A DNA stretch of 36,068 nucleotides from a virus (taxonomy: Duplodnaviria > Caudoviricetes): the IMG/VR virus record IMGVR_UViG_3300024344_002536, positions 1 to 36,068 of that record; one strand, 5' to 3'. Below, piece by piece: positions 1-36,068 of this stretch. The notes beneath the pieces are model-generated. The model searched no databases. It saw only the letters and a list, made by a program, of their open reading frames with translations, and was not told the origin of the DNA. Within the stretch, counting starts at the first letter, position 1, and every line of letters begins with the position of its first letter. The translations under genes and the position numbers were made by a program.

Positions 1-195
1 ACAGGCAGACGCGAAAGCTCTAGAGCCTTCACAGAAAAGCAGCTAGCAGATATGAATATTTTTTACGATCAGCTTATAATGGGTGTCGGAGGAGGAGAGA
101 GACACCTAATTAACGACAGAAAGCCAGATGGAGCAAAAACATCATACGCACACAATCTAGTAAGAAATAAAGGAATTAAAAATTTAAAAATATGA
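1..195 (+). CDS. 3' part of a HAD-like phosphatase (truncated by window edge), paralog of 17537..18010
   Basis: Hand translation of frame 1: TGRRESS...FYDQLIMGVGGGERHLINDRKP...AHNLVRNKG*; stop TGA 193-195 overlaps the gmd ATG; motifs align with TTAR...YDQIIFDIPSGARILVNDIKP...AINLKRNEG of 17537..18010. Confidence 0.75.
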   Translation, partial: TGRRESSRAFTEKQLADMNIFYDQLIMGVGGGERHLINDRKPDGAKTSYAHNLVRNKGIKNLKI

Positions 196-1226
196 GTAAA
201 AAAGTATTAATCACGGGTATTCTTGGTCAAGATGGCTCTAATATGACAGAGTATCTTCTCAATAATACAGACAATCTAATTTATGGAATGCAGCGCCGCT
301 CAGGGACACCTAACCTTGATAACATCAAGAGCTTTATAGCGCACGAAAGATTCTCTCTAGTGGACGGGGACTTAACAGATTGCGCTAGTATTAACGATCT
401 GGTCATGAGGATTCAGCCAGACTATCTTATCAATTTTGGAGCCAACTCTTACGTTGGGGTTAGTTGGGATACCCCTCTAAGCGTTTTTGATATAAACGCT
501 TGTGGCGTCATTCGCTGTTTAGAGGCAATCAAAAAACATAAGCCAGATTGTAGATTTTACAGCGCTGGTTCTTCTGAAGAGCTTGGCGATGTTGATTACA
601 GCCCCCAAGACCTAAAGCACCCCATTAAACCAAGAAGCCCTTATGGAGCTTCAAAAGCCGCTGCAAGACACTTAGTTAAAGTTTACAGAGAGTCTTATGA
701 TATATACGCTGTTCACTCTATCTTATTTAACCATGAAGGCCCAAGAAGAGGCAGCGAGTTCGTCACTCGAAAAATTACTAAGAAAGTTGCTGAGATTTCT
801 CAAAAAATAAAGAACGGAGAGAGCTTTGAGCCACTTAAGCTCGGCAATATTGATTCACGCAGAGATTGGAGCGACAGTAGAGATTTCATGAAAGGGGTTT
901 GGCTAATGCTTAATCAAGATCAACCCAAGGACTATGTCTTAGCTAGCGGAGAGACCCACTCAGTTAAAGATTTTGTGACTAAAGCCTTCAATGCAGCATC
1001 TATTCCCGGCCTTTGGAGTGGAGAAGGTCTAGACGCAAAGTTTAGGCTTTTTCAAGAGAATACAGTTATGGCTGAGATTGATGAGAGATGGTTTAGACCA
1101 GCAGAAGTTGACCTACTTCACGGCGACCCAACTATCGCAGAGCAGGAGCTAGGATGGAAGAGAGATATATCTTTCGAGCAGATGATCGAAGATATGGTTA
1201 AAAACGATATGAAACAATACAAGTGA
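192..1226 (+). CDS. gmd: GDP-mannose 4,6-dehydratase
   Basis: LITGILGQDGS Rossmann motif, SPYGASK (YxxxK), ILFNHEGPRRG, FVTRKIT, LGNIDSRRDW, FRPAEVDLLHGD. Confidence 0.95.
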   Translation: MSKKVLITGILGQDGSNMTEYLLNNTDNLIYGMQRRSGTPNLDNIKSFIAHERFSLVDGDLTDCASINDLVMRIQPDYLINFGANSYVGVSWDTPLSVFDINACGVIRCLEAIKKHKPDCRFYSAGSSEELGDVDYSPQDLKHPIKPRSPYGASKAAARHLVKVYRESYDIYAVHSILFNHEGPRRGSEFVTRKITKKVAEISQKIKNGESFEPLKLGNIDSRRDWSDSRDFMKGVWLMLNQDQPKDYVLASGETHSVKDFVTKAFNAASIPGLWSGEGLDAKFRLFQENTVMAEIDERWFRPAEVDLLHGDPTIAEQELGWKRDISFEQMIEDMVKNDMKQYK

Positions 1227-2116
1227 AGATAGCTCTCTGTTTACATGGTTTAGTTGGCAAAACCCGCGGCAAGGTAGACGAAAGGGCCAGTAACGAACCC
1301 CAAAATGACCCGAAAATAGCATTCAATCAATATAAACATCACTTTCTTGATAAGAATGACAGCGTTGACACTTTCTTACACATAAGAGATTTAGATTATG
1401 AGCAGAGCCTATTAGAGTTTTATAAACCCAAAAAGTACCTCTCAGAGCCTTTGGTAAAACCCGACACCGAGCACCTCCTCGTAGGTAATGCTCCAATTCA
1501 ACACCAGCGGCGATGCTCGCAATCAATGTGGAGCAGGTTCTATTCATTCCAAAAAGCAGTGGAGCAGAAGACTGCCTACGAACAAGAGCAGGGATTTAAA
1601 TATGATTTTGTTTTTGTTAGCAGATATGATCTTGCTATGTTTGAAGACTTTATTCTTTCGAACTATGATCCTAATTATTTTCATGCTCCCTTTTCTGGCT
1701 GGATGTTTTACGAGAGGGCTTTTTTCATAAAAGAGTCTATTCCAGATTTGTGGTTTTTTTCTAGCTCCGACCAAATAAATGAGTTCTCTAAGATTTATGA
1801 TGATTTAGAAAGATACTCAAAAGATCTAGCGGATAACTGCATATCTCCACATTTTGCAATTTCAAATAAACTCAGAGAGAGCGATACTAAATTAAGGTTT
1901 GTTTTGAATATGGATGTTGACTTTACTAATCACAACTCAAATAGAGTTGGTTTAACAAGATATTTACATATTGACAAATACTGGGGCTACAACAAAGAGC
2001 AGCAGATATATTTTGCTAAGCCAGAATACAAAACCAAACTAAACAAATCTGAGTACGATATGGATTGGAGTCTACACGGCTTACAAAAGTGGGATATATA
2101 CGACAACCATGAATGA
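1223..2116 (+). CDS. glycosyltransferase-like protein of viral sugar clusters
   Basis: GTG start overlapping gmd stop; KIALCLHG N-terminus, SMWSRFYS, KYDFVFVSRYD; similar layout to 33098..34144. Confidence 0.55.
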   Translation: MKIALCLHGLVGKTRGKVDERASNEPQNDPKIAFNQYKHHFLDKNDSVDTFLHIRDLDYEQSLLEFYKPKKYLSEPLVKPDTEHLLVGNAPIQHQRRCSQSMWSRFYSFQKAVEQKTAYEQEQGFKYDFVFVSRYDLAMFEDFILSNYDPNYFHAPFSGWMFYERAFFIKESIPDLWFFSSSDQINEFSKIYDDLERYSKDLADNCISPHFAISNKLRESDTKLRFVLNMDVDFTNHNSNRVGLTRYLHIDKYWGYNKEQQIYFAKPEYKTKLNKSEYDMDWSLHGLQKWDIYDNHE

Positions 2117-2828
2117 TACTTGTTTTTTATTTGATGTAGACGGGACTTTAACCGATCCCCGTCAAGAGATGAAGCCCGAGTTTTTAAACTTCTTCTATTC
2201 TTGGATGAACGACAAGAGCGTTTATTTAGTTTCTGGTAGCGATCTAGCGAAAATAAAAGAGCAAGTACCAAATAGTATTTTAAAGAAATGCCAAGGTATT
2301 TTCAGTTGCATGGGTAACGAATACTGGAAAGGAGACAACTGCGTTTACCAAAACGAACTTGAACTACCACACGAAGTAGAGGATTGGTTATCGCTACAAG
2401 TACAGGATTCCTCTTTCCCTTACAGAAAGGCTCCGCATTTTGAATATCGCACTGGCGCTTTAAACTTTAGCATAGTTGGACGCGGAGCTTCAGAGCAGCT
2501 ACGATCTTATTATTCGGTATGGGATGAAGCAAATAAAGAAAGAAAAGTCTTAGCTAATCAGTTTAATAAAAAATTTAAAAATAAATACAAAATAGAAGCT
2601 TTAATCGGAGGACAGATTTCACTTGACATTCAACCCATAGGTAATGACAAAAGCCAAGTAGTCAAACATCTAAAAGAAAAAATAATTTTATTCTTTGGTG
2701 ATAAGTGCGATAAAGGAGGCAACGATTACGCCTTAGCTCAAAAAGCTGATGCGTTTTGGCAAGTAAGTAATTGGCAAGAGACTAAAAGGATACTTAATTT
2801 ACTCGATGAAAAGAAAAAAGATAAATAA
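2109..2828 (+). CDS. HAD-superfamily (eukaryotic-type) phosphomannomutase
   Basis: FDVDGTLT, VSGSD, FEYRTGALNFSIVGR, GGQISLDI, FFGDK..GGNDY motifs of the PMM family. Confidence 0.88.
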   Translation: MNDTCFLFDVDGTLTDPRQEMKPEFLNFFYSWMNDKSVYLVSGSDLAKIKEQVPNSILKKCQGIFSCMGNEYWKGDNCVYQNELELPHEVEDWLSLQVQDSSFPYRKAPHFEYRTGALNFSIVGRGASEQLRSYYSVWDEANKERKVLANQFNKKFKNKYKIEALIGGQISLDIQPIGNDKSQVVKHLKEKIILFFGDKCDKGGNDYALAQKADAFWQVSNWQETKRILNLLDEKKKDK

Positions 2829-3168
2829 TATTTATCAGTACCTAGTTTGGAAGTTTTTGCAAAACCCAGAAAAGGTAAGCTGGCCCAAGGAGGTAAAGAT
2901 AGCAAAATCTTTAATAAAGGACTTTGGGGAGCAGATATTTAAAGACTTGGATTTTAGTGAGCTCAAACTCGAAAGCTTAGCTCAGTTCCGCACTGAAAAA
3001 TTTAAAAAATATTTATCAAAACAAAACAAGTTATCTAGCCTTGACTTTAAAAAAGAACATGCTATACTAGATAAAGAGATAGAGGTAACTAAACCAAAAG
3101 AAAAGAAACCAAAAACTTTAATTGATTTTTTAAGACATGGCAGCAAAGAAGAAGAAAAGAGTAAGTGA
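2806..3168 (+). CDS. hypothetical protein
   Basis: 120-aa ORF filling the gap between PMM and recA, overlapping both. Confidence 0.65.
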   Translation: MKRKKINNIYQYLVWKFLQNPEKVSWPKEVKIAKSLIKDFGEQIFKDLDFSELKLESLAQFRTEKFKKYLSKQNKLSSLDFKKEHAILDKEIEVTKPKEKKPKTLIDFLRHGSKEEEKSK

Positions 3169-4276
3169 AGATGGAGTTTTAACCTCAGCGGAACAGTTAT
3201 CATCGTTCCTTAAAACCCATAAAGAAGATCATTACAATTACGAAGAGACGGTTGAATACAAAGTTTCAACAGGGTCTTTAACTCTAGATATTGAGACAGG
3301 AGGCGGACTAGGCCCGGGGCTTCATCGCTTTTGCGGTATTAATGAGGGAGGCAAGACGTCAGAAGCACTTGAAGTGACTAGACATTTCCTTAAAATGCCA
3401 AACGCGAGAGCTGTCTATTTTAAATGCGAAGGCAGGCTTAGTCCAGAGATGAGAGAGAGGGCTGGTGTAGAATTTATAGACACAAGAGAGCCGGAAAACT
3501 GGAAAGACGGAACTTGTTTTATTTACGAGAGCAATATTTACGAGTCGGTGTTCGATATGATGAAGATGCTTATCCAATTCAACGAAGAAGATAAGAAGTA
3601 TTTATTCATACTTGATTCAGTAGATGGGCTACAAACTAAGAGCGATAGCGAAAAAGCCCTAGACGACGCAACTAAAGTTGCTGGCGGCGCTACTATCAGC
3701 TCCGTATTCATGAAGAAGGTAGCCACTGCTCTAACAAAACGAGGTCATATGGCTATTTTTATTAGTCAAGTCAGGGCAGATATTCAGATAGACCCGTATT
3801 CAAAAGCCCCTGTGAGGCAAACGTCAGCCACGGGAGGCAATGCCCTACTCCACTTTGCTAACTGGATTCTTGAGTTTGAGCCTCGTTATAAAAAAGATTA
3901 TATTCTTGAGGACGACAAGAAAGCTCCAGACAGAGTATCGAATAAGATTTTAGGTCAGTGGTCCAAAGTTACAGTCAAGAAGTCTCCTAACGAAAAAACC
4001 AATGTTGTCATTGGTTATCCAATTAAACGAGGCCGAAAAAACGGCACAAGTATTTGGAAAGAGTTAGAGATTGTAGATTTGTTATTGCAATATGAGTTTG
4101 TTTCTAAATCTGGAGCTTGGATAAAAGTCTCTGAAGAGATAGTGCAACAGTTAAAAGATAACAATATTGAAATACCTGACAAATTTCAAGGTAGGAATGG
4201 TTTATTTAATTATCTAGAGGATAATACCGAAGCTACTAATTATTTCTACAAAATGTTTAAGGAAACTTTAGCTTGA
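3137..4276 (+). CDS. recA: RecA/UvsX-family recombinase
   Basis: VSTGSLTLDI, Walker A GINEGGKT, Walker B FILDSV, IFISQVR, TGGNALLH, KSGAW. Confidence 0.9.
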   Translation: MAAKKKKRVSEDGVLTSAEQLSSFLKTHKEDHYNYEETVEYKVSTGSLTLDIETGGGLGPGLHRFCGINEGGKTSEALEVTRHFLKMPNARAVYFKCEGRLSPEMRERAGVEFIDTREPENWKDGTCFIYESNIYESVFDMMKMLIQFNEEDKKYLFILDSVDGLQTKSDSEKALDDATKVAGGATISSVFMKKVATALTKRGHMAIFISQVRADIQIDPYSKAPVRQTSATGGNALLHFANWILEFEPRYKKDYILEDDKKAPDRVSNKILGQWSKVTVKKSPNEKTNVVIGYPIKRGRKNGTSIWKELEIVDLLLQYEFVSKSGAWIKVSEEIVQQLKDNNIEIPDKFQGRNGLFNYLEDNTEATNYFYKMFKETLA

Positions 4277-4301
4277 CATGAATTCAAGCTTGTGTTAATA
4301 T
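4273..4301 (+). promoter_or_regulatory. sigma70-type promoter for the candidate ncRNA, with inverted repeat AGCTTGA-N7-TCAAGCT (4270-4290)
   Basis: TTGACA-17bp-TAATAT with extended TG. Confidence 0.7.
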
Positions 4302-4306
4302 AAAAG

Positions 4307-4516
4307 AACGTTAGCAAGAATTTCCTCTCTCGACGGAGAGAGGCGGTGTGACGGAACAATCTCTCCCAAGGAGGTAACGTAGCACCTGCGGAAGTACCGA
4401 CGGCCAAGTGGCAGAGGGAAAACGTGGATGAGTCCGAAGTAGGTAGATCTGAAACATTTGTTTCTCGGGTACCGAAAAGGTGTTGGTAAACAAATAATCC
4501 AACCACCATTTTTTTT
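4307..4516 (+). ncRNA. candidate structured non-coding RNA (~200 nt), family not recognised
   Basis: Intergenic, ~50% GC by hand count in an AT-rich genome, upstream promoter, several helices, 3' hairpin plus T8, no + strand ORF in the track. Confidence 0.7.
4479..4516 (+). terminator. 3' hairpin plus T8 ending the candidate ncRNA
   Basis: GGTGTTGG (4479-4486) pairs with CCAAcCACC (4499-4507), followed by ATTTTTTTT. Confidence 0.5.
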
Positions 4517-4523
4517 AATTTAG

Positions 4524-4745
4524 ATGAAGACGAAACACGCTCAAAGAAAAGCAGAGAAGCAGAAGCTGAGAAAAACTCGCAGCGTCAAGCAAGGTATTGT
4601 TAATAGCCGAGACATGGTAGTGCGCGGGCTAAAGCAAGAGATTCGAAGGGACTTCAAAAGGTTTAAAAGGAATCACGCTGCCGATTCAGACCTTATTTCT
4701 TACATCAAAAAACTAGAGTCTCAGGTCACCCAAGTCATGTCGTGA
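4524..4745 (+). CDS. small basic hypothetical protein
   Basis: 73 aa, K/R-rich; stop overlaps next GTG start. Confidence 0.65.
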   Translation: MKTKHAQRKAEKQKLRKTRSVKQGIVNSRDMVVRGLKQEIRRDFKRFKRNHAADSDLISYIKKLESQVTQVMS

Positions 4746-5158
4746 GGCTTTATAATATATATGGACGCCTAGAGAATAGGGGTGTCAATAAATATTTAAT
4801 AAAATGGGACGGGAAAAGCAGATCAAAGCTTCAATTTGATGTTAAGCAGTTTTTAAAAAGATATTGGAAAAGCTGCATTGTCTACGAAGAGTTCCCTGTC
4901 TATGGCAGTAGAATGAAAGTAGACATCCTCAACGCCACAAAAAAAATTGCCGTAGAAGTAAACGGAGCTCAGCATGGCAATTTTAATAAGTTTTTTCACG
5001 CAAATTCTAGAGTTAATTATCTAAAATCTATTAACAGAGACTTCAAAAAGTTAGAATGGTTGGAGCAAAACGACTATAACTTAATAGAAATAAACCACGA
5101 TGAAGTAGATTCTCTATCAAAAGAGTTTTTTAAAAATAAATTTAAAGTGGATTTATAG
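4742..5158 (+). CDS. PD-(D/E)XK endonuclease, DUF559/Vsr-like
   Basis: EEFPV...KVDILNATKKIAVEVNGAQH...RDFKKLEWLEQN..LIEI pattern. Confidence 0.75.
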   Translation: MRLYNIYGRLENRGVNKYLIKWDGKSRSKLQFDVKQFLKRYWKSCIVYEEFPVYGSRMKVDILNATKKIAVEVNGAQHGNFNKFFHANSRVNYLKSINRDFKKLEWLEQNDYNLIEINHDEVDSLSKEFFKNKFKVDL

Positions 5159-5165
5159 TGTAATT
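5157..5165 (+). promoter_or_regulatory. AGTGTAATT motif (putative phage-specific promoter)
   Basis: Identical 9-mer upstream of starts at 5172, 12956 and 16525. Confidence 0.45.
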
Positions 5166-5171
5166 AAACAT

Positions 5172-5480
5172 ATGAAGGAGTTTGAAAGATTTGACATACC
5201 ACCGGCTCTTTTAGAACAACTAAACGAATTTTCGTACGGGGGATTTCTGCTTTTCACCTTTGATAACTTAGGTTCTCCTAGATATTACGCCCAATTTGAC
5301 AACGAGTTAAATATGATGGCCTTGCAAAAAGCGTCAGAATATTGGCTAGAAGGAGTACACGACCTTAACTCAGACACAATAAAAGCTCAGCTTTGCGGAG
5401 AAGCACCACCATTACCTCCGTCAGACGACAACGAGTACAGAGAAGACGACTGGACAGACGAAGACGATTTTTCTTCTTGA
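5172..5480 (+). CDS. hypothetical protein with acidic C-terminal tail
   Basis: 102-aa ORF between nuclease and dnaB; D/E-rich tail. Confidence 0.75.
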   Translation: MKEFERFDIPPALLEQLNEFSYGGFLLFTFDNLGSPRYYAQFDNELNMMALQKASEYWLEGVHDLNSDTIKAQLCGEAPPLPPSDDNEYREDDWTDEDDFSS

Positions 5481-5505
5481 TTTTTTATTCAGTTTAGTTT
5501 ACAAT
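5477..5505 (+). promoter_or_regulatory. sigma70-type promoter upstream of dnaB
   Basis: TTGATT-17bp-TACAAT. Confidence 0.6.
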
Positions 5506-5514
5506 CGGGCTTGA

Positions 5515-6978
5515 ATGTCTAACATTTCATCTCTAAAGATAGAGCGACACGTTTTAGGAGGCTTAATAAAGCACCCAGATGTATTCTTCGATGTAGATAG
5601 GTTTATAGACTCTTCTGATTTTGTATCTAAAGAACACTATATCATCTATTCAACGATTAAGGATATATTATCGTCAGGAAAAAAACTCGACAAGACTCTG
5701 CTTGCTCATCAAATAAAAAACCTAGGAGTCTCCTTTAAAAGCGAGGTAGACATATTCAACTATATTGAAGACATATCCTTTACTCAGATTAAAAAGCCTG
5801 CTGTAATAGAAGCCTGTCAAGAATTATGTAAAATTAGAATACGAAGAGATATTGACGGCACAGCCGATAAGCTTAAAAGCTTTGTTAAAACTAACGGGCA
5901 TAAAGACGCTGACTCCATAATAAGCGAAGCCGACCAAATATATAATGAAAAGATTCAAAACTATTCTAAACTTAATGAACCAGAAGATCTTTTCGGAGGG
6001 ATAGAAGACCTTATATTAGAGAGAGCTAATGACCCTCAAGAAGAGATGGGCCTAAAGACCCCTTATAGGAGTTTTGACAGGATGTTTGGGGGCATACGCA
6101 AAGGAAATATATATGCTTGGGTCAGTAGGCCTAAACACGGAAAGTCAACTATATTATCTCACCTAGCTACTAGAATGTCAGTTATGAATAACTGTCCCGC
6201 TTTGATATTAGACACAGAAATGGCCACGGTTGATGTTCAATTCCGTATAGCTTCCTCTGCAACAGGTATACCTGTCTGGCATCTAGAGACAGGCATGTGG
6301 AAGAAAAGTGAGGAGCTTGTTAAGAAATTTAACGACAACAAAGATAAACTAAAATTAGCTCAAGAAAAAGTCAAGCATATGACTGTAGCCGGTAAACCAA
6401 TTGAAGAAATCTGCTCTATAATTAGAAGATGGTATTATTCAGAGGTAGGAAGGGGTAATGATTGTGTAGTAGTATATGACTATATCAAGCTCACCGGTGA
6501 AAAAGACATGAATAAAAAAGAGTACGAACTTATAGGAGAAAAAGTAAACTCCTTGAAAGAACTTACTCTTGAGTTAGATATACCACTATTAACAGCCTGT
6601 CAGTTAAATAGATCAGCAGAGAATGGAGTAGACGACAGCAGCGCCATCGCCCAATCTGACAGACTACAATGGTTTGCCTCTTTTGTAGCTATATTCAGAA
6701 GAAAGACTCCAGAAGAAATATCTGAAGAAGGAACTGCTTTTGGTACTCATAAGTTAATACCACTTGCTACACGTTTCCAAGGGAGAGAAGCTCAAGGCCA
6801 TCACGACTTAGTAAGAGTTCCTCAAGGTAATAGATATAAGTATGTGCCTAATTTTATAAACTATAATATAGAAAACTTCCAAGTTGTAGAGAGAGGCACG
6901 TTAGAGGATGTAATAGAAGCTGGCGCATTCCAAGCCACCATAGATGACGCAGAGCCAGAAAGAGATAATTTACTATGA
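5515..6978 (+). CDS. dnaB: replicative DNA helicase
   Basis: ERHVLGGL N-domain, Walker A SRPKHGKST, LDTEM, VVYDYI, ACQLNR. Confidence 0.93.
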   Translation: MSNISSLKIERHVLGGLIKHPDVFFDVDRFIDSSDFVSKEHYIIYSTIKDILSSGKKLDKTLLAHQIKNLGVSFKSEVDIFNYIEDISFTQIKKPAVIEACQELCKIRIRRDIDGTADKLKSFVKTNGHKDADSIISEADQIYNEKIQNYSKLNEPEDLFGGIEDLILERANDPQEEMGLKTPYRSFDRMFGGIRKGNIYAWVSRPKHGKSTILSHLATRMSVMNNCPALILDTEMATVDVQFRIASSATGIPVWHLETGMWKKSEELVKKFNDNKDKLKLAQEKVKHMTVAGKPIEEICSIIRRWYYSEVGRGNDCVVVYDYIKLTGEKDMNKKEYELIGEKVNSLKELTLELDIPLLTACQLNRSAENGVDDSSAIAQSDRLQWFASFVAIFRRKTPEEISEEGTAFGTHKLIPLATRFQGREAQGHHDLVRVPQGNRYKYVPNFINYNIENFQVVERGTLEDVIEAGAFQATIDDAEPERDNLL

Positions 6979-7919
6979 ACGAAATAGATTCAGATCGAAT
7001 AAGAGAGATACTAACAGACATCGGTTATAGCTTAAGCGACCAAGGTAAGTATTTTAGAACTAAACCTTTATACAGAGACTCTAGTAGCTCGACTGTATTA
7101 AGCATAAGGAAGTCTGATGGAGTATGGAAAGATTTTAGAGAAGACATAGGAGGCACTCTTGAAGATTTGATTAGACTAACTTTAAGACTAAAGTCGAAGT
7201 CCGACACTACCAAGTGGCTAGCCAACAAAGGCTTAGAAGGAGATTTGATTCCCAAAACTTTAGAAGTAAGAGTCGATCAGACTAAAATATTTAAAAATGA
7301 ATTACTCTATAAGCTAGAAAAAAATCACAGCTATTGGGAAAGAAGAGGCATATCAAGTGATACGTTAGATCTATTTAACGGAGGAGTCATGTTTACCGGG
7401 AAGATGGCTTACAGATACGTTTTCCCTATTTACAACAACAAGCAACAGATAATAGGTTTTGCTGGTAGAGATATAAATCCAGACCAAGGAGAAAGCGCTA
7501 AGTATTTCAGACCTAAATGGAAGTTGATCGGAGATAAATCCAAGTGGAGGTTTCCGCTAGCCGTCAATCATCAATTTATAAGAGAGTCTGGTCAAGCTAT
7601 CTTGGTTGAAAGCATTGGAGACATGCTATCTTTATGGGAGCATGGCATAAAAAATTGCATCGTTACTTTCGGGGTCAGTCTATCACCAGACACTCTCAGC
7701 CTACTAACGAGACTAGACCCAGATAAAATATTTTTATCCTTTAATAATGACTCTTCAAATAACGGAGCAGGAAATAAAGGGGCTTATCAAGCAAGAAAAA
7801 AACTATTGGAATTCTTTGATGAAGATCAGATAACAATAAAGTTACCAAATAAACATAACGACTTTAATGAGATGCATCTCAAAGAACCCTCTCTTTTAAA
7901 AAACTTTTTTAATGTCTAA
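6975..7919 (+). CDS. dnaG: DNA primase (TOPRIM)
   Basis: YVFPIYN..IIGFAGR, ILVESIGD, KHNDFNE; follows dnaB. Confidence 0.85.
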   Translation: MNEIDSDRIREILTDIGYSLSDQGKYFRTKPLYRDSSSSTVLSIRKSDGVWKDFREDIGGTLEDLIRLTLRLKSKSDTTKWLANKGLEGDLIPKTLEVRVDQTKIFKNELLYKLEKNHSYWERRGISSDTLDLFNGGVMFTGKMAYRYVFPIYNNKQQIIGFAGRDINPDQGESAKYFRPKWKLIGDKSKWRFPLAVNHQFIRESGQAILVESIGDMLSLWEHGIKNCIVTFGVSLSPDTLSLLTRLDPDKIFLSFNNDSSNNGAGNKGAYQARKKLLEFFDEDQITIKLPNKHNDFNEMHLKEPSLLKNFFNV

Positions 7920-8886
7920 AAATGATAAAGTACGTCTTAGCGCAAGCAAGATTAAAACACTAGATACGTGTAGTTGGCTATTCTACTCTAAGTATTTTCT
8001 TAAGATTCCCGACACCACAAACGACGGGGCATCTAGAGGCACTATTGTTCACTTAATATTTGAACTTTTGCTAAACCCAAAGCACAAGAAGAAATATTTC
8101 GATAAACTTAAGAAGAATCCTACTGCTATACTAAGATGCAAACCAGTAAATAGATTACTAAACAAACACGCTAAACTCCTAAATGTAGATGATAAAGATA
8201 ATTTATCTCTAATGTATCAAATGCTATATGTCGGGCTTAATTATAACTTCTATTGTAAAGGCAGCAAAGACTTAAAGCCAGAAGAACATTTTGAAATAGA
8301 AGGGGAGAACTTCATTATTAACGGCTTCATTGATAAAAAAGCTTTTTATAAAAATAAAATAGATATTTGGGACTACAAGAGTAGTAAATCTAAATTTAGC
8401 AAAGAAGAGATAAACGCCAATTACCAAGCTTTGATGTACTCCCTAGCAACATTTAAAAAGGATGGAGTAATACCAAATGTTAAATTTTTATTTTTAAGAT
8501 TCCCCGATAGTCCAGAGCAAGCTGCCCCAAAGCTTACAGAGGACGAACTAGAGGGCTTCGAGATGTTTTTAACAGAATTAGCAGAACTTCTTTCTGATTA
8601 TGACGAAGATAAGGCTCTAGAGAATCTTGCTAAGAACGGTAAGAAGTACAGATGGCTTTGTGGTAGCGACAAACCCGGAAAGTGGATATGTCCAGCAAGG
8701 AAACCCTTTGACTTCTACTCTTTAGTTAATAAAGAAACAGGAAAGGCGTATAGAAGCGCTTTTAATAAGGAAGAACTAAAAGAGACAGACACTCATGAAA
8801 TAATTGAGAGAAGCTACAAAGGCTGTCCAGCTTGGCCGACAGGAGAAAGAAGAACTAGCGGAGCCTTTGATTTCACAGATTTTTAG
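7912..8886 (+). CDS. PD-(D/E)XK exonuclease, RecB/AddB/Cas4-like
   Basis: LSASKIKT..C, RGTIVH, GFID, IWDYKS, QALMY, C-terminal cysteines. Confidence 0.82.
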   Translation: MSKNDKVRLSASKIKTLDTCSWLFYSKYFLKIPDTTNDGASRGTIVHLIFELLLNPKHKKKYFDKLKKNPTAILRCKPVNRLLNKHAKLLNVDDKDNLSLMYQMLYVGLNYNFYCKGSKDLKPEEHFEIEGENFIINGFIDKKAFYKNKIDIWDYKSSKSKFSKEEINANYQALMYSLATFKKDGVIPNVKFLFLRFPDSPEQAAPKLTEDELEGFEMFLTELAELLSDYDEDKALENLAKNGKKYRWLCGSDKPGKWICPARKPFDFYSLVNKETGKAYRSAFNKEELKETDTHEIIERSYKGCPAWPTGERRTSGAFDFTDF

Positions 8887-8887
8887 C

Positions 8888-8916
8888 TTGACTTTTAGTT
8901 CAGTATAATGTAGTAT
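8888..8916 (+). promoter_or_regulatory. sigma70-type promoter upstream of the polymerase genes
   Basis: TTGACT-17bp-TAGTAT. Confidence 0.6.
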
Positions 8917-8927
8917 TGGGCTACAGG

Positions 8928-9689
8928 ATGAAGTCTATTCCCTTATTTAAATCTCATTACAGTATCGGTAGGTCTATTCTCACCTTAGAGGATACCGAGG
9001 AAAAGCGAGAGAACTATCCATCTTCTATAGTTGAGATAGCAAAGCGTAATAAAATGAAGTCGGTGTTCTTAGTAGAGGATACTATGAACGGTTTCCTCGA
9101 AGCCTATAAGAACCTTAACGAAGCAGGTATAAAGCTTGTATTTGGATATAGGGTGTCTGTCTGTAATGACAGCACAGAGAAAAATAAAGATTCAATAGAT
9201 ACAGAATCTAAGTTTGTTGTGTTAGCTAGAAACGAGGAAGGCTACAAAAAACTCATCAAGATTTCGAGCTATGCGGCATGTGATGGATTTTATTACCAAC
9301 CTAGAATTGATTTTTCAGTTCTTGAGAAATATTGGGACGACGAAGACCTACAGCTATGCGTACCGTTTTACGATTCCTTTTTGTTTAAAAATTCTCTGAC
9401 TTTTGCTGTATGTTTTCCTAAGTTTGAGTTTACTAAGCCGGTATTTTTTGTAGAGGACAACGATGTGCCTTTTGACTATATAATTAAAAAGAAAGTAGAA
9501 TCATATTGCAATGAGAACAAATTACAGTCGATCCCAGTCAAGTCTATATATTATGAATGCAGGGACGATTTCAAGGCTTACCTTACTTTTCGCTGCATTA
9601 ACAACAGGACTACTCTTGATAATCCTCGTTTTGACCACCTATGCTCTAATGAATTTAGTTTTGATAGCTGGAAGGAGGCTCAGGCTTAA
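8928..9689 (+). CDS. stand-alone PHP domain of DNA polymerase III alpha
   Basis: KSHYS, GIKLVFG, VVLARNEEGYKKLIKISS, GFYYQPRID; ATG 8928 preferred to TTG 8916. Confidence 0.85.
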   Translation: MKSIPLFKSHYSIGRSILTLEDTEEKRENYPSSIVEIAKRNKMKSVFLVEDTMNGFLEAYKNLNEAGIKLVFGYRVSVCNDSTEKNKDSIDTESKFVVLARNEEGYKKLIKISSYAACDGFYYQPRIDFSVLEKYWDDEDLQLCVPFYDSFLFKNSLTFAVCFPKFEFTKPVFFVEDNDVPFDYIIKKKVESYCNENKLQSIPVKSIYYECRDDFKAYLTFRCINNRTTLDNPRFDHLCSNEFSFDSWKEAQA

Positions 9690-10327
9690 TGGACGAACAC
9701 CTACTAAGATTCAGAAAGGATAAGAAGCTTGTCTTTATTGACTGCGAGACATATAATCTTTGCTTAAGCTTTTGTCATAACGTATCATGGCAGGTTTCCA
9801 TGATAAAAACAGACGGTACAAAGAAGCTTGATGAAAAGGATTATTATATCAAGTGGGACACCGATTTTAAAATAAGCGAAGATGCTGCACGTATTACTCG
9901 TTACGACGAAGACTACGTTAATAAAAATGGCAAGACGCTCAAACAGACCCTACCTACTATTGTAAAGTGGCTAGATGACGCTGACTATGTAGTTGGACAT
10001 AACATACTAGGCTTTGACCTTTATCTAATAAAAGAGCTTTACAAGTTAGCTGGCAAAGATTATAAACCATTAGTGCCGAAGATTATTGATACTAATTGTA
10101 TAGCCAGAGGCATTAAGATGGATATACCCTACAAGCCAGAAGAAGACTTTACTGAATATCAATATAGAATATATAACACAAGAAGAAAAGGTATTAAATC
10201 TAGTTTAACTTTTTTAGGTAAAGAGTTTGATATAGATCATGATTACGAAAAGCTTCACAATGCTATCGTTGATTTAGAGTTGAATTTAAAAGTTTGGAAC
10301 CGCTTAAAGTATTCCCTAGAACTATGA
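9689..10327 (+). CDS. DEDDh 3'-5' exonuclease (DnaQ/epsilon-like)
   Basis: ExoI FIDCET, ExoII GHNILGFD, ExoIII HNAIVD. Confidence 0.88.
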   Translation: MDEHLLRFRKDKKLVFIDCETYNLCLSFCHNVSWQVSMIKTDGTKKLDEKDYYIKWDTDFKISEDAARITRYDEDYVNKNGKTLKQTLPTIVKWLDDADYVVGHNILGFDLYLIKELYKLAGKDYKPLVPKIIDTNCIARGIKMDIPYKPEEDFTEYQYRIYNTRRKGIKSSLTFLGKEFDIDHDYEKLHNAIVDLELNLKVWNRLKYSLEL

Positions 10328-12891
10328 CACCAAATACATTTTTAAAAAAGTTTAAGAAGATAGACCTGCCTTTGCATGGTGTACGCCTACCATCTTTTGA
10401 GATCAGTGAACAAGCCAAGAGAGAGCATGAGATCAGCGATGAAGACGACAATAATCAGATACTTCGTAAGCTATGCTTAGCTGGTTATAAAGAAAAGATT
10501 GAGTCAGGAGAGCTTGACGCAACTAAAGCTGAAGCATACACAGATAGAACCGAGTACGAAATCAGCATTATGGAGGAGCTAGGCTTCGTAGACTACATGC
10601 TGCTGACTTGGGATGTAATCAATTTTTGCAAAGAGAGCGATATACCTATTGGTTTAGGTCGTGGGTCTGCTGCAGGAAGCTTTGTCTTGTTCTTGCTTGG
10701 TATAACTAACTTAGATCCAATTAAGTATAGCTTATTCTTTGAGCGGTTCATATCTAAAATTCGAGCTAAAAAGCAGGTAGTAGACGGGGTGACGTATCTT
10801 GACGGCAATCTGATGGTTGATATTGATAATGACGTTTGTTATTATAATAGACATAAAGTCTTAGATTATATTGATAATAAATTCAAAGGTAAGACCGCCA
10901 AGATACTAACCCTTAACACTCTGAGCGGTAAGCTATTAATAAAAGAATGCGGTAAGATCATAGCTAGCAAGAGTGAGTCGGAAATGAATATGGTCTCTGG
11001 TCATATTCCTAAAATTTTTGGCCAAGTAAAAGACCTAGAGGAAACTTACGATGAAGTTAAAGAGTTCAAGAGCTGGTGCGATGAAACAGAGAACAGAGAA
11101 GCATATAAAATTGCTCTGAAGCTCAGAGGCTTAATTAAAAACAAGAGCGTTCACGCCTCTGGAGTTTTGCTCTCTTATGATCAGTTAGAGGACAGTTGCC
11201 CAGTAGAGCTTACAAGTGATAAAGCTGTAGTGTCGTCTTACGATATGAATTGGGTATCCCTCTTTAATGTTAAGCTTGATATTCTAGGACTACGTAGTGT
11301 CTCCGTGGTTCATGATGTGTGCCAGCAAGTTGGCTTAAAGGTTACAGATATCGATCTTGACGACCCTAGTATATATAGAAATTTACAAGACTTAAAAACT
11401 CCTCACGGTTTATTTCAGATTGAAGCCGACACTAATTTTAGAGTGTGTCGAGATGTCAAACCAAAGAACCTAGAGGAACTTAGTGCGGTTCTCGCCCTAG
11501 GAAGACCGGGGGCTTTAGGGTTTGTCAAGCAGTATTCTGATTACGCTAACCATGATGTTTATGAACCAATACACCCCTTATTTGATGAGATTTTGAAAAG
11601 CACTGGTGGCGTTGCTCTTTACCAAGAACAGTTGATGCAAATGGCTCACAAGATTGGTTTTACTCTTGACGAAGCAGAGATACTTAGGCGTATCGTAGGC
11701 AAAAAGAAAGTTAAAGAGGTAAAAGAATGGAAGAAGAAGATTGTCGACAAGGTAAAAGAAAACAAACTCGGAGAAGAAGTAGGAGATGTACTTTGGGGCG
11801 TACTTGAAGATTCAGCGAACTACTCGTTTAATAAGTCTCATTCTATTTGCTATGCAGCTTTAGCAGCAATTACAACTTACTTAAAATTCAACCATCCCAA
11901 AGAGTTCTTTTCGTCATTGTTGAAAATGACAAAGTACGAGCCAGATCCCTTAGCTGAAGTAAACAAAGTACAGACAGAGCTAGATCTATTTGATATAAGA
12001 CTTCTACCTCCTCACATTACAAAGTCGAAAATGGATTTCAGCATCGAGGATAAAGATATCCGCTACGGACTAACCTCTATCAAAGGTATATCGGATAAGA
12101 CTATCGAGAAATTAAATAACTTCCGAGCAGAATTTACTAATAAGTTTGAAGTGTTCCAAGCTGCCAGCGAAGCAAAGGTAGGCATTGGAGTTCTCTCTGC
12201 CTTAATACAAGCAGGAGCCTTCGAAGGGTTTCCTCAATCTAGAAGCAAGATAGTATTAGAAGCTCAGCTATGGAACTTACTAACACAAAGAGAAAAGAGA
12301 ATAGCTTACAGCTTAGGAGAAAAACATAACTTTGATTTAATAAATATTATTAAAAATTTAGTTGATAGAAAAGACGAAGATGGAAAGGTCTACATACGTT
12401 CTTCTAGGTTTGAAACCATCAAGAAGAAGTATACGCCATATAAAGACATATACCAACAAAACAGCAAGTCCGAAAGCCTAGCTAATTGGTATTATGAGAA
12501 GAAGCTTCTTGGATACTCTCACGCTAATTCATTGAAGGATGTGTACAGTACTAAAATCTCAGATCTTACAAGTATTAGAGACGTAAACGAATCTAGAGTC
12601 AACTCTAGGGTGCTGTTTATATCTACCGTAGAGGACTTTTACAAGGGTAAATCGAAAAAGGGGTCTCAGTACATTAGATTGACTTGTTCTGACGAGACAG
12701 GCACCATTACGGCTCTGCAATTCAATGCTAAGATCGAAGAGAGCAAGCTGATTAACGGCAAGCTTCCAGCTAAGGAAGACATTGTAATCATTAAAGCTTT
12801 GAAGAAAGATGATGCAGTATTTATTGATGATATTGGGATTCAGAGTCAGAAAATATTTACAAAGTTATCAGAACTGAAAGATATTGCTTGA
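10324..12891 (+). CDS. dnaE: DNA polymerase III alpha catalytic core (lacks PHP domain)
   Basis: GRGSAAGS, LFFERF, DIDND, HASGV, KLDILG, YQEQLMQ, YSFNKSH, OB-fold-like C-terminus; ATG 10324 overlaps upstream stop. Confidence 0.93.
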   Translation: MTPNTFLKKFKKIDLPLHGVRLPSFEISEQAKREHEISDEDDNNQILRKLCLAGYKEKIESGELDATKAEAYTDRTEYEISIMEELGFVDYMLLTWDVINFCKESDIPIGLGRGSAAGSFVLFLLGITNLDPIKYSLFFERFISKIRAKKQVVDGVTYLDGNLMVDIDNDVCYYNRHKVLDYIDNKFKGKTAKILTLNTLSGKLLIKECGKIIASKSESEMNMVSGHIPKIFGQVKDLEETYDEVKEFKSWCDETENREAYKIALKLRGLIKNKSVHASGVLLSYDQLEDSCPVELTSDKAVVSSYDMNWVSLFNVKLDILGLRSVSVVHDVCQQVGLKVTDIDLDDPSIYRNLQDLKTPHGLFQIEADTNFRVCRDVKPKNLEELSAVLALGRPGALGFVKQYSDYANHDVYEPIHPLFDEILKSTGGVALYQEQLMQMAHKIGFTLDEAEILRRIVGKKKVKEVKEWKKKIVDKVKENKLGEEVGDVLWGVLEDSANYSFNKSHSICYAALAAITTYLKFNHPKEFFSSLLKMTKYEPDPLAEVNKVQTELDLFDIRLLPPHITKSKMDFSIEDKDIRYGLTSIKGISDKTIEKLNNFRAEFTNKFEVFQAASEAKVGIGVLSALIQAGAFEGFPQSRSKIVLEAQLWNLLTQREKRIAYSLGEKHNFDLINIIKNLVDRKDEDGKVYIRSSRFETIKKKYTPYKDIYQQNSKSESLANWYYEKKLLGYSHANSLKDVYSTKISDLTSIRDVNESRVNSRVLFISTVEDFYKGKSKKGSQYIRLTCSDETGTITALQFNAKIEESKLINGKLPAKEDIVIIKALKKDDAVFIDDIGIQSQKIFTKLSELKDIA

Positions 12892-12916
12892 CCAAATCAA
12901 AAGTTTGTAATAGAAT
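12888..12916 (+). promoter_or_regulatory. sigma70-type promoter upstream of nrdA
   Basis: TTGACC-17bp-TAGAAT. Confidence 0.65.
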
Positions 12917-12936
12917 AGGTTTTTGGGCGTCAACCA

Positions 12937-12945
12937 AGTGTAATT
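12937..12945 (+). promoter_or_regulatory. AGTGTAATT motif (putative phage-specific promoter)
   Basis: Same 9-mer as at 5157 and 16510. Confidence 0.45.
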
Positions 12946-12955
12946 TATATATCCA

Positions 12956-15376
12956 ATGCAGAGCATAAGAGTAAAGAAAAGAAACGGCAAATTAGAGGAA
13001 TTCAACGTAGAAAAAATTAATAAATGTGTGTATAGAGCCTGCCAAGGCATAGATGGCAACAGCGTTTCAGCAAGTGAGATCATTTTAGACGCTCAACTTC
13101 AACTTTACGATAAGATCACAACTAAAGAGATTGATGATGCTCTCATCCTGTCAGCCCGAGCTAAAATAGAAAAAGAGCCTAATTATAGTAAAGTCGCTGC
13201 CGCGCTAGCTGCCAACGCTCTATATAAGGAAGTATTTAGGGAGAGCGTCGACAGCGATACTTTTGAACTACAATATAGAAAAGCATTTGTACAAAATATA
13301 AAAAAATTAGTTAAAGCAGAAATCATATCTGCAAAACTTCTGGATTTTGATCTGAAGAAGATTTCAGAAGCAATGCAGCCAGAACGAGATTCTTTATTCA
13401 AATATTTAGGTCTGCAAATTTTAATTGATAGATACTTCACAAGACATAATAACAAGATAATGGAAACTCCGCAAGCCTTTTGGATGAGGGTTGCAATGGG
13501 GTTAGCAATTAATGAAGAAAATAAAGAAGGACGAGCTATTGAATTTTACAACTTGTTTAGCAATATGCTGTACACTCCATCCACTCCTACTCTTTTTAAT
13601 AGTGGAACTACTCACTCTCAATTAAGCTCATGTTATTTAAACACATTCGATGATAGTATTGACGGAATCTTTGAAGGGGTCTGGCAAGAGGCGCGTAAGA
13701 GTAAATACGCTGGAGGTCTTGGCTTTGATGTTACTAATTTTCGTGCTTCTGGCGCTTTTATCAAAGGCACAAACGGGATTTCTGGAGGTCTTGTCCCATG
13801 GCTCAAAATCCTCAACGACACACTTGTCGCAGTAAATCAAGGCGGTAAAAGGCCGGGTGCTGGATGTGCATATCTAGAGCCTTGGCATCTTGATTTTGAA
13901 GATTTTCTCAATTTGCGCCGCAACACTGGTGATGACCGCTTACGTTGTCACGACATGAATACTGCGTCTTGGGTGCCAGATTTGTTCATGCAGAAGGTAA
14001 AAGATAATGAAGATTGGTATATGTTTTGCCCGTCTGACTGCCGCGACTTGCATGAAACTTTCGGTAAAGAGTTCGAAAAACTTTATAGCGAAATGTGCCA
14101 GAAGGCTGACGCAGGAGAATTATCAAATTATCGCGTCGTTAACGCTAAAGACCTCTGGAAAAAGATGTTAAAGGTGCTTTTTGAGACATCTCACCCATGG
14201 ATTACCTTTAAAGACCCATCAAATATTCGTTATAGTAACCAACATTTAGGTGTAGTACATAGTTCAAACCTTTGTACGGAGATTCTACTTCATACAAAGC
14301 CATCTAGTTATGAGAACGGTACTAAAACGGAGGTTGGAGAAACTGCTGTATGTAATCTTGGCTCTGTCAATCTTAAGAATCATCTTAGAGTCCCTAGCGA
14401 AGCAAAGCAGCCAAGGGTCGACAGGGGGCTTTTGGCCTCTACTGTAAAGACAGCTATCAGAATACTTGATAATGTCATCGATCTCAACTTCTACCCAACA
14501 GAAGAAGCTAGGAACGCAAACATGCAGCACCGCCCAGTTGGTTTGGGTATGATGGCTACTCACGATGTATTGCAGATTCTTGACATTCAATACGACTCAG
14601 ATGAAGCCGTAGAGTTTGTAGACGATTTAACAGAGTTCTTCTCAAGTGAGCTAGCTAAAGAAAGAGGAGCTTACAAAACCTATTCTGGTTCATTATGGGA
14701 AAAGAATATTCTACCCATAGATACTTACAACACTTTGATGAGTGCGCGTGGAGTAAAAGAAACAGAAGTAGGTAATGAAGATATCGATTGGGAAGGACTC
14801 AGGGAACATATCACAAAATATGGAATGCGAAATAGTAATACTATGGCAATTGCTCCTACTGCCACTATTGGGTATATTAACGGTGTGGAGCAGAGCATCG
14901 AACCGAACTTCTCTGTGTTGTTCGTCTACGAAAACAAAAGCGGAAACTTCTTCATCACAAACGAGCAATTTGTAAATGACATGAAGAGAGAAGGACTGTG
15001 GAGTGCGCAGTTTGCAGAAGCAGTAAAAGAAGTAGATGGCGATGTGTCGCTTCTTGACATACCAGATAAATACAAGGAGAAATATAAAACAGCTTTTGAT
15101 AGAGATATGTTTAAATTAATTGAGTGTAATTCAGTAAGGCAGAAATGGATTGATCAAGGAATCTCTTTCAATCTTTACAACAAAGGCACTTCATTAAAAT
15201 ATTTAAATGATATTTATATGATGGCATGGGAAAAAGGGCTCAAGACTACTTACTATTTAAGAAATAGAGCCGCGTCTAAAGTTGAGAAGTCAACTACGGA
15301 TAAGAAAGAGTATACAGAAGAAGAAGCAGTTGCTTGTTCTATTGCCAACCCAGAAGCTTGTGAGGCTTGCCAGTAA
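12956..15376 (+). CDS. nrdA: ribonucleotide reductase class I alpha subunit with N-terminal ATP cone
   Basis: VKKRNG cone, TPTLFNSG, QLSSCY, SNLCTEI, VCNLGS, APTAT, TYYLR, C-terminal CEACQ. Confidence 0.96.
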   Translation: MQSIRVKKRNGKLEEFNVEKINKCVYRACQGIDGNSVSASEIILDAQLQLYDKITTKEIDDALILSARAKIEKEPNYSKVAAALAANALYKEVFRESVDSDTFELQYRKAFVQNIKKLVKAEIISAKLLDFDLKKISEAMQPERDSLFKYLGLQILIDRYFTRHNNKIMETPQAFWMRVAMGLAINEENKEGRAIEFYNLFSNMLYTPSTPTLFNSGTTHSQLSSCYLNTFDDSIDGIFEGVWQEARKSKYAGGLGFDVTNFRASGAFIKGTNGISGGLVPWLKILNDTLVAVNQGGKRPGAGCAYLEPWHLDFEDFLNLRRNTGDDRLRCHDMNTASWVPDLFMQKVKDNEDWYMFCPSDCRDLHETFGKEFEKLYSEMCQKADAGELSNYRVVNAKDLWKKMLKVLFETSHPWITFKDPSNIRYSNQHLGVVHSSNLCTEILLHTKPSSYENGTKTEVGETAVCNLGSVNLKNHLRVPSEAKQPRVDRGLLASTVKTAIRILDNVIDLNFYPTEEARNANMQHRPVGLGMMATHDVLQILDIQYDSDEAVEFVDDLTEFFSSELAKERGAYKTYSGSLWEKNILPIDTYNTLMSARGVKETEVGNEDIDWEGLREHITKYGMRNSNTMAIAPTATIGYINGVEQSIEPNFSVLFVYENKSGNFFITNEQFVNDMKREGLWSAQFAEAVKEVDGDVSLLDIPDKYKEKYKTAFDRDMFKLIECNSVRQKWIDQGISFNLYNKGTSLKYLNDIYMMAWEKGLKTTYYLRNRAASKVEKSTTDKKEYTEEEAVACSIANPEACEACQ

Positions 15377-15385
15377 GGAGGATTT

Positions 15386-16393
15386 ATGAAGACAGGAGAA
15401 CTTATAAGTAAAAATGTTGCGGGAGTGAATTGTATTCTACCGCACAAACACAAAACTGCATGGGATTTATTCCTAAAAGGATGTGCTAATAATTGGATGC
15501 CAACAGAGATATCTATGGCAGATGATATTAAACAATGGAAGAATGGAGACATAACAGACGATGAAAAACTTTTGGTCAAACGTTCACTCGGCTTCTTTGC
15601 CGGTAGTGAGTCCCTTGTTGGTAATAATTTATTACTTACTGGTTTTAGGCACATCACTGACGCTGAGTGTCGTCAGTATATTCTTAGACAAGCGTTTGAG
15701 GAGAGCCTTCATAATCTTACTATTGTTTATGTTTGTGATTCTTTGGATCTTAAGATAGACGAGGTATATCAAGCGTACTTAAATATTCCATCAATTAAAG
15801 CCAAAGATGACTTCTTGATGGAGATCACTACGGATATCAATCGTCCAGATTTCACAGCTACCACGCTAGAGGGCAAGAAAGAGCTTCTAAGGAACTTTCT
15901 AACCTATTGGGTGGTGTGTGAGGGTATATTCTTCTTTAGTGGCTTTGCGATGCTCCTTGCACTTGGAAGGCAGAATAAAATGCAGGGTGTTGCAGACCAG
16001 ATCAAGTATACTCTACGAGACGAAAGCTCTCACATTAAGTTTGGGACTTACCTAATCAATACTTTGATTGAGCAGAATCCTAAAATCTGGACGAAAGCAA
16101 TACAAGAAGAGTTTACAGAACATATTAAGAAAGCAGTAGAATTGGAGATAGCTTATGCACATGACGTTTTACCTAGGGGTATTCTTGGTCTTAATGCTGA
16201 CATGTTTGTCGATTATATGCATTACATCGGTAATAGGAGACTTGAGGGGATTGGCCTCGAGTATAGATTCCCGTCGGACAAAAACCCATTCCCATGGCTC
16301 GGCGAAGTCGTCGACGTGCAAGCAATGGGCAACTTTTTCGAGAGACGGGTTAGAGAGTATCAACAAGCGGGTTCACTAGAGGATGATTTCTAA
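15386..16393 (+). CDS. nrdB: ribonucleotide reductase beta subunit, class Ic-like
   Basis: FFAGSESLVGNN, EESLH, EGIFFFSGF, RDESSH, NFFERRVREY; GGAGGA Shine-Dalgarno. Confidence 0.95.
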   Translation: MKTGELISKNVAGVNCILPHKHKTAWDLFLKGCANNWMPTEISMADDIKQWKNGDITDDEKLLVKRSLGFFAGSESLVGNNLLLTGFRHITDAECRQYILRQAFEESLHNLTIVYVCDSLDLKIDEVYQAYLNIPSIKAKDDFLMEITTDINRPDFTATTLEGKKELLRNFLTYWVVCEGIFFFSGFAMLLALGRQNKMQGVADQIKYTLRDESSHIKFGTYLINTLIEQNPKIWTKAIQEEFTEHIKKAVELEIAYAHDVLPRGILGLNADMFVDYMHYIGNRRLEGIGLEYRFPSDKNPFPWLGEVVDVQAMGNFFERRVREYQQAGSLEDDF

Positions 16394-16411
16394 TTGGTGA
16401 ATATTCCCAAC

Positions 16412-16445
16412 AGGGCTGGGGTCTATCCCCCAGCTCTTTTATTTT
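16412..16445 (+). terminator. intrinsic terminator after nrdB
   Basis: AGGGCTGGGG / CCCCAGCTCT stem followed by T-rich run. Confidence 0.75.
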
Positions 16446-16492
16446 AAAATAAATAAATTTAACAAAAACAGTTTAAACAACGTATATATAAA

Positions 16493-16509
16493 CTGGCATA
16501 AAACTTGCA
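16493..16509 (+). promoter_or_regulatory. sigma54 (RpoN) -24/-12 promoter
   Basis: CTGGCAT-AAAAC-TTGCA, GG 16495-16496 and GC 16507-16508, canonical spacing. Confidence 0.6.
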
Positions 16510-16518
16510 AGTGTAATT
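16510..16518 (+). promoter_or_regulatory. AGTGTAATT motif (putative phage-specific promoter)
   Basis: Same 9-mer as at 5157 and 12937. Confidence 0.45.
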
Positions 16519-16524
16519 AGTATT

Positions 16525-17031
16525 ATGAAGAACATTATTTCTATTTTATTGATGATTGTCCTGACTTCGGTTGTTTCGGTTGATGCAAAACCTAACAAGC
16601 CTAAGCCAGACAAAGAAAGACCCCGACCAGAGAAGATCGACAGAGACAAGATCAAAGAGCGGCTTAAAGCAGCCTTTGAGAAACGCAAAAAGAACCACAA
16701 GGATTCCAAAAAGAAAGGTCACAAGATCAAACATGGTAAAGCATTCGGCAAGCTAGTGAGAGATGACGAAAAGGTAAAAGAACTTAGAGAGGCCTTTGCC
16801 GCCGCTGCCAAAGGTCATCATTCTAAAGTTAAGGACTTACATAAACAACTCAAAGACGCTTCCGACGATGACAAAGAAGGCTTAAGAAATCAACTCAAGA
16901 ACCTTCGTAAAGATTGGTTTGAGGGTATGAAGGGTAATAGAGAAGAAGTCAGAACTCGTATTAAAGAAATTCGTGATGAGTTTAAAAATAAAAGAGACGA
17001 GGTAATTGACGGTAATGACCCCGGAGAATAA
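16525..17031 (+). CDS. secreted, highly charged helical protein
   Basis: Signal-peptide-like N-terminus ending VDA, then K/E/R-rich coiled-coil-like sequence. Confidence 0.8.
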   Translation: MKNIISILLMIVLTSVVSVDAKPNKPKPDKERPRPEKIDRDKIKERLKAAFEKRKKNHKDSKKKGHKIKHGKAFGKLVRDDEKVKELREAFAAAAKGHHSKVKDLHKQLKDASDDDKEGLRNQLKNLRKDWFEGMKGNREEVRTRIKEIRDEFKNKRDEVIDGNDPGE

Positions 17032-17035
17032 TTTT

Positions 17036-17440
17036 ATGAAGAAATACATTACATTCATTATTGCGGCAGTTCTTGTGTTGGGCGCTAGCGCAGCACAGGC
17101 TGATCACCATTCAAAGCCCAAGAAGGAGGCGACAGCTAAGAAGCCTACTCCTAGTAAGGCTAAGGCAGCAGAGGCCAGAAAGAAGTACGCCGCTGCTGTC
17201 AAGAAAATCAGAGAAGCAGTTAAAGCGGGCAAGCTTACTGAAGCTCAGGCTAAGAAGAAATATGCAGAGCTTAGAAGCAAGATGGCCCCTAACAGACAAG
17301 GCTTACTCAAAAGGTTCGACAAGAACAAAGATGGAAAACTTTGCGACAATGAGAAGGCTGCTATGCGTAAAGCTATGGAGGCTAGAAAGAAGCAACAAAG
17401 AGGGAAGGGTAAGAAGCGCCGTAGGCCTTCTAAGAAGTGA
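17036..17440 (+). CDS. secreted K/A-rich protein with an EF-hand-like loop
   Basis: Signal peptide ending AQA; FDKNKDGKLCDNE Dx[DN]xDG loop; ATG 17036 preferred. Confidence 0.8.
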   Translation: MKKYITFIIAAVLVLGASAAQADHHSKPKKEATAKKPTPSKAKAAEARKKYAAAVKKIREAVKAGKLTEAQAKKKYAELRSKMAPNRQGLLKRFDKNKDGKLCDNEKAAMRKAMEARKKQQRGKGKKRRRPSKK

Positions 17441-17460
17441 TAGTTAATGAAAACCAAGAG

Positions 17461-17489
17461 GAGGGAGCTTCGGCTCCCTCTTTCTTTTT
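17461..17489 (+). terminator. intrinsic terminator
   Basis: GAGGGAGC-TTCG-GCTCCCTC (8 bp, cUUCGg loop) followed by TTTCTTTTT. Confidence 0.88.
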
Positions 17490-17492
17490 CGC

Positions 17493-17521
17493 TTGACCTG
17501 TGTGTAAGTATATTGTATAAT
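17493..17521 (+). promoter_or_regulatory. sigma70-type promoter
   Basis: TTGACC-17bp-TATAAT directly after a terminator. Confidence 0.75.
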
Positions 17522-17536
17522 AAACAAATAAGATAA

Positions 17537-18010
17537 ATGATTGAGAATACATTTACCAACGACGAGAGAATCCAAGAAAATAAACAAATTCATAGTAAGA
17601 TCGGCAAGACATGGTTCTTTGACCTAGACGGCACCTTACTTAAAAATACTTCAAACGAGAGACTAGATCAAATTATAAATAGGCACGGCAAGACCTCGCA
17701 CCGCCAAGAAGAAGCCTTAATGTCTAGTAAACAGTTTTTAAAAAATATACCTAAATGCGACAAAGTTGTGTTGACAACTGCGAGAGCAAAGAGACATAAA
17801 GATCACACAATTAAAGTATTAGAATATGTAGGTATTAAATATGATCAAATTATATTTGATATTCCATCTGGAGCTAGAATATTAGTCAATGATATCAAAC
17901 CAAAAGGTGTTCTTAAAAATGAACATGAGATTAAGACTGCTTTTGCTATTAACTTAAAAAGAAATGAAGGATTAAAGAAGGAACACTTAGATGAATATCT
18001 CAGAGTTTGA
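17537..18010 (+). CDS. HAD-superfamily phosphatase-like protein
   Basis: FFDLDGTLL motif I, LTTAR motif II, LVND. Confidence 0.75.
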   Translation: MIENTFTNDERIQENKQIHSKIGKTWFFDLDGTLLKNTSNERLDQIINRHGKTSHRQEEALMSSKQFLKNIPKCDKVVLTTARAKRHKDHTIKVLEYVGIKYDQIIFDIPSGARILVNDIKPKGVLKNEHEIKTAFAINLKRNEGLKKEHLDEYLRV

Positions 18011-18185
18011 ACGGAACAAACCTAAAAAGACAATGGCTTATATCAATAAGCTTATAAGGAAATATAAAAAAATTTGGAGAGATGATGATATCATGGACGA
18101 CTACGACGCAGTCAAAGTAGAAATGGCTCATGATTTTGAATTAGAACTACAAGAGTTAAAAGAATTATTCAAGACTGGAAAATAA
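17991..18185 (+). CDS. hypothetical protein
   Basis: 64-aa ORF, TAATG overlap with thyX. Confidence 0.65.
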   Translation: MNISEFERNKPKKTMAYINKLIRKYKKIWRDDDIMDDYDAVKVEMAHDFELELQELKELFKTGK

Positions 18186-18859
18186 TGCAAGTAAATTTAA
18201 TATCAATAACTCAACCTTATGACAAAGCTACTTCGTCACATCCAGAAGAATTAATAGCTTATTGTGCGCGTGTTAGTAATCCAGAAAATCAAAATAATAC
18301 TAAAACAGCGCCGAGACTTTTAAAGTTTTTAATCAAACATAAGCATTGGTCGCCATTTGAAATGGTAGACATGACCGTAGAGATTAAGACTAGCAGAGCT
18401 ATTGCCGCGCAAATACTTAGGCATAGAAGCTTCAGCTTCCAAGAATTTAGCCAAAGGTATTCAGAGGCTCAAACCCTAGAAGAACTAGAACTCAGAGTCC
18501 AAGCTGAGAAGAACAGACAAAGCAGCAGCGAAACATTTAGAGATGGCCACTTGTTAGCTAAAGTAAGAGAGCATACCGCAAAAGGCGTAGCCCTTTACAA
18601 TGAGTTGATTAGGGCTGGAGTAGCTAAAGAGTCCGCCAGAATGATTCTACCTCTTACGACAGAGACTACTATGTATATGAAAGGGAGTATCAGAAGCTGG
18701 GCTCATTACATTGACCTACGCGCAGAACAGAACACTCAGAAAGAGCATAGAGAAATAGCTGAAGAGTGTAAGCGTATATTTGTAGAAAACTTTCCTAACG
18801 TATCTGAAGCGTTATGGGCAGTTGAACATAGAGATGGCAGATGGAATCCAAAGCATTAA
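18185..18859 (+). CDS. thyX: flavin-dependent thymidylate synthase
   Basis: HWSPFE, RHRSFSFQEFSQR ThyX motif, ESARMILP, TQKEHR. Confidence 0.96.
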   Translation: MQVNLISITQPYDKATSSHPEELIAYCARVSNPENQNNTKTAPRLLKFLIKHKHWSPFEMVDMTVEIKTSRAIAAQILRHRSFSFQEFSQRYSEAQTLEELELRVQAEKNRQSSSETFRDGHLLAKVREHTAKGVALYNELIRAGVAKESARMILPLTTETTMYMKGSIRSWAHYIDLRAEQNTQKEHREIAEECKRIFVENFPNVSEALWAVEHRDGRWNPKH

Positions 18860-19101
18860 AGAAAGCCCGAGTTATGACTCGGCCGAAGTCAAACACTCTT
18901 GACCCACAAGGAGTTGTAGTGAAGAGTAATCTTGAGAGAAGCCTAGGCATAAAATATTTAAAGAAAGTTAGCGTTGGTCGCTACATAGAAGTTGAGTTAG
19001 AAGAAGGGCCAGAAGAGGATGTTAAAAAGAATATACAAGAAGCAATAGATAAGCTACTATATAATGAGATTATTGAAGACTACGAGGTTATGTATGAATA
19101 A
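18841..19101 (+). CDS. purS: phosphoribosylformylglycinamidine synthase PurS subunit
   Basis: LDPQG, VGRYIEVEL, KLLYNEIIEDY. Confidence 0.85.
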   Translation: MESKALKKARVMTRPKSNTLDPQGVVVKSNLERSLGIKYLKKVSVGRYIEVELEEGPEEDVKKNIQEAIDKLLYNEIIEDYEVMYE

Positions 19102-19783
19102 AACAATTAATATTTTAATTTTACTCCTCCTTGGTTTAGTTTCTGCGAACGCAGGGCCTACAACACCGGGATCAATAAAAGTTACGGGAGTGACTCACAA
19201 CACAGCGAAACTTGACTGGAGCGCTTCTATAGTTATAGGGAGGACAGATCAAATTGTTTACGAGGTTAAAATGCGGACTCGAAACAGGGAAGGTAAACCT
19301 TCAGAGTGGGCCTTTCATGGAGGTTGTTGCTTAATAGCAGATAATTCAGTTATAGTCGGCGGCTTGCTACCAGAAACTACCTATGAAGTTAGAGTTGTGG
19401 CTTATGATGAAGAAGGAAGAAACAGTAAAGCTAGAATAAAAGAAAATGCTTTTAAGACTTTAAAAAAACCAACTGTTTATCAGACAATCAAAACCATTCC
19501 TGTTGGATTCTCTATGATGAGCATTCCTTTTAAATTTGGAGACAACACTGTTTTAAGTATTTTTGGAGACCTAGAGCTATTCAATGAGTATTTAACAATT
19601 TACAAATACACAACAGAAAAAGGTTTTGTCGTTAACAGCTACGACTCAGATTTCGGCTGGGACGACGAGTCAATGAAGTTAGATGCAGGAGAGGCTATAT
19701 GGATATTGAACGAGTCTCATTCAATGAGACACAGAGCTCTTAGGGGCTATGTTCCAAACAACTGGAGAAAGTTAAATGAATAA
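19094..19783 (+). CDS. secreted fibronectin type III domain protein
   Basis: Signal peptide; PTTPG..VTGVTHNTAKLDW...GLLPETTYEVRVVA FN3 pattern; ATG 19094 preferred. Confidence 0.78.
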   Translation: MNKTINILILLLLGLVSANAGPTTPGSIKVTGVTHNTAKLDWSASIVIGRTDQIVYEVKMRTRNREGKPSEWAFHGGCCLIADNSVIVGGLLPETTYEVRVVAYDEEGRNSKARIKENAFKTLKKPTVYQTIKTIPVGFSMMSIPFKFGDNTVLSIFGDLELFNEYLTIYKYTTEKGFVVNSYDSDFGWDDESMKLDAGEAIWILNESHSMRHRALRGYVPNNWRKLNE

Positions 19784-20135
19784 TAGAAGCTATAGATTTG
19801 ATATTATATACGCTATAGTCTGTCTGCTATTTGGCTGGCTGCTGGTGCAGACATTAAATGGTGATACGAAAGGGGTATTTGACCCTGACGTAGAGCTAAA
19901 GATACCGGGTCTAGTCTGTCCTTCCTGTGCTATCGGTATTAAAAATGGATTTAAAAAAACTAATTTAACTAAAACAATTAAGTTCGATGTTAAAAAAGAA
20001 ATATGTTTAATAGAATTTATAAGCATAGAAATTCATCCATCTCAGATGAGAAAAATTGTTAAAAATGCTGGCTACGAATTAAAATCTATAAAGTGGTTAA
20101 AAGATAAGAAACCTAATAGATATAATAAGCCGTGA
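19776..20135 (+). CDS. membrane-anchored heavy-metal-associated (HMA) domain protein
   Basis: N-terminal hydrophobic helix, IPGLVCPSC, VKNAGYE. Confidence 0.78.
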   Translation: MNNRSYRFDIIYAIVCLLFGWLLVQTLNGDTKGVFDPDVELKIPGLVCPSCAIGIKNGFKKTNLTKTIKFDVKKEICLIEFISIEIHPSQMRKIVKNAGYELKSIKWLKDKKPNRYNKP

Positions 20136-20668
20136 ATTTAGTTAACGATATACCAATAACAAACGACGATTTCCAACATATATCATGTGTTGTAGAAATA
20201 CCAAAAGGAACTAATACAAAATACGAATACAATGAAAAGTATAATATTTTTGAATTAGAGAGATGTCTTGTCTCTTCGCTACAATACCCAATAAATTATG
20301 GATTTGTAACTCAGACCTATGCGCTAGATAATGATCCTCTTGATGTTCTGGTATTCAATCACGACCCTATTGATAGAGGCAGTCTAGTGAGGTGTAGGCC
20401 TCTAGGGGTACTTGATTTCGTAGATGACGAAGAAATTGATTACAAGCTAATTGTGGCCCCGCATTGGTCACCTCTGGACAGGTACAGTACTTTAGATGGT
20501 ATAGAAGATAGCCACTTAAAGATATTTAAACAGTTTTTTAGAATCTATAAAATAGATCGAAGCTCCTCCACTAAAGTAGGAGAATGGAAGAACGGAAAGA
20601 AAGCTATGTCAGTTGTAAAACACGCACACGATAGATGGAAGGAGAGAATGCCTTATGGGAATGTTTGA
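20132..20668 (+). CDS. ppa: soluble inorganic pyrophosphatase (family I)
   Basis: VEIPKG..KYE, YPINYGF, DNDPLD, DYKLI, FFRIYK. Confidence 0.93.
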   Translation: MNLVNDIPITNDDFQHISCVVEIPKGTNTKYEYNEKYNIFELERCLVSSLQYPINYGFVTQTYALDNDPLDVLVFNHDPIDRGSLVRCRPLGVLDFVDDEEIDYKLIVAPHWSPLDRYSTLDGIEDSHLKIFKQFFRIYKIDRSSSTKVGEWKNGKKAMSVVKHAHDRWKERMPYGNV

Positions 20669-21191
20669 TGATATAATTGTACCAAAGTCTTATTTAAAAG
20701 GCTTGTTAACAAAAGAGCAAGAGAAGTTAGTTAAGAACAATAACTATCAAACTAAAAGCCTTGAAAACTTCTTGGGCCAATATAAAGTTTACAAACAAAA
20801 GCTCTTCGTAAAAGAGAACAAAGAGTGGGTTAAAGATACCCGCAGCGGAAAAATTAATTTCTACACATCTTTTCGTGATAAAGATGAAAACATATGGTGG
20901 AGAGAGTTTGAATTCACTTTTGTTAACGGAGTCATTGATAAAAAAGAATTAATAAAATTTGAAATAGAAGAGACTGCCGAAGAGGCAGAAGAACGAGAGA
21001 AAGATTGGGAGGTAGCTAACTCTAGAAGAAAAATATTTCAAAGAACTTTTAGGTATAGATTCTTCTCTAAGCTTACTAGACTCTTAAGAAAACTCTTGAG
21101 TTGGTCAGAACAAAAGACTTATGTAAACTATATCTCAATGCCAGCAGAGAAAAGATCAAAAGAGAAGTTAAGCTTCTGGAAACATTATTAA
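20655..21191 (+). CDS. hypothetical protein
   Basis: 178-aa ORF, MGMFD...YQTKSL pattern seen in phage hypotheticals. Confidence 0.7.
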   Translation: MGMFDDIIVPKSYLKGLLTKEQEKLVKNNNYQTKSLENFLGQYKVYKQKLFVKENKEWVKDTRSGKINFYTSFRDKDENIWWREFEFTFVNGVIDKKELIKFEIEETAEEAEEREKDWEVANSRRKIFQRTFRYRFFSKLTRLLRKLLSWSEQKTYVNYISMPAEKRSKEKLSFWKHY

Positions 21192-21436
21192 TGGACTTTC
21201 CATCAAAAGGATATAAAGAATTACGAGAAGATTGTCCAGATATACCAGCGGACACTTGCCCTCTTATAGACAGCACCCTAAAACACGTTACGGAAATAGA
21301 AGTAGCCCTAGAACAACTGAGAGATCAGAACGAAGCTTTAAGAGACGTTGGTAAATTTTGGAGAGCTACGTGTATTAACTTATTACAGGAATGTTGTGAT
21401 TTAAACAAATATATAAGAAAATTAGAAGATGAATAA
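21191..21436 (+). CDS. hypothetical coiled-coil protein
   Basis: ATG 21191 overlaps upstream TAA; TCPLID...LEQLRDQNEALR. Confidence 0.65.
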   Translation: MDFPSKGYKELREDCPDIPADTCPLIDSTLKHVTEIEVALEQLRDQNEALRDVGKFWRATCINLLQECCDLNKYIRKLEDE

Positions 21437-22412
21437 TAAAAAAGGTTTTAGTTTAATTGAGTTGTTGGTTGTTATTGCAATCATAGCTATTCTAGCTGCT
21501 CTACTCCTCCCCGCCCTTTCCAAGAGCAAGCAAAGCGCCACCAAGGCTTTATGTATTTCTAATCAAAAGCAGCTAAACTACGCAATGAGTCAGCTCGCTC
21601 TCGATTCAGATGATAAAATAGCTTACGCATCTGCTTGGCACAATGAGCCTACTGCACCTAGAGCTTGGGTTGCTGATAGTATGTCTGGCGGAAGCAGATG
21701 GAGCAAATGGGCGCAGACAGAAAGGTCTTTAATATGGTCTCCTTTATTCCAGTATGCTGGTAAAGGAATATATAGATGCCCTGAAGATAAATCCATGGTT
21801 AGCTGGAAAGGAGAAAGGTGGGGAATGGCAGAATCAGTTAATACTAATAAGAGTACTACTGTGCGAAGAGCTAGGTCTTATAGTATGAATATATTTGTAG
21901 GAGGGTGGTCTGGTTGGCCCTTCCTAAGTGACACTCAGTATAAAGTGCATCACAAATACTCAGACATAAGTGACGCAAGTAATTTATTTTCTTTTATTGA
22001 AATGCCTGCTGAATCAATTAACGCTGGAAACTTTAGGGTTACTCCCACGCTAACAGGCAAAGAATCTGTTTTTTCTATGGATTGGCCCGGCGTATATCAT
22101 ATTAATGGGTCGGTGATATCATTTACAGATGGGCATGCAGAGTTTAGAAGGTGGCTGGAAGAGGATACTATAGTAATCCCCCAATCTGTACAGAACCCTA
22201 CTACTAGGAAAGATATAGTTGTCAGTCCAAATAATAGAGACTTAAAATGGTTGCAAGATAAAGCTGTAGTTCCAGATCCTAATGATCATAATTGGTACGG
22301 TTGGATGGGAGGAATAGGAAGATACGATTGGAATATCAGAGAAATGGAAGGACCGCTAGGAGGAACTAAAAATTACGCAGCTTGGGGATGGTATTGGGAC
22401 GATGAATGGTAA
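21429..22412 (+). CDS. prepilin-type N-terminal cleavage/methylation protein with H-X9-DG C-terminal motif
   Basis: KKG/FSLIELLVVIAIIAILAALLLPAL, C.SNQKQL, YRCPED, SYSMN, HINGSVISFTDGH. Confidence 0.9.
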   Translation: MNNKKGFSLIELLVVIAIIAILAALLLPALSKSKQSATKALCISNQKQLNYAMSQLALDSDDKIAYASAWHNEPTAPRAWVADSMSGGSRWSKWAQTERSLIWSPLFQYAGKGIYRCPEDKSMVSWKGERWGMAESVNTNKSTTVRRARSYSMNIFVGGWSGWPFLSDTQYKVHHKYSDISDASNLFSFIEMPAESINAGNFRVTPTLTGKESVFSMDWPGVYHINGSVISFTDGHAEFRRWLEEDTIVIPQSVQNPTTRKDIVVSPNNRDLKWLQDKAVVPDPNDHNWYGWMGGIGRYDWNIREMEGPLGGTKNYAAWGWYWDDEW

Positions 22413-22687
22413 TGAATAGCAGCTTTACATTGTTAGAGTTACTATTGACCATAGCGGTCATAGCTCTACTTTGTAGTTTATCCCTTCAAAGCTATGCCAA
22501 TGCAAAGAGAAGAGCTCAGATAGCCGCATGCCAAATACATAAAAAACAAGTAGATATGTTAAGAAATATGCCCGAGTATAATGTAACTAGATTACAGCCA
22601 GAAGATATAGAAACACTAGTTAAAGTTTATGATCGATGCTACGAATGTCACGCATCAGCAAGTGTCCCATTTTATTACGTACAATGA
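22412..22687 (+). CDS. short prepilin-type protein with CxxCH motif
   Basis: SS/FTLLELLLTIAVIALL N-terminus; CYECH near C-terminus; ATG 22412 overlaps upstream TAA. Confidence 0.75.
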   Translation: MNSSFTLLELLLTIAVIALLCSLSLQSYANAKRRAQIAACQIHKKQVDMLRNMPEYNVTRLQPEDIETLVKVYDRCYECHASASVPFYYVQ

Positions 22688-23373
22688 AAAAATTATTATT
22701 ACCCCTTTTATTGGCTAGCTCCGTTTCGGCAGAGCAGAGAGACTATAGCGGAATTGCAGATAGAAACGCCTTCGCATTACTAGATAAAGAGCCTGCTAAA
22801 TTTGAGCTACCAAAGATCCTTGAAAAACCTCCTATTAAATTAAATCTTACTGGCATAATGGCATACAGAGGTGAGACCAATGTATACCTTTTCTCAAAAG
22901 ATATACCTAAAAGATTTTTAACTCTGAATAGTAAACGGAGAACAGACTCAGGCGTGACTTTATTGAGTGTCAGCAGAGGTCTAGCAGAGGTTAATAATAA
23001 CGGAGTAGTAGAGCTTCTATCTTTTGATACTCACAAGTTGCCATCTACTACTACTATCTCTCCACTTTCCAAACCAACAGTTATTAAAAAAGATAAAAAA
23101 GAAAGTTCCAAGAGAGAAGGCTCTAAGTCTGTCAAAGTCTTACCGACACCACCACAACCGAACATAATTAAAGTTCCATCCAGAAGACCTAAGGTTGACC
23201 CTAGAATCATCCAAAAAGGGTTAGAGTATATAGATAGGATAGACGATAAAGAAAAGAGAGAATATATTCTTAAAAGGTTAGAAGGACTTCAGAGCGGCCA
23301 GAGTAGCTTAAACAGAAAGATTGACACTAATGAAAGACGACGACAGTATGACGAGCGTAGGAGAGATAAGTGA
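22684..23373 (+). CDS. secreted protein, possibly GspC/PilP-like
   Basis: Signal peptide ending VSA; RNAFAL...PPIKLNLTGI...GVTLLSV...VNNNG resembles T2SS protein C HR-type domains. Confidence 0.55.
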   Translation: MKKLLLPLLLASSVSAEQRDYSGIADRNAFALLDKEPAKFELPKILEKPPIKLNLTGIMAYRGETNVYLFSKDIPKRFLTLNSKRRTDSGVTLLSVSRGLAEVNNNGVVELLSFDTHKLPSTTTISPLSKPTVIKKDKKESSKREGSKSVKVLPTPPQPNIIKVPSRRPKVDPRIIQKGLEYIDRIDDKEKREYILKRLEGLQSGQSSLNRKIDTNERRRQYDERRRDK

Positions 23374-23582
23374 GAATAAGAAAAGATAATTTAATTGAGT
23401 TTGTTAATATTGTTAACGAATGTTGTGAGATAATGGATCATGACAATGTAGCAAATTGGTTGCTGACACCAAATCGGGACTTGAATATGGAGATGCCTAT
23501 AGACTTATTGGAGACCGGAGTTGGTAGAGAGAGGATTTACAGGCTTCTTTATTTTATTGATATAGGCGAGGCAGACTTGTGA
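23370..23582 (+). CDS. stand-alone antitoxin Xre/MbcA/ParS C-terminal (DUF2384-like) domain
   Basis: WLLTPNRDL....PIDLLET..GRERIYRLL matches the W.xxP.xxL...P.xLL.T..G pattern. Confidence 0.75.
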   Translation: MRIRKDNLIEFVNIVNECCEIMDHDNVANWLLTPNRDLNMEMPIDLLETGVGRERIYRLLYFIDIGEADL

Positions 23583-23701
23583 GTCCTTGCAGTAAATGTA
23601 AGAAAGATTTTAAAGAAATTAACTTGACTTGGATACAAGTTAAAGGTAAGATAAAGCTATATTGTGATGAGTGTATTAGCAAAAGCAAAAAGAGTAGATA
23701 A
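23579..23701 (+). CDS. 40-aa zinc-ribbon microprotein (not in ORF track)
   Basis: GTG overlapping upstream TGA; MSPCSKCKKDFKEINLTWIQVKGKIKLYCDECISKSKKSR*; two CxxC. Confidence 0.55.
   Translation: MSPCSKCKKDFKEINLTWIQVKGKIKLYCDECISKSKKSR
23624..23652 (+). promoter_or_regulatory. sigma70-type promoter with inverted repeat TTAACTTG-N9-CAAGTTAA (23619-23643)
   Basis: TTGACT-17bp-TAAGAT. Confidence 0.6.
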
Positions 23702-24056
23702 AGATTGGGGCTATGAGATATGGATGGCCAACAATGAGAAAGAAAACTACTGCGGTAAGATTCTTAAAATTAACTTCCCTCATTCTACATCAATGCATCT
23801 TCATAAGAATAAACACGAAACATTTTATATCTTAGAGGGTAGCTTAGACATAGAAATTATTTGTACTGTTACTACAGAGAAATATACAAAGACTATAAAC
23901 GAGGGAGAAGTATTTGTATTAGATAGGTTGATTCCTCATCGGCTAATAGCCAACAAAAGCGGAGGCGTAAAGTTTGTGGAGATAAGCACCTTTCATGAAG
24001 ATAGCGATAGCTACAGGCTCTACCGTGAACTCCCAAAACAACTTTCAATAACATGA
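23667..24056 (+). CDS. cupin-domain protein (mannose-6-phosphate isomerase-like)
   Basis: KDWGYEIW, YCGKIL, SMHLHKNKHETFYILEG, PHRL, EIST. Confidence 0.8.
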   Translation: MSVLAKAKRVDKDWGYEIWMANNEKENYCGKILKINFPHSTSMHLHKNKHETFYILEGSLDIEIICTVTTEKYTKTINEGEVFVLDRLIPHRLIANKSGGVKFVEISTFHEDSDSYRLYRELPKQLSIT

Positions 24057-24301
24057 AGAAATATATATTAGCATTTTTAGCATTTGTAGGCTTAAACCTT
24101 GCGGGACTTTTCTGCTTAGGGTTTGCAGTAGGAGTAGTTATGGCCATCGGTGGAGAAACAAACGCAGAGGGGCTTGAGCAAGCCGCTTGGTTTAATCTTT
24201 TGATTCTCTTTGTTTGGCCAATAATTTCATTCTTCGCTTTTAAATTGTCTATACAGAAAATTATACTGAAGACTAAAGACGAAGACTCAAAACTTTTTTA
24301 A
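24053..24301 (+). CDS. small membrane protein
   Basis: Two hydrophobic segments; ATGA overlap with upstream gene. Confidence 0.7.
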   Translation: MKKYILAFLAFVGLNLAGLFCLGFAVGVVMAIGGETNAEGLEQAAWFNLLILFVWPIISFFAFKLSIQKIILKTKDEDSKLF

Positions 24302-24302
24302 T

Positions 24303-24527
24303 ATGTTTGTGGAATTAACAGAAATAGTAGTGAGAGATAAAATATCATCTCATTTATCAAAACCAAAAGAGAGAGCGCTCTCTGTCAACCCATCCAAAAT
24401 TCAATCTTTTTATGAAGATGAAGCTGGCCGTACAGTCCTTGAACTAAGGAGAGACACTATAAAAGTTAAACAAAATTACGAAGAGGTAAAATATGCCATT
24501 CAAGCGACAGCCAAGTCCAATTCCTAG
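24303..24527 (+). CDS. hypothetical protein, FlbD-like pattern
   Basis: MFVELT...VNPSKI...TVL...IKVKQNYEEV. Confidence 0.6.
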   Translation: MFVELTEIVVRDKISSHLSKPKERALSVNPSKIQSFYEDEAGRTVLELRRDTIKVKQNYEEVKYAIQATAKSNS

Positions 24528-24735
24528 AGGAGCAACTCATATCAGACTCGTAACAGACGAGGGTAAGATGTCTGAGTCTGACGTTAAGAACATAGATTGG
24601 GTATTTAGTTACCCATTTAGATGCCCCGGCAAGTTAGTCTTTTTAAAGAAAGTTAGAAATGGTTTTAAAGAATTGGATTCTATTGAATTCGATGGAGTAT
24701 GGCCACCAAAAGACAAGCCTCAAGTAATAACATGA
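24493..24735 (+). CDS. hypothetical protein
   Basis: 80-aa ORF; stop overlaps purT ATG. Confidence 0.65.
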
Positions 24736-25955
24736 GTACAGAAATAGGTACTCCCTTTTCTCAAAGCGCTACGAAAGTAATGCTTTGCGGCAGCGGAGAG
24801 TTAGGTAAAGAGGTAGTTATAGAGTTGCAGAGACTTGGAGTCGAAGTGACAGCAATCGACTCTTATGAGAATGCTCCTGCGATGCAAGTTGCAGATAATT
24901 CTTATGTCGTTAATATGCTTGACGCAGATAGCCTTAGAGAAACAATTAAAAAGGTCATGCCTCATTATATAATTCCAGAGGTTGAAGCTATAGCTACAGA
25001 TGTATTCATAGAAGCAGCAGCAAATGGAATAAAAGTAATTCCAGATGCCTCGGCAGTTAAGCTTACTATGAACAGAGAAGGCATAAGAACATTGGCCGCA
25101 GAGACTCTCGGATTAAATACTTCTAAATATAAATTCGCGAGCAATAAAGAGCAATTCATAGATGCTGTAATAAATAAAATAGGCATACCATGTATAGTGA
25201 AGCCAATTATGTCATCTAGTGGTAAAGGTCAAAGCACAATTAAAAGTGCCGCAGACATTGATCCTGCTTGGGAATACGCGCAGTCTGGAGGTCGTGCTGG
25301 AGCAGGGAAAGTCATCGTCGAAGAACTTATAGACTTCGATTATGAGATTACTTTGCTTACTGTAAGGCATACAGCAGACTACGTTGGACGCTGGCCCGGG
25401 GCAGTCGCCACAAGTTTTTGCGAGCCTATAGGTCATAAACAAATAGGTGGAGATTATGTTGAATCTTGGCAACCACACCCAATGACAACTCAAGCTCTTG
25501 AAAGTGCCAAAACGATAGCTAGATCAATTACAGATGCTTTAGGTGGCTACGGAGTGTTTGGAGTAGAGTTGTTTGTAAAATACGATGAAGTTTGGTTTTC
25601 TGAAGTTTCTCCTCGCCCACATGATACAGGGTTAGTTACCCTCATCTCTCAAGATTTGTCTGAATTTGCTCTGCATGTTAGAGCCGTATTAGGCTTACCT
25701 ATACCAAATATTACGCAACACGGGCCTAGTGCTTCTCATGTAATTAAGGTAGAAGGCTCTGGAAATAATATATTGTTTTCAAATTTAGATAAAGCCTTGA
25801 GACATACTGATACCCAGTTAAGGCTATTCGGCAAACCTAGCATTAACGGAGAGCGTCGAATGGGAGTCGTCATGGCTCGCGGAGATAGTATTCAAGAAGC
25901 TAGGGACAAAGCTAAAAGAGTTGTAAGCGACATAGAAGTAGACTTTTTCTCTTGA
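24732..25955 (+). CDS. purT: formate-dependent phosphoribosylglycinamide formyltransferase
   Basis: [59 protein letters not shown]...RRMGV. Confidence 0.96.
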
Positions 25956-26031
25956 GCCCCGATGGCCGAATGGATAAGGCAACAGCCTTCTAAGCTGTAG
26001 ATTCTAGGTTCGAGTCCTAGTCGGGGTACCA
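25956..26031 (+). tRNA. tRNA-Arg (anticodon TCT)
   Basis: Acceptor GCCCCGA/TCGGGGT, anticodon arm ACAGC-CTTCTAA-GCTGT, T arm CTAGG-TTCGAGT-CCTAG, encoded ACCA; 76 nt. Confidence 0.96.
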
Positions 26032-26039
26032 TTTTTAGC

Positions 26040-26068
26040 TTGACTTATTGTTAAGCTTACATTAACAT
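26040..26068 (+). promoter_or_regulatory. sigma70-type promoter with near-perfect dyad AGCTTGA-N7-TTAAGCT
   Basis: TTGACT-17bp-TAACAT, 8 nt before ATG. Confidence 0.65.
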
Positions 26069-26076
26069 AAAGAAAT

Positions 26077-26316
26077 ATGAAGCAGTTCATTAATTACGAG
26101 TATATGATAACTCCGGGAGTCGTAAAGATTCTGAGTTACATTGGAATGGTGGTGGCCCTAGTGGCTGGCCTTCTTAGTATGACGGTAGATCCGTTGACAG
26201 GAATTGGTACAGCTATATTAGGACCAATCGTGGTTCGCATTTACGCAGAGGTTCTCTTGGTTATCTTTGAGATTCAAAAGACTCTAACTCAAATTCGAGA
26301 TGGAAAGTCAAATTAG
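26077..26316 (+). CDS. DUF4282-like membrane protein
   Basis: MITPGVVKILSYIG...VRIYAEVLLVIFEI...LTQI. Confidence 0.7.
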   Translation: MKQFINYEYMITPGVVKILSYIGMVVALVAGLLSMTVDPLTGIGTAILGPIVVRIYAEVLLVIFEIQKTLTQIRDGKSN

Positions 26317-26569
26317 TCAAGTCTCCGGACTCCAGCTAGTATTAGCCTTACCTTCACTAGTATGTCTTATAATAGTTTGGGTATCGATGTTCAAGCAGGG
26401 CAAGACTGGTCTTGGCGTAGCCTCTATTATCCTAACTTTTGTTTGTGGCATAGGAAGCCTTATCGCATTTGTTTGGGGTTGGATGAATGGCAATGCTGAC
26501 ACCAAAGTCATGGTAGCTTGGACTATTCTAACTATCACTAGCATTATAGTAGGAGCCGCAGGTCTTTAA
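26300..26569 (+). CDS. small membrane protein (about 3 TM)
   Basis: Hydrophobic segments, CGIGSLIAFVWGW. Confidence 0.7.
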   Translation: MESQISQVSGLQLVLALPSLVCLIIVWVSMFKQGKTGLGVASIILTFVCGIGSLIAFVWGWMNGNADTKVMVAWTILTITSIIVGAAGL

Positions 26570-26625
26570 TATATTGAGTATATTAACCCAAATAGAGATA
26601 ACAAAGTTAAAATCAAGAATTAAAT

Positions 26626-27165
26626 ATGTTTATCAAAAAATATTTAACCCTAGTAGCCTTAAGTGCGATTGCCCTGTCTGCTCACGCAGAAGAGAGTAAG
26701 GAGCTTAAGTTCTTAGGCAAAACAGTCATCCACGAAAATGGAAGTTGGGTGAACCCTAACGAACCAAAGTTTGAGGCGAAGAAGCCTTCTACTTGGTTTA
26801 AGAGGAATTACGTCCGTCATTACATGCAAGGTTCTCAAGAGATAACTGATTCAATCATTAAATTTGATTGGTCTAAGCTCAAGGAAGCCGCAAAGACTGG
26901 CGAAAAGGTCAAGCTTAATGAAGTCGTATCTTTATTTAAATTTAAAAATACGATTAAAGCAGCTAAAGAACATCCAGAAGCAGTAGCTGTCCCTGTCGGA
27001 ATGGCTGCTGGCTCCGCTGTTGAAGGCAGCAAAGGCACTGTTGTTGCGACAGTAGGTTTAGCTAAGAATGTCTTGACGACAAGCCTGAAAGTTATTAAGT
27101 TCGTAAGCACTCCCGTAAGAAAAATTATACCGATTAAGGTTGAGTCCACGAACACTAACAACTAA
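26626..27165 (+). CDS. secreted hypothetical protein
   Basis: Signal peptide ending AHA. Confidence 0.7.
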   Translation: MFIKKYLTLVALSAIALSAHAEESKELKFLGKTVIHENGSWVNPNEPKFEAKKPSTWFKRNYVRHYMQGSQEITDSIIKFDWSKLKEAAKTGEKVKLNEVVSLFKFKNTIKAAKEHPEAVAVPVGMAAGSAVEGSKGTVVATVGLAKNVLTTSLKVIKFVSTPVRKIIPIKVESTNTNN

Positions 27166-27598
27166 CAATATTCTAGAAAGGCTCAAGAACCAGACTTATT
27201 GTAGGGTTCAGCCTTCTAGTAAACATGGGGTAGGGGTATTTGCGATCAAGGACATTCCATCTGGAGTTGCTCCTTGGTCCACCCCCAACCACCATTTCTT
27301 CGGAGGCACAGTAAGGGTCACTAGCCACGATATAGACAAGCTAGATGAACCAGTAAAACAAATGCTCCTTGATTACAACCTGTTAACAAACAGAGGTTTG
27401 TTCATCCATCCATGCGAACTAGAAGTTTTACATATAACTCAATTTTTAAATGCTTCTACTGATCCTAATTTAGAACTAAATGAAAACAGAGAAGATCCGT
27501 TTAAAACAATTAAAGAAATAAGAGCAGGGGAAGAACTTACAGTAGATTACCAAAAAGATTTAAAGAAAACTGACTGTAAATATAATTTTTCATATTGA
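27140..27598 (+). CDS. SET-domain protein
   Basis: SSKHGVGVFAIKDIP, FLNASTDPN, IRAGEELTVDY; start uncertain (TTG). Confidence 0.82.
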   Translation: MSPRTLTTNNILERLKNQTYCRVQPSSKHGVGVFAIKDIPSGVAPWSTPNHHFFGGTVRVTSHDIDKLDEPVKQMLLDYNLLTNRGLFIHPCELEVLHITQFLNASTDPNLELNENREDPFKTIKEIRAGEELTVDYQKDLKKTDCKYNFSY

Positions 27599-27610
27599 AG
27601 AAAAAAAGAT

Positions 27611-27639
27611 TTGACTTCAAGTTAAGACCAATATATAAT
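27611..27639 (+). promoter_or_regulatory. sigma70-type promoter
   Basis: TTGACT-17bp-TATAAT, 8 nt before ATG. Confidence 0.75.
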
Positions 27640-27647
27640 ATAAAAAT

Positions 27648-28394
27648 ATGCGAGATACAGATACCGCTAGTACGATAAAGGAAGAAGCTAAAGAGCTTTT
27701 TGAAACTAAAACTGGATTAAAACTCTCCTCTGAGAAAGGAGCTAAAATATTCAATAACGCATTCAATAGTGTGATGGCCACTGCAATGGACAAGACATCT
27801 TGGCGAACCCTTATGACCATAGAAGCATCTAACATACTGCAGGACATGGCAGAAGATTTCGACGCCCTACCGGCTGAGAAGCCCAAGCCCAAGACCAAAC
27901 CTAGGAGCCAAGCAGCAACTAAGACAGAAGAATGGCACATAAAGAACTTCTTAAAGCCAAAGCTTTTTGACAACCCGAAATATATTTTCGAAAAAGATTA
28001 TAAGACTGGTGCTAAAAGCGATTACCTAACTTTCGACTCATCTGTCTGTAATGCGATCAGAAAGACTTTGCTTGCTATTTATTGGGCACACGAAGGGAAA
28101 AAGATGGCAAATGTAAACGATGCCGAACTCTGTAAGGAAGTAGGGGCGCGTATTGGTATAGAAATACCGCTTCACGCCTTTTCAAGACTCAAGTCAAGGA
28201 TGAGAGTACCCGAGCAAAAGAAGCTGATGCGTGGTTATATCTTAAAGCAACAAAGTCTAGGTACTATGAAGTCAAAGTCAAGGAATAGAAAGTCCTCTCC
28301 AACAGTTGACAGGAAAGTTATCACATTAAAGGATCTAAGTATTGACACTGACTATCTAGTACATGAGAATTGGGCTATCAAAAAAAAAGATTAG
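27648..28394 (+). CDS. basic hypothetical protein
   Basis: 248-aa ORF directly behind a promoter. Confidence 0.7.
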   Translation: MRDTDTASTIKEEAKELFETKTGLKLSSEKGAKIFNNAFNSVMATAMDKTSWRTLMTIEASNILQDMAEDFDALPAEKPKPKTKPRSQAATKTEEWHIKNFLKPKLFDNPKYIFEKDYKTGAKSDYLTFDSSVCNAIRKTLLAIYWAHEGKKMANVNDAELCKEVGARIGIEIPLHAFSRLKSRMRVPEQKKLMRGYILKQQSLGTMKSKSRNRKSSPTVDRKVITLKDLSIDTDYLVHENWAIKKKD

Positions 28395-29127
28395 CAACGA
28401 ACGCCCCAGCACTTGCTCTCATGAAGGATGCGATAATAAAATAGATAGATCCAAACGCCCTAGGAGTAAGTTTTGCTCTGATCAGTGTTCCCATCAACAT
28501 CGCTACCAAGAAAGGAAGGCCAATGGCCTTCCTTCTTATTATTCAATGAACCGAGATGAGCGTTTGGGCTATCAAAATAATTATTACAAAGATCCTAAAA
28601 ATTTAGAAAGAAACAGGAACAAAGTTAAAGAAAGGTCTAAGCATCCAGAAGCAAAAAAGAAAAGAGCAAAGAGGGACTCCAAGAGATACAAAGAAGACCC
28701 GAATTATAAACTTAAAGCTTTAATTGGTGGTCGAATTCGAGATGGCCTAGTCAGCATAGGTCAGGGAGGGCATAAGACTGTATCTGGCTTGAGGACGGAG
28801 GAGATACTAGGGACAACCTTGGAAGAAGCAGTAAGGTGGATAGAGTCACAATGGAACGAGGGCATGAGCTGGGATAATCATGGAGCTTTATGGGAGATAG
28901 ACCACTGGGTTCCACAAATTTTTGCTAGAACCAACTGTCCAGAAGATGTTTATGCTCTTAATCATTATACAAATCTGAGGCCAATGTATTGGTTTGATAA
29001 TAATCAAAAAAGTGACGCTTTAAACCTCAAAGACCTAAGAGATGACTTAAAAATAAAATTTGCTTCTATAATTAGCCAAGAAATGAGTAGAACACAAGGA
29101 AAGAGATTGAACAGAGTAAAGGTATGA
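28363..29127 (+). CDS. HNH-like (endonuclease VII-type) homing endonuclease with N-terminal zinc finger
   Basis: CSHEGC...FCSDQC, basic linker, GMSWDNHG..WEIDH..P, HYTNLRPM...N..KS. Confidence 0.75.
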   Translation: MRIGLSKKKISNERPSTCSHEGCDNKIDRSKRPRSKFCSDQCSHQHRYQERKANGLPSYYSMNRDERLGYQNNYYKDPKNLERNRNKVKERSKHPEAKKKRAKRDSKRYKEDPNYKLKALIGGRIRDGLVSIGQGGHKTVSGLRTEEILGTTLEEAVRWIESQWNEGMSWDNHGALWEIDHWVPQIFARTNCPEDVYALNHYTNLRPMYWFDNNQKSDALNLKDLRDDLKIKFASIISQEMSRTQGKRLNRVKV

Positions 29128-29195
29128 AAAGAAAACATTATGACATATTACCCACTGATGTAGAGGGTGAAGATTATACAGTTTGGTTTTGGTGA
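29124..29195 (+). CDS. 23-aa micro-ORF (not in ORF track)
   Basis: MKRKHYDILPTDVEGEDYTVWFW*; ATGA overlap upstream and TGATG overlap downstream. Confidence 0.45.
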   Translation: MKRKHYDILPTDVEGEDYTVWFW

Positions 29196-29698
29196 TGAAA
29201 GTAGAGTTGACAAACAAAGATTGGGCAGAGTTGAGTTTTGCTAACGATTCTAAGGTATCCATCAAAGGAGAGTCAGAAGATAGCTCTTCGTACTTAGTCA
29301 AGTGGTACAAAAGAAGCAAATGTAATGATAACTACGACTTTGTAGGCGACATGGAGATCGCTAAAGGTACATGGGGCGCGTTCCCTTACACAGATATAGA
29401 GCAATGGAAGATTGACTTTTTCGATACTAATGAAAAGTTGATAGCCAGCTTTGATAATAATTTAGCAAATAAACCAGTTATATTAATTGCCAAGACAAAG
29501 CCTAGTAAGGTTGGTAAAGGTATAAACTTTGATAAGATAAAAGAATACTGTACAAATAAAGTAAATGAATTTAATTGTGATTTAAAAGTATACTTTAAAG
29601 ACAGTTCTAAGTTTGATTTCTCAGATGTTAATTTTGAGCCCTTGAGAATGAACGATGATATACCGGATATGTTTTTCGGTTTAGAAAAGGAGTTTTAA
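29195..29698 (+). CDS. hypothetical protein
   Basis: ATG 29195 preferred to TTG 29183; TAATG overlap with next gene. Confidence 0.7.
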   Translation: MKVELTNKDWAELSFANDSKVSIKGESEDSSSYLVKWYKRSKCNDNYDFVGDMEIAKGTWGAFPYTDIEQWKIDFFDTNEKLIASFDNNLANKPVILIAKTKPSKVGKGINFDKIKEYCTNKVNEFNCDLKVYFKDSSKFDFSDVNFEPLRMNDDIPDMFFGLEKEF

Positions 29699-30381
29699 TG
29701 GACAGTTTAATTTATAAAAGAGACGAAGCCTTGCCTAAAGATTTTTGTGATTTTGTTATAAGTAAATTTGAAGGATCTGACAACACAACACAAGGTATAT
29801 CTGGCTCAGGAGTAAACAAAGATATAAAAGACTCTAAAGATTTGATGTTAACAGATCAGCTAGAGGACACTGATTGGAGTTATATATACGATTATCTCAG
29901 GGAAGACCTATTAACCTCTATGGTAGAGTATATGAGACTTCACCCGTTTCTAGTAAGAAAATTAGAAGGTGATCAAACTTTCTCCAGCGAACTCAGTCTC
30001 GTAAGAACTTGTCAAGGTAGATTTTCTGCTGCCACAGTAGGCGTACCACATATGCAGATGCAAAGGTACGTAGATAAAGAGGGCTATCACGCTTGGCATT
30101 ACGAGAACGAAGTTACAGAGGAGACAATGAAGATGCGTCAGATGGCCTTCATGTGGTATTTGAATGATGTATTCGAAGGAGGGGAGACCGAATTTAGATT
30201 TCAGAAAACCAAAGTTGAAGCTCGCACAGGCAGGGCTGTTATATTCCCAGCTTTCTGGACTCACACACACAGAGGGAATAAACCAAGTTCTCAACAAACC
30301 AAATATATAATAACTGGATGGATAGAGAGAAAAGAACCAGAGAACGTCTCTCTTGAATTTTCTAGGGACTATTTCGTTTGA
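29698..30381 (+). CDS. 2OG-Fe(II) oxygenase
   Basis: WHYE, MWYLNDVFEGGETEF, IFPAFWTHTHRG, KYIITGW. Confidence 0.9.
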   Translation: MDSLIYKRDEALPKDFCDFVISKFEGSDNTTQGISGSGVNKDIKDSKDLMLTDQLEDTDWSYIYDYLREDLLTSMVEYMRLHPFLVRKLEGDQTFSSELSLVRTCQGRFSAATVGVPHMQMQRYVDKEGYHAWHYENEVTEETMKMRQMAFMWYLNDVFEGGETEFRFQKTKVEARTGRAVIFPAFWTHTHRGNKPSSQQTKYIITGWIERKEPENVSLEFSRDYFV

Positions 30382-32036
30382 AAGTACTAGAACATAGTTC
30401 ACCTTTAATTATTCCAACCTCTAGATTTAAAAATTTAGAGGATTATCTATCTTCATTATCTAAGTCAAGTAGACATGACCTCAAAAAGGTCTTAGAGTTT
30501 AATTCAGATTTAAAATATACTAAAGTAGACTTTAATCCAGAACAGTGCAGGAGCTACATGGACTTATGGTCTAAATGTAACAACTGGAGTTGGGGCGATT
30601 GGTATTCAGATAGAGAGCTTCAAAGTTTACATAACAGAGGAGTGCTACATTGCTTTAGTAGTGGTATAGCTTATCACTTTGTTTTAAAATGGGGCAACTA
30701 TTTATATTGCAATGCTCCTCTTTACGATACGACTTCCTGTAAGTCAGCAGAAGTTTCCAAGTGGATGTGGGCTAAGCTAGTCGAGTATTGCATTGAAAAC
30801 GATTGGGTAGAGTATGTTGACTTGATGGGGCCAGAGCAATTCAATACCTATGGAGAGGTAATAGCCAATAGACAACATACGAATGAGTCTGGAGACTTCG
30901 GGTATAAATGGAAGTTCATTCCTAAAGCAATAAAAGATGGAGAAGACAAAACCCTCAATCACCTCGAAATAGTTTCAGAGAAAACTTTTTGCTGGAAAGG
31001 TATTCAACTACCACCTAGACCAGACAAACTTTTGGTTGTTGCTCATCCAGATGATGAAGCTATATTCTTTGGGGATTGGCTTATGGAAAACGGTAGTCAC
31101 ACAAAGGTCTTATGTTTGACTTCCTCTATGGATTTTTGGGACTGGCATAATGATAAGAGTAGAACTAGATTTAAGGAATTAAAAGATAGCTTGAATAAAG
31201 CAGGAGTAAAGTATTTCGAGTGTTTAGGTATGGAGACCCCAACTTTAGACCCCCTTCAGCACAAGAGCGATTATAAAAATATTTTAAAAAGAATTAGCTG
31301 GGAAACAGATTGGCAGCAAATTGTAACTCATGGTCAATATGGAGAGTACGGACACGTTCAACATATTGAAACTTACGACATGGTCAAGGATGTATTCGAT
31401 AATGATAAAATTTTCACATACTATAACTCTATAATAAAATTACCAACTAATAGGAAACAAATATTATTAGATCAATATGTTAGTCAGCAAAAACATTGTA
31501 TAAATGAGATAAGGAACAGTGAATGGACAGGGTCTGATTGGTACAAACATACGGTAGGTAAAAATATGATTGATTACGAATCAATTCAGAAGCTAGACCA
31601 TTTAAAAACATCATTGTTAATAGTTCATTACTGGGGAGGGAACAAAGATAGTTATACTTTTGATTTCGCAAAAAGGCTTTCTTATCATCTCGGACTCAGG
31701 GGTCACAATTCAGTAATTTCAAAAATTCTAAATAGCTGGCCTTACGACCAAGACATTACCGCAGTATATAGAAAAGAGGATGCCCTCGAGTGCATAGAAA
31801 ACGATAGACCTTTCTTCTTTTTCATAAATGACGAGGTCCTGTTAAACGAACAAAGTTTTGAAGAACATGGAGAAATCGTTGATAAATCAGTAAAGAGTTT
31901 TACTCAGAGCTGGAAGATGAGAAACCAAATAGGAGATAGAATAAATTTAGTTTGGCTTCCTAGGCATAGAGATTGGTATAGTATTACTAGAAAAGCAGAA
32001 GCACATTTACTTATGGGATTAGTTAGCAATGATTAA
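30378..32036 (+). CDS. multidomain protein: GNAT-like N-terminus plus PIG-L/LmbE deacetylase domain
   Basis: LEDYLSSLSKSSRHDLKK ... EYVDLMG ... YKWKF; VVAHPDDE; THGQYGEYGHVQH. Confidence 0.7.
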   Translation: MKVLEHSSPLIIPTSRFKNLEDYLSSLSKSSRHDLKKVLEFNSDLKYTKVDFNPEQCRSYMDLWSKCNNWSWGDWYSDRELQSLHNRGVLHCFSSGIAYHFVLKWGNYLYCNAPLYDTTSCKSAEVSKWMWAKLVEYCIENDWVEYVDLMGPEQFNTYGEVIANRQHTNESGDFGYKWKFIPKAIKDGEDKTLNHLEIVSEKTFCWKGIQLPPRPDKLLVVAHPDDEAIFFGDWLMENGSHTKVLCLTSSMDFWDWHNDKSRTRFKELKDSLNKAGVKYFECLGMETPTLDPLQHKSDYKNILKRISWETDWQQIVTHGQYGEYGHVQHIETYDMVKDVFDNDKIFTYYNSIIKLPTNRKQILLDQYVSQQKHCINEIRNSEWTGSDWYKHTVGKNMIDYESIQKLDHLKTSLLIVHYWGGNKDSYTFDFAKRLSYHLGLRGHNSVISKILNSWPYDQDITAVYRKEDALECIENDRPFFFFINDEVLLNEQSFEEHGEIVDKSVKSFTQSWKMRNQIGDRINLVWLPRHRDWYSITRKAEAHLLMGLVSND

Positions 32037-32886
32037 TATAATAAAAGGCAAGAAATATTTAATTACAGGAGGCAGCGGCTTCTTAGGGGAAGAGCTTATT
32101 AAGAGGATCTTAACCGAAGGTGGTAAAGTTATAGTAGTAGCTAGAAGTGAAGCTGGGCTAATTAAGACTAAACAAAATTTCCCAGACATTGAATATTATA
32201 CTGGAGATATTGCTGATAAATTTACTTTAAAAAGGTTCAAAGATATTCAAGGTATATTTCATCTTGCTGCATTTAAACACGTTGGCTTAGCCGAAACTCA
32301 AGCTAGAGAATGCACTCTATCAAATGTGGTAGGCTCTATAAACGTATTAGAACACGCAGTAGATATAGAAGTAGAATTTGTTTTAGGTATCAGCACAGAT
32401 AAAGCAGCACAAGTCAAAGGTGTCTATGGAGCATCTAAACTAATAATGGAAAGACTCTTTTTTCAATTTGAGAAAGATCACCCAAAAATAAAGTTTCGTA
32501 CTGTTCGCTACGGCAATGTACTTTATTCGACTGGGTCAGTGTTATGCAAGTGGAGAGATTTACTCAAACAAGGTAAAGAAGTTATAGTAACAGAGGCGGG
32601 AGCTACTAGATTTTTCTGGACAATAGATCAAGCTGTTGATTTAATTTTTGACTGTATGGAATATTCAGAATGCTCTTCTCCATACTTACCAGAAATGAGG
32701 TCTATGAGTATAGGAAATTTGCTGGAAGCAATGGCTTCAAAGTATTTACCAGAAGGGGCCGAACTCAAAGTTAAATCTATTGGGTTACAGCCGGGAGAGA
32801 ATTTACATGAAAGAATACTTGAAGATGGAGCAGCTTCAGATGAAGTGATACAGTTCACTGTGGAAGAAATTAAAGAATTGATATGA
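32029..32886 (+). CDS. PseB/CapD-like UDP-sugar 4,6-dehydratase
   Basis: ITGGSGFLG, FHLAAFKHV, ISTDKA, YGASK, VRYGNV..STGSV, TRFF, GLQPGENLHE. Confidence 0.88.
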   Translation: MINIIKGKKYLITGGSGFLGEELIKRILTEGGKVIVVARSEAGLIKTKQNFPDIEYYTGDIADKFTLKRFKDIQGIFHLAAFKHVGLAETQARECTLSNVVGSINVLEHAVDIEVEFVLGISTDKAAQVKGVYGASKLIMERLFFQFEKDHPKIKFRTVRYGNVLYSTGSVLCKWRDLLKQGKEVIVTEAGATRFFWTIDQAVDLIFDCMEYSECSSPYLPEMRSMSIGNLLEAMASKYLPEGAELKVKSIGLQPGENLHERILEDGAASDEVIQFTVEEIKELI

Positions 32887-33101
32887 GTAAGAAACCCAAA
32901 CCTAAACCCCATAAAGGATGGTATTACAAAGATGGCAAGAAAGTCTCCACAAAGCAGAAGCATAGCGAGACCTATAGTAACGAAGTATACAAATATGTAA
33001 AAGAAGGCGGAGATCTAGGTGGAGCAGGTAAAGGAGATGCCGACAGGACTGGTAACAGGCAGGCTTACAGAGACAACTACGAGGAGATTTTTGAAAAATG
33101 A
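32883..33101 (+). CDS. small hypothetical protein
   Basis: GAGKGD..R...YRDNYEEIF, a pattern seen in small phage proteins; ATGA overlaps at both ends. Confidence 0.7.
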   Translation: MSKKPKPKPHKGWYYKDGKKVSTKQKHSETYSNEVYKYVKEGGDLGGAGKGDADRTGNRQAYRDNYEEIFEK

Positions 33102-34144
33102 GAGTTGCAGTTTGCTTCGCTGGTATACCGTATTATATAAAGCAAAACCAGAGATACTGGCAAGAGTTTATAGAAAAATATAATGCTGATGTATACGGAA
33201 GCCTATGGGACGAAGAGAACGTATACCAAGATGGAGATACAATTGAGGCCTTCTCTCAAGCTTATAACCCAGTCAACTTAGAGGTAGAAAACCAGAAAGC
33301 TTTCATTAAAAGTTTTGCTAGTATAAACCAAGAGTATATTTCTTCTCCTAGTTACTTCAATGATGCAATGGACTTTGCACATAAACATGGTCGGCCATAT
33401 TCAACTTTGTATAAAATATGGAGAGCTAATTTATTGTCAGGAGAAAAAGATTACGATGTAGTTGTTAGAGCAGAGACTTGTAGCTCTTATCCAGATTTAA
33501 AAATTATACAAGACGACGCAATAGCTGTACCTTATTGGCATCATGTGTATCATCAAGGAAATTACAATACCGTAAATTTAAATAACTGGGTAGCTTACGG
33601 CCCCCCTTATCTGATGGATTACTATTGCTCAGCATTTTTAAAATTAAGAAAGTATTATGATGAGTGTTTTATACAACCAGTAGAAAGCTTTATAAACCAT
33701 CACTTAATGCAGAGACCTAATATAAAACTCATGCTTTTCTTCTCAAGGATATACAGAAAAGGAGTTATAAATTGGAACGGAGGTAAGTATAATGAAAAAG
33801 TTGTCCTAGAAGAACCTTGGATTGACTTTACGGGTAACCTAGGTAGAGCAGATGAGAAGCACGCTGACGAATACTTTTCTGGAGGAGACACTTTTGATAC
33901 ATCCTTCTTAAATAAGAAAGGGCATTTAGATTTACATACGATGGCTAAAGAGCCAATTAACATAACTAAACTCAATCTAGAAACAGAAGACAGTAAGGAA
34001 AACAATTACCACAAAGTTCACAAGTTCGATGCCGCCAGCAAAGCGGCTGAAGATTTTTCTTGCCCTGTTCAAGATCAAGACGGGAACTGGAATAGTGAAG
34101 ATAATTGGATAAAATATGACAAGGTTATGAAAGAATATGATTGA
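33098..34144 (+). CDS. glycosyltransferase-like protein, related in layout to 1223..2116
   Basis: RVAVCFAG, STLYKIWRAN, DYDVVVRA, NNWVAYG...MDYY. Confidence 0.55.
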   Translation: MRVAVCFAGIPYYIKQNQRYWQEFIEKYNADVYGSLWDEENVYQDGDTIEAFSQAYNPVNLEVENQKAFIKSFASINQEYISSPSYFNDAMDFAHKHGRPYSTLYKIWRANLLSGEKDYDVVVRAETCSSYPDLKIIQDDAIAVPYWHHVYHQGNYNTVNLNNWVAYGPPYLMDYYCSAFLKLRKYYDECFIQPVESFINHHLMQRPNIKLMLFFSRIYRKGVINWNGGKYNEKVVLEEPWIDFTGNLGRADEKHADEYFSGGDTFDTSFLNKKGHLDLHTMAKEPINITKLNLETEDSKENNYHKVHKFDAASKAAEDFSCPVQDQDGNWNSEDNWIKYDKVMKEYD

Positions 34145-34169
34145 CCTTTTGTAAAGAAATTGATATAAT
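34141..34169 (+). promoter_or_regulatory. sigma70-type promoter, probably leaderless transcript
   Basis: TTGACC-17bp-TATAAT with extended TG; ATG 6 nt downstream. Confidence 0.75.
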
Positions 34170-34175
34170 AAAAAG

Positions 34176-34361
34176 ATGCCAAGGAAGAAGAAGGTTAAGT
34201 CTGAGATGGCTAGAAGGTACAAAGCAGCTTACGACAAGATATACAAAGACTATCCGCTTTGGAAGAAACAAGCAATAGAAGAAGATTGCCCTAAGATAAC
34301 CAAACAATTAGCTGAAGAAGTAATAGAGCTTGCAGAATCAGAGAACGTAAACGATTGGTAG
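34176..34361 (+). CDS. small hypothetical protein
   Basis: 61-aa ORF behind promoter. Confidence 0.65.
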   Translation: MPRKKKVKSEMARRYKAAYDKIYKDYPLWKKQAIEEDCPKITKQLAEEVIELAESENVNDW

Positions 34362-34362
34362 T

Positions 34363-34965
34363 ATGTATTATCTTTCAGATTTAAATAAACTTAACGATAA
34401 AGACAAAGAGCTTAGTCTTAATGATTACTATCTTTTCACTGAAGGCTTTTCTGAAGAAGAATGCTTGAGGATAATTAGAGAAAATTCTGAAAGACTGCAA
34501 GTATCCAAACAAGAACACACCAACCAAGATAAGAGAAATAAATCTTGTACTTTAGGGTTCGTGCCTAATAACTTCTGGATTTATGACAAGCTCTGTGAAT
34601 TTGCTAGAGAGGCAAATAATAGCTGTTGGGACTTTCTTATAAATGGCATCTCAGAAGAGGTAGAGCTAATAAAGTTCTCAGGAGAAACAAGGGACTCAGA
34701 AGCCCCAAGAATAGATATTGGACAAAATTTTAGCTCCGAATGTAAACAGTATAGAAAAATAAGCTTTTATGTTTGCTTGAACGAGACAACCTCCTATGAA
34801 GGAGGGCAACACTTAATACATAATTACGGAACCCCAGTGTACGCAGAAAAAGAAATAGGCACTTGCTTACTCTTTCCCTCTTATATGCTTAATGGAGTTA
34901 CTCCCGTAATAAAAGGAGATAAGTATTGCCTTAAAGGTTATATATATGGGCCTCATTTCAAATAG
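34363..34965 (+). CDS. 2OG-Fe(II) oxygenase-fold protein (PKHD-like) with degenerate iron ligands
   Basis: FSEEEC..I, RKISF...L, YEGG, FPSYML.GVTPV.KG, GPHFK. Confidence 0.75.
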   Translation: MYYLSDLNKLNDKDKELSLNDYYLFTEGFSEEECLRIIRENSERLQVSKQEHTNQDKRNKSCTLGFVPNNFWIYDKLCEFAREANNSCWDFLINGISEEVELIKFSGETRDSEAPRIDIGQNFSSECKQYRKISFYVCLNETTSYEGGQHLIHNYGTPVYAEKEIGTCLLFPSYMLNGVTPVIKGDKYCLKGYIYGPHFK

Positions 34966-34967
34966 AT

Positions 34968-35936
34968 ATGACAGACCTTTTAGAATTTGTTTCTCAATCA
35001 TTAGGCGACAACATAGCTTGGTCGCCTTATTGCTATGAATATTCTAAACTGACTGGCAGAAAAGTAGTAGTTAAAACTAGGTGGGCTGAATTATTTGATG
35101 ATATAGAAGACAAAGTAAAATTTTACCCCTGCCAAACTATACACCAGTTTCATGTCACAAAGGAATCACACCCCAATGGACTTCCAGAAGTTTTAGGCAA
35201 AGGTACGGACGGAGAGTTTAATATAGATTGGAGATCGCAAATAGTTAAATCTGGAATGGGTCAGATAGATAACTTAAAAAAAATAAATTTTCATCTAAAC
35301 CGCAATGTCAATATACAAAAACAAATATGCGATCAATTACACCTACCATTCAAACAAATAATACCAACTATATCAACCAAAGGTACAGAGGATTACAAAA
35401 CCCCTAGGTCTAAATATGTCTGCATATCTGTTCAAAGCACCAGTAAATGCAAGCTATGGACTCAGTCCGGTTGGGATAAAGTAGTTAGGTTCCTTAAAAC
35501 AAAAGGATATAAAGTTTTATGTATTGATAAAGACGAGTCTTGGGGAGGAATAAATGATTGGAACCTTATACCTAAGAAAGCTATCAATGAGACAGGCTCT
35601 TTCCCACTTCAGAAAAGAATCAAGCAAATAATGGACTGCGACTTCTTTATTGGCTTGAGTTCTGGATTGAGTTGGTTAGCTTGGGCATTGGGTAAAAAAG
35701 TTGTTATGATTAGTGGTTCTACTCATAAAGTAAATGAGTTTGACTGTTTCAGAGTTCAGAACGAGTCAGTCTGCCATGGTTGCCTAAATGATGAAGACTT
35801 AAATTCTTTTGAAGAAATACAGTATAATTGGGCGTACTGTCCAAGAGGCAATAAGCATGAATGCAGAACTAAAATCTCGTTTGATATAGTCAAAGAACAA
35901 ATAATAAAATGTATAAATATAAAAAGGCAGGGGTAG
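34968..35936 (+). CDS. autotransporter heptosyltransferase-like (TibC/Aah, GT9-related) glycosyltransferase
   Basis: SQSLGDNIAW, YVCISVQST..CK.W, FFIGLSSGLSWLAWALG..VVMISG, VCHGC, YCPR...HEC. Confidence 0.8.
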   Translation: MTDLLEFVSQSLGDNIAWSPYCYEYSKLTGRKVVVKTRWAELFDDIEDKVKFYPCQTIHQFHVTKESHPNGLPEVLGKGTDGEFNIDWRSQIVKSGMGQIDNLKKINFHLNRNVNIQKQICDQLHLPFKQIIPTISTKGTEDYKTPRSKYVCISVQSTSKCKLWTQSGWDKVVRFLKTKGYKVLCIDKDESWGGINDWNLIPKKAINETGSFPLQKRIKQIMDCDFFIGLSSGLSWLAWALGKKVVMISGSTHKVNEFDCFRVQNESVCHGCLNDEDLNSFEEIQYNWAYCPRGNKHECRTKISFDIVKEQIIKCINIKRQG

Positions 35937-36068
35937 ACATAGCTAAAGCAGATAGGCTGACAGAAAGCATTTCTGGCTTAGTTGATAATATAGGGGGCTT
36001 CGCTGGTCTATATGACTTATGCGAAGAAAATTATCTAGTAGCATCTACTGATGGGGTTGGAACTAAAA
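35909..36068 (+). CDS. purM: 5' part of AIR synthetase (truncated by window edge; not in ORF track)
   Basis: Hand translation: MYKYKKAGVDIAKAD...IGGFAGLYDL...LVASTDGVGTK. Confidence 0.9.
   Translation, partial: MYKYKKAGVDIAKADRLTESISGLVDNIGGFAGLYDLCEENYLVASTDGVGTK

Follow-up and report, generated by a model that had tools for sequence, protein, structure and literature searches.

The closest described relative of the RNA analysed here is manA (RF01745), proposed as a 5' UTR riboswitch in the part of the original report that deals with it (Weinberg et al. 2010, PMC2864571). In the text of a cryo-EM study (bioRxiv 10.64898/2026.07.01.735769), manA is described as forming pentamers, octamers, decamers and a pentamer-built 60-mer, with intermolecular kissing of loops L5-L7', L8-L9' or L3-L8', and was imaged as intact assemblies after Mg2+ folding in vitro. 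The manA passage of another paper places the RNA, in a cyanophage, between the wcaG and abiF RNAs (PMC9964418), and the portions of PMC7779021 and bioRxiv 2020.02.04.933952 that concern manA give the Rfam alignment only. An orphan riboswitch candidate since 2010, manA was found in 2026 to form RNA-only cages in vitro, for which a biological role is lacking. Two other kinds of locus are relevant for comparison: type III toxin-antitoxin loci (ToxIN type) consist of a promoter, a structured RNA, a terminator and a small gene, and the lambdoid N antiterminators are small proteins with a basic N-terminal helix, found with boxA leaders.

The window studied here is a 36,068-nt stretch of tailed-phage DNA (IMG/VR record IMGVR_UViG_3300024344_002536), which holds a phage replication region with a RecA/UvsX-like gene, DnaB, primase and a split DnaE, as well as ribonucleotide reductase, ThyX, PurS and PurT genes. 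A first-pass annotation, made from the letters of this one stretch, had proposed a new class of structured RNA downstream of recA. That annotation is supported in placing here a conserved and structured phage RNA that is non-coding, has a promoter of its own and forms loop-loop pairings; judged by sequence and covariation, however, the RNA is a divergent branch of manA and not a new class. We file it as a manA variant because it misses Rfam's cut-off and lacks the L5-L7 module. New here are the inverted-sequence L3 pairing, the reduced inner multiloop and a downstream basic ORF of 71-75 aa, and the significance of the locus lies in its partner gene, re-keyed loops and array context, not in the class of RNA.

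The RNA, its setting and its family

The gap 4277-4523 is, as had been noted, the longest between listed plus-strand ORFs of the window (247 nt vs 131 nt for the next), and the GC content of 4321-4510, counted by hand as about 50%, is 50.0% vs 37.7% for the window. The second-longest gap (16394-16524, 131 nt) lies 3' of the small reductase subunit gene. The promoter read at one end of the RNA is present (Table 1) and is kept in relatives, 18-22 nt 5' of the RNA where no array intervenes; the match alone is weak, because promoter-type sites number 33 in 10 kb vs 24.8 in shuffles. At the other end the hairpin followed by eight Ts was confirmed; our terminator scan did not list it because its loop is 12 nt.

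Table 1. Coordinates of the features at the locus, in window positions
Feature	Position	Strand	Basis or remark
RecA/UvsX-like recombinase gene	3137..4276	+	stop codon inside the -35 box of the RNA promoter
Sigma70-type promoter, TTGACA-17-TAATAT with TG extension	4273..4301	+	predicted; start site predicted near 4308
manA-like structured RNA, about 188 nt	4321..4508	+	homology and covariation
P1, 5' hairpin with GACG loop	4324..4343	+	two-sided change in 5 of 8 pairs
P2, 5' strand, pairing with 4504-4507	4345..4348	+	inferred from manA homology
manA core, TGACGGAA ... TAACGT (ACG/CGT pairs)	4349..4380	+	encloses stem P3
P3, stem 4359-4363/4371-4375, loop 4364-4370	within 4349..4380	+	homology and pair counts
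L3, CCCAAG 4365-4370 with CTCGGG 4464-4469	4365..4370	+	inverted sequence relative to cyanophage manA
P4, 4383-4390/4423-4430, and reduced multiloop with one hairpin, 4403-4412	4383..4430	+	covariation
Tertiary contact 4400-4401:4408-4409, 2 bp	within 4383..4430	+	4 and 3 joint changes; paired in 70/70
P8 domain: stem 4442-4445/4470-4473, inner stem GAAA(C)/(G)TTTC 4451-4464, loop L8	4442..4473	+	
L8-L9 pairing 4456-4461:4490-4495	4456..4495	+	pseudoknot of the first-pass annotation, shortened
Predicted intrinsic terminator: P9 4482-4486/4499-4503, extension 4479-4481/4505-4507, T-tract 4509-4516	4479..4516	+	competes with P2
73-aa basic ORF	4524..4745	+	pI 11.1; 10 K/R in first 22 residues; travels with the RNA

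The recA gene is a neighbour of the RNA and no fixed partner: the RNA stands 3' of recA in just 14 of 80 recA loci, in all of which RecA is at least 90% identical (one of them, L023, is identical to the window), and other phages carry it elsewhere. G004, a relative that carries the same RNA, is a record of 170 kb with a completeness rating of 100%. Between phages whose RecA proteins are 47% identical the RNA is identical at 169 of 187 positions, which suggests that the cassette is exchanged or strongly constrained. Elsewhere in the window the DNA polymerase III alpha gene is split into a PHP domain (8916-9689) and a catalytic part (10294-12891; whole region 8916-12891), with an exonuclease gene (9689-10327) between the two; there are auxiliary PurS and PurT genes and two pilin-like N-methylation ORFs (18841-19101, 21429-22687, 24699-26031), and a tRNA-Arg(TCT) gene abuts the PurT stop codon. 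Matches to PurT (55-66%) were spread over several phyla in the 9 of 64 database parts scanned, and our own reading of the pilin-like genes gives only a hint of a host among the Planctomycetes/Verrucomicrobia.

Pattern scans returned 22 viral and at least 119 metagenome stretches, and 105 of the 119 listed metagenome stretches are real homologues. De-duplication left 70 distinct cores with a mean identity of 87% (alignment A2), which are partly re-assemblies of the same populations. Invariance at the 5' core words and at the CCC of L3 is partly built in, because the patterns fixed the former and, in the metagenome scan, also the latter. A looser viral pattern scan had 32 manA-like rows among the 120 matches listed, and a second had one clade member among its 120. 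In 50,697 annotated phage records blastn matched nothing but chance pieces of 28-35 nt, the RNA pattern had no match in GTDB genomes, and a model of the clade (R1) matched nothing in four more distant relatives (70-87% complete) or in 66 recA loci.

At Rfam's gathering threshold no family matched at 4277-4523, and the only match window-wide was a tRNA. An E-value scan matched manA at 4326-4513 over positions 1-192 of the 192 in the model, at 45.8 bits (E 9.7e-11), 9.4 bits short of the gathering cut-off of 55.2. All 20 homologues tested match the same model (29.7-48.4 bits), and none of 14 control genomes does. Reciprocally, R1 recognises 4 of 15 Rfam-type manA loci at full length, with E values of roughly 3e-6 to 8e-3, and three of these four exceed the Rfam cut-off; among the 15 it does not match the main cyanophage type. 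The manA core words and the stem order P1, P2, P3, P4, P8, P9 are present, P2 by homology only. The proposed new class, for which an Rfam hit had been named as the refuting result, thus essentially gives way to the manA match, and divergent rows with the same sub-motifs already stand in the 2010 alignment (PMC2864571), whose first 10 rows include two with an ACGGAA core, two with a small AAGY hairpin and one with a pyrimidine L3. The earlier failure to match tRNA, tmRNA, RNase P, SRP or 6S RNA is upheld by covariance models and ARAGORN, and a covariance-model scan matched no ribozyme family at E up to 10.

The likeness to manA extends to length, P1 with its GACG loop, the long-range P2, the GUGAC-GAA and UAA-GU core, the GGUA...AUCC terminal hairpin, the L8-L9 and L3 loop pairings, phage origin and a promoter directly upstream. 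By contrast, L3 pairs as CCCAAG:CUCGGG in this clade and as GGCAU:AUGCC in manA; the three-hairpin multiloop of manA, with its L5 (GUGGUG)-L7 (ACCA) kiss, is found in Rfam-type rows and is absent from A2, being replaced by one hairpin and a 2-bp contact; and the clade has a 4-bp P8 outer stem, an 11-nt linker 3' of P4 and a terminator extension that competes with P2. Some rows of the PMC2864571 alignment likewise lack the L5-L7 three-hairpin module. Downstream of manA stand sugar, nucleotide, chaperone and photosynthesis genes, whereas here there is a basic ORF without a known family.

Further divergent manA subtypes with other loop keys occur on viral contigs (L103, L113, L114, L131, L138, L177). 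The Rfam-type L103 and L113 lie inside tRNA clusters, with tRNA genes on both sides, and L114 and L131 score below Rfam's manA cut-off. We rejected the idea that CCACCA at the 3' end mimics tRNA, since its CACC is required for pairing and Rfam-type members have other ends.

Helices, loop pairings and competing folds

Because the single sequence folds no better than expected by chance (z -1.33; equalled by 24 of 200 shuffles), the structural case rests on covariation among homologues. Covariation, which the first-pass annotation had suggested checking, came out in favour of structure in an unbiased scan and in pair counts: the 70 distinct homologues support the manA helix order and two loop pairings, with 96.2% of cells paired and two-sided change in 20 of 54 pairs, as compared with 42-49% paired in slid controls and 83.7% for the helix set first drawn. 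Since the structure was drawn from the same alignment, joint changes counted on the tree weigh more than these pair counts; they number about 15 at 4445:4470 (A-U 41, U-A 18, C-G 9 and unpaired 2 in the 70 cores), 8 at 4403:4412, 5 at 4484:4501, 4 at 4400:4409, 3 each at 4401:4408 and 4370:4464, and 1 each at 4386:4427 and 4457:4494.

Among the helices drawn from the single sequence, the 5' hairpin (P1), the GCC/GGC hairpin (G-C 45, A-U 23, G-U 2) and the terminal GTTGG/CCAAC stem (two-sided change in 3 of 5 pairs) are borne out. The pairing of GGTGTgACG with CGTaGCACC stands in part: it is compatible with the alignment and favoured by RNAalifold and the partition function, but G4346-C4385 is broken in 45 of 70 cores; it competes with the long-range stem P2 of manA, all four pairs of which are invariant in the clade and vary in step in Rfam-type members. 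CTCC-CAA-GGAG proved out of register, its last pair being broken in 38 of 70, and P3 is the supported stem; GTACCGA/TCgGGTAC, drawn as closing a multiloop, fails with 53% of cells paired, the supported partner of 4470-4473 being 4442-4445 instead; and GGA-TGAG-TCC shows no two-sided change, its 5' strand lying inside P4. The 3' strand of a further helix, TTTCCTCT (4321-4328) with AGAGGGAA (4413-4420), varies freely in A2. Within P4, 45 of the 70 cores do not form the pair 4385:4428, and in one homologue (L548) the core pairs change from AC:GT to GC:GC. Three unpaired cells of helix 10 are explained by a one-base misalignment of P9 in L297, L232 and L261, and these three were left out of the partition function (67 of 70 used). 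Another homologue (L239:2-140) has an inserted hairpin of ~40 nt in its P4 multiloop, at the site of the variable hairpin of Rfam-type manA.

Two loop pairings emerge. That of L3 with 4464-4469 had been overlooked in the first-pass annotation; its pair 4370:4464 is G-C in 32 cores and A-U in 38. The second is the 8-bp pseudoknot noticed there, which is exact in the window and coincides with complementary loops of the Rfam manA consensus; its conserved core, however, is 5-6 bp, because 4462:4489 is broken in 47 of 70 and changes nine times on one side only. L8-L9 has one two-sided change within the clade, and the exclusivity with the GAAAC hairpin that had been supposed is not needed, since five core base pairs can coexist with a shortened GAAA/TTTC stem. 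The 2-bp contact 4400-4401:4408-4409 leaves no linker before 4410, which points either to a compact pseudoknot formed locally or to an intermolecular contact; covariation does not separate intra- from intermolecular pairing.

Across one member of each of seven manA subtypes, the complementarity of a subtype's own loops was compared with that of reshuffled partners (5040 permutations) and was reached in 36 of 5040 for L3 and 167 of 5040 for L9. A first L3 test had been null (4.3-4.8 vs 4.4 shuffled) because the loop was defined by MFE folding, with L103 and L131 mis-parsed; as it passed only after loop re-anchoring, the cross-subtype result is supportive and not clean. Complementary loops stand here at positions that map to the L8-L9 and L3-L8 contacts described in the text of the cryo-EM study (bioRxiv 10.64898/2026.07.01.735769), the mapping onto published L numbers being drawn from stem order. 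Both manA types of that text have the L5-L7 kiss, a clear counterpart of which is absent here, and our clade is not among the RNAs that it describes as studied.

The CACC at 4504-4507 has alternative partners, GGTG at 4345-4348 (P2) or GGT at 4479-4481 in the last hairpin, before the T-tract. The latter pairing extends P9 by a clade-specific element (4479-4481/4505-4507). All 70 cores keep CACC and both GGTG copies (4345-4348 and 4479-4482) without change, and the second GGTG lies outside the search patterns. Three fixed folds have energies of -41.7, -40.9 and -42.4 kcal/mol, within about 1.5 kcal/mol. An ensemble computed without tertiary contacts gives the terminator 0.97, the 5' helix of the first-pass annotation 0.995 and P2 about 0, and RNAalifold agrees on terminator and 5' helix, so that the manA fold would need tertiary or quaternary help. 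These modelled energetics would fit termination followed by refolding and attenuation alike.

No reading frame is kept among homologues, none of the 70 cores having an open plus frame. Minus-strand frames are stop-free in 50-66 of 70 and are broken by internal 1-nt indels: base 4456 is missing in 18 of 70, many cores have one more base at 4343/4344, and lengths run from 187 to 191.

Arrays, transcripts and the downstream ORF

In 52 of 69 de-duplicated loci with at least 500 nt upstream, the RNA ends a non-coding array; inspection of the upstream DNA places a TTGACA-type promoter within some 200 nt in 16 of the 17 array-less loci, and in one (L002) the RNA abuts the recA stop codon. The array order is promoter, module A, a word that we take to be boxA-like, optional module C, module B, optional module D, the RNA and optional module E; most arrays carry the boxA-like word, and AU-rich spacers separate the RNA from the other modules. 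In at least 9 loci the RNA is separated from the basic ORF by a module or another ORF (module E in 7 of them; the others are L098 and L548).

The discrete transcript that was looked for is not shown by the data of X1, X3 and X4. X1, a metatranscriptome, has one contig, identical to 4292-4444 at depth 2.2, which starts inside the promoter, contigs giving neither ends nor strand; runs X3 and X4 have depths of 19-42 on the RNA vs 0-6 beside it, their 'RNA' origin being a guess and the depths of related phages being summed.

A basic ORF of 71-75 aa follows the RNA in 73 of 78 loci with at least 150 nt downstream (26 loci with less were set aside), and three of the five loci missing it end inside module E. 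It starts 10-16 nt 3' of the RNA in most loci, and it is present in exactly those 14 of 80 recA loci that have the RNA; a reverse search by protein gave nine loci, all carrying the RNA and two of them new. The family is small, as it comprises 16 representatives at 50% identity. Structure prediction gives three helices (pLDDT 92, pTM 0.61). The protein has no PADLOC, Pfam or PHROGs family, no fold match and no PDB sequence match at E up to 10, and its Atlas match (0.83) is to an unnamed viral cluster that may be its own. We consider it possible, though less likely than not, that it binds the manA-like RNA. Like the lambdoid N proteins it is small with a basic N-terminal helix, and a boxA-like GTTCTTTG(A) is present in 39 of 70 contexts; unlike them, it stays with the RNA in boxA-less lineages, the window included. 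Neither sequence nor fold matched it to N proteins, short basic peptides being hard to detect.

Proposed mechanism and alternatives

We give about even chances to a stand-alone RNA that terminates, refolds, oligomerises and is perhaps protein-bound. The promoter at 4273-4301 would start an RNA of about 200 nt, in which the local hairpin 4479-4507 would form first and end most transcripts at the T-tract; the released RNA would then swap the terminator extension for the long-range P2, paid for by tertiary contacts, and, by analogy with cryo-EM manA, loop pairings would form between molecules and give pentamer-based oligomers. A minority of read-through may yield the 73-aa basic protein, which may bind the RNA, and in array-bearing relatives cleavage or termination would release the RNA from a long non-coding transcript. 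At a guess, the most plausible part of the assembly in an infection would be that of a multivalent scaffold or decoy to which RNA-binding proteins of the host attach. We read the RNA as stand-alone because it ends arrays, is set off by AU-rich spacers, can be parted from the ORF by a module or another ORF and, in L103 and L113, lies between tRNA genes, and also because the terminator is favoured without tertiary contacts (0.97). A cis role would account just as well for the near-fixed ORF downstream.

Such a role, which we regard as the main rival, possible but less likely than not, would make the RNA an attenuator or riboswitch of the basic ORF: the P2-closed manA fold would remove the terminator extension and permit read-through, the alternative fold (the first-pass 5' helix with the extended 3' hairpin) would terminate, and either a metabolite or the basic protein would serve as the trigger. 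Three near-equal folds, GGTG copies and CACC without change in 70/70, the short distance to the ORF start in most loci and the description of manA as a 5' UTR riboswitch candidate in the relevant part of PMC2864571 all suit this arrangement. The invariant pairs, however, give no covariation signal; at least 9 loci have something between RNA and ORF, in arrays the RNA is just one of several modules, the ORF is not metabolic by any family match, and a literature search with most subscription journals outside its scope listed nothing on a ligand or protein partner of manA or on arrays led by boxA. With terminator and manA folds nearly equal, cis and trans models should be separable by a few mutations.

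A pair of the type III toxin-antitoxin or anti-defence kind, in which the RNA would neutralise the protein or decoy a host defence nuclease, is unlikely. Promoter, pseudoknotted RNA, terminator and small protein do form a type III layout, linkage holds both ways (73 of 78 and 9 of 9), and the cassette, which moves between sites, is present in some relatives and absent from others. Type III antitoxins, though, are tandem RNA repeats, which are absent here, where a single and larger RNA of about 188 nt stands; and the protein, without a PADLOC, Pfam, PHROGs or ToxN-type family match, looks like a basic helical RNA binder and not an endoribonuclease.

A self-cleaving or processing ribozyme freeing modules from the array is more improbable still: the fold is complex, its single-stranded core (TGACGGAA, TAACGT, AGTCCGAAGTA) is invariant and the array context needs processing, but no family matched at E up to 10, the RNA also stands alone behind a promoter, and related manA RNAs are described as intact after Mg2+ folding in the text of bioRxiv 10.64898/2026.07.01.735769. 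Coding or chance sequence (reverse-strand ORFs 4246-4509 and 4311-4502) is scarcely credible, as against the z of only -1.33 and minus-strand frames stop-free in 50-66 of 70 cores stand 1-nt indels, the lack of an open plus frame in all 70, compensatory changes and the full-length manA match.

Beyond the stand-alone reading itself, we tentatively propose, as an idea we hold to be less than probable, a two-part ribonucleoprotein cassette: a manA cage with re-keyed kissing loops and a K/R-rich protein that would bind it and tune its terminator, deployed either behind a solo promoter or in a boxA-led multi-RNA operon. If this is true, the protein would be manA's first protein partner, and manA cages would be functional particles rather than riboswitches. 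The near-fixed 73-aa partner gene supplies a candidate ligand, and from the different letters of the loops one would predict that the RNA assembles with itself but not with cyanophage manA.

The arrays in relatives comprise at least five structured modules without an Rfam match (none at E up to 0.5 in 20 loci). In L226, L236, L241, L250, L265, L295 and others they occupy 100-500 nt upstream of the RNA, and their modules are fixed at the ends and vary in the middle. The record G002, 67% complete, has an exact module-B word that is a chance match in a gene, and no separate array turned up there. In one locus (L003:6130-6300) about three imperfect tandem units of ~30 nt separate the RNA from the recA-end promoter; in L228, L278, L286 and L287 a different element of ~90 nt stands between promoter and RNA (upstream 100 nt), and a similar one occurs within the arrays of L086 and L295. 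Module E, 106-154 nt long and closed by an extended terminal stem, parts the RNA from the basic ORF (L236:912-1065, L265:1183-1336, L309:31-165, L330:471-576), and modules C and D measure 141-319 nt and 68-113 nt. Module A (43-75 nt) is an H-type pseudoknot before a T-tract, with a variable pair that is A-U in 21, G-C in 10 and U-A in 7 of 38. Module B (77-215 nt) has a GTGG(T/C)G loop, which equals the L5 loop of cyanophage manA that is absent from this clade; its loop and upstream strand switch together in 54 of 55, probably as one event.
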